A stretch of 64,000 bases of DNA from NCBI GenBank assembly GCA_014905635.1, contig JABVCE010000008.1, positions 930,001-994,000 on the forward strand. The letters run 5' to 3'. Source of the DNA: Scenedesmus sp. PABB004 (Eukaryota). The translations under genes and the position numbers were made by a program. The notes under the pieces are model-generated. The model made no database searches. It was not told the origin of the DNA and saw nothing but the letters and a program-made list of their open reading frames with translations. The first letter of the stretch is position 1. Every line of letters begins with the position of its first letter. Of the stretch, positions 1 through 64,000 are shown one piece after another.

Positions 1-3000
1 CAGTGCGACCCCCCTCTCCCGCGCACCTGCTCGTCGATCGCGGCGTCGAGCTCGTCGAGCCACTGCAGCAGCGTGCGCCCGCCGCCGCCCCGCGGCCCCG
101 CGCCCTGGGGCCCCAGCCGGGCCTGCAGCCACTTGAGCGCGTCCGCGACGGCCCGCGTCTGCGAGCGGTCCACGAGCTGCTCCGCCGCGGCCAGCGGGAT
201 GTCCTGGTCGCCAAACTGCCAGGCGCGGGGCGGCGGCGCCGCGTCGAGCGCGGCGGCGGCAGCGGCGGCGGGCGCGGGCGCGGCGCGCGGCGGCGGCGCG
301 CGGCGCGTGGCGCGCGGCCGCGGGCGCGCCTGGATGTGGTGCAGGCCGCGCACGTGCGTCTTGACGCCCCGCCCGGCATCGCCGCCGCCACCGTGCACGC
401 GCAGCGGCACGCGCGGCGTCACCCACACGCCGCCGCCCGGCGCCGGCGGCGGCGGCGCGACGCCGGCGCCCGCGAGCGTGGCCGCGTGCGCCGCGGCGAT
501 GGCGTGCGCGGCGGCCGTCTGGTCGCTCGGGGCGTAGCAGTGCATGACAATCACCTGAACAATATGCGGGGGGGCACTGAGCGTTTCAATTGACTTGACT
601 GATTGACTGACTTGTGTGATTTGGGGCGGGGCGCGTGCCGCGGGCGCGGCGCTCGCGCGTGAATCACTGGCGCCGCCGCGGCCCGCTGGCTGCGCCCGCG
701 CTGCTCGGCCGTGCTCTCCCGCGGCGGCGCAGGCGCACCGTGTCGGCGAGCTCGAAGTAGTCGCCGCTGCCGCCCATGACCAACACGGTCGACACGCCCG
801 CGCCGCGCAGCTGCCTGCGCGGAGGCGCGCGGCGCGACGCGTGCGCGCGGCGCCGGCGGCCGGCGCCCGCACGCACCCCGCGCCCGCACGCACCCCGCGC
901 CCCGCTCCGCGCGCCACGCACGCGCCCCCTCGCCCGCGTGGTTGAGTGCGCACCTGATGCGCGCGCTGAAGGGCGTGATCGGCTCGCGGCTCGGCGGCAC
1001 GAGCGCGGCCATGCGGGGGTCACGCACCATGAGGTTGGTCGCGCACGTGTCCTCGTCCAGCAGCAGCGCCGACGCGCCCAGCTCCACCGCCTCCTGCACG
1101 GCGGCGGCGGCGGTTGCGCGAGCGGCGGCGGTTGCGCGAGCGGGGGCGGCGCCGCGAGCAGGGGCGGCGGCGGGGGAGGGGAACGCCCTTGGGACGCTCG
1201 GGCCACGCGCAGGGCTGCGCGCGGGGCGGCGCGCGGCGCGTGCCTGCATGTTGGTGGCCTGCGATGTCGAGCCGCTCGCGTCGTCGGAGCGGAACGCGGC
1301 CGTGCTGGCGCCGCCCGGGAGGTTGTTGATGAAGGGACTGTGTGTGTGATTGTGTGTGTGTGTTGTGTGTGTGGATGGGTGGGAGGGGGCGTGTCGAGGG
1401 AGGGAGGGGCAGGGGCAGGGGGCAGGGAGGGCCAGGCCGCGCCGGCCGGCGCGCGCCCTGCGGCGGCCGGCGCGGCTTGCCCACCTGATGTCGACGCCCT
1501 CGACGCGCCGCCCGTCCTCCGCCGCTACCTTGACCGCGCCCGGCACCGCCACCACGAGCTCGCGCCCGTCGCCGGGGACCTGCGTGCGGCGCGCGCGCGC
1601 GCGCGTAGCGCCGGCGTCGGGCGCCGGGCGGCAGCCCCTCGCCGCCACCAGGCACGCACGGGCCCGCCCGCCACGTCTGCGCCCCCACCACACACGCACG
1701 CAACACGCCCACCTTGTTGTACACGCCCGCCTCGAGCGCCTGCAGCAGCGTGGACTTGCCGTGGAAGCCGCCGCCCGCGATGAGCGTGACGCCGCGCCGC
1801 ACGCCCAGCCCCCGCACGCGCCCCCGGTGCGGCAGGTCCACCTCGACACACAGGCTCGGCGGCGCCGCAAACGGCACCAGCCCCGGGCCGGGCGGCATCG
1901 GCAGGTCGCTCGCGCCGCTGCGGCGCGGGCGCGGGCGGGCGGGCGCGGGGCTCGGGCGGGGCGCGCGCGCGCGGCCAGCCTGCCGGGCGCGCAGCGGCAC
2001 GACGCGCCGAGAGTGCGTGCGGCGCGGTGGGCCCGCGCGCGCCTCTTGCGGGGCAGCACGGCGCCGTCGCCGACGAAGCCGACCAGCCCCAGGCCGGGCA
2101 GCGCCGCGCGGAGCGCCTCGGTGTCCTCAACGCACTGCACGTGCGCCCAGATCGCGGCGCCGTCCAGCGACGCGTGCAGCAGCCCCGCCTGCACCGCCCT
2201 GCGTATGCGCGCGAGGCGCCGCGGCGCGGGCGCGGCGCACGGCGCGGGCGTGGGCCCGCCGCCGGGCGCTGCGCTGCCGGCGCGTGCGCGCGGCGCCGAC
2301 GCGCGCCGGCGGTGCGCCCGCGCCCACCTGGGCAGGTGCTGCGTCAGGACCTGGGCCGCCATGGCGCCCAGGACGCTGCGCCCCGCCGCGGGCAGGCCGA
2401 CGGTGAACCGCGCCTCCACGTCGCCCGTCGGCGACACCAGCACCGCGGTGCGCTCCAGCACGTGCTGGCCTGCGGCGCGCGGCGCAGCACCAGTGTGGCC
2501 GCCCCGAGCGCCCGCGCGGCTGCGCGAGCGCCGCTGCCGCTCGCCGCCGCCGCCGCCGGCGCTGCTGCCGCTGCGCCTCGGCGCGTCGACGCACCCGGCG
2601 CGTCGACACACACGTCGCCGCCCTTGGCGCCGTGCCAGCCCCCCGACGCCGCCGCGGCGCTCGCGCGGTTGGCCTCCGCCGCAAAGCGCCGCGCCAGCCA
2701 GTCGCCTGCGCCGGGCGGGCGCGCGGCGCGCTGAGCGAGCGGTCGAGCGATCGGGGCAAGCCGCAAGCCGGCGGCGCCCGGCCGCCCCGCACCGAGCGCG
2801 ATGCGCCGCAACTTGGTGCTCCAGAGGTGCGGCGGGAACGCTGCGACCGCGGCGGGGATCTGCCGCGGCGGCGCCGCGGCGTCAGGCGGGGGCGCGGCGC
2901 CGCGCGGCCGTCGGCATCGTGCGGCCGCGCCGCCCCGCCGCCGCCGCCGCCGCTGAGCGCGCGCGCGCCGCGCACCTGCGCGCGCAGGCGGCTGGGCGCG

Positions 3001-3437
3001 GCGTACGGGTCACCCTGCACGTGGTCGACGATCAGCGCAAAGGCCCCGCAGCTCCACGCGCCCTCAATGTCCCGGTATGCCCGGTATCCCTTGCCGTCGA
3101 GCCGCTGCAGCAGCGCGGCCAGCGCCGCCGCGTCGCCGCGCGGCGGCGCCACGCCGCGGCCAGCCGCCGCCGCCGCGGGCGCCGCCGCGCCGTCGTCGTC
3201 GTCCCCGCCCTCCCACGGGTCGGCCGGCAGCCGCCCGCCGTCCGCCCAGTCCCCGTCGCCGCCGCCGCGGCCGCCGTAGCCGCCGCCTGCGGGCGCGCGC
3301 TGCCCGCGCTCGGCGCGCTGCTGCGCGTCCGGCGCGCCGCCGCCGCCGCCGCACCGCCCCGGCGTGCCGCACCTGCCTCCCTGGCGCGCGAGCCGCCGCC
3401 GCCGTACTTGGCCTTGTAGTACCAGCCACGCCCCCGC

Positions 3438-3476
<39 letters not shown>

Positions 3477-3490
3477 AATCGGCCGGACAT
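1..3490 (-). CDS. ABC-class ATPase (COG3044/PF09818, MRB1590-like), multi-exon, runs off the left edge
   Basis: Spliced exons give LQRLDGKGYRAYRDIEGAW..IVDHVQGDPYAAPSRLR, Walker A GGGFHGKSTLL, AEDGRRVEGVDISPFINNLPGG..DASGSTSQA and Walker B LLLDEDTCATNLMVRD. ATG at 3490 opens a Gly/Arg-rich N-terminus. Confidence 0.92.
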
Positions 3491-4048
3491 CGCCACGTTC
3501 GCCGGCCGCCGCGGCCCGACCAGCCGCGGCGCGGCCGCCGACGCGGCCGCCGGCGCGCAGCGCTGCCGCCGGGCAGCCGCCACCGCCGGGCCCCCTTGCT
3601 GTCCGAGCGTGGGAGGGGATCGGCCGCCGCGCGGCGGCGCCGCAGACCCCGCCGTGCGCGCTCGGCCGCACGCCGCTGCTGCTGCCGCCGCGCGCGGCGC
3701 GTACGCTGGCTCTCTGCCGGAGCGGTGCTGGGCGTGCTGAGCGTGGAGGACCGTTCAGCGGGAGTGCACGACCAGCTGGAAGGGTCGGGGCAGCAGCGCT
3801 CCGGCGCGCGCTTGAGCCGCCGTCACGACGAGCGCTCGATCGCGGCCGGCGCCGCTCCTTCCGTCGCTGGCGGCTCCAGCATACCGCACAGGCCGCAGCA
3901 ACGTTCGCCCTGTGCTCCGCGCGCGTGCCGGCTCTTGCGCTGCGGCGGTCAGCGCGCTCGCTGTCTCCCTCTGTCCACGCCCCCCGCCTCTCATCAGCAC
4001 CGCCTGCCGGTGCGGGACGACGGCCAGCCTCTTCCTCTGGCGCGCAGC

Positions 4049-4651
4049 ATGGCGGCGCAGGTGGGCGGCGGCCCGCGCGCCGCGCGGCAGCTGCGCCGCT
4101 CGAACCGCCCGCCCGCGCCCCGCGCGGCAGCGCCAGGCAGCGGCCTGGCAAGCGCAGGAGCAGGCTGACCTGGAGGACCGGCAGCTGATCGTGGAGTCGG
4201 CGTACCTCTCGGAGCTGCAGGGCCAGAAGGGCGAGCTGCTCTCAAAGGTCGCGGCGCTGCGCGCCGACCTCCAGGAGTGGCGCGCCAAGCTGGAGGGCCA
4301 GGTCAAGTCGTACAAGACGGTTGGTGCTCGTGCCGCGGCGGCTGCGCAGCGCGCGGGCGTCGCAGCGCGCTGGCCCGGGCGCCGCGCACGGCGTGCGCCG
4401 CGCGCGGCGCGGCCGACCGCCACGGCGCCCCGCCGCCGCCCGCAGGAGGTCAGCGACCTGCGCGCCGCGCTGTCGGGCGAGGTCGACGCGCTGCGGGGCG
4501 AGTTCAGGGACCTCAAGGCCGCGCTGAAGCAGCAGCTCGACGCCATGGCCAGCATGCACGCCGCGGCCACCGCGGCGGCGCTGCCGTCCCCGGCGGCGGC
4601 GGCGGCGGCGCGGCCGCCAACAACGGCGCGGGCGGCGGCGGCGTGCCGTGA
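4049..4651 (+). CDS. Small coiled-coil protein of a conserved uncharacterised green-plant family; 3' end uncertain
   Basis: Exons 4049-4060, 4131-4320 and from 4446 give ...KGELLSKVAALRADLQEWRAKLEGQVKSYKTEVSDLRAALSGEVDALRGEFRDLKAALKQQ. A stop at 4651 needs a frameshift. Confidence 0.6.
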
Positions 4652-4750
4652 CACCGCGGCAGGCAGCGGCCTCGGTCACCTCGCTGAGCGAGGCTCGCTC
4701 TGCAACCAACGAACGACCCCGCACGCCGGCCAGTCGGCGGCCCGCGCGGC

Positions 4751-5362
4751 TCACGACTCCATCGGCGCCGCCGCCGCCGCCGCGTCGCCAGCTGCCGCGT
4801 CGCCAGCTGCCGCCGCCGCGCCCGCCCGCTTGCCGCCGGCGCGCTTCGTCACGACCTTGACCCGCGCGGCGCCGCGCTTCTTCTTGCCGCGCCGCCCGCC
4901 CGCTGCGTCGGCCTCCGCGCCCTCGCCGCCCTCCGCGCCGGGGCCCTCCGCGTCCATCACCTTGGCCGCCTGCTCGCTCTGCAGCAGCTCCAGCGCGCGG
5001 CGCTTGCTCTCAGAGTCGGTGATCTTGATGCCCTGCGGGCGGCGCGGCGCGCGGGCAGCGCGGCGCGGTCGGCGCTGGCGCCAGCGCGGGCAGCGGGGGC
5101 GAGGCGCCGCGCCGGTGCTGCCGCTGGGCTGTGGGGCGCGCGGCGCCTGCGCGCGACGCGTGCGCACCCTGATCTTCACGCCCTTGCGGATGCGCAGGCC
5201 CTTGCGCTTCGTCTTGACCTCGCCCGTCGCCGCCAGCTGCCGCGCCTTCTTGCGGTCCGCCTTGGCCTGCTTGCGCTGCGCCGCCTCGCGCGCCGCCTTT
5301 TCGAGGGCGAGGTCGTGGGCGTGCTTGCGCGCCATGATGGCGCGGTTGTTCTTTTTGCTCAT
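4751..5362 (-). CDS. Basic Lys/Arg-rich hypothetical protein, 2 exons
   Basis: MSKKNNRAIMARKHAHDLALEK...KGVKIR | GIKITDSESKRRALELLQ. GT-AG intron about 5033-5166; coding-like codon usage. Confidence 0.75.
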   Translation of the reverse strand: MSKKNNRAIMARKHAHDLALEKAAREAAQRKQAKADRKKARQLAATGEVKTKRKGLRIRKGVKIRVRTRRAQAPRAPQPSGSTGAAPRPRCPRWRQRRPRRAARAPRRPQGIKITDSESKRRALELLQSEQAAKVMDAEGPGAEGGEGAEADAAGGRRGKKKRGAARVKVVTKRAGGKRAGAAAAAGDAAAGDAAAAAAPMES

Positions 5363-5860
5363 CGCTGCGGCAGCTGGCGGCGCCGCGCCAGCGGCTGCTG
5401 CTGTCGACGGCGGCTGCTCGACGGCGCCGCGCCAACGCCGGCGGCTGCTGTCGACGGCTGCTCGACGGCGGCCACGCGGCGGCTGGTGAACGCGCGCAGT
5501 GAGGGAGCGAGGAGTGTGGCGCGGCCACGGCTGGGCGCGTGGGGCTGCACGGCGGCTGCGGCGGGAGCAGCGGCAGGAGCGGGGCGGCGCAGGTCGCGGT
5601 GCGCGCGTGGTGGGTGGCGGACGGGCTGTGTGAGCGCTGCCAGGGCGAGCGCGACGGCGCGCAGAGGCGGCGCGCGGTCCGGCGCTCGTCGCGACGCGGC
5701 CCCGCCGCGCTGAGCACGCGGCGCGGCCCCACTGGCCCGTCAGTCGGCTCGCCCGTCCAGCACTTGAATGCACGCCCCGCTGTCCGCCCCCTGCTGCCGC
5801 CTGCGCACGCCGCGAGCGCCGCCGCTGCTCGGCGCGCGCCGCCGCTGCCCCTGCGCCCGC

Positions 5861-6275
5861 ATGTCCGGGCCGCCGCCGCAGCCCTTTGCGCAGCTGGGCG
5901 CGCACAAGGCGGCGGTGAAGGACAAGCTCCAGGGCGTGCTGGCCACCGTTGCGCGCGTGCCGGCGGTCGTCGAGGCCGACGGCGCCAGGCAGCTCAGCGC
6001 CGCAACCGCCGCGCTGGTCGCGCGCGAGGCGGCGCACGCGCACACGCAGGCGGTGAGCCGGCGCGGCCGCGGCCGGCGCGCGCGCCGGCGCCGCTCGCGC
6101 GCCACGTGCGCGCCCGCCGCCGCCGCCGCGGCAGAGCCTGGACGCGCTGCCGGCCGAGCTGTCGGCATTTGACAAGGCACTGGACGACGCGCTGGCGCGG
6201 TCGCACGACATCAGCAGCAGCCTCGCCGTGCTGCGTGCGTTCAACGCCGCGCAGCAGCAGCGCGGCCTGCCCTGA
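5861..6275 (+). CDS. 110-aa helical hypothetical protein, 2 exons
   Basis: ATG 5861; intron 6053-6134 (GTGAG..GCAG); exon 2 SLDALPAELSAFDKALDDALARSHDISSSLAVLRAFN..LP*; TGA 6273-6275. Confidence 0.7.
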
Positions 6276-6293
6276 GCGCGCGCCGGCGCGGGC

Positions 6294-7636
6294 ATGGAGG
6301 CGCCGTGCAGCGGCGGCCCGCCCGCAGCGTCGGGCGTTGCGGCGCGGCTGGCCACGCTGCAGCGCCGGCAGCGGACGGCCGAGGCGGCTGCGCCGCCGCT
6401 GCCGTCGGAGCCGCCACAGCCCGCTCAGCAGGAGCAGCACGCGGACGTGTTTGCGGCGCGCGCCGCGCTGCTGCGGGCGCGCGACCGCGGCGCGCGAGCT
6501 GCGGGCGCCGACGGCGACCGCCCGGCGCGCGGGGCGGCGCGGCGGGCCTGGCCGCGTGCGGGGGCCCGGTGCAGGCGCCGGTGCAGCCGCAGCCACGCGA
6601 CCACCCGGGACCACCACGCGACAGCCCCGCACGGCCAGAGGAGTATGTGGAGCGCATGCGGCAGCTGCTGGAGGCGGAGGGGCGCGCGGACGTCGGTGAG
6701 GCGTGCTTCGGCGCCACCTCGGACGGCAACGGCGCCGGCGCGGCGGGCGCGGCGGTCGCAGCGGGCGCGGCGCCCCGGCCGCCGCCGCCACCGGAGGCGC
6801 AGCAGCAGCCCGAGGCCGCCGCCGTGCCGGCGCACGCGCGGCGGCTGCTGGTGCTGGCGTCGCAGAGCCTGGCCGCCGCCGACCACGGCGAGGCGCGGCA
6901 GCGCGCGGCGGCGGCGGCAGCCGCGGCGGGCGGCGCCTGCGCCAGCTTTTCGCGCGCGGCGGAGCAGCTCGAGGCCGCGGCGACGGTGCTCGAGTGCGCG
7001 GGCCGGCAGCAGTGGGCGGCCGCCCTGCAGCTCGCGCCGCCCGCGGCGGCGGCGTCCGCGGAGCCGGGCGCAGTGCGCCAGGCGTACCGGCGCCTGGCGG
7101 CGCTGGTGCACCCCGACAAGTTCGCCCACGCCTGCGCGGGCGCGGCGTTCACGGCGCTGTCGACGGCGTACGAGCGCGCGCTGCTCGCCTGCGGCGGCGC
7201 GGCTGGCGACGCGGCCGCCGACTGGGCGCCGGAGCCGGGGCCGGCGTGTGGCGCGCCCCCGGGCGACGACGCCGAGTTTGCCTGGTGGTCCGAGTGGGAG
7301 GCCGACGTCGGCGCGGGGCGCGTCGACGGCGCCGCGGCCGCCGGGGGCGGCGGCGGCGGCCGCGGGGACGCCGACGCCGAGGCCGAGGCGGACGGCGCCG
7401 CGCTGGGGGAACTGAGCCTGCAGGAGCTCGCGGCGGAGGTGGAGGCGCGCCAGGCGGGCCTGCTGCGCCCGGCCGACGCCGCCGACGCCGCGCGGCCGCT
7501 GGGCGAGCGGCAGCGCCGGCTGCGCGCGGCGCGCGCCGCACTCAGCGCGCGGCTGGCGGCCCAGCGCGCCGCCGCAGCGGAGGCGGCCGCCGGGGGCCTG
7601 GGCGGCGAGCACGGTGGCGGCTTTGTGCGCGAGTGA
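6294..7636 (+). CDS. J-domain (DnaJ-family) protein
   Basis: AVRQAYRRLAALVHPDKFAHACAGAAFTALSTAYERAL contains the HPD motif. A GC-AG intron at 6490-6638 joins LLRARDR-EEYVERMRQLL. Confidence 0.8.
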
Positions 7637-7853
7637 CGGCGTCAGCCGCGGGAGCCCGCCGGGCTGCCCGCGAGCTTTTGCTGCAACCTGAAGAGTCTCC
7701 TCGAGCTCACGTGGGTCTCTCTCGCCCTTCCCAGCCCGCCTCGCGCTCGAGGAAGCCGGCTCCAGCACCGCGCCGCAGCAGAGCGCTCCGCGCTGCTCCC
7801 CGCCCGCCAGCGCCCTCCCCGGTGCCTGGGCGAGTCAAAACAGCTTCGAAGCC

Positions 7854-9196
<1,343 letters not shown>

Positions 9197-9207
9197 GCTG
9201 CGCACGC

Positions 9208-9668
9208 GCTGCGCTGAGGCGCGCCGAAGCTGGCCAGCGCGCGCAGGCGGCGATGCAACAACACAGCGGTTGAAGGCTCTCATCTCCCCCAACACCGCGC
9301 CCCTGCGCCGATCTCAGCCCGCGCCGGCGCCGCCGCCGCCGCCCAGCAGCTGGGCCAGCGCGGCGCGCAGCCTGGGCATGTCGCGCCGCGCCGCCCACTC
9401 GGCCGCCTTGCGGTAGCCCCGCGCAAACGCCGCCACTGCCGGCTCGCCCGGCCCCAGCCCCGCCAGGCGCTGCACCGCCGCGTCCAGCTCGTCCAGCTGC
9501 TCCGCCGGCGCCGCGAGGCAGTTCACGCTCAGCAGGTCCCACAGCACGTCTCCGGCCGCGGCCACGCTGGTGAAGGGCGGCAGCGCAAAGCCGGACGGCA
9601 GCGGGCAGTCGTCGTGCGCCGCCTGCTGCGCCCCGCCCGCGGCAGCCGCCGCCTCGGCCACTGCAGCC
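9208..9668. repeat. 461-bp direct repeat, copy 1 (partner 13418-13878)
   Basis: Matches at offset 4210 with a single mismatch that I could see (9557 C vs 13767 T). Confidence 0.95.
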
Positions 9669-12391
9669 GGGAGCGCCTCGGCTGCTTCAGGTGCGCTGGC
9701 CGGGGCCGCCGGCGAGCTCGCAGGCTGGGGCTGCGTCGCCGGGCTGCACTGGTGGTGGGCGCCCGCGACCAGGGCGGCGGCCACGCCGCCACCGCGCGCG
9801 ACTGCTGGTGCTGGCCGCTGCAGCTGCGCTGCCGCCGGCTGCTTGGCCACGGCCAGCGCCGCTGCCGCAGCGGCTGCGGGCGCCACCTCAGCAGGCACGT
9901 GCCCGGCGACGATGGCCTGCAGCAACTGCATGGTCGCGCCGCGCGCCTCGCCAGGCAGCGCGCCATGCTGCAGGGTGGCCAGCGCCTGCCGCCAGTCGCT
10001 GGCGCTGTCACCCGGCCCGCTGCTGGCGGTTGCTGCTGCGGCCGCCCCGCAGCCGCTGCGGCCCAGCGTGGCCGGCGTTGCCGGCTGCGCGGGGGCCTCG
10101 GTGCCGCACCGCGTGCCGCCGCTGGCGTCGCCCTCCGCGTGGCTGCTGCCGCCCTCACCCTCCACCTCGCTGGGGCCGTTGATGCCCGCGCCGCTGCCGT
10201 CCGCACCACGGCCAGGCTCGCCCTCCACGTGCAGCGTGATGCTGGCGCCATCGCTGGCGACGCTGGTCAGGCGGCGGCCCTTGAACGAGTGCAGCCCGGC
10301 GTCACCCAGGCCACGCAGGCAGTACTTGCGCTGGTAGCTCGAGTCATCCAGCTTGCTGGGGCTGGCCGGCGCAAGGCGCACCGTGCTGGCCCGTTGGCCG
10401 CGGCTTCCTGCGTGCAGGGCGGCAGATGGCACCAATGAGAGGCGCAGGCGCGGCTGCCGGCGCGTGCCCTGCGCAGCGCGGCCGCCGCTCACTGAGCGCC
10501 GGCAGCTCCGTGGGCACGCCGCCCACGCACAGCCGCAGCGGCAGCTCCAGCGGCCGCCTGAGCACGCCGAACAGCGGCTCCACGAAGCCCCTGTTGAGGT
10601 GGACGCCGTTGTTGTGCAGAGAGCTGTCAGAGAGCACCAGGTCCTGCAGCGTGGGCAGGGCGGCTGGCCAGTCAGCGCTTGGCTGCTCAGCAGCAGGCGA
10701 GGCTGCCCGCCGCGTCTGCGCCACATAAGGAGCCGCACCTTGGCCAGAAAGCGCTCGCCCCCCGCCAGCACAGGCGGCGGCAGCTGCGGCTGGACGCGGC
10801 CCGCCGCCGCCAGGTGCAGCGTGATGTCGGCGCCGTTGCTGGACATGGCCGTCACCTTGTGGCCCAGGTACGCCGCCAGCCCGGCGGCGCGCAGGCCGCG
10901 CACGTGGTGCCGCACCGCGCGGTCGCCGCGCGCTGGGCTGCGCGTGCGAGGGCACAATCCTCACCATCGGCGCCGCGCCGCCTGCGGGGCGGGGGTTGCG
11001 ATCAGGTTCAGCAGCGAGTGTCTGCCTGCACGGCACACGCTGACCGCAGCAGGCAGGCGCCCGCCGCACCTGGCGGCGCCACCGGCATGCCGTCCACCAC
11101 CAGCCGCAGCGGCAGCTCCAGCGGCTGCACCAGCTCGCCAAACTGGGAGTGCGCCAGCGCGTCACGCACTGTCAGACCAGTATGCATGGTGCCAGTGGTC
11201 AGCATCTGGCTCTGTGGAATGCAGAGGCGGCGGCAGCCCGTCAGCAGCGCTCTGTGCTTGAGCAGCAGGCAGCCAGCAGCCGCTCACCGTGGCCACGGAC
11301 GTCACAGCGTGGGACGGCGCGCCGCCCGCACCGCCACTGAGCCCCACGCCAGCTGGCTCCGCCTCCTCGTCGTCCGGCTCCTCGCTGCCGCCCTCGTCGC
11401 CGCTGCTGCCCTCACTGGCGCTGGCACTCTGCTCGTCCTCTGTCACCCACCGCCGCCGCTTGCGCTGCCGCCGTTGCGACCGCCGCAGCAGCCCCTCCTC
11501 AGGCACCGCCTTGATGTCCCACTGCTGCGCCACCACAGGCGGCGGCGGCGGCGGCGCTGCCACTGAGCCCGGCAGGGCCGGCAGCCGGCAGCGGTCCACG
11601 TCCGCCTGGCTGCAGCTGCCCCGGCGCACGAGCTTGCTGAGCGCCCTCATCTGCCAGTCAAGCGTGGCCAGCTGCTCCTCCGTGGACGCGCCGCTGCCCC
11701 CGCCACCGCCGGTCAGCGCCGCTGAGTCGAGCGGCTGCGCTGTGACAGCGCCGGCTGCCGCGACAGCAGCCGCCGCGGGCGCAGCGCCACCGTCCCAGCC
11801 GCCGCCTGTGCGCGGCGCGGCGAGGCTGCGGCTGCCGCTGTCGCTGCTCGCCGTGCGCAGCGCCGGGGCCAGCGGCGGCGTGCTCAGCGCCGGGGGCAGG
11901 CGCGGCTGCGCCCACAGTCCCTGCTGCTCCAGCACGTCTGCGGGCGTGCCTTCAGCTGCACGCACAGCCCAAGCGCCTGCCGCTGCCGCGAGGCCGCCGT
12001 CGAGGCTGTCGCCCGCTGCGCTGCTGCCGGCGGTGGCGCGCCAGCGCTTGGCGGCCGGGCTGCCGCCGCTGCCGGTGGTGTCGCAGCCAGCCTCGCCGCC
12101 ATGCGCAAGCGCCCGCTTGGCCGGCGCCGGGCCGCACGGTGGCACGCAGGTCAGGCCGCCGCCAGCCTCCACTGTGTGCGCGTCGCCGCTGCTGAGCTGC
12201 TGAAGCGCCGGCGACTCGTCCTCCAGCACCGTCACGCTCGCCAGCGCGGCCTCCCAGGCGCCCTGCGCCCACGTGGCCGGCGTGCCGCTCTGCTGCTGCA
12301 GCTGCGCCGCGCTGCCGTCGGCAGCCGCTGCAGCGCCGGGGGCCGCCAGGCGCTGATGGAGGAGAGCTGGGAAGTCCGGAGCCTCGGCCAT
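9314..12391 (-). CDS. Unknown family, member A (two ~100-aa repeats plus helical C-terminal domain); chimeric; frameshift near 10930 (pseudogene or assembly error)
   Basis: MAEAPDFPALLHQRLAAP..; collinear with 23154-26234 including introns; the C-terminus is identical to that of gene C (13524 onward). Confidence 0.7.
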
Positions 12392-12916
12392 GGTGTTTCC
12401 GGGGCGGGCCTCGGCGCACCGACGAGGCGCCGCGATGCTGGCGCCCGCCGCTGCTGCTGCGGCGCCGGGCGCCCGGCGGCGGGGCTGGGGCGCCCTGGAT
12501 CGGGCCCGAGACCACACGTCTGGGCGCGCTCTGACGCGTGGGGTGGCGCGCGGGCTGGTGCGTCGGCGGCTGCGGGCAGCGCGGCGTGCGGCGGGGCGCA
12601 GCAGCAGCGGCGGCGGCCGCTCGCGCGCGGCGCCGGCGCAGCCGCCCGTGAGCGCGGCTGTGGTGAGGACCGGCCTGGGACTGCACCACGCCACGCCGGG
12701 GCACACCGATAAGGGTGCCCCACGTGGGCGCGAGCGCGGGCGGGGTTCAGGGGCGCGGCGCCGAGCCAACAGCGCGGCGCCTACCAGGTCCAACCGCCGC
12801 AGCAGCATGCCCATGGGCCAGCGACACAGTAAGCAACGGCAATGCGACAAACGTCGGCCGCAAGCAACTGCGCCGCGCGCGCGCAAGCACCCACCGCCCT
12901 CCGCACGCGCGCGCCG

Positions 12917-13414
12917 TCAGCCACCGCGGTGGCTGACGGCACGCGGTCGGCCGACCGCGTGCTGCAGCAGCTCGCGCAGCACCTGCTGGACGCGCGGCGT
13001 GTTGCGGCGCGCCACCTGGCCGGGGAGGAGCCCGCGTTGGGCGAACGGCGGCGCAGCGAAAGGGCTCGATCGCGGCGGCGGTCGGCGGCGGCGTTCACAC
13101 GGCGCGCGCGCGGCTGCCTGGTGCCCGCCCCGCGCTCTCGCTCCTGGAGCAACCGCCGCCGGCGTCGCGCGTGCTCTGCGCAGAGAACCCCGCGCGCGGC
13201 GATCATTTGCTGCCACCCAGTTGCGCAGCTTGCGGTAGTTGAGCTCAAAGCGGGCCAGCCGGCTGCCCGGCTGGGCGCCGGCCGCCGCCTGCCCGGCCAG
13301 TCCGCGCAGGGCCTCCATGGCCGCCTCCAGCTGCTCCAGCTGCTCGTCCGGCGCGGCCAGGCAGTCCATGTCCACGAGGCCCCACAGCGCCGACTTCGCC
13401 GCCTCCAGCCCGGC
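12917..13414 (-). pseudogene. 5'-truncated copy of the B-type C-terminal coding tail, containing a 201-bp intron
   Basis: AGLEAAKSALWGLVDMDCLAAPDEQLEQLEAAMEALRGL..NW[intron]VARRNTPRVQQVLRELLQHAVG matches 23154-23423. Confidence 0.85.
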
Positions 13415-13417
13415 GCA

Positions 13418-13878
13418 GCTGCGCTGAGGCGCGCCGAAGCTGGCCAGCGCGCGCAGGCGGCGATGCAACAACACAGCGGTTGAAGGCTCTCATCTCCCCC
13501 AACACCGCGCCCCTGCGCCGATCTCAGCCCGCGCCGGCGCCGCCGCCGCCGCCCAGCAGCTGGGCCAGCGCGGCGCGCAGCCTGGGCATGTCGCGCCGCG
13601 CCGCCCACTCGGCCGCCTTGCGGTAGCCCCGCGCAAACGCCGCCACTGCCGGCTCGCCCGGCCCCAGCCCCGCCAGGCGCTGCACCGCCGCGTCCAGCTC
13701 GTCCAGCTGCTCCGCCGGCGCCGCGAGGCAGTTCACGCTCAGCAGGTCCCACAGCACGTCTCCGGCTGCGGCCACGCTGGTGAAGGGCGGCAGCGCAAAG
13801 CCGGACGGCAGCGGGCAGTCGTCGTGCGCCGCCTGCTGCGCCCCGCCCGCGGCAGCCGCCGCCTCGGCCACTGCAGCC
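13418..13878. repeat. 461-bp direct repeat, copy 2
   Basis: Partner of 9208-9668. Confidence 0.95.
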
Positions 13879-16800
13879 AGGGCCGCCAGGGCTGCTGCGG
13901 GTGCGCTGGCCTCGGCCGCCTGCTGTGCGGCGCCCGGCGCAGCCGCTTCGCCGGCCGCGTCGCCGCCATTGGTCGCAGCTGGCAGCCCGCCGCCACTGCC
14001 GCCGTCGCCGCCGTCGCCGTCGCTGCCGCCACGGCACGTGCTGAACACCGCCAGTGCTGCCGCCGCAGCCGCGGCCGGCGCGACGCTGATGGGCACCTCG
14101 CCCGCCACGACGGCCTGCAGCACCTGCACCGACACCGTGTGCGCCTCGCTGGCGCTGACGGGCGCGCCGGTGTGCAGCCTGGCCAGCGCCTGCACCCAGC
14201 CGCCGCAGCCGCCGACCCGGGCCTCGCTGCGCCCGCCTGCGGCCGCACGCCCGGGCGGCTCCGGCGCCAGCCCCGGCGGGGGCGGCGCCTGGTGCCAGCC
14301 CGCCTCCGCGCCCGCCTGGCCGCTCGCCTGGTGCGCGAGGCCGCTGAACAGCCCCATCCCCTCCATCTCCTGGCCCAGCGCAGCCAGCGGCTGCACCGCG
14401 AGCTCACCGCCCGCGGGGTCACTCGGCTGCGTCACCAGCGCGTCGGCCGCCGACAGCGCCGTCGCCGCCGGGCTGGCCACGTGGACGCGCAGGTGGTTGG
14501 GCGCCGCGGCGCTGAACCCCACACGCGTGCAGCCCTGCACGTCTCCGAAGAGCAGGCTCCCACCGCGCCAGAGCTTGTTGGCCACCACGCTGCAGGGCAC
14601 CGGGCCGGCTGCGCGCGGGCGGCGGGCGGCCGGGTGCGTCAGCCCGCGGGCGGCCAGCTGGGAACGGCGGCGGCGGCGGCGGCCAGCAAGCAGCCACGAC
14701 GCACCCACGCGCTGGCCGTCCCGGTGCACCGACGTCTGCAGCTCCCTGTCGTCGCTGCCGCCAAACGCGCGCAGCAGCGAGGCGGGGATGGGCAGGCTGC
14801 TCTCGTGGCCCAACGTGATGGCGGCGCTGCGGCGCGACTCCTGCGCGGCGGCACGGCAGCAGCCACACTCGTCCGCGCGTCGCGCGGCAGCCAAGGGCGG
14901 GTACGCGCCCCGCATGCGCACCCAGCGCGGCAGAGGCCGGCGGCCCAGCCGCGCTGCCGGCCGAGCGCCAGGACACCCACCCTGAACGCCTCCTGGTGCC
15001 ACGCCGCCGCCGGCAGCGCGTCCTCGGTCGCGCCCGCCGCCGCAATGCCCGCCGGCGACAGCAGGTGCAGCTCCAGGCGCTGCGCGCCGACCGCGCGCCA
15101 CCGGCTCACCACGTGGCCGAGGAAGCGCGACAGCCCCGCCGCCGCGCCGTTGGTGACGCGGATGACGCCGCGCCCCCACTGCCCGACCAGCGTCACCGGC
15201 AGGCAGCCGCGCGTGTCTGCATGCGGGGTGCGGGGAGCGGCGCGCGCGCGCAGTCGGGCGCCGGGATCCGTGGCGGCGCCGGCGGCCGGGGCTGGGGCCT
15301 GCGCCGCCGCGCACAGCGCGCGGCGGCCGCGCGCGCCGCACCCTGCAGCGCGTCGTCCACGTAGACCACGAGCGGCACGGTGGCAGGCAGGCGGTCCCAC
15401 ACCGAGCGCACCAGCTCTGTCCCGATGCCCAGCCCGCGCGCGAGCTTGGCGCTGGTCAGCACGTACGCCTGCCCGGCCGGCGCGGCAGCGGCGTGCGCGG
15501 CGTGAGCTCGAGGCGCCGCTGCAGCGCGCGGGGCTGACGCAGCCTGTCGTGCGGGCTGGAGCGCCGGCGCACCGTGATGAAAGTGACGCCCGCGGCCGGC
15601 GGCGCCGCCGCGGCGCCCGCCGCCGCGGCGCCCGCCGCCGTTGCCGCCGCTCCCGCGGGGCCCCCGTGCGCTGCCGCGGCGCCGTCCGCCGCGCCGCCCG
15701 CCGTGCCCGCCTCGACGCCGTCGACCGCCGCAGCGCCGCCGCCCTGCTCCGGGCCGGACAGGTGCAGCTGCGCGGCGCGGCGGGGGGAAGGCTGTCAGCG
15801 CGGCGGCGCCCCAGACCGCTGCCGTGCGCGCCGAGGGTGCGGCCCCCCAGCCAGCGGGCGCACCTGGACGAAGCAGGGCGCCGCCGTGCGCAGCTCCAGC
15901 ATGCGCCGGCCCGCCAGCTGGCTCAGCGTGGGCCTCAGCGCTGCGGGCGTCACGAGCTGCGAGTCGGCGTAGACCGTGACCGGCAGCGGGCCGGCTGCGG
16001 GCGGCGGGGGCGGGGTGACGCGTCGGCGGGTGACGACCTTGCGCAGCCGGCGCGGCGGCCAGCGCCGCGGGCGCCCAGCACGCGCAGCGGCGGCCGCCTC
16101 ACCCACGCGCGCGCCGGCGCTGAAGACCGAGAGCAGCACGCTGGCGTTGAGCACGGGCTGGCCAAAGGCGGCCGTGGTCAGGCGCTTGCTCAGGTAGATG
16201 CGGCGCAGGTGCGACTTGCCCAGGATGCCCTGTTCGAGGCCGCCGTGGCGCTGGTCGCGCGCGCGGCGGCGGCGGCAGGCGGCGGCAGGCGGCGGCAGGC
16301 GGCGGCAGGCGGCGGCAGCGTGGGCGCAGCCTGGGAAAAAGGGCGGGCGCGCAGCTGGCGCACAGGGCCACAGGCGCAGCAGGCTCACCGCGTGCATCGC
16401 TGCACTGAACCAGGCGGACGCGGGCACGCTCGCCTCGGCCGCGCGCGCCGCCGCGGCGTCGTGGCCGAGCCGCGCGACCGCGCCGGCGCTGTCTGCGCTG
16501 CCGCCCCCGCTGCCGCCGCCGCCGCTGCAGCCATCGAGCTGGTTGTCCTCGCCGTCCTCGTCACCCACGTCGTCCTCCTCTCCGTCGTCCTCCCCGCACA
16601 CATACTCATCATCATCGCCGTCGCGGCCGCCGCAGCGCCCCGAGGCGCCGCCGTCGCTGTCGCTGGCGCTGCCCCAGCCGCCGCGCGGCGCGGCGCCGCG
16701 GCCGGGGCGCCACGTGTCCCGCCAGAAGCGGCGCACGACCTGCGCGAGAAGCCGGCGCCGGGGCTCGACGTCCACCTGCGCGGCGCGGGGCGCCGGCGGC

Positions 16801-17481
16801 GGCGGGGCTGCGGGTCGCGCCACGCGCGCGAGCACAGCGGGGGCGCCGGCGTCGCGGCGCGGCGCGTGCGCCGCCGCACCTCGAGGCGCGCCGAGAGCTG
16901 CGCGAGCAGCGCGTCGAGCGCGGCGCCCTCCCAGCAGGCGCCGACGAGCTCGTCGTCCAGCTCCTCCAGCAGCTGCTCCATCTCAGCAACCAGCGCGTCG
17001 TCGTCCAAGCCCACAAGGGCGCCGGTCGGCGCCCCGGCGCCCCCTCGCGCGCCGCTCGCGCCGGAGCCCGGGTGCCGCGGCTGCGCGGGGCCCGGCACGG
17101 TCGGCGGCGGCGTGCGCGAGGCCGGCGCGCGGCCGCCGCCGCCGAGCGCGCGCGCGCGCTTGGCGTCGAGGCCGCCGCTGCCGTCGGCCGGGTCCCGCCC
17201 GTGGGGGTTGGCCGGCAGGGGGCGCTTGGCGGGCACCGCCGCCGCCGCCGCGCCCGCGCCGCAGGGGCCGCCGGGCGCGCACAGCGGGCCCCGCCGGCGT
17301 CGGGCAGCAGCGCGGGCGGCAGCGCGGGCGGGCCGTCCTCCAGCAGCTCCGGCGCGCCCGCCCACGGGCCCGTGGCCCATGCCGGGGCTGCGGGGGCCTG
17401 AAGCTCGGCCGCCCACGCGTGCTCGGCGGCGTCGGCCGCGAGCCGGTCCCTAACGAGGTCGAAGAATTTCTCCGCGTCCAT
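13524..17481 (-). CDS. Unknown family, member C (divergent, about three repeats)
   Basis: N-terminus MDAEKFFDLVRDRLAAD resembles MAEAPDFPALLHQRLAAP. Shares WVQALARL..QVLQAVVAGEVP..AAAAAALAV and the C-terminal domain. Repeat e.g. YVLTSAKLARGLGIGTELVRSVWDRLPATVPLVVYVDD. Frameshift near 17290. Confidence 0.7.
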
Positions 17482-17683
17482 GACTAGCGAGGCATGAATC
17501 CGCGCTCGAAAACGCGGCTCGGGGGACTGGAGGGCGGTGCGCGGCCGCCGCGCGTGCGCCCGCGCCGCGTGCCTGAGCGTTGCGGCAGGGAGGGGCGTGT
17601 GGGGAGGCCTGGATCGCGGATCGGGGCGCGAAGGCTGCTGACGGCGCGGTCAACACGCGGCGGCCCCGCCGCCGATCGCGCGC

Positions 17684-20600
17684 TCACTCCCGCCGCTCCT
17701 CCGCCGCCGCGGCGCGGCCGTCGCGCTCGGCGCCGGTGTCGGCGCCGCGGTCAGCGGGCATGGACAGCGCGCGCGGCGGCAGCGCCCGGCCGGCGCCGCC
17801 GCCGTGCACGGCGCCGAGGCCGCCGCCGAAGCGGCCGCTCGCGGGGAGCAGGCCAAAGTGGACTCGGACCCCGGGCGGCGCGCCGCCGCCGGCCGCCGCT
17901 GCCGGCACCGAGTGCGCGGCCAGGCTCCCGGCCGCGTGGCCGCCGCCGGCCGGCACCGACCGCGCCGCGAGGTGGTGTGCCTCCTCCGCCGCAGGCCGCT
18001 GCCCCGCCGCGCGCGCGCCGCAGTGCGGGCACACGCCGTGGCCGCCGCCGGGCTGGCCCGCGGCGGCGCCGCCGGCGGCGTCGGCCGGCGGCTGCGAGTA
18101 GCCCGCCTCGAGCGCGCCCGCCGCCGCGCCCTGGCGCAGCGCGTCGACCGCGCCCGGCGCGACCGTCGCGAGTGCCGCGACCTCGCGTAGGCTGAGCTGC
18201 CACAGCGCGCAGCTCGACAGCGCGCGCAGCGTGTTGGGGCGGCGGCTGAGCCACGGCAGCTCGTCGGCGAGGAGGCAGCCCTCCCCGACGAGGCACGGCG
18301 GGCGCAGCAGGTCAAACTGCGACGCGGCGCGGCGGCCGTAGCAGTGGAAGCACGATCGCAGGGCCGTGGGCGAGGCCTCGCGGCGCGCTGCGCCCGGCCG
18401 CCACTCGCCGCGCACCTGGCGCTCGCCGCGCACGCTGAGCAGCTCGCCGTCCTGCAGCAGCCACAGGCAGTCCGCGTCGTCGCCCTCGCGGCACAGCTCG
18501 TGCCCTGAGGCAGCGGCGCCGATCAGTGAGGGGCCGGGGGGGGGGGGGGGGGCGGCAGCCGCGCCGTGCTGCGCGCGCTGGCCGCGGCGGCGGCGCACCT
18601 GGCGCGATCTCGGCCGGCACGAGCCGGCTCGCCAGCTGCTCGCGCAGGCCGTCTCGCAGGCCCGCGAGGCACGGCACGCTGGCGAGCAGGTCAGCGGTCA
18701 GATAGCTCGCGACCTGCGCCGCGCAGGCATCAGCGGCTCAGCTCAGCGCGGCCCAGCGTGCGGCGCGTGGGCGCGACGGCGGGGCGCGGTGACGGCGCTG
18801 CGCGCGGGGCCCGCGCACCCGGCCGCGCAGGTGCTGGGGCAGCTCCGCCAGGATCTTGGCCTCCGTGGGGTGGTCGCGGTGCGCGAGCCACACCTGCTGG
18901 CGCGCGGCGCGGCGCGACGGCGCGCGTGCGCTTCCCCGGCGGCCCGACGCACGCGCGCGCGCGCCAGCCGCCCACCGCCTGCGCGCCGCGCCCCTGCGCG
19001 GCGGCCGCGCCCCCGCGCAGCGCGCGCGGCGCGCCTGCGTGTAGTAGTTGACCACGGCGCGCGCGAGCGGCCCTGGCAGCCCCCGCCGCGCGATCCACTC
19101 ATCCACCTGCGCGGCAGCGGGAGGACGGCGGCGCAGCAGATTCAAGTGAGCCTGCGGCGCAGGCGGCGGCGGCTGCCGCGGCGCGGCAGGAGCGCGGCCC
19201 CCGGCGCGGCGCGGGCGGTGAAGGGGCCAAACAAACTCACCTCTGTCATCTTGGCCCTGAACGCGTGCGCCCGCCGCGCGTCGGCGGTGGCCTTGGTCAG
19301 CAGCTCTGCCAGCGTCGTGATCAGCAGCGCGACGAGGCTCACGCCTGGGGGGGGGGCAGGGCGGGGCCGGCGGCGTCATGTGGGAGGGAGGTGCTGTGAC
19401 CCCAGCCCCAGCCCCGGCCAGGCGGCGCGGCGCTCAAACCGGCGTTCAAACCGGCGCTGAGTCACCTGTGAGCATGAACACGATCGCCAGCACCGCCTCC
19501 AGCGGCGACGTGGGCGTGATGTCGCCTGGGCGGCGGCGCCCGCGGCGGCGGCGGCGGCGGTGGCGTGGCGCGGCGCGGGCGGCTGGCGCCGCGCGGGCCC
19601 CGGCGCGGCGCGCGGCGCTGCGGGCGCGGGCGCTGCGGGCGCAGCGAGCCCCGGCGCTGCGAGCCGCCGGCCGCACCGTAGCCGGTGCCCGTGACTGTGG
19701 TCATGACCCAATAGACAGAGGCCAGGTACTGTTCGACCGGTGGCGCGGCGAGCGGATCGGTGCGCTCGCCGCCCGACCTGCGGCGCGGCGCCGGCGGCGC
19801 GGGGCGCGGGCGCGGGCCGGCGGTCGCGCGGCGCGCGGCGCGGCGCGGCGCAGCGCGGCGCGGCGCAGGCGGTGCGCGGCGGGTCCAGCCGCGCGGTGCG
19901 CGGCGGGGGTGCGGCGGCCGCACCACCAGAGGACCTTGGACGCCCACGTCTCCCGCGACGGCTGCATGAGCGCGACCTGCGCGGCGGCGCGAGGCGGGCG
20001 GGCGTGCGTCGCGCCGGCGCCGCCCCCGACAGGAGCCCCCGGCGGCGGTGGCCGCGCGCACGAGCCAGGCGAGGCAGGCGAGGTTGTGCACGATGACTGC
20101 CACGCTGTAGAGCATGACAAACAAGTACTGCCACACGACGGTGATGTACCTGCGGCACGCGGCGGAGTATGAGCCGCAGCCGGGCGCCGCGGCCGGCCGC
20201 GGTGTGGCGGGCGGGGCGCCCGTTCGCGTCAGTCAGGCGCGTGGGGTGCGCCGCCCGGGCGGCGCGCCGCGGGTGCTGCGCGGCGCACCGCGAGAGCGTG
20301 CTGCTGCCGCCGGTGACCAGGCTGTCAACAAAGAGAAGACGGATGAAGCTGCCCAGCCGCAGGAGGCGCAGGAGCATGGTGAATGTGAGGCACCGGTTCG
20401 CCCAGTAATTTTTGACCCCCGCGCTCACCATCACGATCTTTTTTTGGGGGGAGAGGGGCACAGTGCGGCGGCGCGGCGCGGCGCGAGTCGGCGGCGGCGT
20501 GCGTGACCGGCGCGGCGCGTGGGCGGCACGGCGGCCGCCGCCGGGACCGCGCCGCCGCCGGGACCGCGCCGCCGCTGCGCGCCTGGTACACGACCGGCAG

Positions 20601-21260
20601 CACCGCAAAGAGGTCGACCGGGAAGGAGCCGTGCGCGCAGTAGAAGCGCGCGACGTGCTGCGCGCGCCGCGGCGGCGGGCGTCAGGCGTCGTGGACAGGC
20701 GTCGTTGTGCGCGGGCGCGGGGGCGCGCGCGCGGCCGCCGCGCTGCGCGGCGCACCACGCCGTCCAGCAGCAGTCTCTTTTTGTTCTGAAACTCCAGCAC
20801 AAACCCAATCTGCGCCGCCGCCAGGGACGGGCGCCGCGGGTCGCCGCGAGGCCCGCGCCCGGCCCCCCGCGCCCTCGGATGCGCCCCACGCGCCACGCGC
20901 CGCGCCGCGCGCCGCGCCGCGCCGCGCCGCCGCCCGCCCCGCGCCGCGCCGCGCCGCGCCGCCGCCCGCCCCGCGCCGCGCCGCGCCGCGCCTGGAATGA
21001 GAGCAGGAGATTGATCAGGTAGATGAGCCCCGCGCCGAGGTCGATGGAGGAGCACCAGTTGAGGCTGCCCAGCGCGGGCGGGCACCAGCTGACAAAGAGG
21101 GGCATCACAAACGCGATGTAGCTGCAGCGGGAGGGAGGGAGGGAGGGAGGGGGCGGAGAGGGAGGGAGCATTGGCGCGGCGGCGGGAGGGGAGGCGGGAT
21201 CGGCGCGGCGGCGGGCCTGGCCGCGGCGGCCGGGCGCAGCGCGCGGCAGCAACGGCCAGC

Positions 21261-21291
<31 letters not shown>

Positions 21292-22479
21292 ACACGCTCA
21301 CATCGCGTCCATCGCCAGCATGAGCAGCGACCATAGCCACGCCACGCGGTGCTCCGGGGACAGCACGGGCAGCAGGAAGATCGACCGCCGCACCCGCAGC
21401 TCCACGCTGACCTCGCCCGGCTCCGCGGCGCCGTCGCCGCCCACGGCGCCGGGCTCGGGCGCGGCCGCGGCCGCGGCCCGGCGGCTGCGGCGCCACCAGG
21501 GGCGCCGCGGCGCGGCCGCGGCGCCGCCGCCGGGCGCCCGGCCCACGGCGCCGTTCCCGGGCGCGGCCGCGCCGGGTGCTGCTGCGTTGGGCAGGCCCGC
21601 GCTCGCTTTGGTGAGCTGCGGCGCGCTGCGCGAGCCGTCTGCGCTGCCCGGGGCGCCGGCCTGCTGCTGCTGGTCCGGCAGCCGCTGGCTGCGCAGCGAG
21701 CTCGACAGCTCCTGCAGCACCGGCAGCCCGCCGCCGCCGCCGCCGCGGCCAGACGCGCCCGCCGCGTCGCTCGCGGGGGCCACCCAGCGCGCGTTCGTGC
21801 TGGGCCGGCGCAGCTCCGCCTGCAGCGCCACGGGCATGGCGTCGGGCGCCATGCGGAACCTGCGACGCCGGCGGCGCGCATCGGTGCGCCGCCACGACAC
21901 GCCGCGCGCGGGCGCGGGCGCCCCCCGCCTGGCCCGGCCCGGCGCGCCGCCGCGCCGCGCCGCGCCGCGGCGCGCGCACGTGAAGGAGGTCGGGTCGAGC
22001 CACACCTCGCCCTCCAGCCCCAGCTCTGCCGCCGCCGCGCCGGCCTGGGCCACCGCGAGCGCGGTGTAGCGGTCCCAGGTCTTCTTGCTGACCTTGTACA
22101 CGCGCGTCACGTGGAGCATGAACACCTCCTCTGCGCCCGCCAGCGGCAGCACGCCGGCGCGGCGGGCGGCGAGCGGTGAGCGGCGGCGCGGGGCGGCGCG
22201 CGGCGCGGCGCGGGGCGGCGCGGGGCGGGCGCGCGCACCCGCAAGGCCCTGCGCCGGCGGGTCGGCCACGGCGCTGCCGCCAGCGTCGAGCTCGTCCAGG
22301 TCCACCGGCAGCGTCACGCCCACGTCGCCGGCGGCTGCGGCGGCAACGACTGAGCCGGTCGCACCCGAGCCCGCGCGCGCGGCCACGACCGCCGTCGCCG
22401 ACCCGGCGCGGCGGCGCCGGCCGGGTGCCCCCAGCCCGTCCGGCTCGGCAGCCGGGGGCGCCGACCCGGCTCGCCACAT
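17684..22479 (-). CDS. Voltage-gated channel with cyclic-nucleotide-binding domain (Shaker/EAG/HCN superfamily)
   Basis: S4-like MLLRLLRLGSFIRLL; pore QYLASVYWVMTTVTGTGYGDITPTSPLE; C-linker ILAELPQHL; CNBD ELCREGDDADCLWLLQDGEL..LVGEGCLL..RRPNTLRALSSCALWQLS. Confidence 0.92.
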
Positions 22480-23025
22480 GGCGGCGGCGGCGTCAGAGAG
22501 GCGTCAGGCCGCCGTGTTGCCGCTGAGCGGCCATCGACGCCAGGGCCGGCCGGGCGGGCGACGCCGCTGCTGCGCTGCCGCAACCGCTGCCCACACGGCG
22601 CCCAGCCAGCCGCCTCGCGTCTCCAGGTGTCTGTGCGATCCGAGACCGCGATGTCGCCACTGCACCAGCGGCCCCCCGCCCCCTACTCTCCGGCAGCGGC
22701 GGCGCGCTGCTGCGCTGGCTCCGGCCCCTACAGCGGCGCTGGCGCGCCTGGGCAGGCCCGGCTGATCGCGTGCCTGCGAGAGCGACCCCGGGGCGGCGCC
22801 TCCCGCGCAGGGTGTTGCCGCACGGTTCGTTCGCTGCTGCTGCGGCACGGAGCGAGGGCGCTGGCGTGTGCGGCGCGCGCTGGCGGCGAGGGCTGGACGG
22901 CGCAGCGGACGGCCAAGGGCTCACCGAACCCCCGCGGCCCGACCCCGCTCAACCGCCGCCGCAACTCAACCGCCCGCCGTGCTGTGCGCGCCGCCCGCCG
23001 CGTGCTGCACCAGCGCCGCAAGCGT

Positions 23026-23270
23026 GGTTCCCAACTGCCGCAGTAGCGTGCCCAGCAAGAGACACATCAAGCAACCGCAATACGACACTGGACCCGCATG
23101 CAACGGCACCTCGCACGCGAGCGCCTTGCACCGCCCTCCGCCCGCGCGCGCCGTTAGCCACCGACCGCGTGCTGCAGCAGCTCGCGCAGCACCTGCTGTA
23201 CGCGCGGCGTGTTGCGGCGCGCCACCCAGTTGCGCAGCCTGAGGTAGTTGAGCTCAAAGCGCGCCAGCCG
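23026..23270. repeat. ~240-bp diverged direct repeat (3' coding end plus 3' flank of gene B); partners 26626-26865 and about 12786-13260
   Basis: Shared ggttcccaac..cgacactggacccgc..cgcgtgctgcagcagctcgcgcagcacctgctg..gttgagctcaaagcgcgccagccgg. Confidence 0.9.
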
Positions 23271-26234
23271 GCCGCCCGGGTCGGCCCCGGCCGCCGCCTG
23301 TCCGGCCAGCCCGCGCAGGGCCTCCATGGCCGCCTCCAGCTGCTCCAGCTGCTCGTCCGGCGCGGCCAGGCAGTCCATGTCCACGAGGCCCCACAGCGCC
23401 GACTCCGCCGCCTCCAGCCCGGCATACGCTGGCAGCGCAAAGCGGGGCGGCAGCGGGCAGTCGTCGTGCGCCTGCTGCGCCCCGCCCGCGACAGCCGCCG
23501 CCTCGGCCGCTGCAGCCGGGGGCGCCTTGGCTGCTGCAGGTGCGCTGGCCTGGGCCGCTGGCGAGCTCGAGCTCGCGGGCTGGGGCTGCGCCAGGCTGCT
23601 CTGGTGGGCGCCCGTGACCAGGGCGGCGGCCACGCCGCCACCGCGCGTGCCTGCTGGTGCTGGCCGCTGCAGCTGCACTGCCGCCGGCTGCTGGGCCACG
23701 GCCAGCGCCGCTGCAGCAGCGGCTGCGGGCGCCACCTCAGCAGGCACGTGCCCGGCGACGATGGCCCGCAGCACCTGGATGGGCGCGCCGCGCGTCTCGC
23801 CAGGCGGCGCGCCGCGCTGCAGGGTGGCCAGCGCCTGCCGCCAGTCGCTGGCGCCGTCACCTGCCCCGCTGCTCGTGGTTGCCGCTGCGGCCGCCCCGCC
23901 GCTGCGGCCCAGCATGGCCGGCGGCGCCGGCTGTGCGGGGGCCTCGGCGCCGCACCGCGTGCCGCCACTGGCGTCGTCCTCCTCGTCGCTGCCCTCACCC
24001 TCCACCTCGCTAGGGCCGTTGCTGCCCGCACCGGCCCCATCGGCACCACGGCTGGGCTCGCCCTCCACGTGCAGCGTGATGCTGGCGCCGTCGCTGGCGA
24101 CGCCCGTCAGGCGGCGGCCCTTGAACGCGTGCAGCCCGGCGGCGCCCAGGCCGCGCAGGCGGTATTCGCGCCGGTAGCTCGGCTCACCTAGCTTGCCGGG
24201 GCTGGCCGGCCCGAGGCACACCGTGGTGCTGGCCCGCTGGCCGTGGCCCCCTGTGTGCAGGGCGGCAGACGGCACCAATGAGAGGCGCAGTTGCAGCTGC
24301 CGGCGCGTGCCCGGCGCAGCGCGGCCGCCGCTCACCGCGCGCCGGCAGCTCCGTGGGCACGCCGCCCACGCACAGCCGCAGCGGCACCTCCAGCGGCCGG
24401 CTGAGCGCGCGAAACAGCGGCTCCACGAAGCCCCTGTTGAGGTGGACGCCGTTGTTGTGCAGAGAGCTGTCAGAGAGCACCAGGTCCTGCAGCGTGGGCA
24501 GGGCGGCTGGCCAGTCAGCGCTTGGCTGCTCAGCAGCAGGCCAGGCTGCCTGCTGCATCTGCACCACATAAGGAGCCGCACCTTGGCCAGAAAGCGCTCG
24601 CCTGCCGCCAGCCCAGGCGGCGGCAGCTGCGGCTGGACGCGGCCCGCCGCCGCCAGGTGCAGCGTGATGTCGGCGCCGTGGCTGGACATGGCCGTCACTT
24701 TGTGGCCTTGGTACGCCGCCAGCCCGGCGGCGCGCAGGCCGCGCAGGCGATGCTCCCTCGACGCGTTGGTTGCGTTCCAGGTGGACACCAGGAGCACCAT
24801 GCGGCCGGCGGCTGCGAAACAGGGCAAGCGGTGCAGTGAGCAGCGCGGGCGGCTGCGCAGCCGGACAAGACCCAGCCGCTCACTCTGTGCACGCCGCCGT
24901 CGCGCGCACCTGGCAACTCCACCGGCGCGCCGTCCACCACCAGCCGCAGCGGCAGCTCCAGCGGCTGCACCAGCTCGCCAAACTGGGAACACACCAACGC
25001 GGCACGCACATACAGACCAGTTCTGACCGTGTTCATGGTCAGCATCTGGCTCTGCGGATTGCAGAGGCGGCGGCAGCCCGTCAGCAGCGCTCCTGTGCTT
25101 GAGCAGCAGGCAGCCAGCAGCCGCTCATGAGCTCACCGTGGCCACGGACGTCACAGCGCGGGAGGGCGCGCCGCCCGCACCGCCACTGAGCCCCACGCCA
25201 GCTGGCTCCGCCTCGTCGTCGTCCGGCTCCTCGCTGCCGCCCTCGTCGCCGCTGCTGCCCTCACTGGCGCTGGCACTCTGCTCGTCCTCTGTCACCCACC
25301 GCCGCGGCTTGCGCTGCCGCCGCTGCGACCGCCGCAGCAGCCCCTCTTCAGGCACCGCCTTGCTGTCCCGCTGCTGCGCCACCACAGGCGGCGGCGGCGG
25401 CGGCGCTGCCACTGAGCCCGGCAGGGGCGGCGGCCGGCAGCGGTCCACGTCCGCCTGGCTGCAGCTGCCCCGGCGCACGAGCTTGCTGAGCGCCCTCATC
25501 TGCCGGTCAAGCGTGGCCAGCTGCCCCGCCGTGAACGCGCCGCCGCCCCGGCCACCGCCGTTCAGCGCCGCTGACTCGAGCGGCTGCGCTGTGACAGCGC
25601 CGGCTGCCGCGACAGCAGCCGCCACGGGCGAAGCGCCACCGTCCCAGCCGCCTGTGCGCGGCGCGGCGAGGCTGCGGCTGCCGCTGTCGCTGCTCGCCGT
25701 GCGCAGCGCCGGGGCCAGCGGCGGCGTGCTCAGCGCCGGGGGCAGGCGCGGCTGCGCCCACAGTCGCTGCTGCTCCAGCACGTCTGCGGGCGTGCCTTCA
25801 GCTGCACGCACAGCCCAAGCGCCTGCCGCTGCCGCGAGGCTACCGCCGAGGCTGTCGCCCGCTGCGCTGCTGCCGGCGGTGGCGCGCCAGCGCTTGGCGG
25901 CCGGGCTGCCGCCGCTGCCGCTGCTGTCGCAGCCAGCCTCGCCGCCATGCGCCAGCGGGCGCTTGGCCGGCGCCGGGCCGCCGGGGGGCAGCAGGCAGGT
26001 CAGGCCGCCGCCAGCCTCCACTGTGTGCGCGTCGCCGCTGCTGAGCTGCTGAAGCGCCGGCGACTCGTCCTCCAGCACCGTCACGCTCGCCAGCGCGGCC
26101 TCCCAGGCGCCCTGCGCCCACGTGGCCGGCGTGCCGCTCTGCTGCTGCGCCGCGCTGCCGTCGGCAGCCGCTGCAGCGCCGGGGGCCGCCAGGCGCTGAT
26201 GGAGGAGAGCTGGGGAGTCCGGCGCCTCGGCCAT
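23154..26234 (-). CDS. Unknown family, member B (appears intact)
   Basis: MAEAPDSPALLHQRLAAP; NLS-like PAKRPL, PAAKRWR and RRQRKPRR; repeats MLTMNTVRTGLYVRAALVCSQFGELVQPLELPLRLVVDG and LVLSDSSLHNNGVHLNRGFVEPLFRALSRPLEVPLRLCVGG; stop TAA at 23154. Confidence 0.75.
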
Positions 26235-26747
26235 GGCGTTGCCGGGGCGGGCCTCGGCGCACCGACGAGGCGCCGGGATGCTGGCGCCCGCCGCTGCTGC
26301 TGCGGCCCGCGCCCGGCGGCGGGGCTGAAGCGCCCTGGATCGGGCCCGAGAGCGCGTGTCTGGGTGAGGTCTGACGCGTGGGCTGGCGCGTGGGCTGGTG
26401 CGTGGGCGGCTGCGGGCAGCGCGGCGTGCAGGGAGCAGGCAGCAGCGGCAGCGGCGGCCGCTCGCGCGCGGCGCCGGCCGGCCGCCCGTGAGCGCGGCTG
26501 CGGTGTGGGTCGGCCTGGGACTGCACCACGCCACGCCGGGGCACACCGATAAGGGTGCCGGCACGTGGGCGCGAGCGCGGGCGGGGTTCAGGGGCGCGGC
26601 GACGGGCCAACAGCGGCGCCAACCAGGTTCCCAACACCTGCCGCAGCGTGCCCAGCGACACAGCAGGCAACGGCAAACGACACTGGACCCGCACGCAACT
26701 GCGCCGCGCGCGCAAGCGCCACCATCGCCCTCCGCCCGCGCGCGCCG

Positions 26748-26865
26748 TCAGCCGCCGCCCGCGTGCTGCAGCAGCTCGCGCAGCACCTGCTGGATGCGCG
26801 GCGTGTTGCGCCGCGCCACCCAGTTTCGCAGCCTGAGGTAGTTGAGCTCAAAGCGCGCCAGCCGG
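26748..26865 (-). pseudogene. 5'-truncated, intronless copy of the B-type C-terminal tail
   Basis: RLARFELNYLRLRNWVARRNTPRIQQVLRELLQHAGGG*. Confidence 0.85.
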
Positions 26866-26906
26866 GTGAGGGATTACCGGCGTCCTGCGGGAACCGCCGC
26901 CGCGCC

Positions 26907-29010
26907 TCAGTTGCGCGCCTTCATCGACGCGCGCCGCGCCTTGCCCGGGCGGTTGGCGCCGCCGCCGGGCTTCTTGCTGACGCCGCCCCGGGCGCCGGGC
27001 GGCCCGCCGCCGCCGCGCCCGCGCCCGCCGCCGCCGCCGCGCCCGCCGCCAAAGCCGCCGCGCCCGCCGCCGCCCCGGCCGCCGCCAAAGCCGCCGCCGC
27101 GCCCGCCGCCGCGCCCGCGGCCGCCGCCGCGGCCGCCCCTGCCGCCGCCGCCGCGCCCGCCGCCGAGGCCGTCGTCGAAGCGCGCCGGCTTGTAGCCGCT
27201 CATGTCGGCGGCGCTGAACGCGTCGTTCTGCTTCGCCAGGCGCTTGCGCCCGCCAAAGCCAAACTTGGCGTCCTTGAGCTGGCGCTTCTTGTTGGGCGTG
27301 CGCTCGCTCGGCGCGATGCGCACGCCCGGGCGCTGCCCCGGCGGCCTCTTGCCGCCCGCGCCGCCTGCCGCGCCGGGCTTGCCCGCGCCGCCCCGCATGC
27401 CGCGCATCTCGGCGTCAAAGTCGAGCTCGCCGGCAAAGCCCTGCGCCGAGGCGGCGCCGGCGGCGGGTGTGCCGCGCGCCCGCGCGCCCGCGCGCCCGCT
27501 CGTGCACCGCGCCCCACCCGCCCGCCCGCCCCGCCCGCGCGGCCGCGCGGCCCCGCGCCGCGCCGCGCCGCGCCGCGGCCTCTCACCGACTTCTCGCGCT
27601 GCTTGCGCAGCGCCGAGACCTGGCTGATCGCGCGCTTCTTCTCCGCCGTGCGCTCCTTCTGCTTCTCAGCCTGCACCTGCTTCGCGTACGCCTTCTGCTC
27701 CCGCGCCTTGCGCCTGCGCGGGCAGGGGCGGGCACGCGCGCGCGCCGCACGTGGGCGGCGGCGCCGCCGCGCGCCTCTGCCGCCGCGCCGCGCGCCTCTG
27801 CCGCCGCGCCTCCGCCGCCGCGCCGCCGCTCGCCGCCGCGCCTCGCGCCGCGGGCGCCCGCGCCGCACGCACCGCTCCGCGGCCTGGTCGATCTGCTGCT
27901 GCTCGTACATGAGTCGGTCCTTGATGCGCGCCATCTGCTCGTCGCTCTTGACCATCTCCGCGTAGTAGTCCGGCGGCCGCAGCCAGGGCCGCCCCGACGC
28001 GGTGAAGCGCCCGATCGCCTCCTGCGTCGCCGCAAGCGCCTGCGCGGCGCGCGCGGCGCGGCGCGGCGCGTGGCGGGCGCGTCAGCGGGCGCGGGGGCGT
28101 CGGCGCGCGCGCCCACGCGGCGCCGCGGCCGGCGCGGGCAGCGCGGCGGCGGTGACCCGGCGGATGCGGGTGCGGGTGCGGGTGCGGGTGCGGGTGCGGG
28201 TGCGGGTGCGGGTGCGGGTGCGGGTGCGGGTGCGGGTGCGGGTGCGGGTGCGGGTGCGGGTGCGCGCCTGGTTGTAAAAGGCGAGCTCGCGCTCGAGGTC
28301 GTCGTCGACGTCGGCGACCTCGGTCGGCGCGGCCGACGTGATGACCAGGCTCTCCTCCCACGGCTGCTCATCGATCCAGGCAATGTCCTCCAGCTTCTCG
28401 TGCAGCGCGTCTGCGCGGCGGCGCGCGCGGCGCGCGCGGCGCGCGCGGGGCCGCGTGGCGCGGTGCGAGCGCGCACGCGCTGCGCGGCGGTGCCGCCGGG
28501 CGCGGCCACCGCCCCGCGCCGCGCCGCGCCGCGCCGCGCCGCACCCGCATCGTAGATGCGCCGCCGCGCGGCCGCGCCGCCGCCGCCGCCCTCCTCGTCG
28601 CTGTCCTCCTCCTCCTCCTCTTCGTCCTCCTCGTCCTCCGCCTCGTCCTCGTCGTCGCTGCCGCCGCCGGCCTGCGCCGCCGCAAAGCGCGCCGCGCGCT
28701 CGGCTGCCTCGGCGGCCAGCTGCGGGATGTCGCGCGTGCCGCCGCCGCCGCCGCCGCCGCCGAAGAGCTGCTCGTCGTCAAAGTCCTCCGACATGCTCTC
28801 GTCGCCGTCGTCGTCCGAGGGCGCCTGCGGTCGCCGCGGCCGCGCGGCGGCGGCGCGCGCACGGGCCCGGTCGTCGGCAGCTGGCAAGCGGCGGCCGGCG
28901 GCCGGGCCGCCCGCGCGGCGCGCTGCGGCGCGGGCGCGCCAGGGGGTGGGCCAGGCGCGCACCTGCGGCCGCGAGGGCGGCGCCGCCTTGCGCTGCTTCG
29001 GCTTGGGCAT
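26907..29010 (-). CDS. EBP2: rRNA-processing protein EBP2
   Basis: VDDDLERELAFYNQ|ALAA; WLRPPDYYAEMVKSDEQMARIKDRL; KRQLKDAKFGFGGRKRLAKQNDAFS; RGG tail ending NRPGKARR. Confidence 0.95.
28165..28264. repeat. (TGCGGG)16 hexamer microsatellite, intronic in EBP2
   Basis: Directly visible inside intron 28040-28267. Confidence 0.95.
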
Positions 29011-29622
29011 CCCGGCGGCTGCGCCCGCTGCTGCTGCTGCTGCCGCCGCCCGGCGCGCGCCGCCGCCGCCTCTGCACGCGCCCTGCGCGGTCGCTGAGCG
29101 CGTGGCGGCGGTCGGGTCCGGTCTCGGAGAGCGCGCGGGAGCTGGGGAGCCACGCGCTGGCCGCGCAGTCGGCGCGGGCGGCGCCGCGGGTGCGTGCTGC
29201 AGCTGCTGCTGCCGTGGTCGCTGAGTGACGGTGTCGACGGTGAGCCGCCCGACCACGGCGCGCCGGCGGACGGTGCGCCGGGGCGCAGCGCGGCATGTTA
29301 AACTCGCGGCGCAGCGGGTCCGCGCTCCCAACGCGATCCGGGGCCTGCCAAGGCAGCCAGTGGCGCCGTGTGCGACCTCACCGTCGCTGCAGACGGCCAC
29401 CACCGCCTCACGGCGCCCTTTTCCACGACCATCGCGCCTGCACCGGCCCGCTGCGCGCTCCTTGTCGACCGACCGGTCTGATCCAGCGTGCCCTCCTCAC
29501 CCAGATCCCGCCGACTTCCGGTCCAGGACCAGGCGGGCGCAGCAGCAGGCGGGCCGCGTCGCGGCGGCGCCGGAGCAGCAGCAGCAGCGGCGTGCGCGCG
29601 CGGCGTGCGCCCCCGGCCCGCG

Positions 29623-30705
29623 ATGGCGCCGCCGGCGCCCGCGCCCTGGCGCATGGACTTTGGCAGCGTGGAGGGCCTGCGCCACGCCAACAAGCTGGAC
29701 CCGCCGGGCTTCGACGCCGCGGCGGCGCGCGACTGGGTGCGGCGCGCGCAGCCGGCTCGCGCCGCACCCAAGCTGCGCGCGCCCGGGCGGACGGCGGCCC
29801 ACGCGCCGTCGCGCCCGGCGCGCCGCAGGTCCCGGGCGGCACCAGCGTGGGCAGGCGGCGCGACCCGAAGCTGATCGAGAAGAAGCAGCAGGCGCGCGCG
29901 GCGGCGCAGCGGCGGCAGCGGCGGGGCGTCGCCCGCGCCCGCGCGGCCGCCGCGCGGCGCTCCCCCTCCCGCCCCGCCGAGCGCCGCGCCGCGCCGCCGC
30001 CCGCAGGCGCTGTGGACGCGCGCGACGTCGCCGTTTAGGCAGGTCGGGTTCATGGTGTTCATGATGTGGATGATGGGCAACAGCCTCCAGGCACGACACC
30101 ACCCCCGCCGCCGCCGCACCGCCACACCGCCGCGCCGCGCCGCGCCGCGCCGCGCGGCCGCCTGCGCGCCGCGCCGCGCCGCGCCGCGCGGCCGCCCGCG
30201 CGCCGCGCCAGCCCCTGCCGCCGTCCCTTGCCCCTGCCCCCCCCCCCCCCCCCGCCCTGCCCTGCCCCGCCCCAATCATACCTCCCCGTCTTCCCGCCCC
30301 CGCCCCCAGATCTTCTCCATCATCATGACCCTCTCGGGCCTCGCCGGGCCCCTCACCGCGGTGCTCAAGAGCGCAGAGGGTGCGGCACCGCCGCGCTGCG
30401 CCGGTCCGCCGCGCCGCGCCGCGCCGCCCTGGCTCGCCGGGCCCTGACCGCGCCCCGCGCCCGCCCCGCCCCGCCCCGCGCACGCCCCGCGCCCGCGCCT
30501 CGGCGCCGCAGCGTTCCCGCCCGACCCCGAGCGCAAGCTCGACACGCTCAGCCCGCGGCTGCTGTACTGCCTCATCAACCTGGGGCAGGCCGGCTTTGCG
30601 CTGCACAAGCTCAACGCCATGGGCCTGCTGCCCAGCCACCCGAGCGACTGGATCTCCTCAATGCCCGTGCCGCGCAGCCTCGAGGCGTCGACGGGCGCGC
30701 TGTGA
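29623..30705 (+). CDS. EMC4: ER membrane protein complex subunit 4 (TMEM85)
   Basis: LDPPGF; ALWTRATSPFRQVGFMVFMMWMMGNSLQ|IFSIIM; ALHKLNAMGLLPSHPSDWIS; 5 exons. Confidence 0.95.
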
Positions 30706-30957
30706 CGGCCGCGCGGCGCGGCGCGGCGCGGCTCACCGGCGGCGGCGCTGTGCGTGGCCGGCAGCGGCGGTGGAGGGCGCGGCGGTCGCGCGCGAGCGGT
30801 TCGTAACGGCCCGCGCCGGCGCCGCGGCCGAGGCGCGCGCGCGGCAGCACCGGCGGCGGTCCTTACTGCCAGCGCTGGGCGGCCGGCCAACTCTCCGCCG
30901 CGCGCAACTGGCGGCGCGAGTCTCACGCCCCGGGCCTCTGGCCGTGCGCCGGCCAGC

Positions 30958-33900
30958 TCACTCCTCCTCCTCGTCCTGCTGCTGCTCCTCATCCGCTGCC
31001 CCACCGCCGCCGCGCGGCGGCGGCACGGGCGGCCCGGGGAAGATCAGGCCGCCGCCGGGCAGCGGCAGCATCATGCCGCCCGCCATCATCATGCCCTCGC
31101 CGCCGCCGAGGCCGCCCAGGCCGCCGAGCCCCGCGAGGCCGCCGCCGCCGCCCTGCACGCCCATGCCCGCGAGCAGGCCCTCCATCAGCCCCGCCACGAG
31201 GTTGCCGAGGTCCCCGCCGCCCTGCGCCGCCTCGGGCGCCGCGGGCGCCTGCGCCTGCGCCTGCCGCTCCTCGGACGGCTGCCGCTGCGCCTGCGCGCCG
31301 CGGCGGGGCTGCGCCGGCGCGCTGCGGGAGCGAGTCGACCGCCCCGCACGTGCCGGCGGCGGCGCTGCCGCCGCGCCAGCGCCGCCGCCGCCGCCACCGC
31401 CGGTCGCCGCCGCGGCCGCGGCCGCGCCGCTGCCGCGCCGTGAGAGCGGCTGGCGCTGCTGGGCGCCGCCGCGCGGCGCGGGAGCCGGGGCGCCCCCGTC
31501 TGCGGCCCCGGCGCCGGCGGTGCCGCTGCGGCCGGCGCGCGCCGAGCCGCCGGCCGGCGCCGCCGCGCCCCTGCGCGCGCGGCCGCCGCCGCCTGCCGCC
31601 GCCCCCGCGCCGGCGCCGGCGCCGCCGCCGCCCGCGGCCGCGCTGGCGCCGGGGCCGCCGCGCCCGCCGCGCCCGCCGAGCAGCCCCCACACCAGGCGCT
31701 CACCGACCTGGCTGAGCAGGCCCAGCAGGCCGCCCATGGCAGCGCCGCCCATGCCGGCGAGCTCGTCGTCGTCGTCGGGCGCGCCGCGCTGGGCCGCCGC
31801 GGCCGTCGCCGCCGCGTCGGGCGCCGCCGCCGCCTCGGGCGACCACAGCCGCACGAGCGGCTCGGAGCCGCACGACGCGAGCAGCATGCGGCTGGGGTGG
31901 ACCTGCGTGGCGCGAGGGCAAGGCGCCGGCGGGCGCGCGTGAGCCGCCGCCGCCGCCGCCGCTTGCGGCCGCGCTCGCCGCCGCCGGCTCACCGCCACGC
32001 GCTTGACGGCGCGGTCCCCGCCGCGCAGCACGGCCACGACCTCGCCGCTGCCCGCGTGCCACACCCAGAGCCGGCCGTCGTCGCTGCCCGACACCACCCA
32101 CTCGCTGCGCGAGCCCAGCCACGCGGCGTTGCGGCTGGCCACGACGCTGCGGTGGCCGGTGAAGGCACGGCTGTAGCCGCGCGCCAGCTCCTCGTCCTCG
32201 TGCGCCCCCGCCCCCGCCTCCTCCTCCTCGCCGTCGCTGCCGTCAAACGGGCCCCAGCCGCCGCCGCCGCCGCCGCCGACGCCGCCGCCGCCGCGCGGGC
32301 GGCCGGCGCCGGCGCTGTCCGCCTCGCTGTCGCTGGCGCCGGGGTCTGAGACGAGGCCCGGCATGCCGTCAGAGCTGCTGCCGTCCGAAGGCTCGCCGCC
32401 GCCGCCGCCGCCGGCGCCGGCAGCCCGCGCGGCGGCCACCCTGCCAGCCGGCCGCCGGGCGCGGCGCGCCTGCTCGGGCTCCGGGGCGCTGAGCGCGGCA
32501 AGGAACACGGCGTCGCTGCCCGTCGGCGCGGCCTGCTGGGGCTCTGCGCTGCCGCGCCGCCGCTTGCTGCGCCGCGGGCGCCCGCCCTGCTGCTGCGCGG
32601 CCTCCTGCGCGGCGCCCGCGTGCTCCGGCTTGACGGCTGCCGGCACGGGTGCCTGGTGCTGGTGATGCTGCTCCTCCTGCTGCGCCGCCCCGGGCTCCTG
32701 CTTCACCGGCGCGCCCCCTGCCTGGTGCTCCTGCCGCTGGCACGCCTGGCGCGCGGCGCTCTGCTCCTCGGCCTGTCCCTGCTGCCGCCGGCGTCGCAGG
32801 TGGCCCTCCACGTCCTGCCGCCCCAGCGCGGGGAGCTCCAGCTCGCCGCGCAGCATGGCCGCCGCGCCCGCGCCCTCCTGCTGCTGCTGCAGGCGCTGCA
32901 TCAGGTGCTCGCGCAGCGAGAGCGCGCTCGCCGCGGCCGCCGCCGCCCCGGGCAGCAGCTGCGGCGGCGCCAGCGCTGCCAGCTGCTGCGCCGCCAGCGC
33001 CGCCTGCGGGGACGGCGGCGGCCGCGCGGCGGGGCGCAGCACGCGGAACGGCGAGCCGCCGCCGCCCGCGGCCTCGCCCGCCGCCTGGCCCGCCGCCTGG
33101 CCCTCGCCCGCGCCCGCCGGCCCGCGGGGCGCGGCGGGCGGCGCAAAGCCCGCGGCCGCCATCGCCGCGGCGGCCGCGGCCGCGGCCTGCGCGAGCGCGG
33201 GGCCGTGGCCGCCCGTCATGGGCAGCTCCAGGCGCATTCGGAACATCTGCACCCCCGGCGCGATCGCCCCGCCGGTCATGGTCATGCCGCTCGCGCCCGC
33301 CTCGGCCGGCTGCGCCGCGGGGAGCGGGGCCCGCCCGCCCGCGCCGCCGCCCGGTGGGGGCGGGGCCCGCCCGCCCGCGCCGCCGCGCGCGCCGCCCGCG
33401 TCGCGCGACGCCGCGGGGGCGCGGTCCATGAAGCCGCGGGCCAGCCCGGGCGCGTACGGCGCGTAGCGCGCCGCCGCCTGCCGCGCGCGCGGCGCCCGGC
33501 CGGCGCCGCCCGGCGCCGCCGCGCCGGGCGGCGCCGCCGCGCCCGCCTGGCCGGCGTCGGCCGCAAACAGCGCCGCGTCCTGCGAGCGCCGCGTGCGCTT
33601 GGCCACGGGCTCGTCGTCGCTGTCTGCCGCCTCCTCCTGCTGCTGCTGCTGCTGCTGCTGCTCCTGCTGCTGCTGCTGCTGCTGCTGTGCCAGCACCTGG
33701 TGCGCGCGCGGGCCGCCCACGGCACGGGCCGCCTGCCCCGACCGTGGCCGCAGGCGGGTGACGAGCCCCGGTGAACTGGGCGCTGCCGCGGGGCCGGCGA
33801 GGGGCGCAGCTGCTGCGCCGGCCGCCCCGTCGCCGCGCTTCGAGCGCCGGCGGCCCTGGGCGGCGCTTAAGCCGCCGCTGGCCCTGCCGCGGCTGCCGCC

Positions 33901-34198
33901 GCTGCGAGGCCTGCCGCCCGCGCCGCGCGAGCTCGCGGCAGCCGCCGCCGCCGCTGCACCAGGGTCGTCGTCAGGCGGCGCCAGCCCACCGGCCGTTGCG
34001 CGCACGCGTGACATCAGGTCCTGCAGGGGCGTGGCACCCTGGCCGCCGCCGCCGGCGGCGCCGCCGAAGCGGAAGGGCGCCGCCGCCGCGCCAGGCGGCG
34101 GCGCGAACGGGTGGCGGTCGCCCCCGCCGCCGCCGCCGCCGCCGCCGCCGCGCCCCGGCCCCGGCTGGCGCCGCCGCCGCTGCTGCTGGCCGCCCGCC

Positions 34199-34229
<31 letters not shown>

Positions 34230-36242
34230 GCCGCCGAGGCCGCCGAGCAGCGCGGTGGCCATGTCGGCGGCGCCGGGCAGCGGCACGCGCGTGCTGTGCA
34301 GCACCGTGCCGTCGGGGCCCATGAAGTGAACCTCGGCCGCAATGTACACGCCCTCACCGCCCGCCATGCCGTCGCTGTCGCTGCCGCCGTCGCTGGCGCC
34401 GTCGCTGGCGCCGTCGCCGCCGGGGCTGTCCGAGCCGGCCGCCTCCGCGCCGCTGCTGCTGCCCGCGGCGCCCGCGCCGCGCTGCCGCTCGCGCTGCAGC
34501 CGGCGCTGGCGCAGGCGCTCGGCGAGCGACGGCGGCAGCTGCTGCCCCACGTCCTGCGCCTCGGCGCCGGCGGCCGCGCCCGGCGCCGGCGCGCGCGAGC
34601 GCAGCGCGCGCACGCTGCGGCGCTCGCCCCCCGCGGCCGCAGCCGCGCCCAGGGCCGCGCCCGGCGCGCGCCCGGCGGCCGCCGCGGCGCCGCCCTCGCC
34701 CGGCCACACGCCGCCGTTGACCGCGCGCCGGCCGCGCGCGCCGCGCCGGCCGCTGCCGCCGGCGCCGGGCGGCCGCGGCGGCGCGCCGCCGAAGAGCGGC
34801 GGCGCGCCGCCGATCCGCCACCACTCGCGCTGCAGTGGCGCGGCGCCGTGCTGCTGGGCCTCGAGCACCTGGTCAAAGCTGAGGCCGTGCTTGCGCACGT
34901 CAAACGCGTACGCGCTGCCAGAGTAGCTGGCGAGGAGGCGGCCGCCGCCGCGGTCCCACGCGACGCTGCACGCCTGCTGCCGCGAGAGCCGCGGCCCGCC
35001 CGCGCGCAGGTGCGCGGGCGCGAGCGCGTACGCCCACGGCGGCGGCGCGGCGCGGCTGTAGCCAGTCAGGGGCGATGCGCCGGGCGGGGGCCGCAGCATG
35101 CGCACGTCATACACGCGCACTGCCGGGCGTGTGAGGCGCGCGCGCGGCGGGCGAGAGAGGCAAGGCGTGAGCGCGCGCGCGGCGAGCGCGTGCGCGCGCG
35201 GCGAGCGCGGCAAGCGCGTGCGTGGGCCGCCCGGCCAGCCCGCGGCGGCGCCGCCGCGCGCGCACCGAGCGCGTCGCCGCCGCCGGCCGCGATGTACTGC
35301 GCCGCGAGCGGGTCCTGCGCCAGCGCCAGCACGCTCGCGCGGCCGCCGAGCGTGGAGGTGCCCGCCTCGTAGCGCTGGTCCACTGCAGGGAGGGCGGTGG
35401 GAGGTGGGAGGAGGGAGGGAGGTGGGCAGTGGGGCGGTCAGCGCGAGGCGAGCGCAGGGTGCGGGACGGGGCGCGCCGGCGCGCGCGCGCGCCGCGCGCA
35501 CCCAGCAGCGACTGCGTGCCGGCGTCGCCGCGGCCGCGCGCGTCGAAGCAGCGGATCGTGCCGTCGTCGCCGCCAGACGCAAAGACGGCGGGCGAGAGCG
35601 GGAGCAGCGCGCGGATGGTGCTCGCGTGCCCGGCGTATGCGCGCACGCGCTGCCGCGCGAGGTCCGTCACGCGAATCTGCGGCGGCGCCAGCGGCGGCAC
35701 CAGCGGCGGCGGGCGCGGCTCGGCGGCCGGGCGCGCGGCGGGGCGCCCGCGGCGCTGCGGGGACTGCCGCGCAGCCGCAGCGCGCCCACGCACGTCTTTG
35801 GCGGGCCCGCCGGTGACCAGCGTGCCGCCGCCGCTGCCGGGGAGGAAGGCCATGGAGGTGATGGGATCGGTGTGGCCCTGCGCGGCACGACAGGCGCGGC
35901 GGTGGCGGCGCGCGGTGGGCGGGCCCGCCCGCGCGCTGTCAGCGGCGCGCCTGTCAGCGGCGCGCCTGCGCGCGGCCGGCGCGCATGGGCCCCGCCCCGC
36001 CTCACCGGGTCGTACAGAGACGCCCACCCCGCATCGTGACGGTCCGCCCGGGAGAGCCGCACAGCGCAGTCGTCGCCGGCGGCGGCGAGCAGCGAACCGT
36101 CGTCGGCCCACGCGAGAGCGCCGCAGTTGCCGGGGACGGCGAGCTCGCGCGTGGCGACCAGGCGCTGCACAAGGCCCGCCTCCAGCGCCGGGAGCAGCGC
36201 CCGGCTGCGGGCGCCGAGCTGCTCGCGGCGCAGCAGGTCCAT
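30958..36242 (-). CDS. WD40-repeat protein, DCAF8/WDTC1/DCAF6-like, with a long low-complexity insert
   Basis: ALAWADDGSLLAAAGDDCAVRL; GHTDPITSMAF; FASGGDDGTIRCFDAR; VAWDRGGGRLLASYSG; FTGHRSVV..WVVSGSDDGRLWVW..VHPSRMLLASCGSEPLVRLWSP. Frameshift near 34200. Confidence 0.85.
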
Positions 36243-36353
36243 CGCGCCGCTGTCGCCGCCGGACGGCACGGGCCGGCGCTGCGCCTGCGCCGGCTGTGTG
36301 TGTGGCCAGGCTGCGGGCTGTCGCAGCAGCGGCGCACACGGCGGTGAAACCCC

Positions 36354-37100
36354 TTAAACCGCTCCGGTCGCAGCTGCGCCCGCGCCCTCGCGCTCGCCGC
36401 CGCTGTCGGCCTCGCCGCCGCCGGCCTCGCCGCCGCCTGCGTCGTCGCCGCCGGCCTCGCCGCCCCCAGCCTGGCCGCCGCCGCCCTTGCCGCCGCCGTC
36501 GTTCGGGCGCTGGCGCGCGAGCGCGGCGTCGATCTTGGCCTGAAGGTACGCCGCCTTGGCCGCGCCGTTGGCGCCGTGGCGCCACTCCCACCAGGGCAGC
36601 GACACGACGACGTAGCCGCGCGCCGTGAGCGCGCGGTCGCGGTAGAGCGTGGAGCCGCCGAGGCCGTTGTCGGGGCGCCGGAAGTGCCAGGGGCCGTCCA
36701 CCTCCACCGCGAGCCGCGTGCCGTCGGCGGCCGTCGCGGCGACGTCGACGCGCAGCAGCCCGTCGGGCGTCGCCGCCTCGAGCGCGACGTCGGCGACGCC
36801 CGGGAGCTGGCGCAGCGCGCGGAAGACGCTGCCCTGCAGCTGCGACGTCGACACGCTGCCGACCGCGAGGCGCAGCCACGCGGACCGGCACTCCTCGAGC
36901 TGCCACTCCGCGAGCGCGCCGGCGAGCCCCGCGCCCGGGCGGCTGCCGCAGGAGGTGTCGAGCAGCCAGAGGTGCAACTGAAAGAGCTGGACCTTGTCCT
37001 GCTCCGCCGTGCTCTGCTCCCAGCGCGCGCCTGCGCGCGCTCGTGGCGGCGCGCGGGCGGCGGCAGGGGTCGGCGTGGGCAGTGGCAGGGGTCGGCGCGC

Positions 37101-37136
<36 letters not shown>

Positions 37137-40100
37137 TGCGCGCGCGCGCGTACCCGCGCAGGCGGCGATGGCCTCCAGCTGCTCCGCCTTGTGCCGCATG
37201 TCCAGCACCGCGCCGACCCAGACCACGTTGCAGAGGCCCTGGATGTCGCCGGCGCTGGCGGCGCCGCACGCGTCGCGCGTCGCGCCGCACGCGAGCTCGG
37301 CCGCGCGGTCGATGAGCGGGTCGAGCAGCGCGGCGTCGCTCCACCCGAGCATGCCGCACGCAAACGCGATGTTGGACACCTCCTGCTGCTTCAGGCGCGG
37401 CACCATGACGCGCACGACGTGCTGCAGCGCCGCGCCGGACAGCAGCGGGCGCGGCAGGTACGGCGGCACGAGCGACCCCGCCGCCCACAGCGAGTTGGCG
37501 AGCGCCTGCGGGTTGGCCTCGGGCAGCTTCGACGCGAGGCCCTTGAACAGCGCCTCCAGCCGCGCCGCGGGCACCGCCAGGCGCGCGCCGCCCGCGCCGC
37601 GCAGCGTCGCGACCGCCCACAGCGAGTTGGCGAGCGCCTGCGCGCGCGGCCGCGCGCGCCGGCGGAGCGGCGCGGGCGGTGGGCGGGGCCGCCGGCCGCG
37701 CGCGCACGCGCGCTGCGCGTGCTGCGCGTGCCGCGCGCGCCGCGCAGGGGCGCCGCGCCTGCGGGTTGGCGTCGGCGTGGGGCAGGCGCGCCTCGAGCGC
37801 GGCGAGCAGCGCCGTCACGTGGCGCCGCGACGCCACGAGCCGCATCGTCGCGAGCGCCCAGAGCGTGCTGGAGATGCACTGCGCGCTCGAGGCCGGCAGG
37901 GCCGGGTCGGACGCGATCGCGGCGACGAGGCGGCTCGCCTGGCCCTGCGGCAGCACGACGCCCTGCTTTGCGACCGCCCAGAGCAGGCCCGAGAGCGCGC
38001 GCGGGCCGGGCGACAGGCGCTCGACGGCGAGCACGAGCCGCGCGAGCGTGGGCGGCGGCAGGGGGCGCCGCATCACCGCGACCGCCCACAGCACGTTGGT
38101 GATGTGCTGCGCCTTGGCGTCCGGCAGCTGCGCCAGCAGCGCGTCCAGCAGCGGCGCGAGCTGGTCGCCGCTGAGCGACTGGCCGAGCGTCGCGGCGCCC
38201 CAGATCGTGTTGGAGATCTCCTGCGGGCTCGCGCGCTCCCACAGCCCCGGGCGCGCGCGCGCGAGCAGGTCGGACGCGTCCAGGCTGCGCGCGCGCATGA
38301 GCGCCGCCGCGTAGAGCGCGTTGCTCATCGACTGCGCCGCGGCGTCGCCCGCGGACGCGACAAACGCGGGCAGCAGCCGCCGCTCCACGAGCGCGCGCGC
38401 CGACCGGTGCACCTGCGGCGGGGACGGCGGCGCCCGGGGGGGGGGGGGGGGGGGCGCCGGGGTGCGTGTGTGGGGGGTGTCGAGGCGCGCCGTGTGGCGG
38501 CGCGCCAGGCGCGCGCGCGGGCCGCGCCCAGCGCCGCACCTCGGCGTCCGAGGTGGAGACGGCGTACAGCGCGTTGGCGAGCAGCCGCGGCGCCTCGCCC
38601 GGCGCCATGGCGCCCGCGTCCAGGCCGCACACAAACTGGTCGAGGCACGCGCCGAAGAGGTCCGCAGGGCGCTGCGGCGGGCGCTCGGGGTGCGCCTGCC
38701 CCTGCAGCGCGGCGGGCCGCTGCGGGCGCTGCAGCTGCTGCTCCAGCGGCCGCGGCGCGCCGCCGCGCGGGTTGTGGCGCAGCCGCGCCGCGGTGAGCAT
38801 CGCCTCGACGCAGTGCCGCGGCTTGGCGGTGCCGAGGCGCGGCGCGAGGATGCGCCACAGCACGTCCAGCAGCGCCGCCTTCTTGGCCGGCGGCGCGTCG
38901 ACGCACTTGAGCCGCGACATCAGCGCGCACAGGTCGCGCATGACCGCGCGCTCGCCGTGGCTGCGCACCAGCCTGGCCAGCTCCCGGTAGTCGCGGCTCC
39001 GGATGTCGTCCAGCGGCCGCGGGCGGGCGGGCGCCCCCGCCAGGTGGCGGCCGCCGCCGCGCGCGCTCGCTTTGCCGCCGCCGCCGCCGCCGCCGCTGCC
39101 GGGCGGCGGTGGGAGCGCGCTGCTGTGGTTGCCGCTGTCGTCAGAAACGTCAGCGCGGGCGGGCGGGCTGCCCCCCGTGCTGGCGCCGGCTCTGCTGCTG
39201 CTGCTGCTGCTGCTTGCGCCACGGGCGCGGCTGCTGCTGCTCGCGCCGCGCCCGCGGCTGCTGCTTGCGCCGCGACCGCGGCTGCTGCTTGCGCCGCGCC
39301 CGCGGCTGCTGCTGGCGCCGCGCCCACGGCTGCTGCTCGCGCCGCGCCCGCGGCTGCTGCCGCTGCCGCTGGCGCGTGGCTGCACCTGAGAGGGGCTGCC
39401 GCCGCTGCCGCCGCCGCTGCTGCTGCTTGGCACCTCGGCAGCTCCAGCTGCCGGCGAGCCGCCCCGTTCGCTGCTGCCGCTTCTGCTCCTGGCCTGGCAT
39501 GCGCTGCTGCTGTCGCCGCGGCCGCGGCCGCCGCTGCCGCGGCCCCTGCCGCCGCGGCCCCTGCCGCGCCCCCGGGTGCCCGGCCCGGCCGCTCTGCTGC
39601 CACCGGCGCCGCCGCCGCCGCCCCCGCCGCCCTCGCCGCCTCCACCGTCGCTGACTTGCATGCCAGCCATGCTGGCGCCAGGGCCGCCCGCGTCGCCCGC
39701 GGCGCGTGGGCCCTTGCTCGTCTTGGCCTTCTTCGCCACAGGCCCGCCGCTGGCGCCGCCCGGCCGCTTCTGCTTGGCCTGCGGCTTACTGGTTGGCGGC
39801 GGCGCGTCGTTGCCACTGCTGCTGCCGCCGCTGCCGCTGCCAGCGCCACCGCCGCTGCCACCGCGCGCGCCGCTGCCCGCTGCGCCGGCTGGCGGCCCGC
39901 CCTTGCTGCGGCTGGCCGGCGGCGCCTTGCCGGGTCGCGCTGGCTTGCCTCCAGGCTTCTTCTTGCGGGAGCCGGCGCCGCTGTCGCGACTGCTGCTGCC
40001 CGCGCCGGCGCCGGCGCCCGGTGCCGCCGCTGCTCCGCGCGGTGCCGCCGCGAGCGCAGCGACTGGTCGCGCCAGGCGCTGCGACAGGCGCTGCGCCCCG

Positions 40101-40156
40101 GGCCTCTGGCACCAGGGAGCACGCGCCGGGCCCGCGGCGGGCCTCACATGCGGCAT
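36354..40156 (-). CDS. Octotricopeptide-like helical repeat protein with C-terminal RAP domain (organellar RNA metabolism); start uncertain
   Basis: Repeats PQEISNTIWGAATLG, AQHITNVLWAVAVM, PRALSGLLWAVAKQG, AQCISSTLWALATM, PQALANSLWA; RAP domain LLRVDVA..LAVEVDGPWHF..RDRALTARGYVVVSLPWWEW. Confidence 0.9.
39206..39359. repeat. ~24-bp coding tandem repeat encoding (SSSRGRGA)~6
   Basis: gctgctgcttgcgccgcgcccgcg-like units in the N-terminal region of the OPR-RAP gene. Confidence 0.85.
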
Positions 40157-40849
40157 GCGGGCCCGCCGCCGCGCGGCGCCGCTGCCGCCCGGCGGCGCCG
40201 GGGGCCGGCCAACGGGCGCGCGGCCGTGCGCCGAGGAGTTCACAGGGAGCAGCAGAGTTTCGGGCCGCGGGCCAGGGACCTTGGTGCCGCGCCGCTGCTG
40301 CTGCCGCCGGACTGCTGCAACCGCGGCCGTGCGTGCCGGTGTGCCGCTGGGCGGACCGAGCGGAGCCGCATTCCCACCGCGCTGCACGTCGGGCGGCGAA
40401 TCGGGGTGGTCAAGGGGGGTTCACCGCGCTCGCACCGCGGCGGCGCAACAACGCGAAGAACGATTCGATCGATCAATCCGCACAGAGAGATGCCCGACGG
40501 GGTGTGTGCCAGCACCCCACCGCCGGCGGCGTGCGTGCCGCCACGCCCGCGCGGGCGCGGGCTTGCACAGCGCGTCGCCCGCAAGCGCCAACACACGCGC
40601 AGCCTGCCTAGAGTGCAGTGGAGCTATGCCTACACAGAACAGCAAGTGCTGCCTGCACAAACAAACACGGACGAATCACACGCTGAGGCGCGCGGCTGGC
40701 TGGGCCGCCACACAGGGTGGCGGTCTGCAGCGGTGCCGAGGCCAAGATGGATAACAGCTCAATGCACAGCTGGATCTTCGACTGCGGCGCCACAGCCGCA
40801 GAGGGGATGCCACACGCCCTCACTGCACACACACACATAAACGCGCAGT

Positions 40850-43597
40850 TCACGCGCCGCCGGCGCGCAGCATGGGCCCGTCGTAGAGCCCCGCCGACGC
40901 GCTGATCTTAATCAGCGCCATGAGAACGGGCAGCAGAAGCGCCACGCCCTGGATCGTCAGCGACGTCGCGAGCTCCGCGCCGACGCCGTGCTGCTGGCAG
41001 ACCAGGAACGCGAGCGGCGCGAGCGGGCACGCGGTGAGCAGCACGAGCGACAGCCCGTACTCGTCGCGCAGCCCGGCCGCCTGCGTGAGGCCGATCATGA
41101 GCGCCGGCAGCGCGACGAGCTTGAGCGCCAGCAGCAGCGCGACCTGCGGCGCGCGGCACGGCGCGGCGCGGCGCGGCGCGCACGGTCAGCCGGCGACGAG
41201 GGGAGGGCGCACGCGGCGCGCGCCCCGTGCCGACCGCACCTGGAGCTGGCTGCTGGGCGAGAAGACGCGCTTGTTGTGCATCCAAGCCCCGTTGGCAAAC
41301 AAAAGCACCGGGATGCACGCGCTGGAGAACCAGGCCAGCACGCCGTCAACCCACGCCAGCGCCGGCAGCGATGACGGGCTGTCGGCGTCCAGGAAGCGCC
41401 GCGCGCCCGAAACGCTCAGAGCGATCGCGCCAAAGTTCAGCCAGAGGTGGAAGCTCGACGCCTGCGACACCACCGTGCGCACCAGCAGCGGGTGCGCGGC
41501 CGCGAAGGAGGCAAACGCCGCGAAGCAGCGCCAGCGCGGCCGCGCCGGCGGCGGGGCCGCGCCGCGCGCGGGCGCCGCCGCCGCCGCCGCGCCGGCCGCG
41601 CAGCTGAGCTGCAGGCGCGACGCCGGCGCGCCCGCCGCCGGCCGGCCGAGCAGCAGCCCCGTGCGGCTGTTGATGCGGCCGCTGTCGGGCCGGGCGCCAA
41701 AGAGGCTGCTGCTGCCGTCGGCACTCGCGCCCGTTGGCAGCGGGGGCCCGCCGCCCACGGACGCCGCGGCGGCGTCGTCGGCGGCCAGGTGCGCCGCGAG
41801 CTGCGCCTCGTGCGCGTCGTCGCGGGCGCCGGCCATGCGATGGAGCTCCACCGCGCTGTCCGCGGCCGCCCATGCGGGGGCGCCGCCGCCGCCCAGCGAG
41901 CGGCGGCGCTGCAGCGGCTCCGCCGGCTTGCCCTCGGGCTTGCCCTCCGGCTGCTGCGCCGCCGGCGCGGGCGACGTCGCGCCCGCCGCCGCGCCCGCGG
42001 AGGCCGCGGGCGCGCCGCGGCCGGCGCCGTCGCGTGCCAGCAGCGGCACGACCGCGCCCGAGAGCGCGTCGCGCGCCTGCTGCTTGCGCAGCGCGGCCGA
42101 GCGCGCGGGGCTCAGCGGCATCGCCGCCGCGACCGCGCCCGCCTTCGTGCTGAGCGAGCGCGACAGGCGGCGCGTGAGGCCGGAGAGCGGCCGCCCGCCC
42201 TGCTGCTGCCGCGGCGTCGTCGCCGGCGGCGGCTGCGCGCGCGGCGTCGCCGTGCCGGCCGCCGCGCCGGCCGCGCCGTCGGACGCCGCCGCCGCCGCAA
42301 ACGGCGTGGACAGGCACAGGCTGTCGGCGCTGTCCTTGGCGCGGGCCAGGGTGGGGCCGCCGCCGGCTGCGCGCGGGCCCTCCACGTGCACCTCCAGGTA
42401 CGCCGGGTATCGCTGGCGCTGCTGCGCCGCCGCCGCCGCCGCCGCCGCGCCCGCGCCCGCGGGGCCGGCCGGCGCGCGGCGTGCGTCCTCGTCGAGCTCC
42501 GACGCCGACCAGTAGCAGTAGCGCAGCGACGCCACGGGCGCCGCCGGCGGCGCGGGCCGACCGACGCCTGTGACCGGCAGCGCTGCTGGGCGCGGCGCGG
42601 GCGCGGCGTCGGGCGCGCCAGCCGCCGCGGCCGCGGCCGACGGCACGGCGCGCTCGTGGCCGTCGTCCCACTCGGCGAGCTCGAAGCACGCGATCGCGGC
42701 CGGCAGCAGCTGCACGAAGAACAGCACGCCTGCGACCAGGCGGCGCGGGGCGGCGGCAGGCCGGCGGCGGCGGGTCGGCGCGTGGCGCACAGCGCGGGCG
42801 CGCGCGCAGCGGCGGGGCGGGGCGCGGCGCGGCGCGGCGCGGCGCGGCGCGGCGGCGCGCACCCAGCAGCATCGACAGCGCCGCCCCCTGGCGCCCCACG
42901 GTCGCGACGAGGACGGGCCAGCCGACGCAGCCGGTGTTGTTGGTGGTCAGGAACAGGACGTGCTGCCCGAGCGCGCGCGGGCTGGACCGCCGCCCGCGCG
43001 CGAGGTGCAGCGCGAGGCACGCGGCCTGCGCGAGCACGACCCACAGCACGTACACGCCCAGCGCGCGCCACGCGCGCAGGTCCTGCAGGTCGGTCTTGAT
43101 GCCCAGCTGGCAGGGCAGCACGGCGGGCGAGCGCATGGGGCGCGGGTGGCGCCAGCACGGCGGGCGGCGGGCGGCGTGAGGCAGCGCGGAACAGCGCGGC
43201 CGCCGCGGCGCTGCAGCGCGCGCGCAGCTGGCGCACGCACCAGGTGCACGATGAACGCGGGGAAGGCGGCCCGCATCGCGAAGGCGTTGAGCTGCCGGCT
43301 CAGCACCTGCGGCGGCGGCGGCGTGGCGGTGAGGCGCCGCTGCTGCCGCCGCCGCCTGCCCGGCCGCCGCTGTGCCCCACCTCGGCGTCACACAGGCGCA
43401 GCCGTGCCGTGAGCCATCCCGCGGCGATGGAGAGCAGGATTTGCAGGCCTGTGCGAGCCGGCATCGCATGTCCGGGGCGGGCGGCGAGACATCGCGTGCG
43501 CCCCGAGCTGCCGGCGCGGCGCGGCCCCCCCCGGCCCGCGCCGCCTGCTCGTCAGCCGCGGCGCACCGGCGTTGGTCACGCCAGTGAAGAGCCACAT
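40850..43597 (-). CDS. Auxin efflux carrier (AEC/PIN-like, Mem_trans) transporter with long central loop
   Basis: MWLFTGVTNA|GLQILLSIAAGWLTARLRLCDAE|VLSRQLNAFAMRAAFPAFIVHL; LTTNNTGCVGWPVL; ACIPVLLFANGAW; LKLVALPALM; TACPLAPLAFLVCQQHG. Confidence 0.85.
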
Positions 43598-43843
43598 GAT
43601 TTCGTGTCGATGGCACGGTCGTCCCGAGCTACTGTCGGAGTCGCTGTCTCGTTGCGATATCAGCGTCGTGCGCCATGCCGGCGCGGGGGAAACATGGAGC
43701 GAGTGGCGGGGCTTGCAGGAAAGCTGCGCGGGTGTGCGAGCCGCGGCGGTTCTGCGTTGCCTGCTCAAGCGCCGCCGACTGCTGCCGCGCATGTCGCAGC
43801 GCGTGTCGCAGCGCGGCGGGCCTCCGCCCCCGTCCCCGCCGAC

Positions 43844-45598
43844 TCACGACTGGCCGCCCCTGCCGGCGGCCGCGCGGAGCTTGCCCAGCACCGCGTCCTC
43901 AAACGCGGTGCCGACGTGGACGCCCGCCGGCGGCGCCGGCGCGGGGCGCGCCGCCGCCGGCGGCATGCCCGGAAAGCTGCTGAACCCGCCGCCGGCGGCG
44001 CCGCCGCCGCGCGCCGGCGGCATGCCAGGGAAGCTGCTGAAGGCGCCGGGCGCCGCCGCGCCCGGCGGTGCCGCGGGCGCCGCCGCCGCCGCCGCCGGCG
44101 CGGCGCCGGGGAAGAGCGGGCGGCTCGGCCGCGGCGCCGGCCGCGGCGCGGCGCCCGCCGCCGCGGCCGCTGGCTGCGCTCCCCCGCGCCCGCGCCGCCG
44201 CCTGCCGCGCCATCCGCGCCATCCGCGCCCGCGCCGCCGCCGCCGCCGCCTGCCGCGCCAGCAGCCGCCGCTGCTGCCCCGGGCATGACCTTGAGATAGG
44301 GCGTGACGAGCAGCGGGTTGGACAGGTCGCCGTGCACCTCGCCCGCGGCGGCCTGCGCGTCGGCCATGCTCCCGAGCACCACGAGCGCCGACGCCTTGCG
44401 CCGGGAGCGGCCCTCCTTGAGAATGACGTCCTCGACCGGCCACGCCGCAAACACCGACCGCAGCGCCGCGCTCGTGTAGGCGCCTGCGCCGGCGCGCGGG
44501 CGGCGCGCGGGCGGCGTGTGCGCCGGCGCCGGCGCCGGCGGGCGGGCAGCGGGCGCGCTGCCGGTGCCCCAACGCACGAGCGGCGGGGCGCACCGATGGT
44601 CGGGTCCCAGCTGGCCTTGACGGTGCGCAGCAGCAGCTGCGTCGTGTCGTCGTCGTCCGACGCGCCCGGCGTCGCCGCGCCGCCGCTGCCGCCACCGCCG
44701 CCGGCGCGGCTCGATGGCCCTGCCGCGGCGCTGCTGGCCGCGCGCGCGGCCGCCGCCTCGGCCGCCGCCGCGGCGCGCTGCTGGTGCTCCTGCGCCATGC
44801 GCGCGCGCAGCGACTCCAGCTCGCTCTGCGGCGCCGCGGCGGCGGCGGCGGCGGGGTCGGCTGGCCGCGTCGCCCGCGCACGCGCGCCTCCCGCTCGCGG
44901 CAGCCACGCCCGCCGCGCACCTTGAGCTTTGCGCGCGCCGTCTCCTCCGCGCTCCTGCTCTGCACGCCCTCCCGCTCCTTGCGCTCGAGCTCCTCGCGCA
45001 GCCGCTGCCGCTTCGCGTCCTGCTTCGCCAGCCGCTGCTCGCGCGCCGCCTGCGCGCTGCGTGGGCGGCGCGGGCGGGGCGGGCGTCGGCGGCGCGCGGG
45101 CGCGGGCGCGGGCGACAGGTGGCCCCCCGTCCACGCTGCGCTGCGCGGGCCGCGGCCCCTCACTCGAGGAACTCGTCCAGCGCGCCGCGCGCGGCCTTGT
45201 CCGACAGCACGGCATAGGCCTTCTTGAGCTCGTCAAACTCCTGGGCTGCGCGGCGCGGCTCGGCGGCGGTCCCGGCGGCGTCGGCGGCGGCGGCCGCCGC
45301 GCAGCGCGTCGCGCCCCCGCGGCGGCGGCGGCCCGCACCTGCGTTGGGCGTCTTGGCCTTGTCCGGATGCTTGATCAGCGCCAGCCGGCGGTAGGCCTGC
45401 GCGCGGCGCGGCGGGCAGCAGCGGCGCCGGTGGGCGCGGCCGCCGCCGCGGCGCGTGCGCTGCTCTCCCGACCCCGACGCCTGCGCTAGCGACCAAGGTC
45501 CCGGCGGCGCGGACCTTCTTGATGTCGTCGATGCCGCACTTGGGGTCCTCCAGCCCCAGAATGGCGTAGGGATTCTTGCCCTCCACGAACTGCTCCAT
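43844..45598 (-). CDS. DNAJC17: DNAJC17/Cwc23-like J-domain plus RRM protein
   Basis: NPYAILGL..IKK|AYRRLALIKHPDK..AYAVLSDKAARGALD; KRQRLREELERKERE; RTVKASWD..YTSAALRSVF; C-terminal FEDAVLGKLRAAA. Frameshift near 44180. Confidence 0.85.
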
Positions 45599-45887
45599 GC
45601 TGGCCGCTGCTCCCGCTGAGCGCGCCCTGATGGGCAGCTTGCCCGACGGGCGCTTGTCCGGCCGTGTGGGGAGGGCTGCACGCTCACAGGCGGCGCCGGC
45701 GCCGCCACCGCCGCCGCTGCTGCTGCTGTCGCCGGCTCGTGCCGGCGCCGAGCGCGGGGGGCGGCGCACACGCGTGTGCGCGTGTGTTATGGCAAGCAGG
45801 GAATGCCAGCGACCTGTTGCCGCCGCCGTGTTGCCGCCACACGCACGGCTGCGTCGTGACAGACCCGGGAACCCCGCGCCCCGGGGT

Positions 45888-47506
45888 TCACGACACAAAC
45901 ACGCCGCCGATGCGAATCGGGTGCGCCTCCGCCAGGCGGCGCGCGAGCGCGGCCTTGCTCCCGGTGTAGGCCGCCGCGAGCGCGGCGTGCTCGGGGCGCG
46001 CCGTGTAGAGCGCGTCGGCGTCGCCGTCGGCCGCGCCCCCGGCGCCCCCGGCGGCGGCCGCGGCCGCCGCGTCCAGCTCGCCAGCGAGGGCGTGCAGCGC
46101 GTGGTGCAGCACCTCGCCCAGCGGCAGCTGCAGGCGCCGCACGGCCGCGGCGTCGTCGGGCGGCTCGCCCGCCGCCGCCGCCGTCGCGGCAGCCGCCGCG
46201 ACTGCCGCGTGCAGCACGCCCAGCGCGGGCTTGAGCCGCCCGTCCAGGCCCCCGGCCCGACGGTGAGGTCGCGGAAGCCCGGCGGCCCCGGCGGGGCGTC
46301 GCTGTCGGCACCCGCCTCGGCGGCAGCGTCCGCTTCGGCCGCGCGCGCGCGCAGCGCGCGCGCAAAGCCCGGCGACGCGAGCAGCGCGGCGGCGGCGCCG
46401 CCGCCGCCGCCCGCGAGCTTGGCCGCCGCGGCTGCGAGGTAGCGCTCCGCCATGGCGGCGAGGTCTGCGAACAGAATGACGCTGTCATGGGGGTTGCCGC
46501 ACGGCACAAAGCCAAACAGCAGCACAAAGGGCTCGGCCGGCCAAGAGCCATAACAGATCGACACCTGCGCGCCGCGGCGCACGCCGTCGCCGCCGGCGAC
46601 GAGCTGGAAGAAGGAGCCGCCCGCCGCCCCCGCCGCCGCGGGCGCGACCTCCTCCAGCGCGGCGAGGCCCTGGCACGCGCCGGGGCTGTGCAGCAGGCGC
46701 ACGGCCGCGCACGGCGCGGCGCTGTCGTGGTTGCACATGTCGATGCCCGGGACCGCGAGGTGGCGGCGGCTCGTCGGCTCGAAGAAGCAACGGCTGTGCA
46801 GCACCTGCACCGCCCACAGGAAGTCGCGCCAGCCGCAGCCGATGGCCGCCAGCTCGCCGGCGAGCGCGTCGTAGCAGTCCTCGAGCACCTGGCGCATGTT
46901 GACCACCGCCCGTATCGACGCCGGCACCGCGAGCAGCTCCACCTCGCGCTGCGTGAACTCGACCGGCGTCGGCACGTCCCGGGGCAGGCTCGCGAGCCAC
47001 GGCTCCCACGCGCTGCCGCCCGCGCCGGCGGCGTGGTGCTCGCGCAGCAGGCGCAGCGCCATCTCCGCCGCCCAGTGCATCTCCAGCTCATCGGTGGGCT
47101 GCGGCGGCCCAGGCGGGGGTCAGGGCTGGCTGTGGGTGATGGGCTGGGGGCCAGCCAGGCTGGCCGCGCCGCACGCCGCGCGCCGCACCTGGCTCACAAA
47201 CACGTGCTCCATCGGTACCGCCAGCAGCACCTCTCCGGGCTGCACGTCGCGCAGCGCCACCAACGTGCGTCCGTGGTCGCACTCCTGCACCGCCACCGCC
47301 AGCGGCTCGGCCTGCAGGTCCCCGTCCCGGCCGGTGGCCCACGACAGGAGCTGCTGGTCGCCCGCGCGCGCGGCGGCGCCGGTTGCTGCTCGATGACGCG
47401 CCGGCAGCCGCAGCACGCGGGCCGGCGGCGGCCGGCCGGCACCCGCGCTGCCGCCGCGGCACTGCTGCTGCCGCCGCCCGGGCCGGGGCGGGGCGCGCCT
47501 GATCAT
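45888..47506 (-). CDS. SET-domain methyltransferase, Rubisco LSMT-like
   Basis: GRTLVALRDVQPGEVLLAVP; WEPWLASLP; FLWAVQVLHSRCF; LAVPGIDMCNHD; QVSICYG..LLFGFVPCGNPHDSV. Frameshift near 46250. Confidence 0.9.
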
Positions 47507-47779
47507 GGCGGCTGGCAGAGAGAGCGCGCCCCGCGCACGTGACTCTGACGGCGCCGGCAGCGCCGCCGCCGCTAAAGAGCGGCGTGAGAGGGGGCGTTGA
47601 AGCGCCGCTCGCTACTGACGCGGCGCCCGCCCACGCGCTGCGCGGCCGCCGCAGCCTCCCAGGAGCTCCGCCAGCTGCTGTGTTGCTCATTCATTCGTCG
47701 TGGAACCAAGGCGCTTGGTGCTGCTGGAGACGCTGCCCGCAGCGCGCGCCTTGCGTCCTGCTCCTGCGCGGCCCGTCGC

Positions 47780-48142
47780 ATGAACCGCCTGGTGCTGCTG
47801 GAGACGCTGAGGGGCCTGCAGGCTGCGCCTGTTCCAGCCTGCTCCTGCGCGAAGGGCCTCGCCGTCGGCGCGGCGCAGGCGGCGAGCGCCGTGCGGGAGG
47901 CGGCGTGCTCGCTCTGGCGGCCCCTACCGGGCGGCGCCGGCAGCGGCGCCGCATCGGCCGCCGAGCTGCGGCGAGCGGCGGAGGCGCCCGCTGCTGCTGA
48001 ACGGCAAGCGGCGGCGGCGGCGCCCGGCGGCCCGCCGAGCCGCCCGCCGGAGCTGCTGCCGCCAGACGCAGGCCCGCTCGCGGCGGGCGCCGCCCTTTAC
48101 ATGCGGCGCCTGCTCGCGCACGCGGCCGAGAGAGAGCGCTGA
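47780..48142 (+). CDS. Possible small hypothetical protein
   Basis: Single ORF MNRLVLLETLRGLQ.. with no recognisable motif. Confidence 0.3.
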   Translation: MNRLVLLETLRGLQAAPVPACSCAKGLAVGAAQAASAVREAACSLWRPLPGGAGSGAASAAELRRAAEAPAAAERQAAAAAPGGPPSRPPELLPPDAGPLAAGAALYMRRLLAHAAERER

Positions 48143-48303
48143 GGCGCCCCGACGGCCACGGCCTGCGCGCGACGCCCCGAGAGAGCCGGCTGCTCGCCGG
48201 CTTGCGCTCGCCAGGCCGCCCCGTGCCCGCGGGCGGAAGCCGGGCGGCAGCGAGGTGCCGAGGAGGCCGGAGCGCGCGCGCGCGTCCGTGCGCCCGGCGC
48301 GCG

Positions 48304-48577
48304 TCACCGCGTGAGCGGCTGCGCCGCGTCGGACGCCGTCCTTGTGACGCGCGCGAGCATGCCGGACACGTCGCCAAGCAGCTCGGCCCAGGCCCCCGCA
48401 AACAGCAGCAGCGCCGTGGCGTCCAGGGTGAGCACGCCGCCGCCGCCGCTGTTGGCGAGCGTGAGGCCGAGCAGGACCAGGGCCGCCTTGACCACGCCGA
48501 GCGAGGTGTACACGACAGACACGAGGTCGGCGGCCAGCGTCACGGCGCGGTAGGCCATGGCGCGCGGCGGCGCCGAC

Positions 48578-48614
<37 letters not shown>

Positions 48615-48894
48615 CGCCCCGCAGCGCGCGGCGGCCCGCGGTGGCGCTGCTCGCGGCCGCCGCCGCGCGCGCGTGGTCGGCCGCACGCACGGCGCGCAGC
48701 GCGGCGACGCTGCTCCGGATGGACGCCACGGCGCGGCCGAGCGAGGCCTGCGTCGCCGCCATGCGCGCGCGCTGCGCCGCGGTCAGCGGGGCCACGCGGA
48801 CGGTCGCCGCGCCGCCGCCGGCCAGCGCCGGCGTGGTGGCCGCCGCGAGCAGGAGCAGCAGCAGCAGCGCCGCCAGCGCGGCCGCTGGCGCCAT
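48304..48894 (-). CDS. Secreted/membrane helical protein (intronless), paralog of 49263-49652
   Basis: Signal peptide MAPAAALAALLLLLLLAAA; hydrophobic C-terminal helical hairpin. Confidence 0.75.
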
Positions 48895-49262
48895 GGCCCG
48901 CCCAGAGTGGTCAGGAGCGCGATGGTGCCATGCCCCGCGGCCGCAGCGCGGCTGGTCGCTCGCGGCGCAAGCGCTGCTGGCGGCGCCGGCGAGAGCTGCA
49001 GCCGTCGCTGCGGCGGCCGTGGAGAGTCGCTGCTTACGCGTTGGGGGAATGGGGCGAGTGCGCGGGGCCGGGGGAGCACGGGGCGGGTGACGCGGGGCTG
49101 GTGGCGCGAAGCCGAAAAGCTGGCCGCGGAGACCGCCCCCTGCCAGGCGCGCCCCGCGAGCACTTCACCGAGGTCGCTCCGGGCACGTCGGAACGCTCAC
49201 CACCAGCTGTCGAGCTCGCGGGCCGCCTCCGCTGTTCCAGCGCGCGTCGCCCTGCGCGCGGC

Positions 49263-49652
49263 ATGGCCCTGCCTTTGCTGCTGGCGCTGCTGGCCCTCAG
49301 CGCCGCCGGTCCCACGACACAGCAGGCCGCGCCGCCGCCGCCGGCCGTGCCGCCAGCGGCGGAGCAGCCGGCGGGCGACGCGGCCGCGCTCGTCCGCACG
49401 CGCCTGGCCGGCGTGAGCCTGCTGCTCTCCGACCTGGGCTACGTCTCGTACGCGGCCTTTTACGTCTGGTTTTCCCTCGCGGGCGCGGCGGGCGCGGCGC
49501 TGCGCGCGGCGGCCGCCGGCGGTGTGGTGCTCGTCGACGTGGAGGCCGTCATCGCGGCGGGGGCGCGGCTGGCCGACCTCGGCTACAGCGTGGGCGAGCT
49601 GCTCTACGCCGCGACCAGCCTCGCCGACGACGCGGTGCTGTACGGGCGGTGA
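49263..49652 (+). CDS. Secreted/membrane helical protein (intronless), paralog of 48304-48894
   Basis: Signal peptide MALPLLLALLALSAAG; aligns ungapped to its neighbour; TGTAA at 49786. Confidence 0.75.
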   Translation: MALPLLLALLALSAAGPTTQQAAPPPPAVPPAAEQPAGDAAALVRTRLAGVSLLLSDLGYVSYAAFYVWFSLAGAAGAALRAAAAGGVVLVDVEAVIAAGARLADLGYSVGELLYAATSLADDAVLYGR

Positions 49653-49702
49653 CGCGCGCCAGCCTGTCGCCGGCAGCGCGGCAGAACGCGGGCCGCGCCG
49701 GC

Positions 49703-50342
49703 CTCGGCGCTCGGCAGCGGCCCAGCAGCGCGCGCGGTCGCGGCAGTCACGAGCTCGATGGGGGCGGCGTCAGGCGGCGGCGCCTTGTAACGCATGCCCA
49801 GTGCTGCGGCGGCACTGAGAGGCCGCGCGCCGCTGCGTGCGTCGGTCGTCGCTCCAGGGCCGCTCTGCGGCCGCGGTTTGGCGCACGCGCGGGGCTTGGC
49901 CGCGCGGGCGTGCTGAAGCCTCGCCACTCCGTTGCGCTGGCCGTCTAGCTTGCCACCACCTGCCTGCTCGCCGGCGCCGCCAGCGCACACGGCGCAGCAG
50001 CGCCGCAGCGCCGCAGCTGCCCCCGCCGCGTGCGGCAAGCGCGTCCGCGCGGAGCCTGTGGATCCCTGGCAACGGCCTGTGCCCGGGGGGCCGCCGGAGC
50101 GGGCGTCCTGGGCGCAGCGCGCCCTGGCGGAGGCGGGTGAGGCTTGTGAGAGCATCGCGCCCGCTCCGCCGCGCCCTGCCGGCCCAGTCCGCTCGGTTCT
50201 GGCTGCAGCGCGCTGCGATCCGTGGAGAGGCAGCGCGCACCTCTACCCCGGCGCGGCCGCAGCGACGTTCGCCGCCGGCGCTGCGGGCGCCAGGCGGGCA
50301 CGGCCCCGCCGCTGCCGCTGCGCGCCGCGCCCACGGCCCCCG
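49703..50342. repeat. ~630-bp non-coding direct repeat, copy 1 (partner 58601-59233)
   Basis: Long shared blocks, e.g. gagctcgatgggggcggcgtcaggcggcggcgccttgtaacgcatgccca and gagcgggcgtcctgggcgcagcgcgccctggcggaggcgggtgagg. Confidence 0.92.
49786..49790 (+). promoter_or_regulatory. TGTAA polyadenylation signal (chlorophyte type)
   Basis: About 135 nt downstream of the stop at 49652. Confidence 0.6.
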
Positions 50343-50421
50343 CCGCGCCGCTCGCGCAGGCACTCTCTCTCCTAGCTGAAGCGTCAGCCCGGGTGGCAGT
50401 CGCCGCCCTGACCGCGGCCGC

Positions 50422-51584
50422 ATGGCTGTCAGCGCGCGCACGCTGCGGGCGCTGCGCGCCGCCGCGCTCACGGCGCTTGGCCTTGGGCTGCTGCTCGCTG
50501 TCGCCGCGTTTGCCGTGCCAATGCTCATACGCAGCAGGCTTCGAGCCGGGGTGCGGGCCACGCGCCGAGCGGCGGCCCCGCGAGCGGCCGGCCGGCGGCC
50601 TGAAGTTAGCACTCTGCCACCCTCACCGCGTCCGCCCCCGCCGTGGCTGCAGGTCCGCGACAACATAGTGTGGAGCCCGTCGTCGCCGCCGGAGGTGGAC
50701 GGTGCGCGCGCGCCCTCCCGAGCGCGGCGCCGGCAGCCGGCCGGGGCCCCTCTGCAGCGCGGCGCCGCGCGTCCGACGCGCCGCGGCCGCCGCCGCGACC
50801 GCCGCCGCGTGGCGCCCTCTGCAGCGCGGTTCCGCAACAACACCGCGCCCGGCGCGCCCGCGGACCTGTTCCGGGTGTGGCTGTTCAATATCACAAACCT
50901 TGACGCCGTGCGGCAGGGCGCCAAGCCCGTGCTGGTGCGCGTCTCGCCCGCCTGCCCCCTGCGCGCGCGGCCGGCCGGCGCCTGGCCGCAACGGTGGTGA
51001 CGCGCGGCGCGCCGCGCCGCGCCGCGCCGCGCGGCAGGCGCAAGTGGGGCCCTACGTGCACCGCGTCTGGCATGAGAAGCTCGACGTGGCGTGGGACGGC
51101 CGCGGCCGCGTGCACTTCAAGGCACGGCGGCGCGGCGGCGCGGCGGCGCGGCGGCGGCGCCCGGGGTGCCTTGCTAGCCGGCCGGCGGGCACGGCAGGCC
51201 CCGCGGCAGCGGCGGCCGCTGCGCCGGCGCGAGCGTGGCCCGCCCCATGCCCCCGCACCGCACCGCGCCGCACCGCAGGACTACAGCCGCCTCGTGTTTG
51301 ACCCCACCCTCAGCGCCGGCGCCGACCTGTCCGCGCGCGTCGCGACGCTCAACCTGCCGCTCCTGGGCGTGCTCGCGGGCCTGCACGGCCACGTGTCGCC
51401 GCGCGCCGCGCCCTGGCTGGACCTGCTAATGGAGGTCATACTTGGGTGCGGGGCAGCCGCGTACCGCCCCCGCGCGCCGCCCGCGCGCCGGCCGCGGCTC
51501 CGCGCTCGCCGTGCGGGCCCCGCGCTCGGCGCGCGCGCGGCCGAGGGCCGCGCGCGGCCGCCCCGCGGCCGCCCCGCGGCCAAC

Positions 51585-51624
<40 letters not shown>

Positions 51625-53305
51625 GGGGCGCAGCTACGCGGGCGACCCCGACGTGCGGGGCCTGTTTGTGGTCAAGCCCGCCGCGTCGCTGCTGTCCGGC
51701 TACGACGACGCGCTGCTCGCGCTGCTCGCGCGCCTCGTCCCGCCCGGCACGCTGCCGCCCGACGGCGCGCGGGTGCGCGCGCGCGCGCGCGCGCGCGGGC
51801 CGCCGCGCCCCGCATCAGCCCGGCCGCCGTGCCCCGCCTGGGCAGGAGCAGACACCCACGCTGACGCCGCGCGCAGGTCGCGCTGCTGCCCAACACCTCC
51901 AGCGCGGAGGAGGCGCGCGCGCGCAACGCCAGCGTCGTCAACACGGGCGCGCGCGACATCCGGCAGACCTGGAACGTGCGCGCCGCCGACGGCGCGGGCC
52001 CGCCCCCTCGGCGCCGCGCCGCGCCCGCGCCCGCGCTCAGCCGCCGCGCCGCGCCGCGCCGCGCAGTTTGAGTCGGACGGCGGGCGGTCGCGCGTCGCGT
52101 CGTGGCCCTGCCCCGAGCGCGTGCGCGGCAGCGACGGCACGCAGTTCCCGCCGGGCCTCACGGCGCGCGACCGCCTGACGGTCTGGGCGGGCGACATCTT
52201 CCAGGCGGTCGACCTGGTGGCGCACTCGGCCACGCGCCTGCACGGCCTCGACCTGCTGCGCTTCTGGAAGGTGCGCGCCGGCCGGCCGCGCCGCGCGCGC
52301 CGCCGCGCCGCCGCGCCGCCGCGCCGCCGCGCCGCGCGCGCGCGCCCACGCGCCGCTCGCGCGCAGGACCCGGCGGTGGCGGCGCCCAACCCCTGCCACG
52401 ACATGGCGCTGCGCGGCCTCATCAACATCACGGTCCCCCACGCCGTGGGTGCGTCGCGGCGGCCGGGCAGCCGGCGCCGGCCGGCGGCGCCCGCACAGGC
52501 GCCCGCGCCCCGCGCGCAGCGGGCGCCCAGGCGCCGCGTCCGCGTCCGCGTCCGCTGCGCGCGCGCGCCCGCAGGCTGGGACGGCCCCGCCAACGCGAGC
52601 GCGGGGCCGCCGCTGTTTGTGTCGGAACCCATGTTCTGCGGCGCCGACGCGGCGCTCGCGGCCGGCGTGGAGGGCCTGCCGGCGTGCGATGACCGCGCGC
52701 ACCTGACCTGGGTCGATGTCGAGCCCACCACGGGTGCGCGGCCGCCGCGCCGCAGCGCGGGCGGCGGCGGCGCCGGCTCGGGCGCGGCCGACGCGCCGCG
52801 GGCGCCGCGCCGCGCCGCCGCAGGCATCACGCTGCGCGCGTGGAACCGCCTCATGCTCAGCAGCGCGATCGGGGCGCTCGGCGGCGTGGTGGAGCCCAAC
52901 GTCACCGTGCTGGGGCCGCTGCCGCTGCTGTGGGCGGAGGAGCACGCCGAGGCGCCCGCGCCGCGCGTCGCGGCGCTGCGCGACGCGCTGCGCGGCGCGG
53001 CGCGGGCGGAGGCACGCGCGCGGCGCGCGTGCGCGGCCGCGGCGGGCGCGTGCGTGCTGGTCGGGGCGGCGCTCGGGCTGCTGCTCGTCGGCGCGTCGGC
53101 CGACCCGAGCCGGTGGCCGCGCGCCGCGGCCGGCGAGGAGGCGGTGCTCGCCGCGGCGCGCCGCATCCTCGGCGGCGCCGGCGGGAGCGGCAGCGGCGCA
53201 GAGGCCGGCGGCGGCGGCGGTGCAGACGCCGGCGGCGCCGAGGCGGCGGACGCCGAGCAGGAGCGGCTGCTGGGCGGCGGTTCGGAACCGCCGCCGGGCG
53301 CCTGA
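50422..53305 (+). CDS. CD36/SCARB/LIMP-2 family scavenger receptor
   Basis: N-terminal TM; VWLFNITNLDAVRQGAKPVL|AQVGPYV; VRGSDGTQFPP; PLFVSEPMFCGAD; WVDVEPTT|GITLRA; C-terminal TM; tail EQERLL. Confidence 0.93.
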
Positions 53306-53526
53306 CGTGTGACGGCCCCGTTGCTCCGCGGCACGCCGCCGGTGCACCCACGCCACGCACAGTCCCCATGCACAGTTCGTGAGCCACGGCGCAGCGGGCA
53401 GAGGCAGGGATCGGGCACAGCGCCTGGGCGACAGCAGCAGCAGGCATCTCGGTTGGCCTCCCAGCCCACCGCCGCCCGCCGCGTCCGGCCGCCCGGCGTG
53501 CGCGCATCCTCGGACCACCCGGCGGC

Positions 53527-54339
53527 ATGGGGGACGCGGACGACATGTTTGCGGACCTCATCGGCTCCGCGGGATTCCAACCACTCCCCAAGCCGCCTCC
53601 CCCGGCCACGCTGGCCTCCGCGGCGCCCGCCCACGCGTCCGGCCCGGCGGCTCCCCGGCGCAGCAGCGGCGGCGCGCCGGGCCCGCGTGAGCCGGTGCTG
53701 CCGGAGCCCGACCTGCTCGACGCGGCCAGCACCCCCGCGCGGGACGGCGCCAACGGCGCTGCCCCCGCGGCCCCGGCGCCGGGCGTGTCTCGGGAGGAGC
53801 TGGAGGGCGTGATCAGGGACGTGGTGGCCGGCGTGGTGGACGCGGGGCTGTCCAAGTTTGTGCGCAGCCTGCGCACGGTGCTCGAGGACGTCGGCCGCCG
53901 CATCTCGGACGCCGGCGCCGCCGTCGCGGCGGTGAAGGAGGGCCTGGAGGAGCTGCGCGACGCGGTGGAGGGCCAGGCGGGCAACACGCAGGCGCGCTTC
54001 ACCAGCCTGGACCTCGCGGTGCGCGAGGTCGAGCGCGGCGTGCAGAGCCTGCGCGACAAGCAGGAGCTGGTGGAGGCGCAGGCCATGCTCGCGCGCCTCT
54101 CCACCAAGGGCGACGCCGACGCGCACGCCGGCACGCCGCGCAAGGCGCCGGACACGCCGCAGGCGGCCGCCGGCGCGGCGGCGGCGCCCGCCGCGCCGGC
54201 GGCGTCCGCGCCGGCAGCCCCCGCGGCCCCGGCGGCGCCCGCGGCAGCAGCCCCCGCGGCCCCGGCGGCGCCCGCGCCCGAGCCCGTGGCGCCGGCCGCG
54301 CCGCAGGCGCCGGCCGCGCCGCCGGCGCCGGCGATGTAC

Positions 54340-54380
<41 letters not shown>

Positions 54381-54434
54381 CGCCGGGCGGCATGCCTGCA
54401 GCGCCGCCGCCGCCGCCCCCGCCGGGCGGCATGC

Positions 54435-54467
<33 letters not shown>

Positions 54468-55120
54468 ACATGGCGGGGCCCTACGGCGCGCCGCCGCCGC
54501 CGGGCCCGCCGCCCTACGGCGCGCCGCCGCCGCCGATGGCGCCGTACGGCAGCCAGGGCGGCGCCGTGAGCGCGCCGCCCGCGCCCCCGGCGCGCCGAGC
54601 AGCAGCTACATGGCGCCCCCGCCCCCGGGCGCGTACGGCGGCGCGCCGCCGATGCCGGGCCCGCCGCCGCTGCCCGGGCCGCCGCCGCACTCCATGTACG
54701 GCCCGCCCCCCGGCGCGGGCGGGCAGTACCCGGCGCCGCCGGCGGGCGCCTACCCGCCGCCGTTCAGGAGCGCCGCCGGGCCGGGCGGCCCGCACGCGCA
54801 CGTGAGCGGCGCCGCGGGGGGGGGGGGGGGGGGGGGGGGCGGCGCGCCCGCGCGCGCCCGCGCCCGCCCCGCGCCTCAACCCCGCGCGGCGCCCCACCCG
54901 CGCGCCCGCGCCGCAGGGTGGCCCGCCGCCGGGGCGGTCTGGCGGCGGCGGCGGCGGCGCGGCGGTGACGCAGGTGACGCTGGACCAGGTCGTGTCGGAC
55001 ATCGTGTCGATGGGCTTCACGCGCGGGCAGGTCATGGGCGTGGTGCGCCAGCTGCAGGACCGGGGCCAGGCGCTGGAGATGAACGTCATCATCGACCGCC
55101 TCATGGCGCAGGCGCGCTGA
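53527..55120 (+). CDS. FLOE-family / DUF1421 protein (coiled coil, Pro/Tyr-rich disordered region, UBA-like DUF1421)
   Basis: LDLAVREVERGVQSLRDKQELVEAQAMLARL; C-terminal VTLDQVVSDIVSMGFTRGQVMGVVRQLQDRGQALEMNVIIDRLM*. Apparent frameshifts near 54380 and 54590. Confidence 0.85.
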
Positions 55121-55146
55121 GCGGCCGCGGCCGCGTGAGCCGCAGC

Positions 55147-55151
55147 TGTAA
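55147..55151 (+). promoter_or_regulatory. TGTAA polyadenylation signal
   Basis: 26 nt downstream of the FLOE-like stop. Confidence 0.6.
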
Positions 55152-55765
55152 ACGAGCTCGTTCGAGCGCGACGCGGCGCGCGCGCGCCACCGCCGGGGGC
55201 CGGCCGATCGGCGCGCTACGCCAGGGGGGTGCCAGGCGGCCTTGGCTTGCGCGGCGTGCGCTCGGGGAGTCGCGGTGCACCGCCGCGGAGCCCCTCCGGC
55301 GGGGGAGCCGGCGGCAGCGGCGTAAACGCGCGGCGGCCACGAGCGGCGCCTTGGCCGCCCCCGGGTGCGGCTTGGCCAAGCACGCGGGGGCAGCCCCAGA
55401 CCCGCCCCTCCACCGGCGCGCCTGCCCTGTGGGTCTTGGCGACCTTGACTCACGCGCCCAGCCCGGCAGCCCGCGCGGCCCCCGGCGCCGCCCGCCACCG
55501 CCCAGAGCGCCTCCCCCGGGCTGGGCGCACCACCGCGCGCCCCCGCAGCACGGCGTGGTCGGCCGCGCTCACCGGGCAACTTCCCCGCGCCAGCGCGCAG
55601 CAGCGGGGCGCCCGGATCCCGGCGAGCGCCCCTCCAGCGGTGCCCGGGTGGCCGGGTCGGCGGCGCGGCGCGCGGCGACGCGCGCAGGCGTCGGACGCGC
55701 CCGCCCGGCCGGCCCCTGCTGCCGCGGGGGGCCGCCAGGGCGGGCGCGGGGCGCGCACGGTCGCC

Positions 55766-57985
55766 ATGGAGGGCCCCGAGGGCGCCCCCGGCGGCGCGCC
55801 GCCCAGCGCGAGCCCGCCCGGGTGCGTCTGTTTGCCCCGCGCCCGCCCGGCCGGGCCGTTGCGCTGGCGCGCGCCCGGGCCCACACCGCGCCGCGTTGAT
55901 CGCAGGCTGAGCACCAAGATCTTCCTGGGCGGGCTGTCGTGGACCACGACCGAGGGTGCGCCCGGGGTGACCGGCGGGCGGGGCACCAGCGCCTGGAGGC
56001 GCCCGAGGCCGCCCCCCGATCGCGCCCGCCGCCCGCGCGCGCCGCAGACACGATCCGGAGCCACTTCGAGCCCTACGGCGACATCCTGGAGGTGGTGAGC
56101 GCCCCGCGCGCGCGGTCGCGGGCGTTGGGGCTCGCCGAGGCTGGGTGATGCGTGCCCCGGCCCGCCCGCGCGCCCGCTCACGCCGCGCGCGCCGCAGATC
56201 GTGATGCGCGACCGCGTGACCAACAAGCCCCGCGGCTTCGGCTTCATCACGTTCAAGGACCAGGAGGCGGCGGACGCGGCGTGCGCCGACACGCACACGC
56301 TCGACGGCCGCACGGTGCGCCGCACCGGCGCGCCGCGCGGCGGGCAGGCGCCGGCGGCGGCGGCCGGGGGGCACGCGGCCGGGGGGGGGGGCAGCGGCCC
56401 CACACGCGCGCCGCGGGGGCCCGCAGATCGACGCCAAGCGCAGCCTGCCGCACGGGCAGCACAGCACGCCAAAGAGCATGAAGGTCTTTGTCGGCGGCCT
56501 CGCGCCGGAGACGACCGAGGGTGCGGCCGGGCGCAGCTGCCGCGCGGGCGCAGCTGCCGCGCGGCCGGGCGCAGCTGCCGCGCGGGCGCAGGGCGGCAGT
56601 GGCGCTGACGCTGCCCGCCCGCTGGCGCCGCGCAGAGCTGTTCAAGCAGCACTTTGAGCGCTTTGGCAAGGTGGCGGAGGCCCAGATCATGGTCGACCAC
56701 ACCAGCGGGCGCTCGCGCGGCTTCGGGTGCGCGCGGCCGCGTCCGCGGCGTGCGCGACAGCCCCCGCACGGCTGCAGCGGCGGCGGCCCGCCAGCTGCCG
56801 CCGCGGCAGGCCAGCAGCTCCGGCTGCTGCGGCGGCCCGCCCCGGCAGCGTCGGCGGCGGCGGCCCGCCGTGCCGGCCCGCGCTCGCTCACCGCCCCGCG
56901 CGCCGCGCGTCCGCGGCAGGTTCATCACCTTTGAGGAGGAGTCCTCGGTCGCTGCCGTGTTTGCGGCGGGGTCGATGCAGGAGGTCGGCGGCAAAAAGGT
57001 GGAGGTCAAGACGGCGACGCCCAAGGGCAGCGGCCCCATTGGCCGCGGCCCCGGGCTGCTCCCGCCGGGGCGCGGCCTGCTGGCGGGCGGGCGCGACCTC
57101 GTGGGCCGCTTCCCCGGCGACTTCCCCTGGTCGGGCGCGATGGGCCCCGCGGGCTACGTGCCGGGTGCGGCGCGCGCGCGCGCGGCCAGCGCCGGCGGGC
57201 GGGCGCAGCGCCGGCGGCCGGGCGCAGCCCGCGCGCGGCGCCCGCGCAGCCTGCCGCCGACCCGCGCCCACGCCCCGCCCCGCGCGCCGCGCGGCGCAGG
57301 CTACATGCCGGTCCCCGGCTACGGCGGGTACGTGCCGTACGGCGGGTACGGCGTGCCGGGCATGGTCCTGCCAGGCTACGGCGGCTACGCGCCGTACGGC
57401 TACGGCCCCTACGCTGGCTTCTACGGCGGCCCCGGCGCGGCGGCGGCGCTGCAGCAGCAGCAGCACCAGCAGCAGCAGCACCAGCAGCAGCAGCGCGGCA
57501 GCAGCGGCGGCGGCGGCGGCGCCAGCAGCAGCGGCGGCGGCGGCGGCGGCGCCAGCAGCAGTGGCGGCGGCGGCGCCGGCGCCAGCAGCAGCAGCGGCGG
57601 CGGCGCCGCTGCGGGCCAGCCCGGCCCTGCTCAGCCGGCGCAGGGCGGGGCGGCGGCGCACTCGCAGCAGCAGCCGGTGCAGTCGCAGGCGCGGCAGTCG
57701 CAGCAGCAGCAGCAGCCGCCGGCGCCGCCGGGGATGCAGCAGCAGCCGCCGCCGGGGCAGTCGCAGCAGCCGCGGTGGCCGCAGCAGCAGCTGCCGCCTG
57801 GCTTCTTCGCGGCGCCGCCGGGCGTCGGCAAGCAGCCGGCCAAGCACCTCGCGCAGCAGCACAGCAGCGAGGACATACAGCAGCAGCAGGACACGGCGGG
57901 CGGCGCCGCGGGCCGCCAGCAGCGAGCAGCCGCCGCCGCCGCGGCCGAGGCCGAGGCGGCGGCGGCACCTCCAGGCGGGCAGTGA
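55766..57985 (+). CDS. Musashi/hnRNP A1-D-like RNA-binding protein (2 RRM plus Gly/Tyr/Gln-rich tail)
   Basis: KIFLGGLSWTTTE; MRDRVTNKPRGFGFITF; KVFVGGLAPETTE; MVDHTSGRSRGFG|FITFEEE; KKVEVKTATPK. Confidence 0.95.
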
Positions 57986-58600
57986 GCCCTGCCGGCACCC
58001 CTCTGTCGGGCAGCAGCCGCCTGCCGCAGCGCGCAGGCGGCACCCTGCCCCGGCCGGTGGCCGCCGGGGGCGCCGACCGTCGCGCCCCGCCAACTCATGA
58101 GACCAGGCCGCCGCCGCGCCGTGCCCGAGCGGGCGCCTGCGGCGGCGCGCCGCTCGGGACGAAGAGAGACGCTGTGAGCTCCGAGTCCACACGAACCTGA
58201 GCACTGTGCAATTGCGCGCCGCGGCGTGGGTGCGGGGACGCGTGGCGTGTGTGCGCGCGCGGGCGTGAGCGTGGGCGTGGGCGTAGCTGCTAGCGCTAGC
58301 GGGGCGGCGCGTCATTGGTCGTGTGATGTCAGATAAGCCCCGCCGCGCGGGGGGCGCGCGCCTGTGCGCGCAGCCCGCCGCCTAGACAGGCGCCCGGCCG
58401 CGCGGCCGGGCAGCTGGAACCTCTTGCCGCCGGCGACCGGCGCAGGCGGCTGCGCGGCGCCGGCCGGTCCGCGCCAGGCGGCGGCGCGGCGCGGCGGCGC
58501 GCACAGGCGTCGAGTGTGCAGGCTCCGGCGCGCCCCCCGTGGGGCGCGGCCCGTGCGGCCCAGGAAGCTGTAGCTGATGGCGACCCAGCGGCCTGTGCTG

Positions 58601-59233
58601 CTCGGCGCTCAGCGGCGCTGCAGCCGGCAGCACACCGCGCGGTCACGGCAGTCGACGAGCTCGATGGGGGCGGCGTCAGGCGGCGGCGCCTTGTAACGCA
58701 TGCCCAGCGCTGCGGCGGCACTCAGAGGCCACGCGCCGCGCGGCGCGCCGCGCGCGTCGGTCGTCGCCCCAGGGCCGCGGTTTGGCGCACGCGCGGGGCT
58801 TGGCCGCGGGCTCGGCGGGCTCTCGCCACTGCACCGCCTGCCACCTGCCGCCGCCTAGCTCGCCGCCACCTGCCTGCTCGCCGGCGCCGCTCACGCACAC
58901 GGCGCAGCGCTGCGCCGCTGCCCTCGCCGCGTGCGGCAAGTGCGTCCGCGCGGAGCCTGTGGAGTGCTGGCAGCGGCCTGTGCCCGGCGGGCCGCTGGAG
59001 CGGGCGTCCTGGGCGCAGCGCGCCCTGGCGGAGGCGGGTGAGGGCTTGTGAGAGCATCGCGCCCGCTTCGCCGCGCCCTGCCGGCCCAGCCCGCCCGGTT
59101 CTGGCTGCAGCGCGTTGCGATCCGTCGAGAGGCAGCGCGCACCGCCACCCCGGCGCGCCTGCAGCGACGTTGGGCCCGCCGGGGCGGGCGGGCAGGGCGC
59201 CGCCGCTGCTGCGCGCCGCGCCCACGGCCCCGC
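58601..59233. repeat. ~630-bp non-coding direct repeat, copy 2
   Basis: Partner of 49703-50342. Confidence 0.92.
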
Positions 59234-59329
59234 ACCGCTGCGGCCCGCCGCAGGCGTCCCGTGTGAGATGAGCGTGCCTGGAGCCGCCGGCTAGCCCCGT
59301 GCACGATCCAGCCGGCTCCTCGCGGCAGC

Positions 59330-62300
59330 ATGGCGGGGCACTGGCGCTACACGGCGAGCGTGCCGCTGTGGATCATGGGCAAGGACGGAGACGGCGAGAA
59401 GGTCGCGGTGCGCGCGCCTGGCAGCGCCCCGGCGCGTGCGGCACGTGGCGCCAGCGCCGCGGCCCCGCCCCTGGGAGGGGCAGCTGCGCCGCCGCCGCCG
59501 CTCAGCCGCGCCGCGCCGCGCCGCGCCGCGCCGCGCCGCGCCGCGCCCGCGGCAGCTGTACCGCGTGAACGTGCTGCTGCAGTCGCCCGACGCGCCGGAG
59601 CTGGGCACGCGGCCGCCGTTCTTCGTGCTGCGCCGCTACTCGCAGTTCAGGCAGCTGCACGCAGAGGTGCGCGCCCGCGACGGCAACGAACCGCGCGCGC
59701 TCCGCACGCTGCGGGGCCGCCGGCGGTTCGCACCCCCCTACCCCCCCCTCCCCTATCCCCTCCTCCGCCCTCGCCCCTGCCCCCCACGCCTGCCGCCGCC
59801 GCCGGCGCCGCCGACGACGACGACGACGACGCCGCCGGCGCCGCCGGCGCCTGGCCCCGCGCGCCGCCGCAGCTGAGCAAGGCCTTTCCAGAGCTCATGA
59901 GCGACCGCGCGCTCGCGCCGCCGCCCAAGCACACGCTCGCGGCGCTCGGCGGCGGCCAGCAGCACAAGGAGCTGCTCGACCGGTGCGCCCGCTTGCCCGC
60001 CAGCGCCCGCTTGCCCGCCAGCGCCCGCTTGCCCGCCAGCGAGCGCGCCGACGCACGCCGACGCGCGCCGGCGCGCGCCGGCCGCCGCCCGCCGCGCAGG
60101 CGTCGCGGCGAGCTCGAGGCGTGGCTGTGGGCGCTGATCTCGCGGCCGGAGCTCGCGCGCAGCGCCGCGCTGCGGGCGTTCCTGGAGTTTGATCGCGCCC
60201 TCGCGCGCGCGCAGGCGGCACGGTGCGTGCGGCGCGCGCGGCGCGGAGCCGGCACCCCCAGGCATCCCTCCCCTGCCCCCCTCGCCCCCCCCTTCCCTTG
60301 CCGCGCCGGCCGCGACCTGCCGCGACCGCCCGCCCGCCGCCGCCGCCGCAGCCACGCCAGCAGCAGCGCGACGCAGCTGGCGGGCGGCAGCAGCGGCCGC
60401 AGCAGCCCGCTGCCGCCGGCGTCGCCCTTTCCAGCTGCGACGCCCACGCACGGCGGCAGCGGCGGCGGCTTTGGCAGCAGCGGCGGCCTCGGCTCGCACG
60501 GCCAGCTCATGTTCGCTGGCAGCACGGCAGCCACGTCGTCGGCGGCGTCGTCCGAGGCGGGCGACTGGGAGGCCGGCGGAGAGCGGGGCGGCCACCACGC
60601 GCACCAACACAGCGCCGGCGGCCGGAGCTACGGCGAGCCGGACGGTGCCGGCGGCCTGCCAAGCCCGCTGCCGCACCCGCGCCTGGCGCCCATCGCCACC
60701 AGCGCGCCGGCGCTGCAGCCGCGAGGCGACAGCACGGGCAGCGGCGCCCCGGGCCCGCAGCAGCGGCTGGGGCTGCGCCTGGAGCAGCGCTCGGACGTGC
60801 GGCGCCTGGTGGACATGCTGGCGCGGCGCGTGCGGCAGGCGGGCGACGACCTCGCGGCGGCGGTGGCCGAGGTGCGGCTGCGCGCGAGCGCGCCGCCCGC
60901 GCCGCACAGCCAGCGCGCTCACGCTGCCGCCCCTGGCGCAGGTGACGGCGCTGCAGTCTGCCAACGCGTGCCTCAGCGACGCGCTCGCGTCGGCGCGGGA
61001 GGAGCTGGAGCTCCAGCCCGGCGGCAGCGTGGCGACGCAGCTCGAGGCGGTGCGCGCCGCGCGCACACGGCCGCGCCTCGCCGGCCGTGTGCCCTGTGTG
61101 CCGAGCGGCCGCCCGCCGCGCGCTGCCTGCCGCGCGCGCGCGCGCGCGCGCCGCCGCCCCGCGCGCCCCGCCTCCGCGCAGGAGCGGGCAGAGGTGGCGC
61201 GGCTCAAGCGTGCGCTGAGCGAGGCGACCGCTGCAGGGGAGCGTGAGTATCTAGACCTGGAGCAGCAGCTGGCAGAGGCCGAGCGCGCGCGCGCCGCCGC
61301 GGCCGGCCGCGCGCGCGAGCTGGAGCAGCAGCTGGAGCACGCGCCGCACGGCGCGCTCGCGGCGGTCGCTGAGGCGTCCGACGAGGGCGGCGGCCCGGCC
61401 GCTGCCGAGGTCGACGGGGCCGCCAGGCTGCGGCAGGAGCTGGGGGAGGCGCGGGAGCAGCTGGAGCAGTTGCGACAGGAGCTGGCGGCGGCCGCTGCTG
61501 GCCGCCAGGCAGCCGAGGCGGCGCTGCATGAGCAGCAGGAGCGCGCTGCCGCCGCCGCCTCCGCTGCCGCAGCCAAGGCGCGGGAGGGTCAGCTGTTGCT
61601 TGCGAAAGAGGTTCAGCGGCTGCGCGGCGAGCTGGCACACGCCAAGGAGGCGCACGGCGCCGCAACCGCCGAGCTGGCGGCGTCTGTCGCAGCCGCGGCC
61701 GCACCAGCCACGTGCGACGCCCAGCAGCTGGAGGAGCTGCAGGCTCAACTGGCCGAGGCGCAGGCCGCGGCTGCGGCGGCCACTGGTGCGCTCGCAGAGC
61801 AGCGGGCGGCGGCGGCGAGCCAGGCGGAGCAGCTGGCTGAGGTGCAGGCGCTGCAGGCCGCGCTTGCAGAGGCGCGTGCCAGCATGGCCGAGGCGGAGGC
61901 CGGCCGCGCCGCCGCGCGGACAGACGCCGCCGCGGCCCAGGCGCAGGCAGAGGCCGTCGCGCGGCAGCTGGAGGCAGCGACAGCGGCCGCCGCCACGAGC
62001 GGTGCTGCCGAGGACAAGGCCGCGGGCCTGACAGAGGACCTGCAGGCGGCCGCGCAGCGGGAGCAGGCGCTGCAGCAGGCGCTGGCAGCGGCGCAGGAGG
62101 AGCTGGGTGCGGCAAACGCGCGGGCGGCGGCGGCAGCGGCAGACCTGCAAGCGCAGCTGGGCGCGGCGCGCGCTGGCGCCGAGAAGCTGCAGAGCGACGC
62201 AGCGGCGGCGCAGCAGGCGGCTGCCGCGGCGCAGGAGCAGCTCGACGCCGCCGCGGCGGCCATGTCGGCGGCCGAGGCGGACGCCGCCGCCGCCCGGTCC

Positions 62301-64000
62301 GAGCTCAGCGCCGCGCAGGAGCGGCTGCAGGCAGCGCAGCACCAGGAGCAGCAGCTGCGCGGGCAGCTGGCCGAGGCGGAGGCCGGCCGCGCCGCCGCGC
62401 GGACAGACGCCGCCGCGGCCCAGGCGCAGGCAGAGGCCGTCGCGCGGCAGCTGGAGGCAGCGACAGCGGCCGCCGCCACGAGCGGTGCTGCCGAGGACAA
62501 GGCCGCGGGCCTGACAGAGGACCTGCAGGCGGCCGCGCAGCGGGAGCAGGCGCTGCAGCAGGCGCTGGCAGCGGCGCAGGAGGAGCTGGGTGCGGCAAAC
62601 GCGCGGGCGGCGGCGGCAGCGGCAGACCTGCAAGCGCAGCTGGGCGCGGCGCGCGCTGGCGCCGAGAAGCTGCAGAGCGACGCAGCGGCGGCGCAGCAGG
62701 CGGCTGCCGCGGCGCAGGAGCAGCTCGACGCCGCCGCGGCGGCCATGTCGGCGGCCGAGGCGGACGCCGCCGCCGCCCGGTCCGAGCTCAGCGCCGCGCA
62801 GGAGCGGCTGCAGGCAGCGCAGCACCAGGAGCAGCAGCTGCGCGGGCAGCTGGCCGAGGCGGAGGCCGGCCGCGCCGCCGCGCGGACAGACGCCGCCGCG
62901 GCCCAGGCGCAGGCAGAGGCCGTCGCGCGGCAGCTGGAGGCAGCGACAGCGGCCGCCGCCACGAGCGGTGCTGCCGAGGACAAGGCCGCGGGCCTGACAG
63001 AGGACCTGCAGGCGGCCGCGCAGCGGGAGCAGGCGCTGCAGCAGGCGCTGGCAGCGGCGCAGGAGGAGCTGGGTGCGGCAAACGCGCGGGCGGCGGCGGC
63101 AGCGGCAGACCTGCAAGCGCAGCTGGGCGCGGCGCGCGCTGGCGCCGAGAAGCTGCAGAGCGACGCAGCGGCGGCGCAGCAGGCGGCTGCCGCGGCGCAG
63201 GAGCAGCTCGACGCCGCCGCGGCGGCCATGTCGGCGGCCGAGGCGGACGCCGCCGCCGCCCGGTCCGAGCTCAGCGCCGCGCAGGAGCGGCTGCAGGCAG
63301 CGCAGCACCAGGAGCAGCAGCTGCGCGGGCAGCTGGCCGAGGCGGAGGCCGGCCGCGCCGCCGCGAGGACAGACGCCGCCGCGGCCCAGGCGCAGGCAGA
63401 GGCCGTCGCGCGGCAGCTGGAGGCAGCGACAGCGGCCGCCGCCACGAGCGGTGCTGCCGAGGACAAGGCCGCGGGCCTGACAGAGGACCTGCAGGCGGCC
63501 GCGCAGCGGGAGCAGGCGCTGCAGCAGGCGCTGGCAGCGGCGCAGGAGGAGCTGGGTGCGGCAAACGCGCGGGCGGCGGCGGCAGCGGCAGACCTGCAAG
63601 CGCAGCTGGGCGCGGCGCGCGCTGGCGCCGAGAAGCTGCAGAGCGACGCAGCGGCGGCGCAGCAGGCGGCTGCCGCGGCGCAGGAGCAGCTCGACGCCGC
63701 CGCGGCGGCCATGTCGGCGGCCGAGGCGGACGCCGCCGCCGCCCGGTCCGAGCTCAGCGCCGCGCAGGAGCGGCTGCAGGCAGCGCAGCACCAGGAGCAG
63801 CAGCTGCGCGGGCAGCTGGCCGAGGCGGAGGCCGGCCGCGCCGCCGCGCGGACAGACGCCGCCGCGGCCCAGGCGCAGGCAGAGGCCGTCGCGCGGCAGC
63901 TGGAGGCAGCGACAGCGGCCGCCGCCACGAGCGGTGCTGCCGAGGACAAGGCCGCGGGCCTGACAGAGGACCTGCAGGCGGCCGCGCAGCGGGAGCAGGC
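59330..64000 (+). CDS. PX-domain coiled-coil protein, EREX/EREL-like; runs off the right edge
   Basis: WRYTASVPLW..|LYRVNVLLQSP..VLRRYSQFRQLHAE|LSKAFP..PPPK..ELLDR|RRGELEAWLWALISRPELARSAALRAFLE; RLEQRSDVRRLVDMLARRV; long Ala/Glu/Gln coiled coil. Confidence 0.85.
61885..64000 (+). repeat. 483-bp coding tandem repeat (161 aa), at least 4.4 copies
   Basis: Units start at 61885, 62368, 62851, 63334 and 63817; near identical (one synonymous CGG>AGG seen at 63366). Confidence 0.97.

Follow-up and report, generated by a model that had tools for sequence, protein, structure and literature searches.

A 201-base insert with GT..AG borders and a flanking six-base repeat in a duplicated gene tail of Scenedesmus sp. 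PABB004

The window analyzed here is a 64-kb stretch of contig JABVCE010000008.1 (64,000 bases, positions 930,001 to 994,000), and all coordinates refer to it. The window is nuclear DNA of a green alga, with a GC content of about 75-84% over its entire length. The coding segments, which are short and strongly periodic, alternate with gaps of about 100-200 bases and contain parts of RAP, EBP2, Mem_trans, WD40 and cNMP-binding domains. The best relatives of the EBP2 protein are those of Scenedesmus sp. NREL 46B-D3 and Tetradesmus obliquus (65-66% identity). A hexanucleotide microsatellite (GCGGGT, 17.5 copies) lies at 28160-28264 within an inferred EBP2 intron. At 61872-64000 a tandem array with a 483-base unit (4.4 copies, 99% identical) was observed, which runs past the window end.

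Three-frame translation and a three-way alignment revealed a minus-strand gene family whose members share a conserved C-terminal domain, about 100 residues long, that occurs in two diverged types. Domains of the alpha type end the genes GA1 (13524..13829, a complete domain with a TGA stop at 13524-13526) and GA2 (9314..9619, stop 9314-9316, uninterrupted at the homologous Trp). The beta type ends the gene GB1, whose domain, B1, is complete and uninterrupted (23154..23471, stop 23154-23156). Two fragments of the beta type are also present on the minus strand. Fragment B2 consists of 41 codons (26748..26873) and follows both the stop codon of EBP2 (26907-26909) and a second stop in frame. Fragment A, the host of the insert described below, starts in mid-domain and consists of two parts, 13217..13414, which is 95% identical to 23221-23423, and 12917..13015, which ends with a TGA stop at 12917-12919. 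The last 302 residues of GB1 have 12 weak relatives (E between 1e-7 and 8e-4) and none at 1e-10 in an exhaustive, profile-free search of 1.84 billion representatives; one of the 12 is a hypothetical protein of Scenedesmus sp. NREL 46B-D3. A Pfam search with the long open reading frames around the site and the 12 relatives gave nothing except sub-threshold coiled-coil matches, and the segments 23154-23471, 13527-13829 and 9317-9619 encode a C-terminal domain of chlorophycean proteins without a Pfam family. An 11-row alignment of B1, the GA1 alpha tail and nine database relatives (alignment A3) was submitted to AlphaFold, which returned a confident four-helix domain (pLDDT 90.7, pTM 0.82); a fold search of the PDB with this model gave no match at E <= 0.001. 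All 11 rows share the Trp that immediately precedes the insertion site, and the site itself is predicted to lie inside helix 3 (residues 68-84).

The homology breakpoint at which fragment A begins (13414-13417) is 106 bases past the stop codon of GA1. The 3' flank of GA1 (13418..13523, minus strand) is identical to 9208-9313 behind GA2, and the homology to GA2 ends at 13418. Translation of the stretch upstream of fragment A revealed no ATG ahead of the domain, and the open reading frame is limited by an in-frame stop at 13490-13492. With the insert left out, 13265->9454 matches 26868->23306 at 88-92%, which puts copy A at the edge of a segmental duplication of 3.6 kb. B2 is the positional counterpart of copy A; since two stops precede it, it is a plain relic that marks the edge of the duplication. 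Fragment A is probably a duplication relic as well, and maybe no exon at all, because it starts in mid-domain behind the GA1 stop, its counterpart B2 lies behind the EBP2 stop, and it carries a 27-base scar (see below). The conserved residues of the domain are all intact in copy A, which counts against a relic but has little weight at 5% divergence; the tail differs from B1 in about 9 codons (counted by eye), too few for dN/dS. A consensus-type acceptor, CGCAG at 13419 (score 5.9), precedes fragment A and is phase-compatible, by hand count only, with the inferred donor at 14921. Through this acceptor fragment A may serve as an alternative last exon. The automated phase test, which applied the alpha frame throughout and is invalid above 14608, paired 14921 with 13424 instead. 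The motif TGTAA is a poly(A) signal; none was found near the tails, and with 5 sites in the whole window the motif is uninformative.

The two parts of fragment A are separated by the insert, whose formal GT..AG unit occupies 13016..13216 on the minus strand. Its 201 bases comprise 195 inserted bases and one copy of a six-base duplication. Sequence reading and alignment place the direct repeat GGTGGC (GCCACC on the plus strand, perfect at 6/6 positions) at both junctions; the upstream copy (13212..13217) is the source of the GT, and the first G of the downstream copy (13011..13016) completes the AG. On the minus strand the junctions read AAC TGG / GTGGCA...GGCCAG / GTGGCG, the TGG codon lying at 13219-13217. 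Exact removal of the insert restores the frame. The insert is also open as it stands, with 67 codons in frame and no stop (open reading frame 12917..13489). With G and C each at about 0.4 and A and T each at about 0.1, six-base identity of the flanks is expected by chance at about 0.34^6 = 0.0015 (arithmetic), so the repeat is taken as a mechanistic mark. The GT..AG borders, in turn, are weak evidence, because the hexamer duplication gives the GT and a terminal A alone is then needed; A makes up 24 of the 201 bases. The insertion and its absence from both homologous copies, as claimed in the original prediction, were confirmed by blastn and MAFFT, and the GCCACC repeat was found as described. 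Of the perfect GT-AG intron also claimed there, the borders and the frame-restoring removal stood, whereas the splice sites are off the local consensus and the host may not be an exon.

The composition of the insert is non-coding. Its coding score, which is based on codon position, is negative in all six frames, and the strong GC3/GC2 codon periodicity of the flanks vanishes within it. Inferred introns of the window score between -22.6 and -1.4. A translated in-frame segment was rejected on the score in the tail frame, -39.9 compared with +22.4 for a flanking exon of equal length; the 67 additional residues would also break the predicted helix 3 right after the invariant Trp.

A blastn search with 12601-13700 against the whole window showed that the homology of copy A breaks exactly at the insert. 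On its 3' side (minus strand), 12601-13016 matches 26442-26820 and 12790-13016 matches 23031-23226; on its 5' side, 13212-13414 matches 23221-23423 (95%) and 13212-13265 matches 26815-26868. The match ranges overlap in the paralogs by 6 bases (23221-23226 and 26815-26820), and the MAFFT alignment shows a single clean gap of 201 columns in both beta paralogs. The insert is missing from 4/4 homologous copies in the window, namely the beta tails B1 and B2 and the alpha tails of GA1 and GA2. All 10 non-query sequences of alignment A3 (the alpha tail and nine database homologues) are continuous at the insertion site; the nine database homologues weigh little for polarity, as they may be genomic or transcript contigs. 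With the beta tails taken by themselves, a single event suffices, on either branch. Insertion in A is the more parsimonious, because the alpha outgroup is without the insert and the alternative takes a gain and a loss. The insert would then be the derived state, and polarity favours insertion in copy A, which is the outcome of the polarization by family members that had been proposed. The perfect repeat argues for a recent event. Thus, of the recent intron gain put forward earlier, the insertion and its derived state are upheld by the outgroup tails, while weak splice sites and a doubtful exon host speak against the intron.

Metagenome contigs were compared with 11500-15500, the metagenome sharing 0.09 of the words. 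A 96-base DNA contig from a freshwater metagenome skips 13010->13212 and differs at 3/59 aligned bases, the same count at which B1 and B2 differ from A. A second contig has 7 bases specific to B1 between 13414 and 13789. Both contigs fit a paralog and not an insert-free allele, because their differences match those of the paralog type.

The splice sites of the insert were compared with introns inferred, without RNA, within the 64-kb window. Frame-compatible GT/GC..AG pairs were sought in 71 gaps between periodic segments; refinement gave 70 choices, the best 42 of which were kept as the intron set. Kept donors are GTGCG (29/42), GTGAG (8/42) or other (5/42), and 40/42 kept acceptors are GCAG. 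For a nuclear genome of about 80% GC the splice consensus of these inferred introns (median length about 130 bases) is unusually strict. The donor of the insert, GTGGC, deviates at two near-invariant positions (C/A at +4, G at +5), and its acceptor, CCAG, is without the G at -4. They score -3.0 and 0.38, respectively, while the minima of the kept introns are 2.44 and 4.02. Sites scoring as low were chosen in 0/70 donors and 3/70 acceptors; 53% of the 4317 GT and 37% of the 6144 AG sites of the window equal or beat those of the insert. The splice model was seeded with a splice prior, and the choice was repeated with the coding score alone. GTGCG/GTGAG then made up 32/66 donors (background 11.7%) and GCAG 36/66 acceptors (background 33.5%), compared with 4/66 for GTGGC (background 6.7%) and 9/66 for CCAG (background 14.8%). 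GTGGC and CCAG are at background level, no better than random GT and AG sites. The length of the insert is ordinary (local introns 42-402, median 129.5), and its GC content of 0.78 is in the range of inferred introns. No CTNAY branch motif was found in its last 70 bases; the motif is present in just 13/42 inferred introns and its lack is not decisive. The pyrimidine share of the last 30 bases is 0.67 (median of inferred introns 0.60). Weak sites do not exclude splicing, because weak splice sites are reported for new introns (PMC2809761).

A second scar lies in copy A near the stop codon, 55-90 bases downstream of the insert. The alignment of copies A and B gives copy A 27 extra bases at 12928-12954 (MAFFT columns 541-567), gapped in B1 and B2. 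Together with their surroundings (12908..12962, minus strand) they form two abutting perfect palindromes of 12+12 bases and a 3-base duplication. The order is flank, its reverse complement, the reverse complement of the other flank, and the other flank (12 + 12 + 3); inverted pairs were found at 12939-12962 (100%) and 12908-12945 (95%). The 3.5-kb alignment of A and B contains 50 indels, and those of 201 and 27 bases are the largest, followed by one of 16; this ranking leaves out edge rows of 25 and 13 bases, which are aligner artefacts from the 201-base insert. Both big rearrangements of the duplicated unit lie less than 300 bases from its edge. Paired palindromes are expected from hairpin-capped or fold-back-primed break ends, or as the footprint of transposon excision. 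Transposon excision footprints and P nucleotides are palindromic additions that stem from hairpin-capped DNA ends; the 27-base scar is like them in its layout of flank and reverse complement and in the 3-base duplication, and unlike them in that its 12-base arms are long for such footprints and no element is present at the scar. The link between the scar and the 201-base insert is proximity only.

The best explanation, which is held to be probable with moderate confidence, is that the insert is non-coding DNA captured by end joining in a duplication relic, its intron-like borders being a by-product. The 3.6-kb segmental duplication would have brought with it, at its edge, a truncated copy of the C-terminal exon. 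A double-strand break in this copy would have been repaired via end joining, with capture of about 195 bases of non-coding nuclear DNA, and fill-in of the staggered ends would have duplicated the hexamer GGTGGC. The hexamer holds a GT and the captured piece would end in A by chance, which would give the GT..AG borders; exact removal would restore the frame. Host fragment A is probably untranslated, and the insert is probably spliced inefficiently, if at all, because the truncated copy lies 106 bases behind the GA1 stop. That the insert arose by repair, that its host has no function and that the insert is not spliced were inferred, not directly shown. Hallmarks of end joining are present, namely a short direct repeat at the junctions and an insert unlike its flanks. 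What counts against repair is that 201 and 27 are both multiples of three and that the frame is open. By chance such lengths are expected in about 1 in 9 cases, and 67 codons without a stop have about even odds at the GC content of the window (arithmetic); under coding constraint, multiple-of-three lengths and an open frame would be expected. Sections of PMC3020277 describe novel introns with short direct repeats in Daphnia, Drosophila and Aspergillus and attribute them to end-joining capture at staggered breaks. The insert is like the introns described there in its repeat across both junctions, its unrelated sequence, its occurrence as a single copy as far as seen, and its presence or absence between close homologues. 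It is unlike them in that paralogs, and not alleles or orthologues, are compared, in that splicing is only putative, in that the host is probably an exon fragment without function, and in the palindromic scar adjoining it. As it stands, a GT..AG pair with a flanking repeat is insufficient to call an intron or an introner, because the GT stems from the duplicated hexamer and fragment A is probably a relic of duplication.

A genuine new intron, removed by the spliceosome at GT(13216)/AG(13016) and arisen via break repair or a single transposon insertion in a fragment that is expressed as an alternative last exon or as part of the GA1 3' UTR, is rather unlikely, yet it is the alternative that survives best. 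Exact removal not only restores the frame but would rejoin the invariant Trp to the remainder of predicted helix 3. The non-coding composition is similar to that of inferred introns, length and pyrimidine share are within or above local values, and the consensus acceptor at 13419 could bring fragment A into a transcript. On the other side stand a donor and an acceptor that score like random sites, the missing CTNAY motif (for what it is worth), and a host that starts in mid-domain behind a stop codon. A stronger form, in which an intron has been caught at birth, is unlikely: a break-repair insert in a duplicated terminal exon would already be spliced despite sites far from one of the tightest consensuses known. 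If true, the newborn intron would be tolerated because its host exon is a spare copy, and segmental duplicates would be nurseries in which proto-introns arise and improve. If the insert is spliced, it would represent a dated single-event intron gain with the mechanism still legible (a perfect duplication beside a second repair scar), and a useful test of how weak the sites of a new intron may be in an alga of about 80% GC with a strict consensus.

An older intron of the beta tails, kept in A and precisely deleted in the ancestor of B1 and B2 by end joining of the two hexamers or by cDNA recombination, is decidedly unlikely. A section of PMC3020277 proposes that introns may be deleted precisely when repeats at their two splice sites pair. 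In the 3' UTR B1 and B2 are closest to each other (86% identical, compared with 82% and 74% between A and them), so one loss would be enough. However, both alpha outgroup tails are without the insert, which calls for a gain plus a loss, and a perfect 6/6 repeat with off-consensus sites is unexpected in an old, selected intron. The flanking introns and intergenic DNA are also still present in the B copies (3.5 kb aligned), and this speaks against a template of cDNA. Precise loss in a sister copy by way of an RNA template, which the original prediction offered as its second option, is disfavoured on the same two grounds, the alpha outgroups and the retained introns and intergenic DNA of the sisters.

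A multi-copy introner, i.e. a non-autonomous DNA transposon whose six-base target-site duplication supplies the 5' splice site, is very unlikely. In passages of PMC9860276 an introner family is defined as at least four similar introns in unrelated genes of one genome. Target-site duplications of 3-9 bases are given there, in some families the duplication provides the 5' splice site and the element the 3' site, and terminal inverted repeats occur in just 72/177 families. The same passages report introners to be efficiently spliced and aquatic green algae to be rich in them. The insert resembles introners so described in its six-base duplication, which falls in the 3-9 base range, in the GT taken from the duplication, in that exact excision would restore the frame and in its aquatic algal host, and families without inverted repeats are on record in that source. 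The role of the flanking duplication as supplier of the GT, as in some introner families, was borne out. The insert differs in being single in 64 kb, in being without inverted termini, and in its weak splice sites, which contrast with the efficient splicing reported. Searches of the 64 kb, with about 70 inferred introns, turned up no further copy or fragment; blastn at E <= 1e-5 returned the self match only. In a short-word search of the window, the matches listed were all of 23 bases or fewer and consisted of GC-rich simple sequence. A 20-base word of the insert occurs in 10 metagenome contigs (56-68% GC), with chance matches of 20-23 bases only. No inverted pair joins the two insert ends, in agreement with the earlier statement that a terminal inverted repeat is absent. 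An introner-like origin, also suggested earlier, is therefore not supported: the window holds no second copy, the termini are not inverted, and the splice sites are random-like.

The GA1 and GA2 tails share a block of 283 bases (13418-13700 = 9208-9490) that is 100% identical and covers the ends of the alpha tails and the 3' flank, while the paralogous sequence around it is 84% alike. GA2 is a mosaic: up to about 9490 it resembles GB1 (88%), and from there on it is identical to GA1. The identical block and the mosaic suggest recent gene conversion or template switching. An assembly artefact, in which a chimeric contig across the repeated gene family would make the insert or its context unreal, is the least credible reading, for although this identical block and the public occurrence of the sequence in a low-cover metagenome only would fit it, an assembler would not make a clean 6-base duplication around unique sequence, and whichever side of the identical block is trusted, fragment A comes after an alpha tail with its flank. 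Another direct duplicate pair was observed elsewhere in the window, at 49703-50361 and 58601-59255, with 83% identity over about 690 bases.
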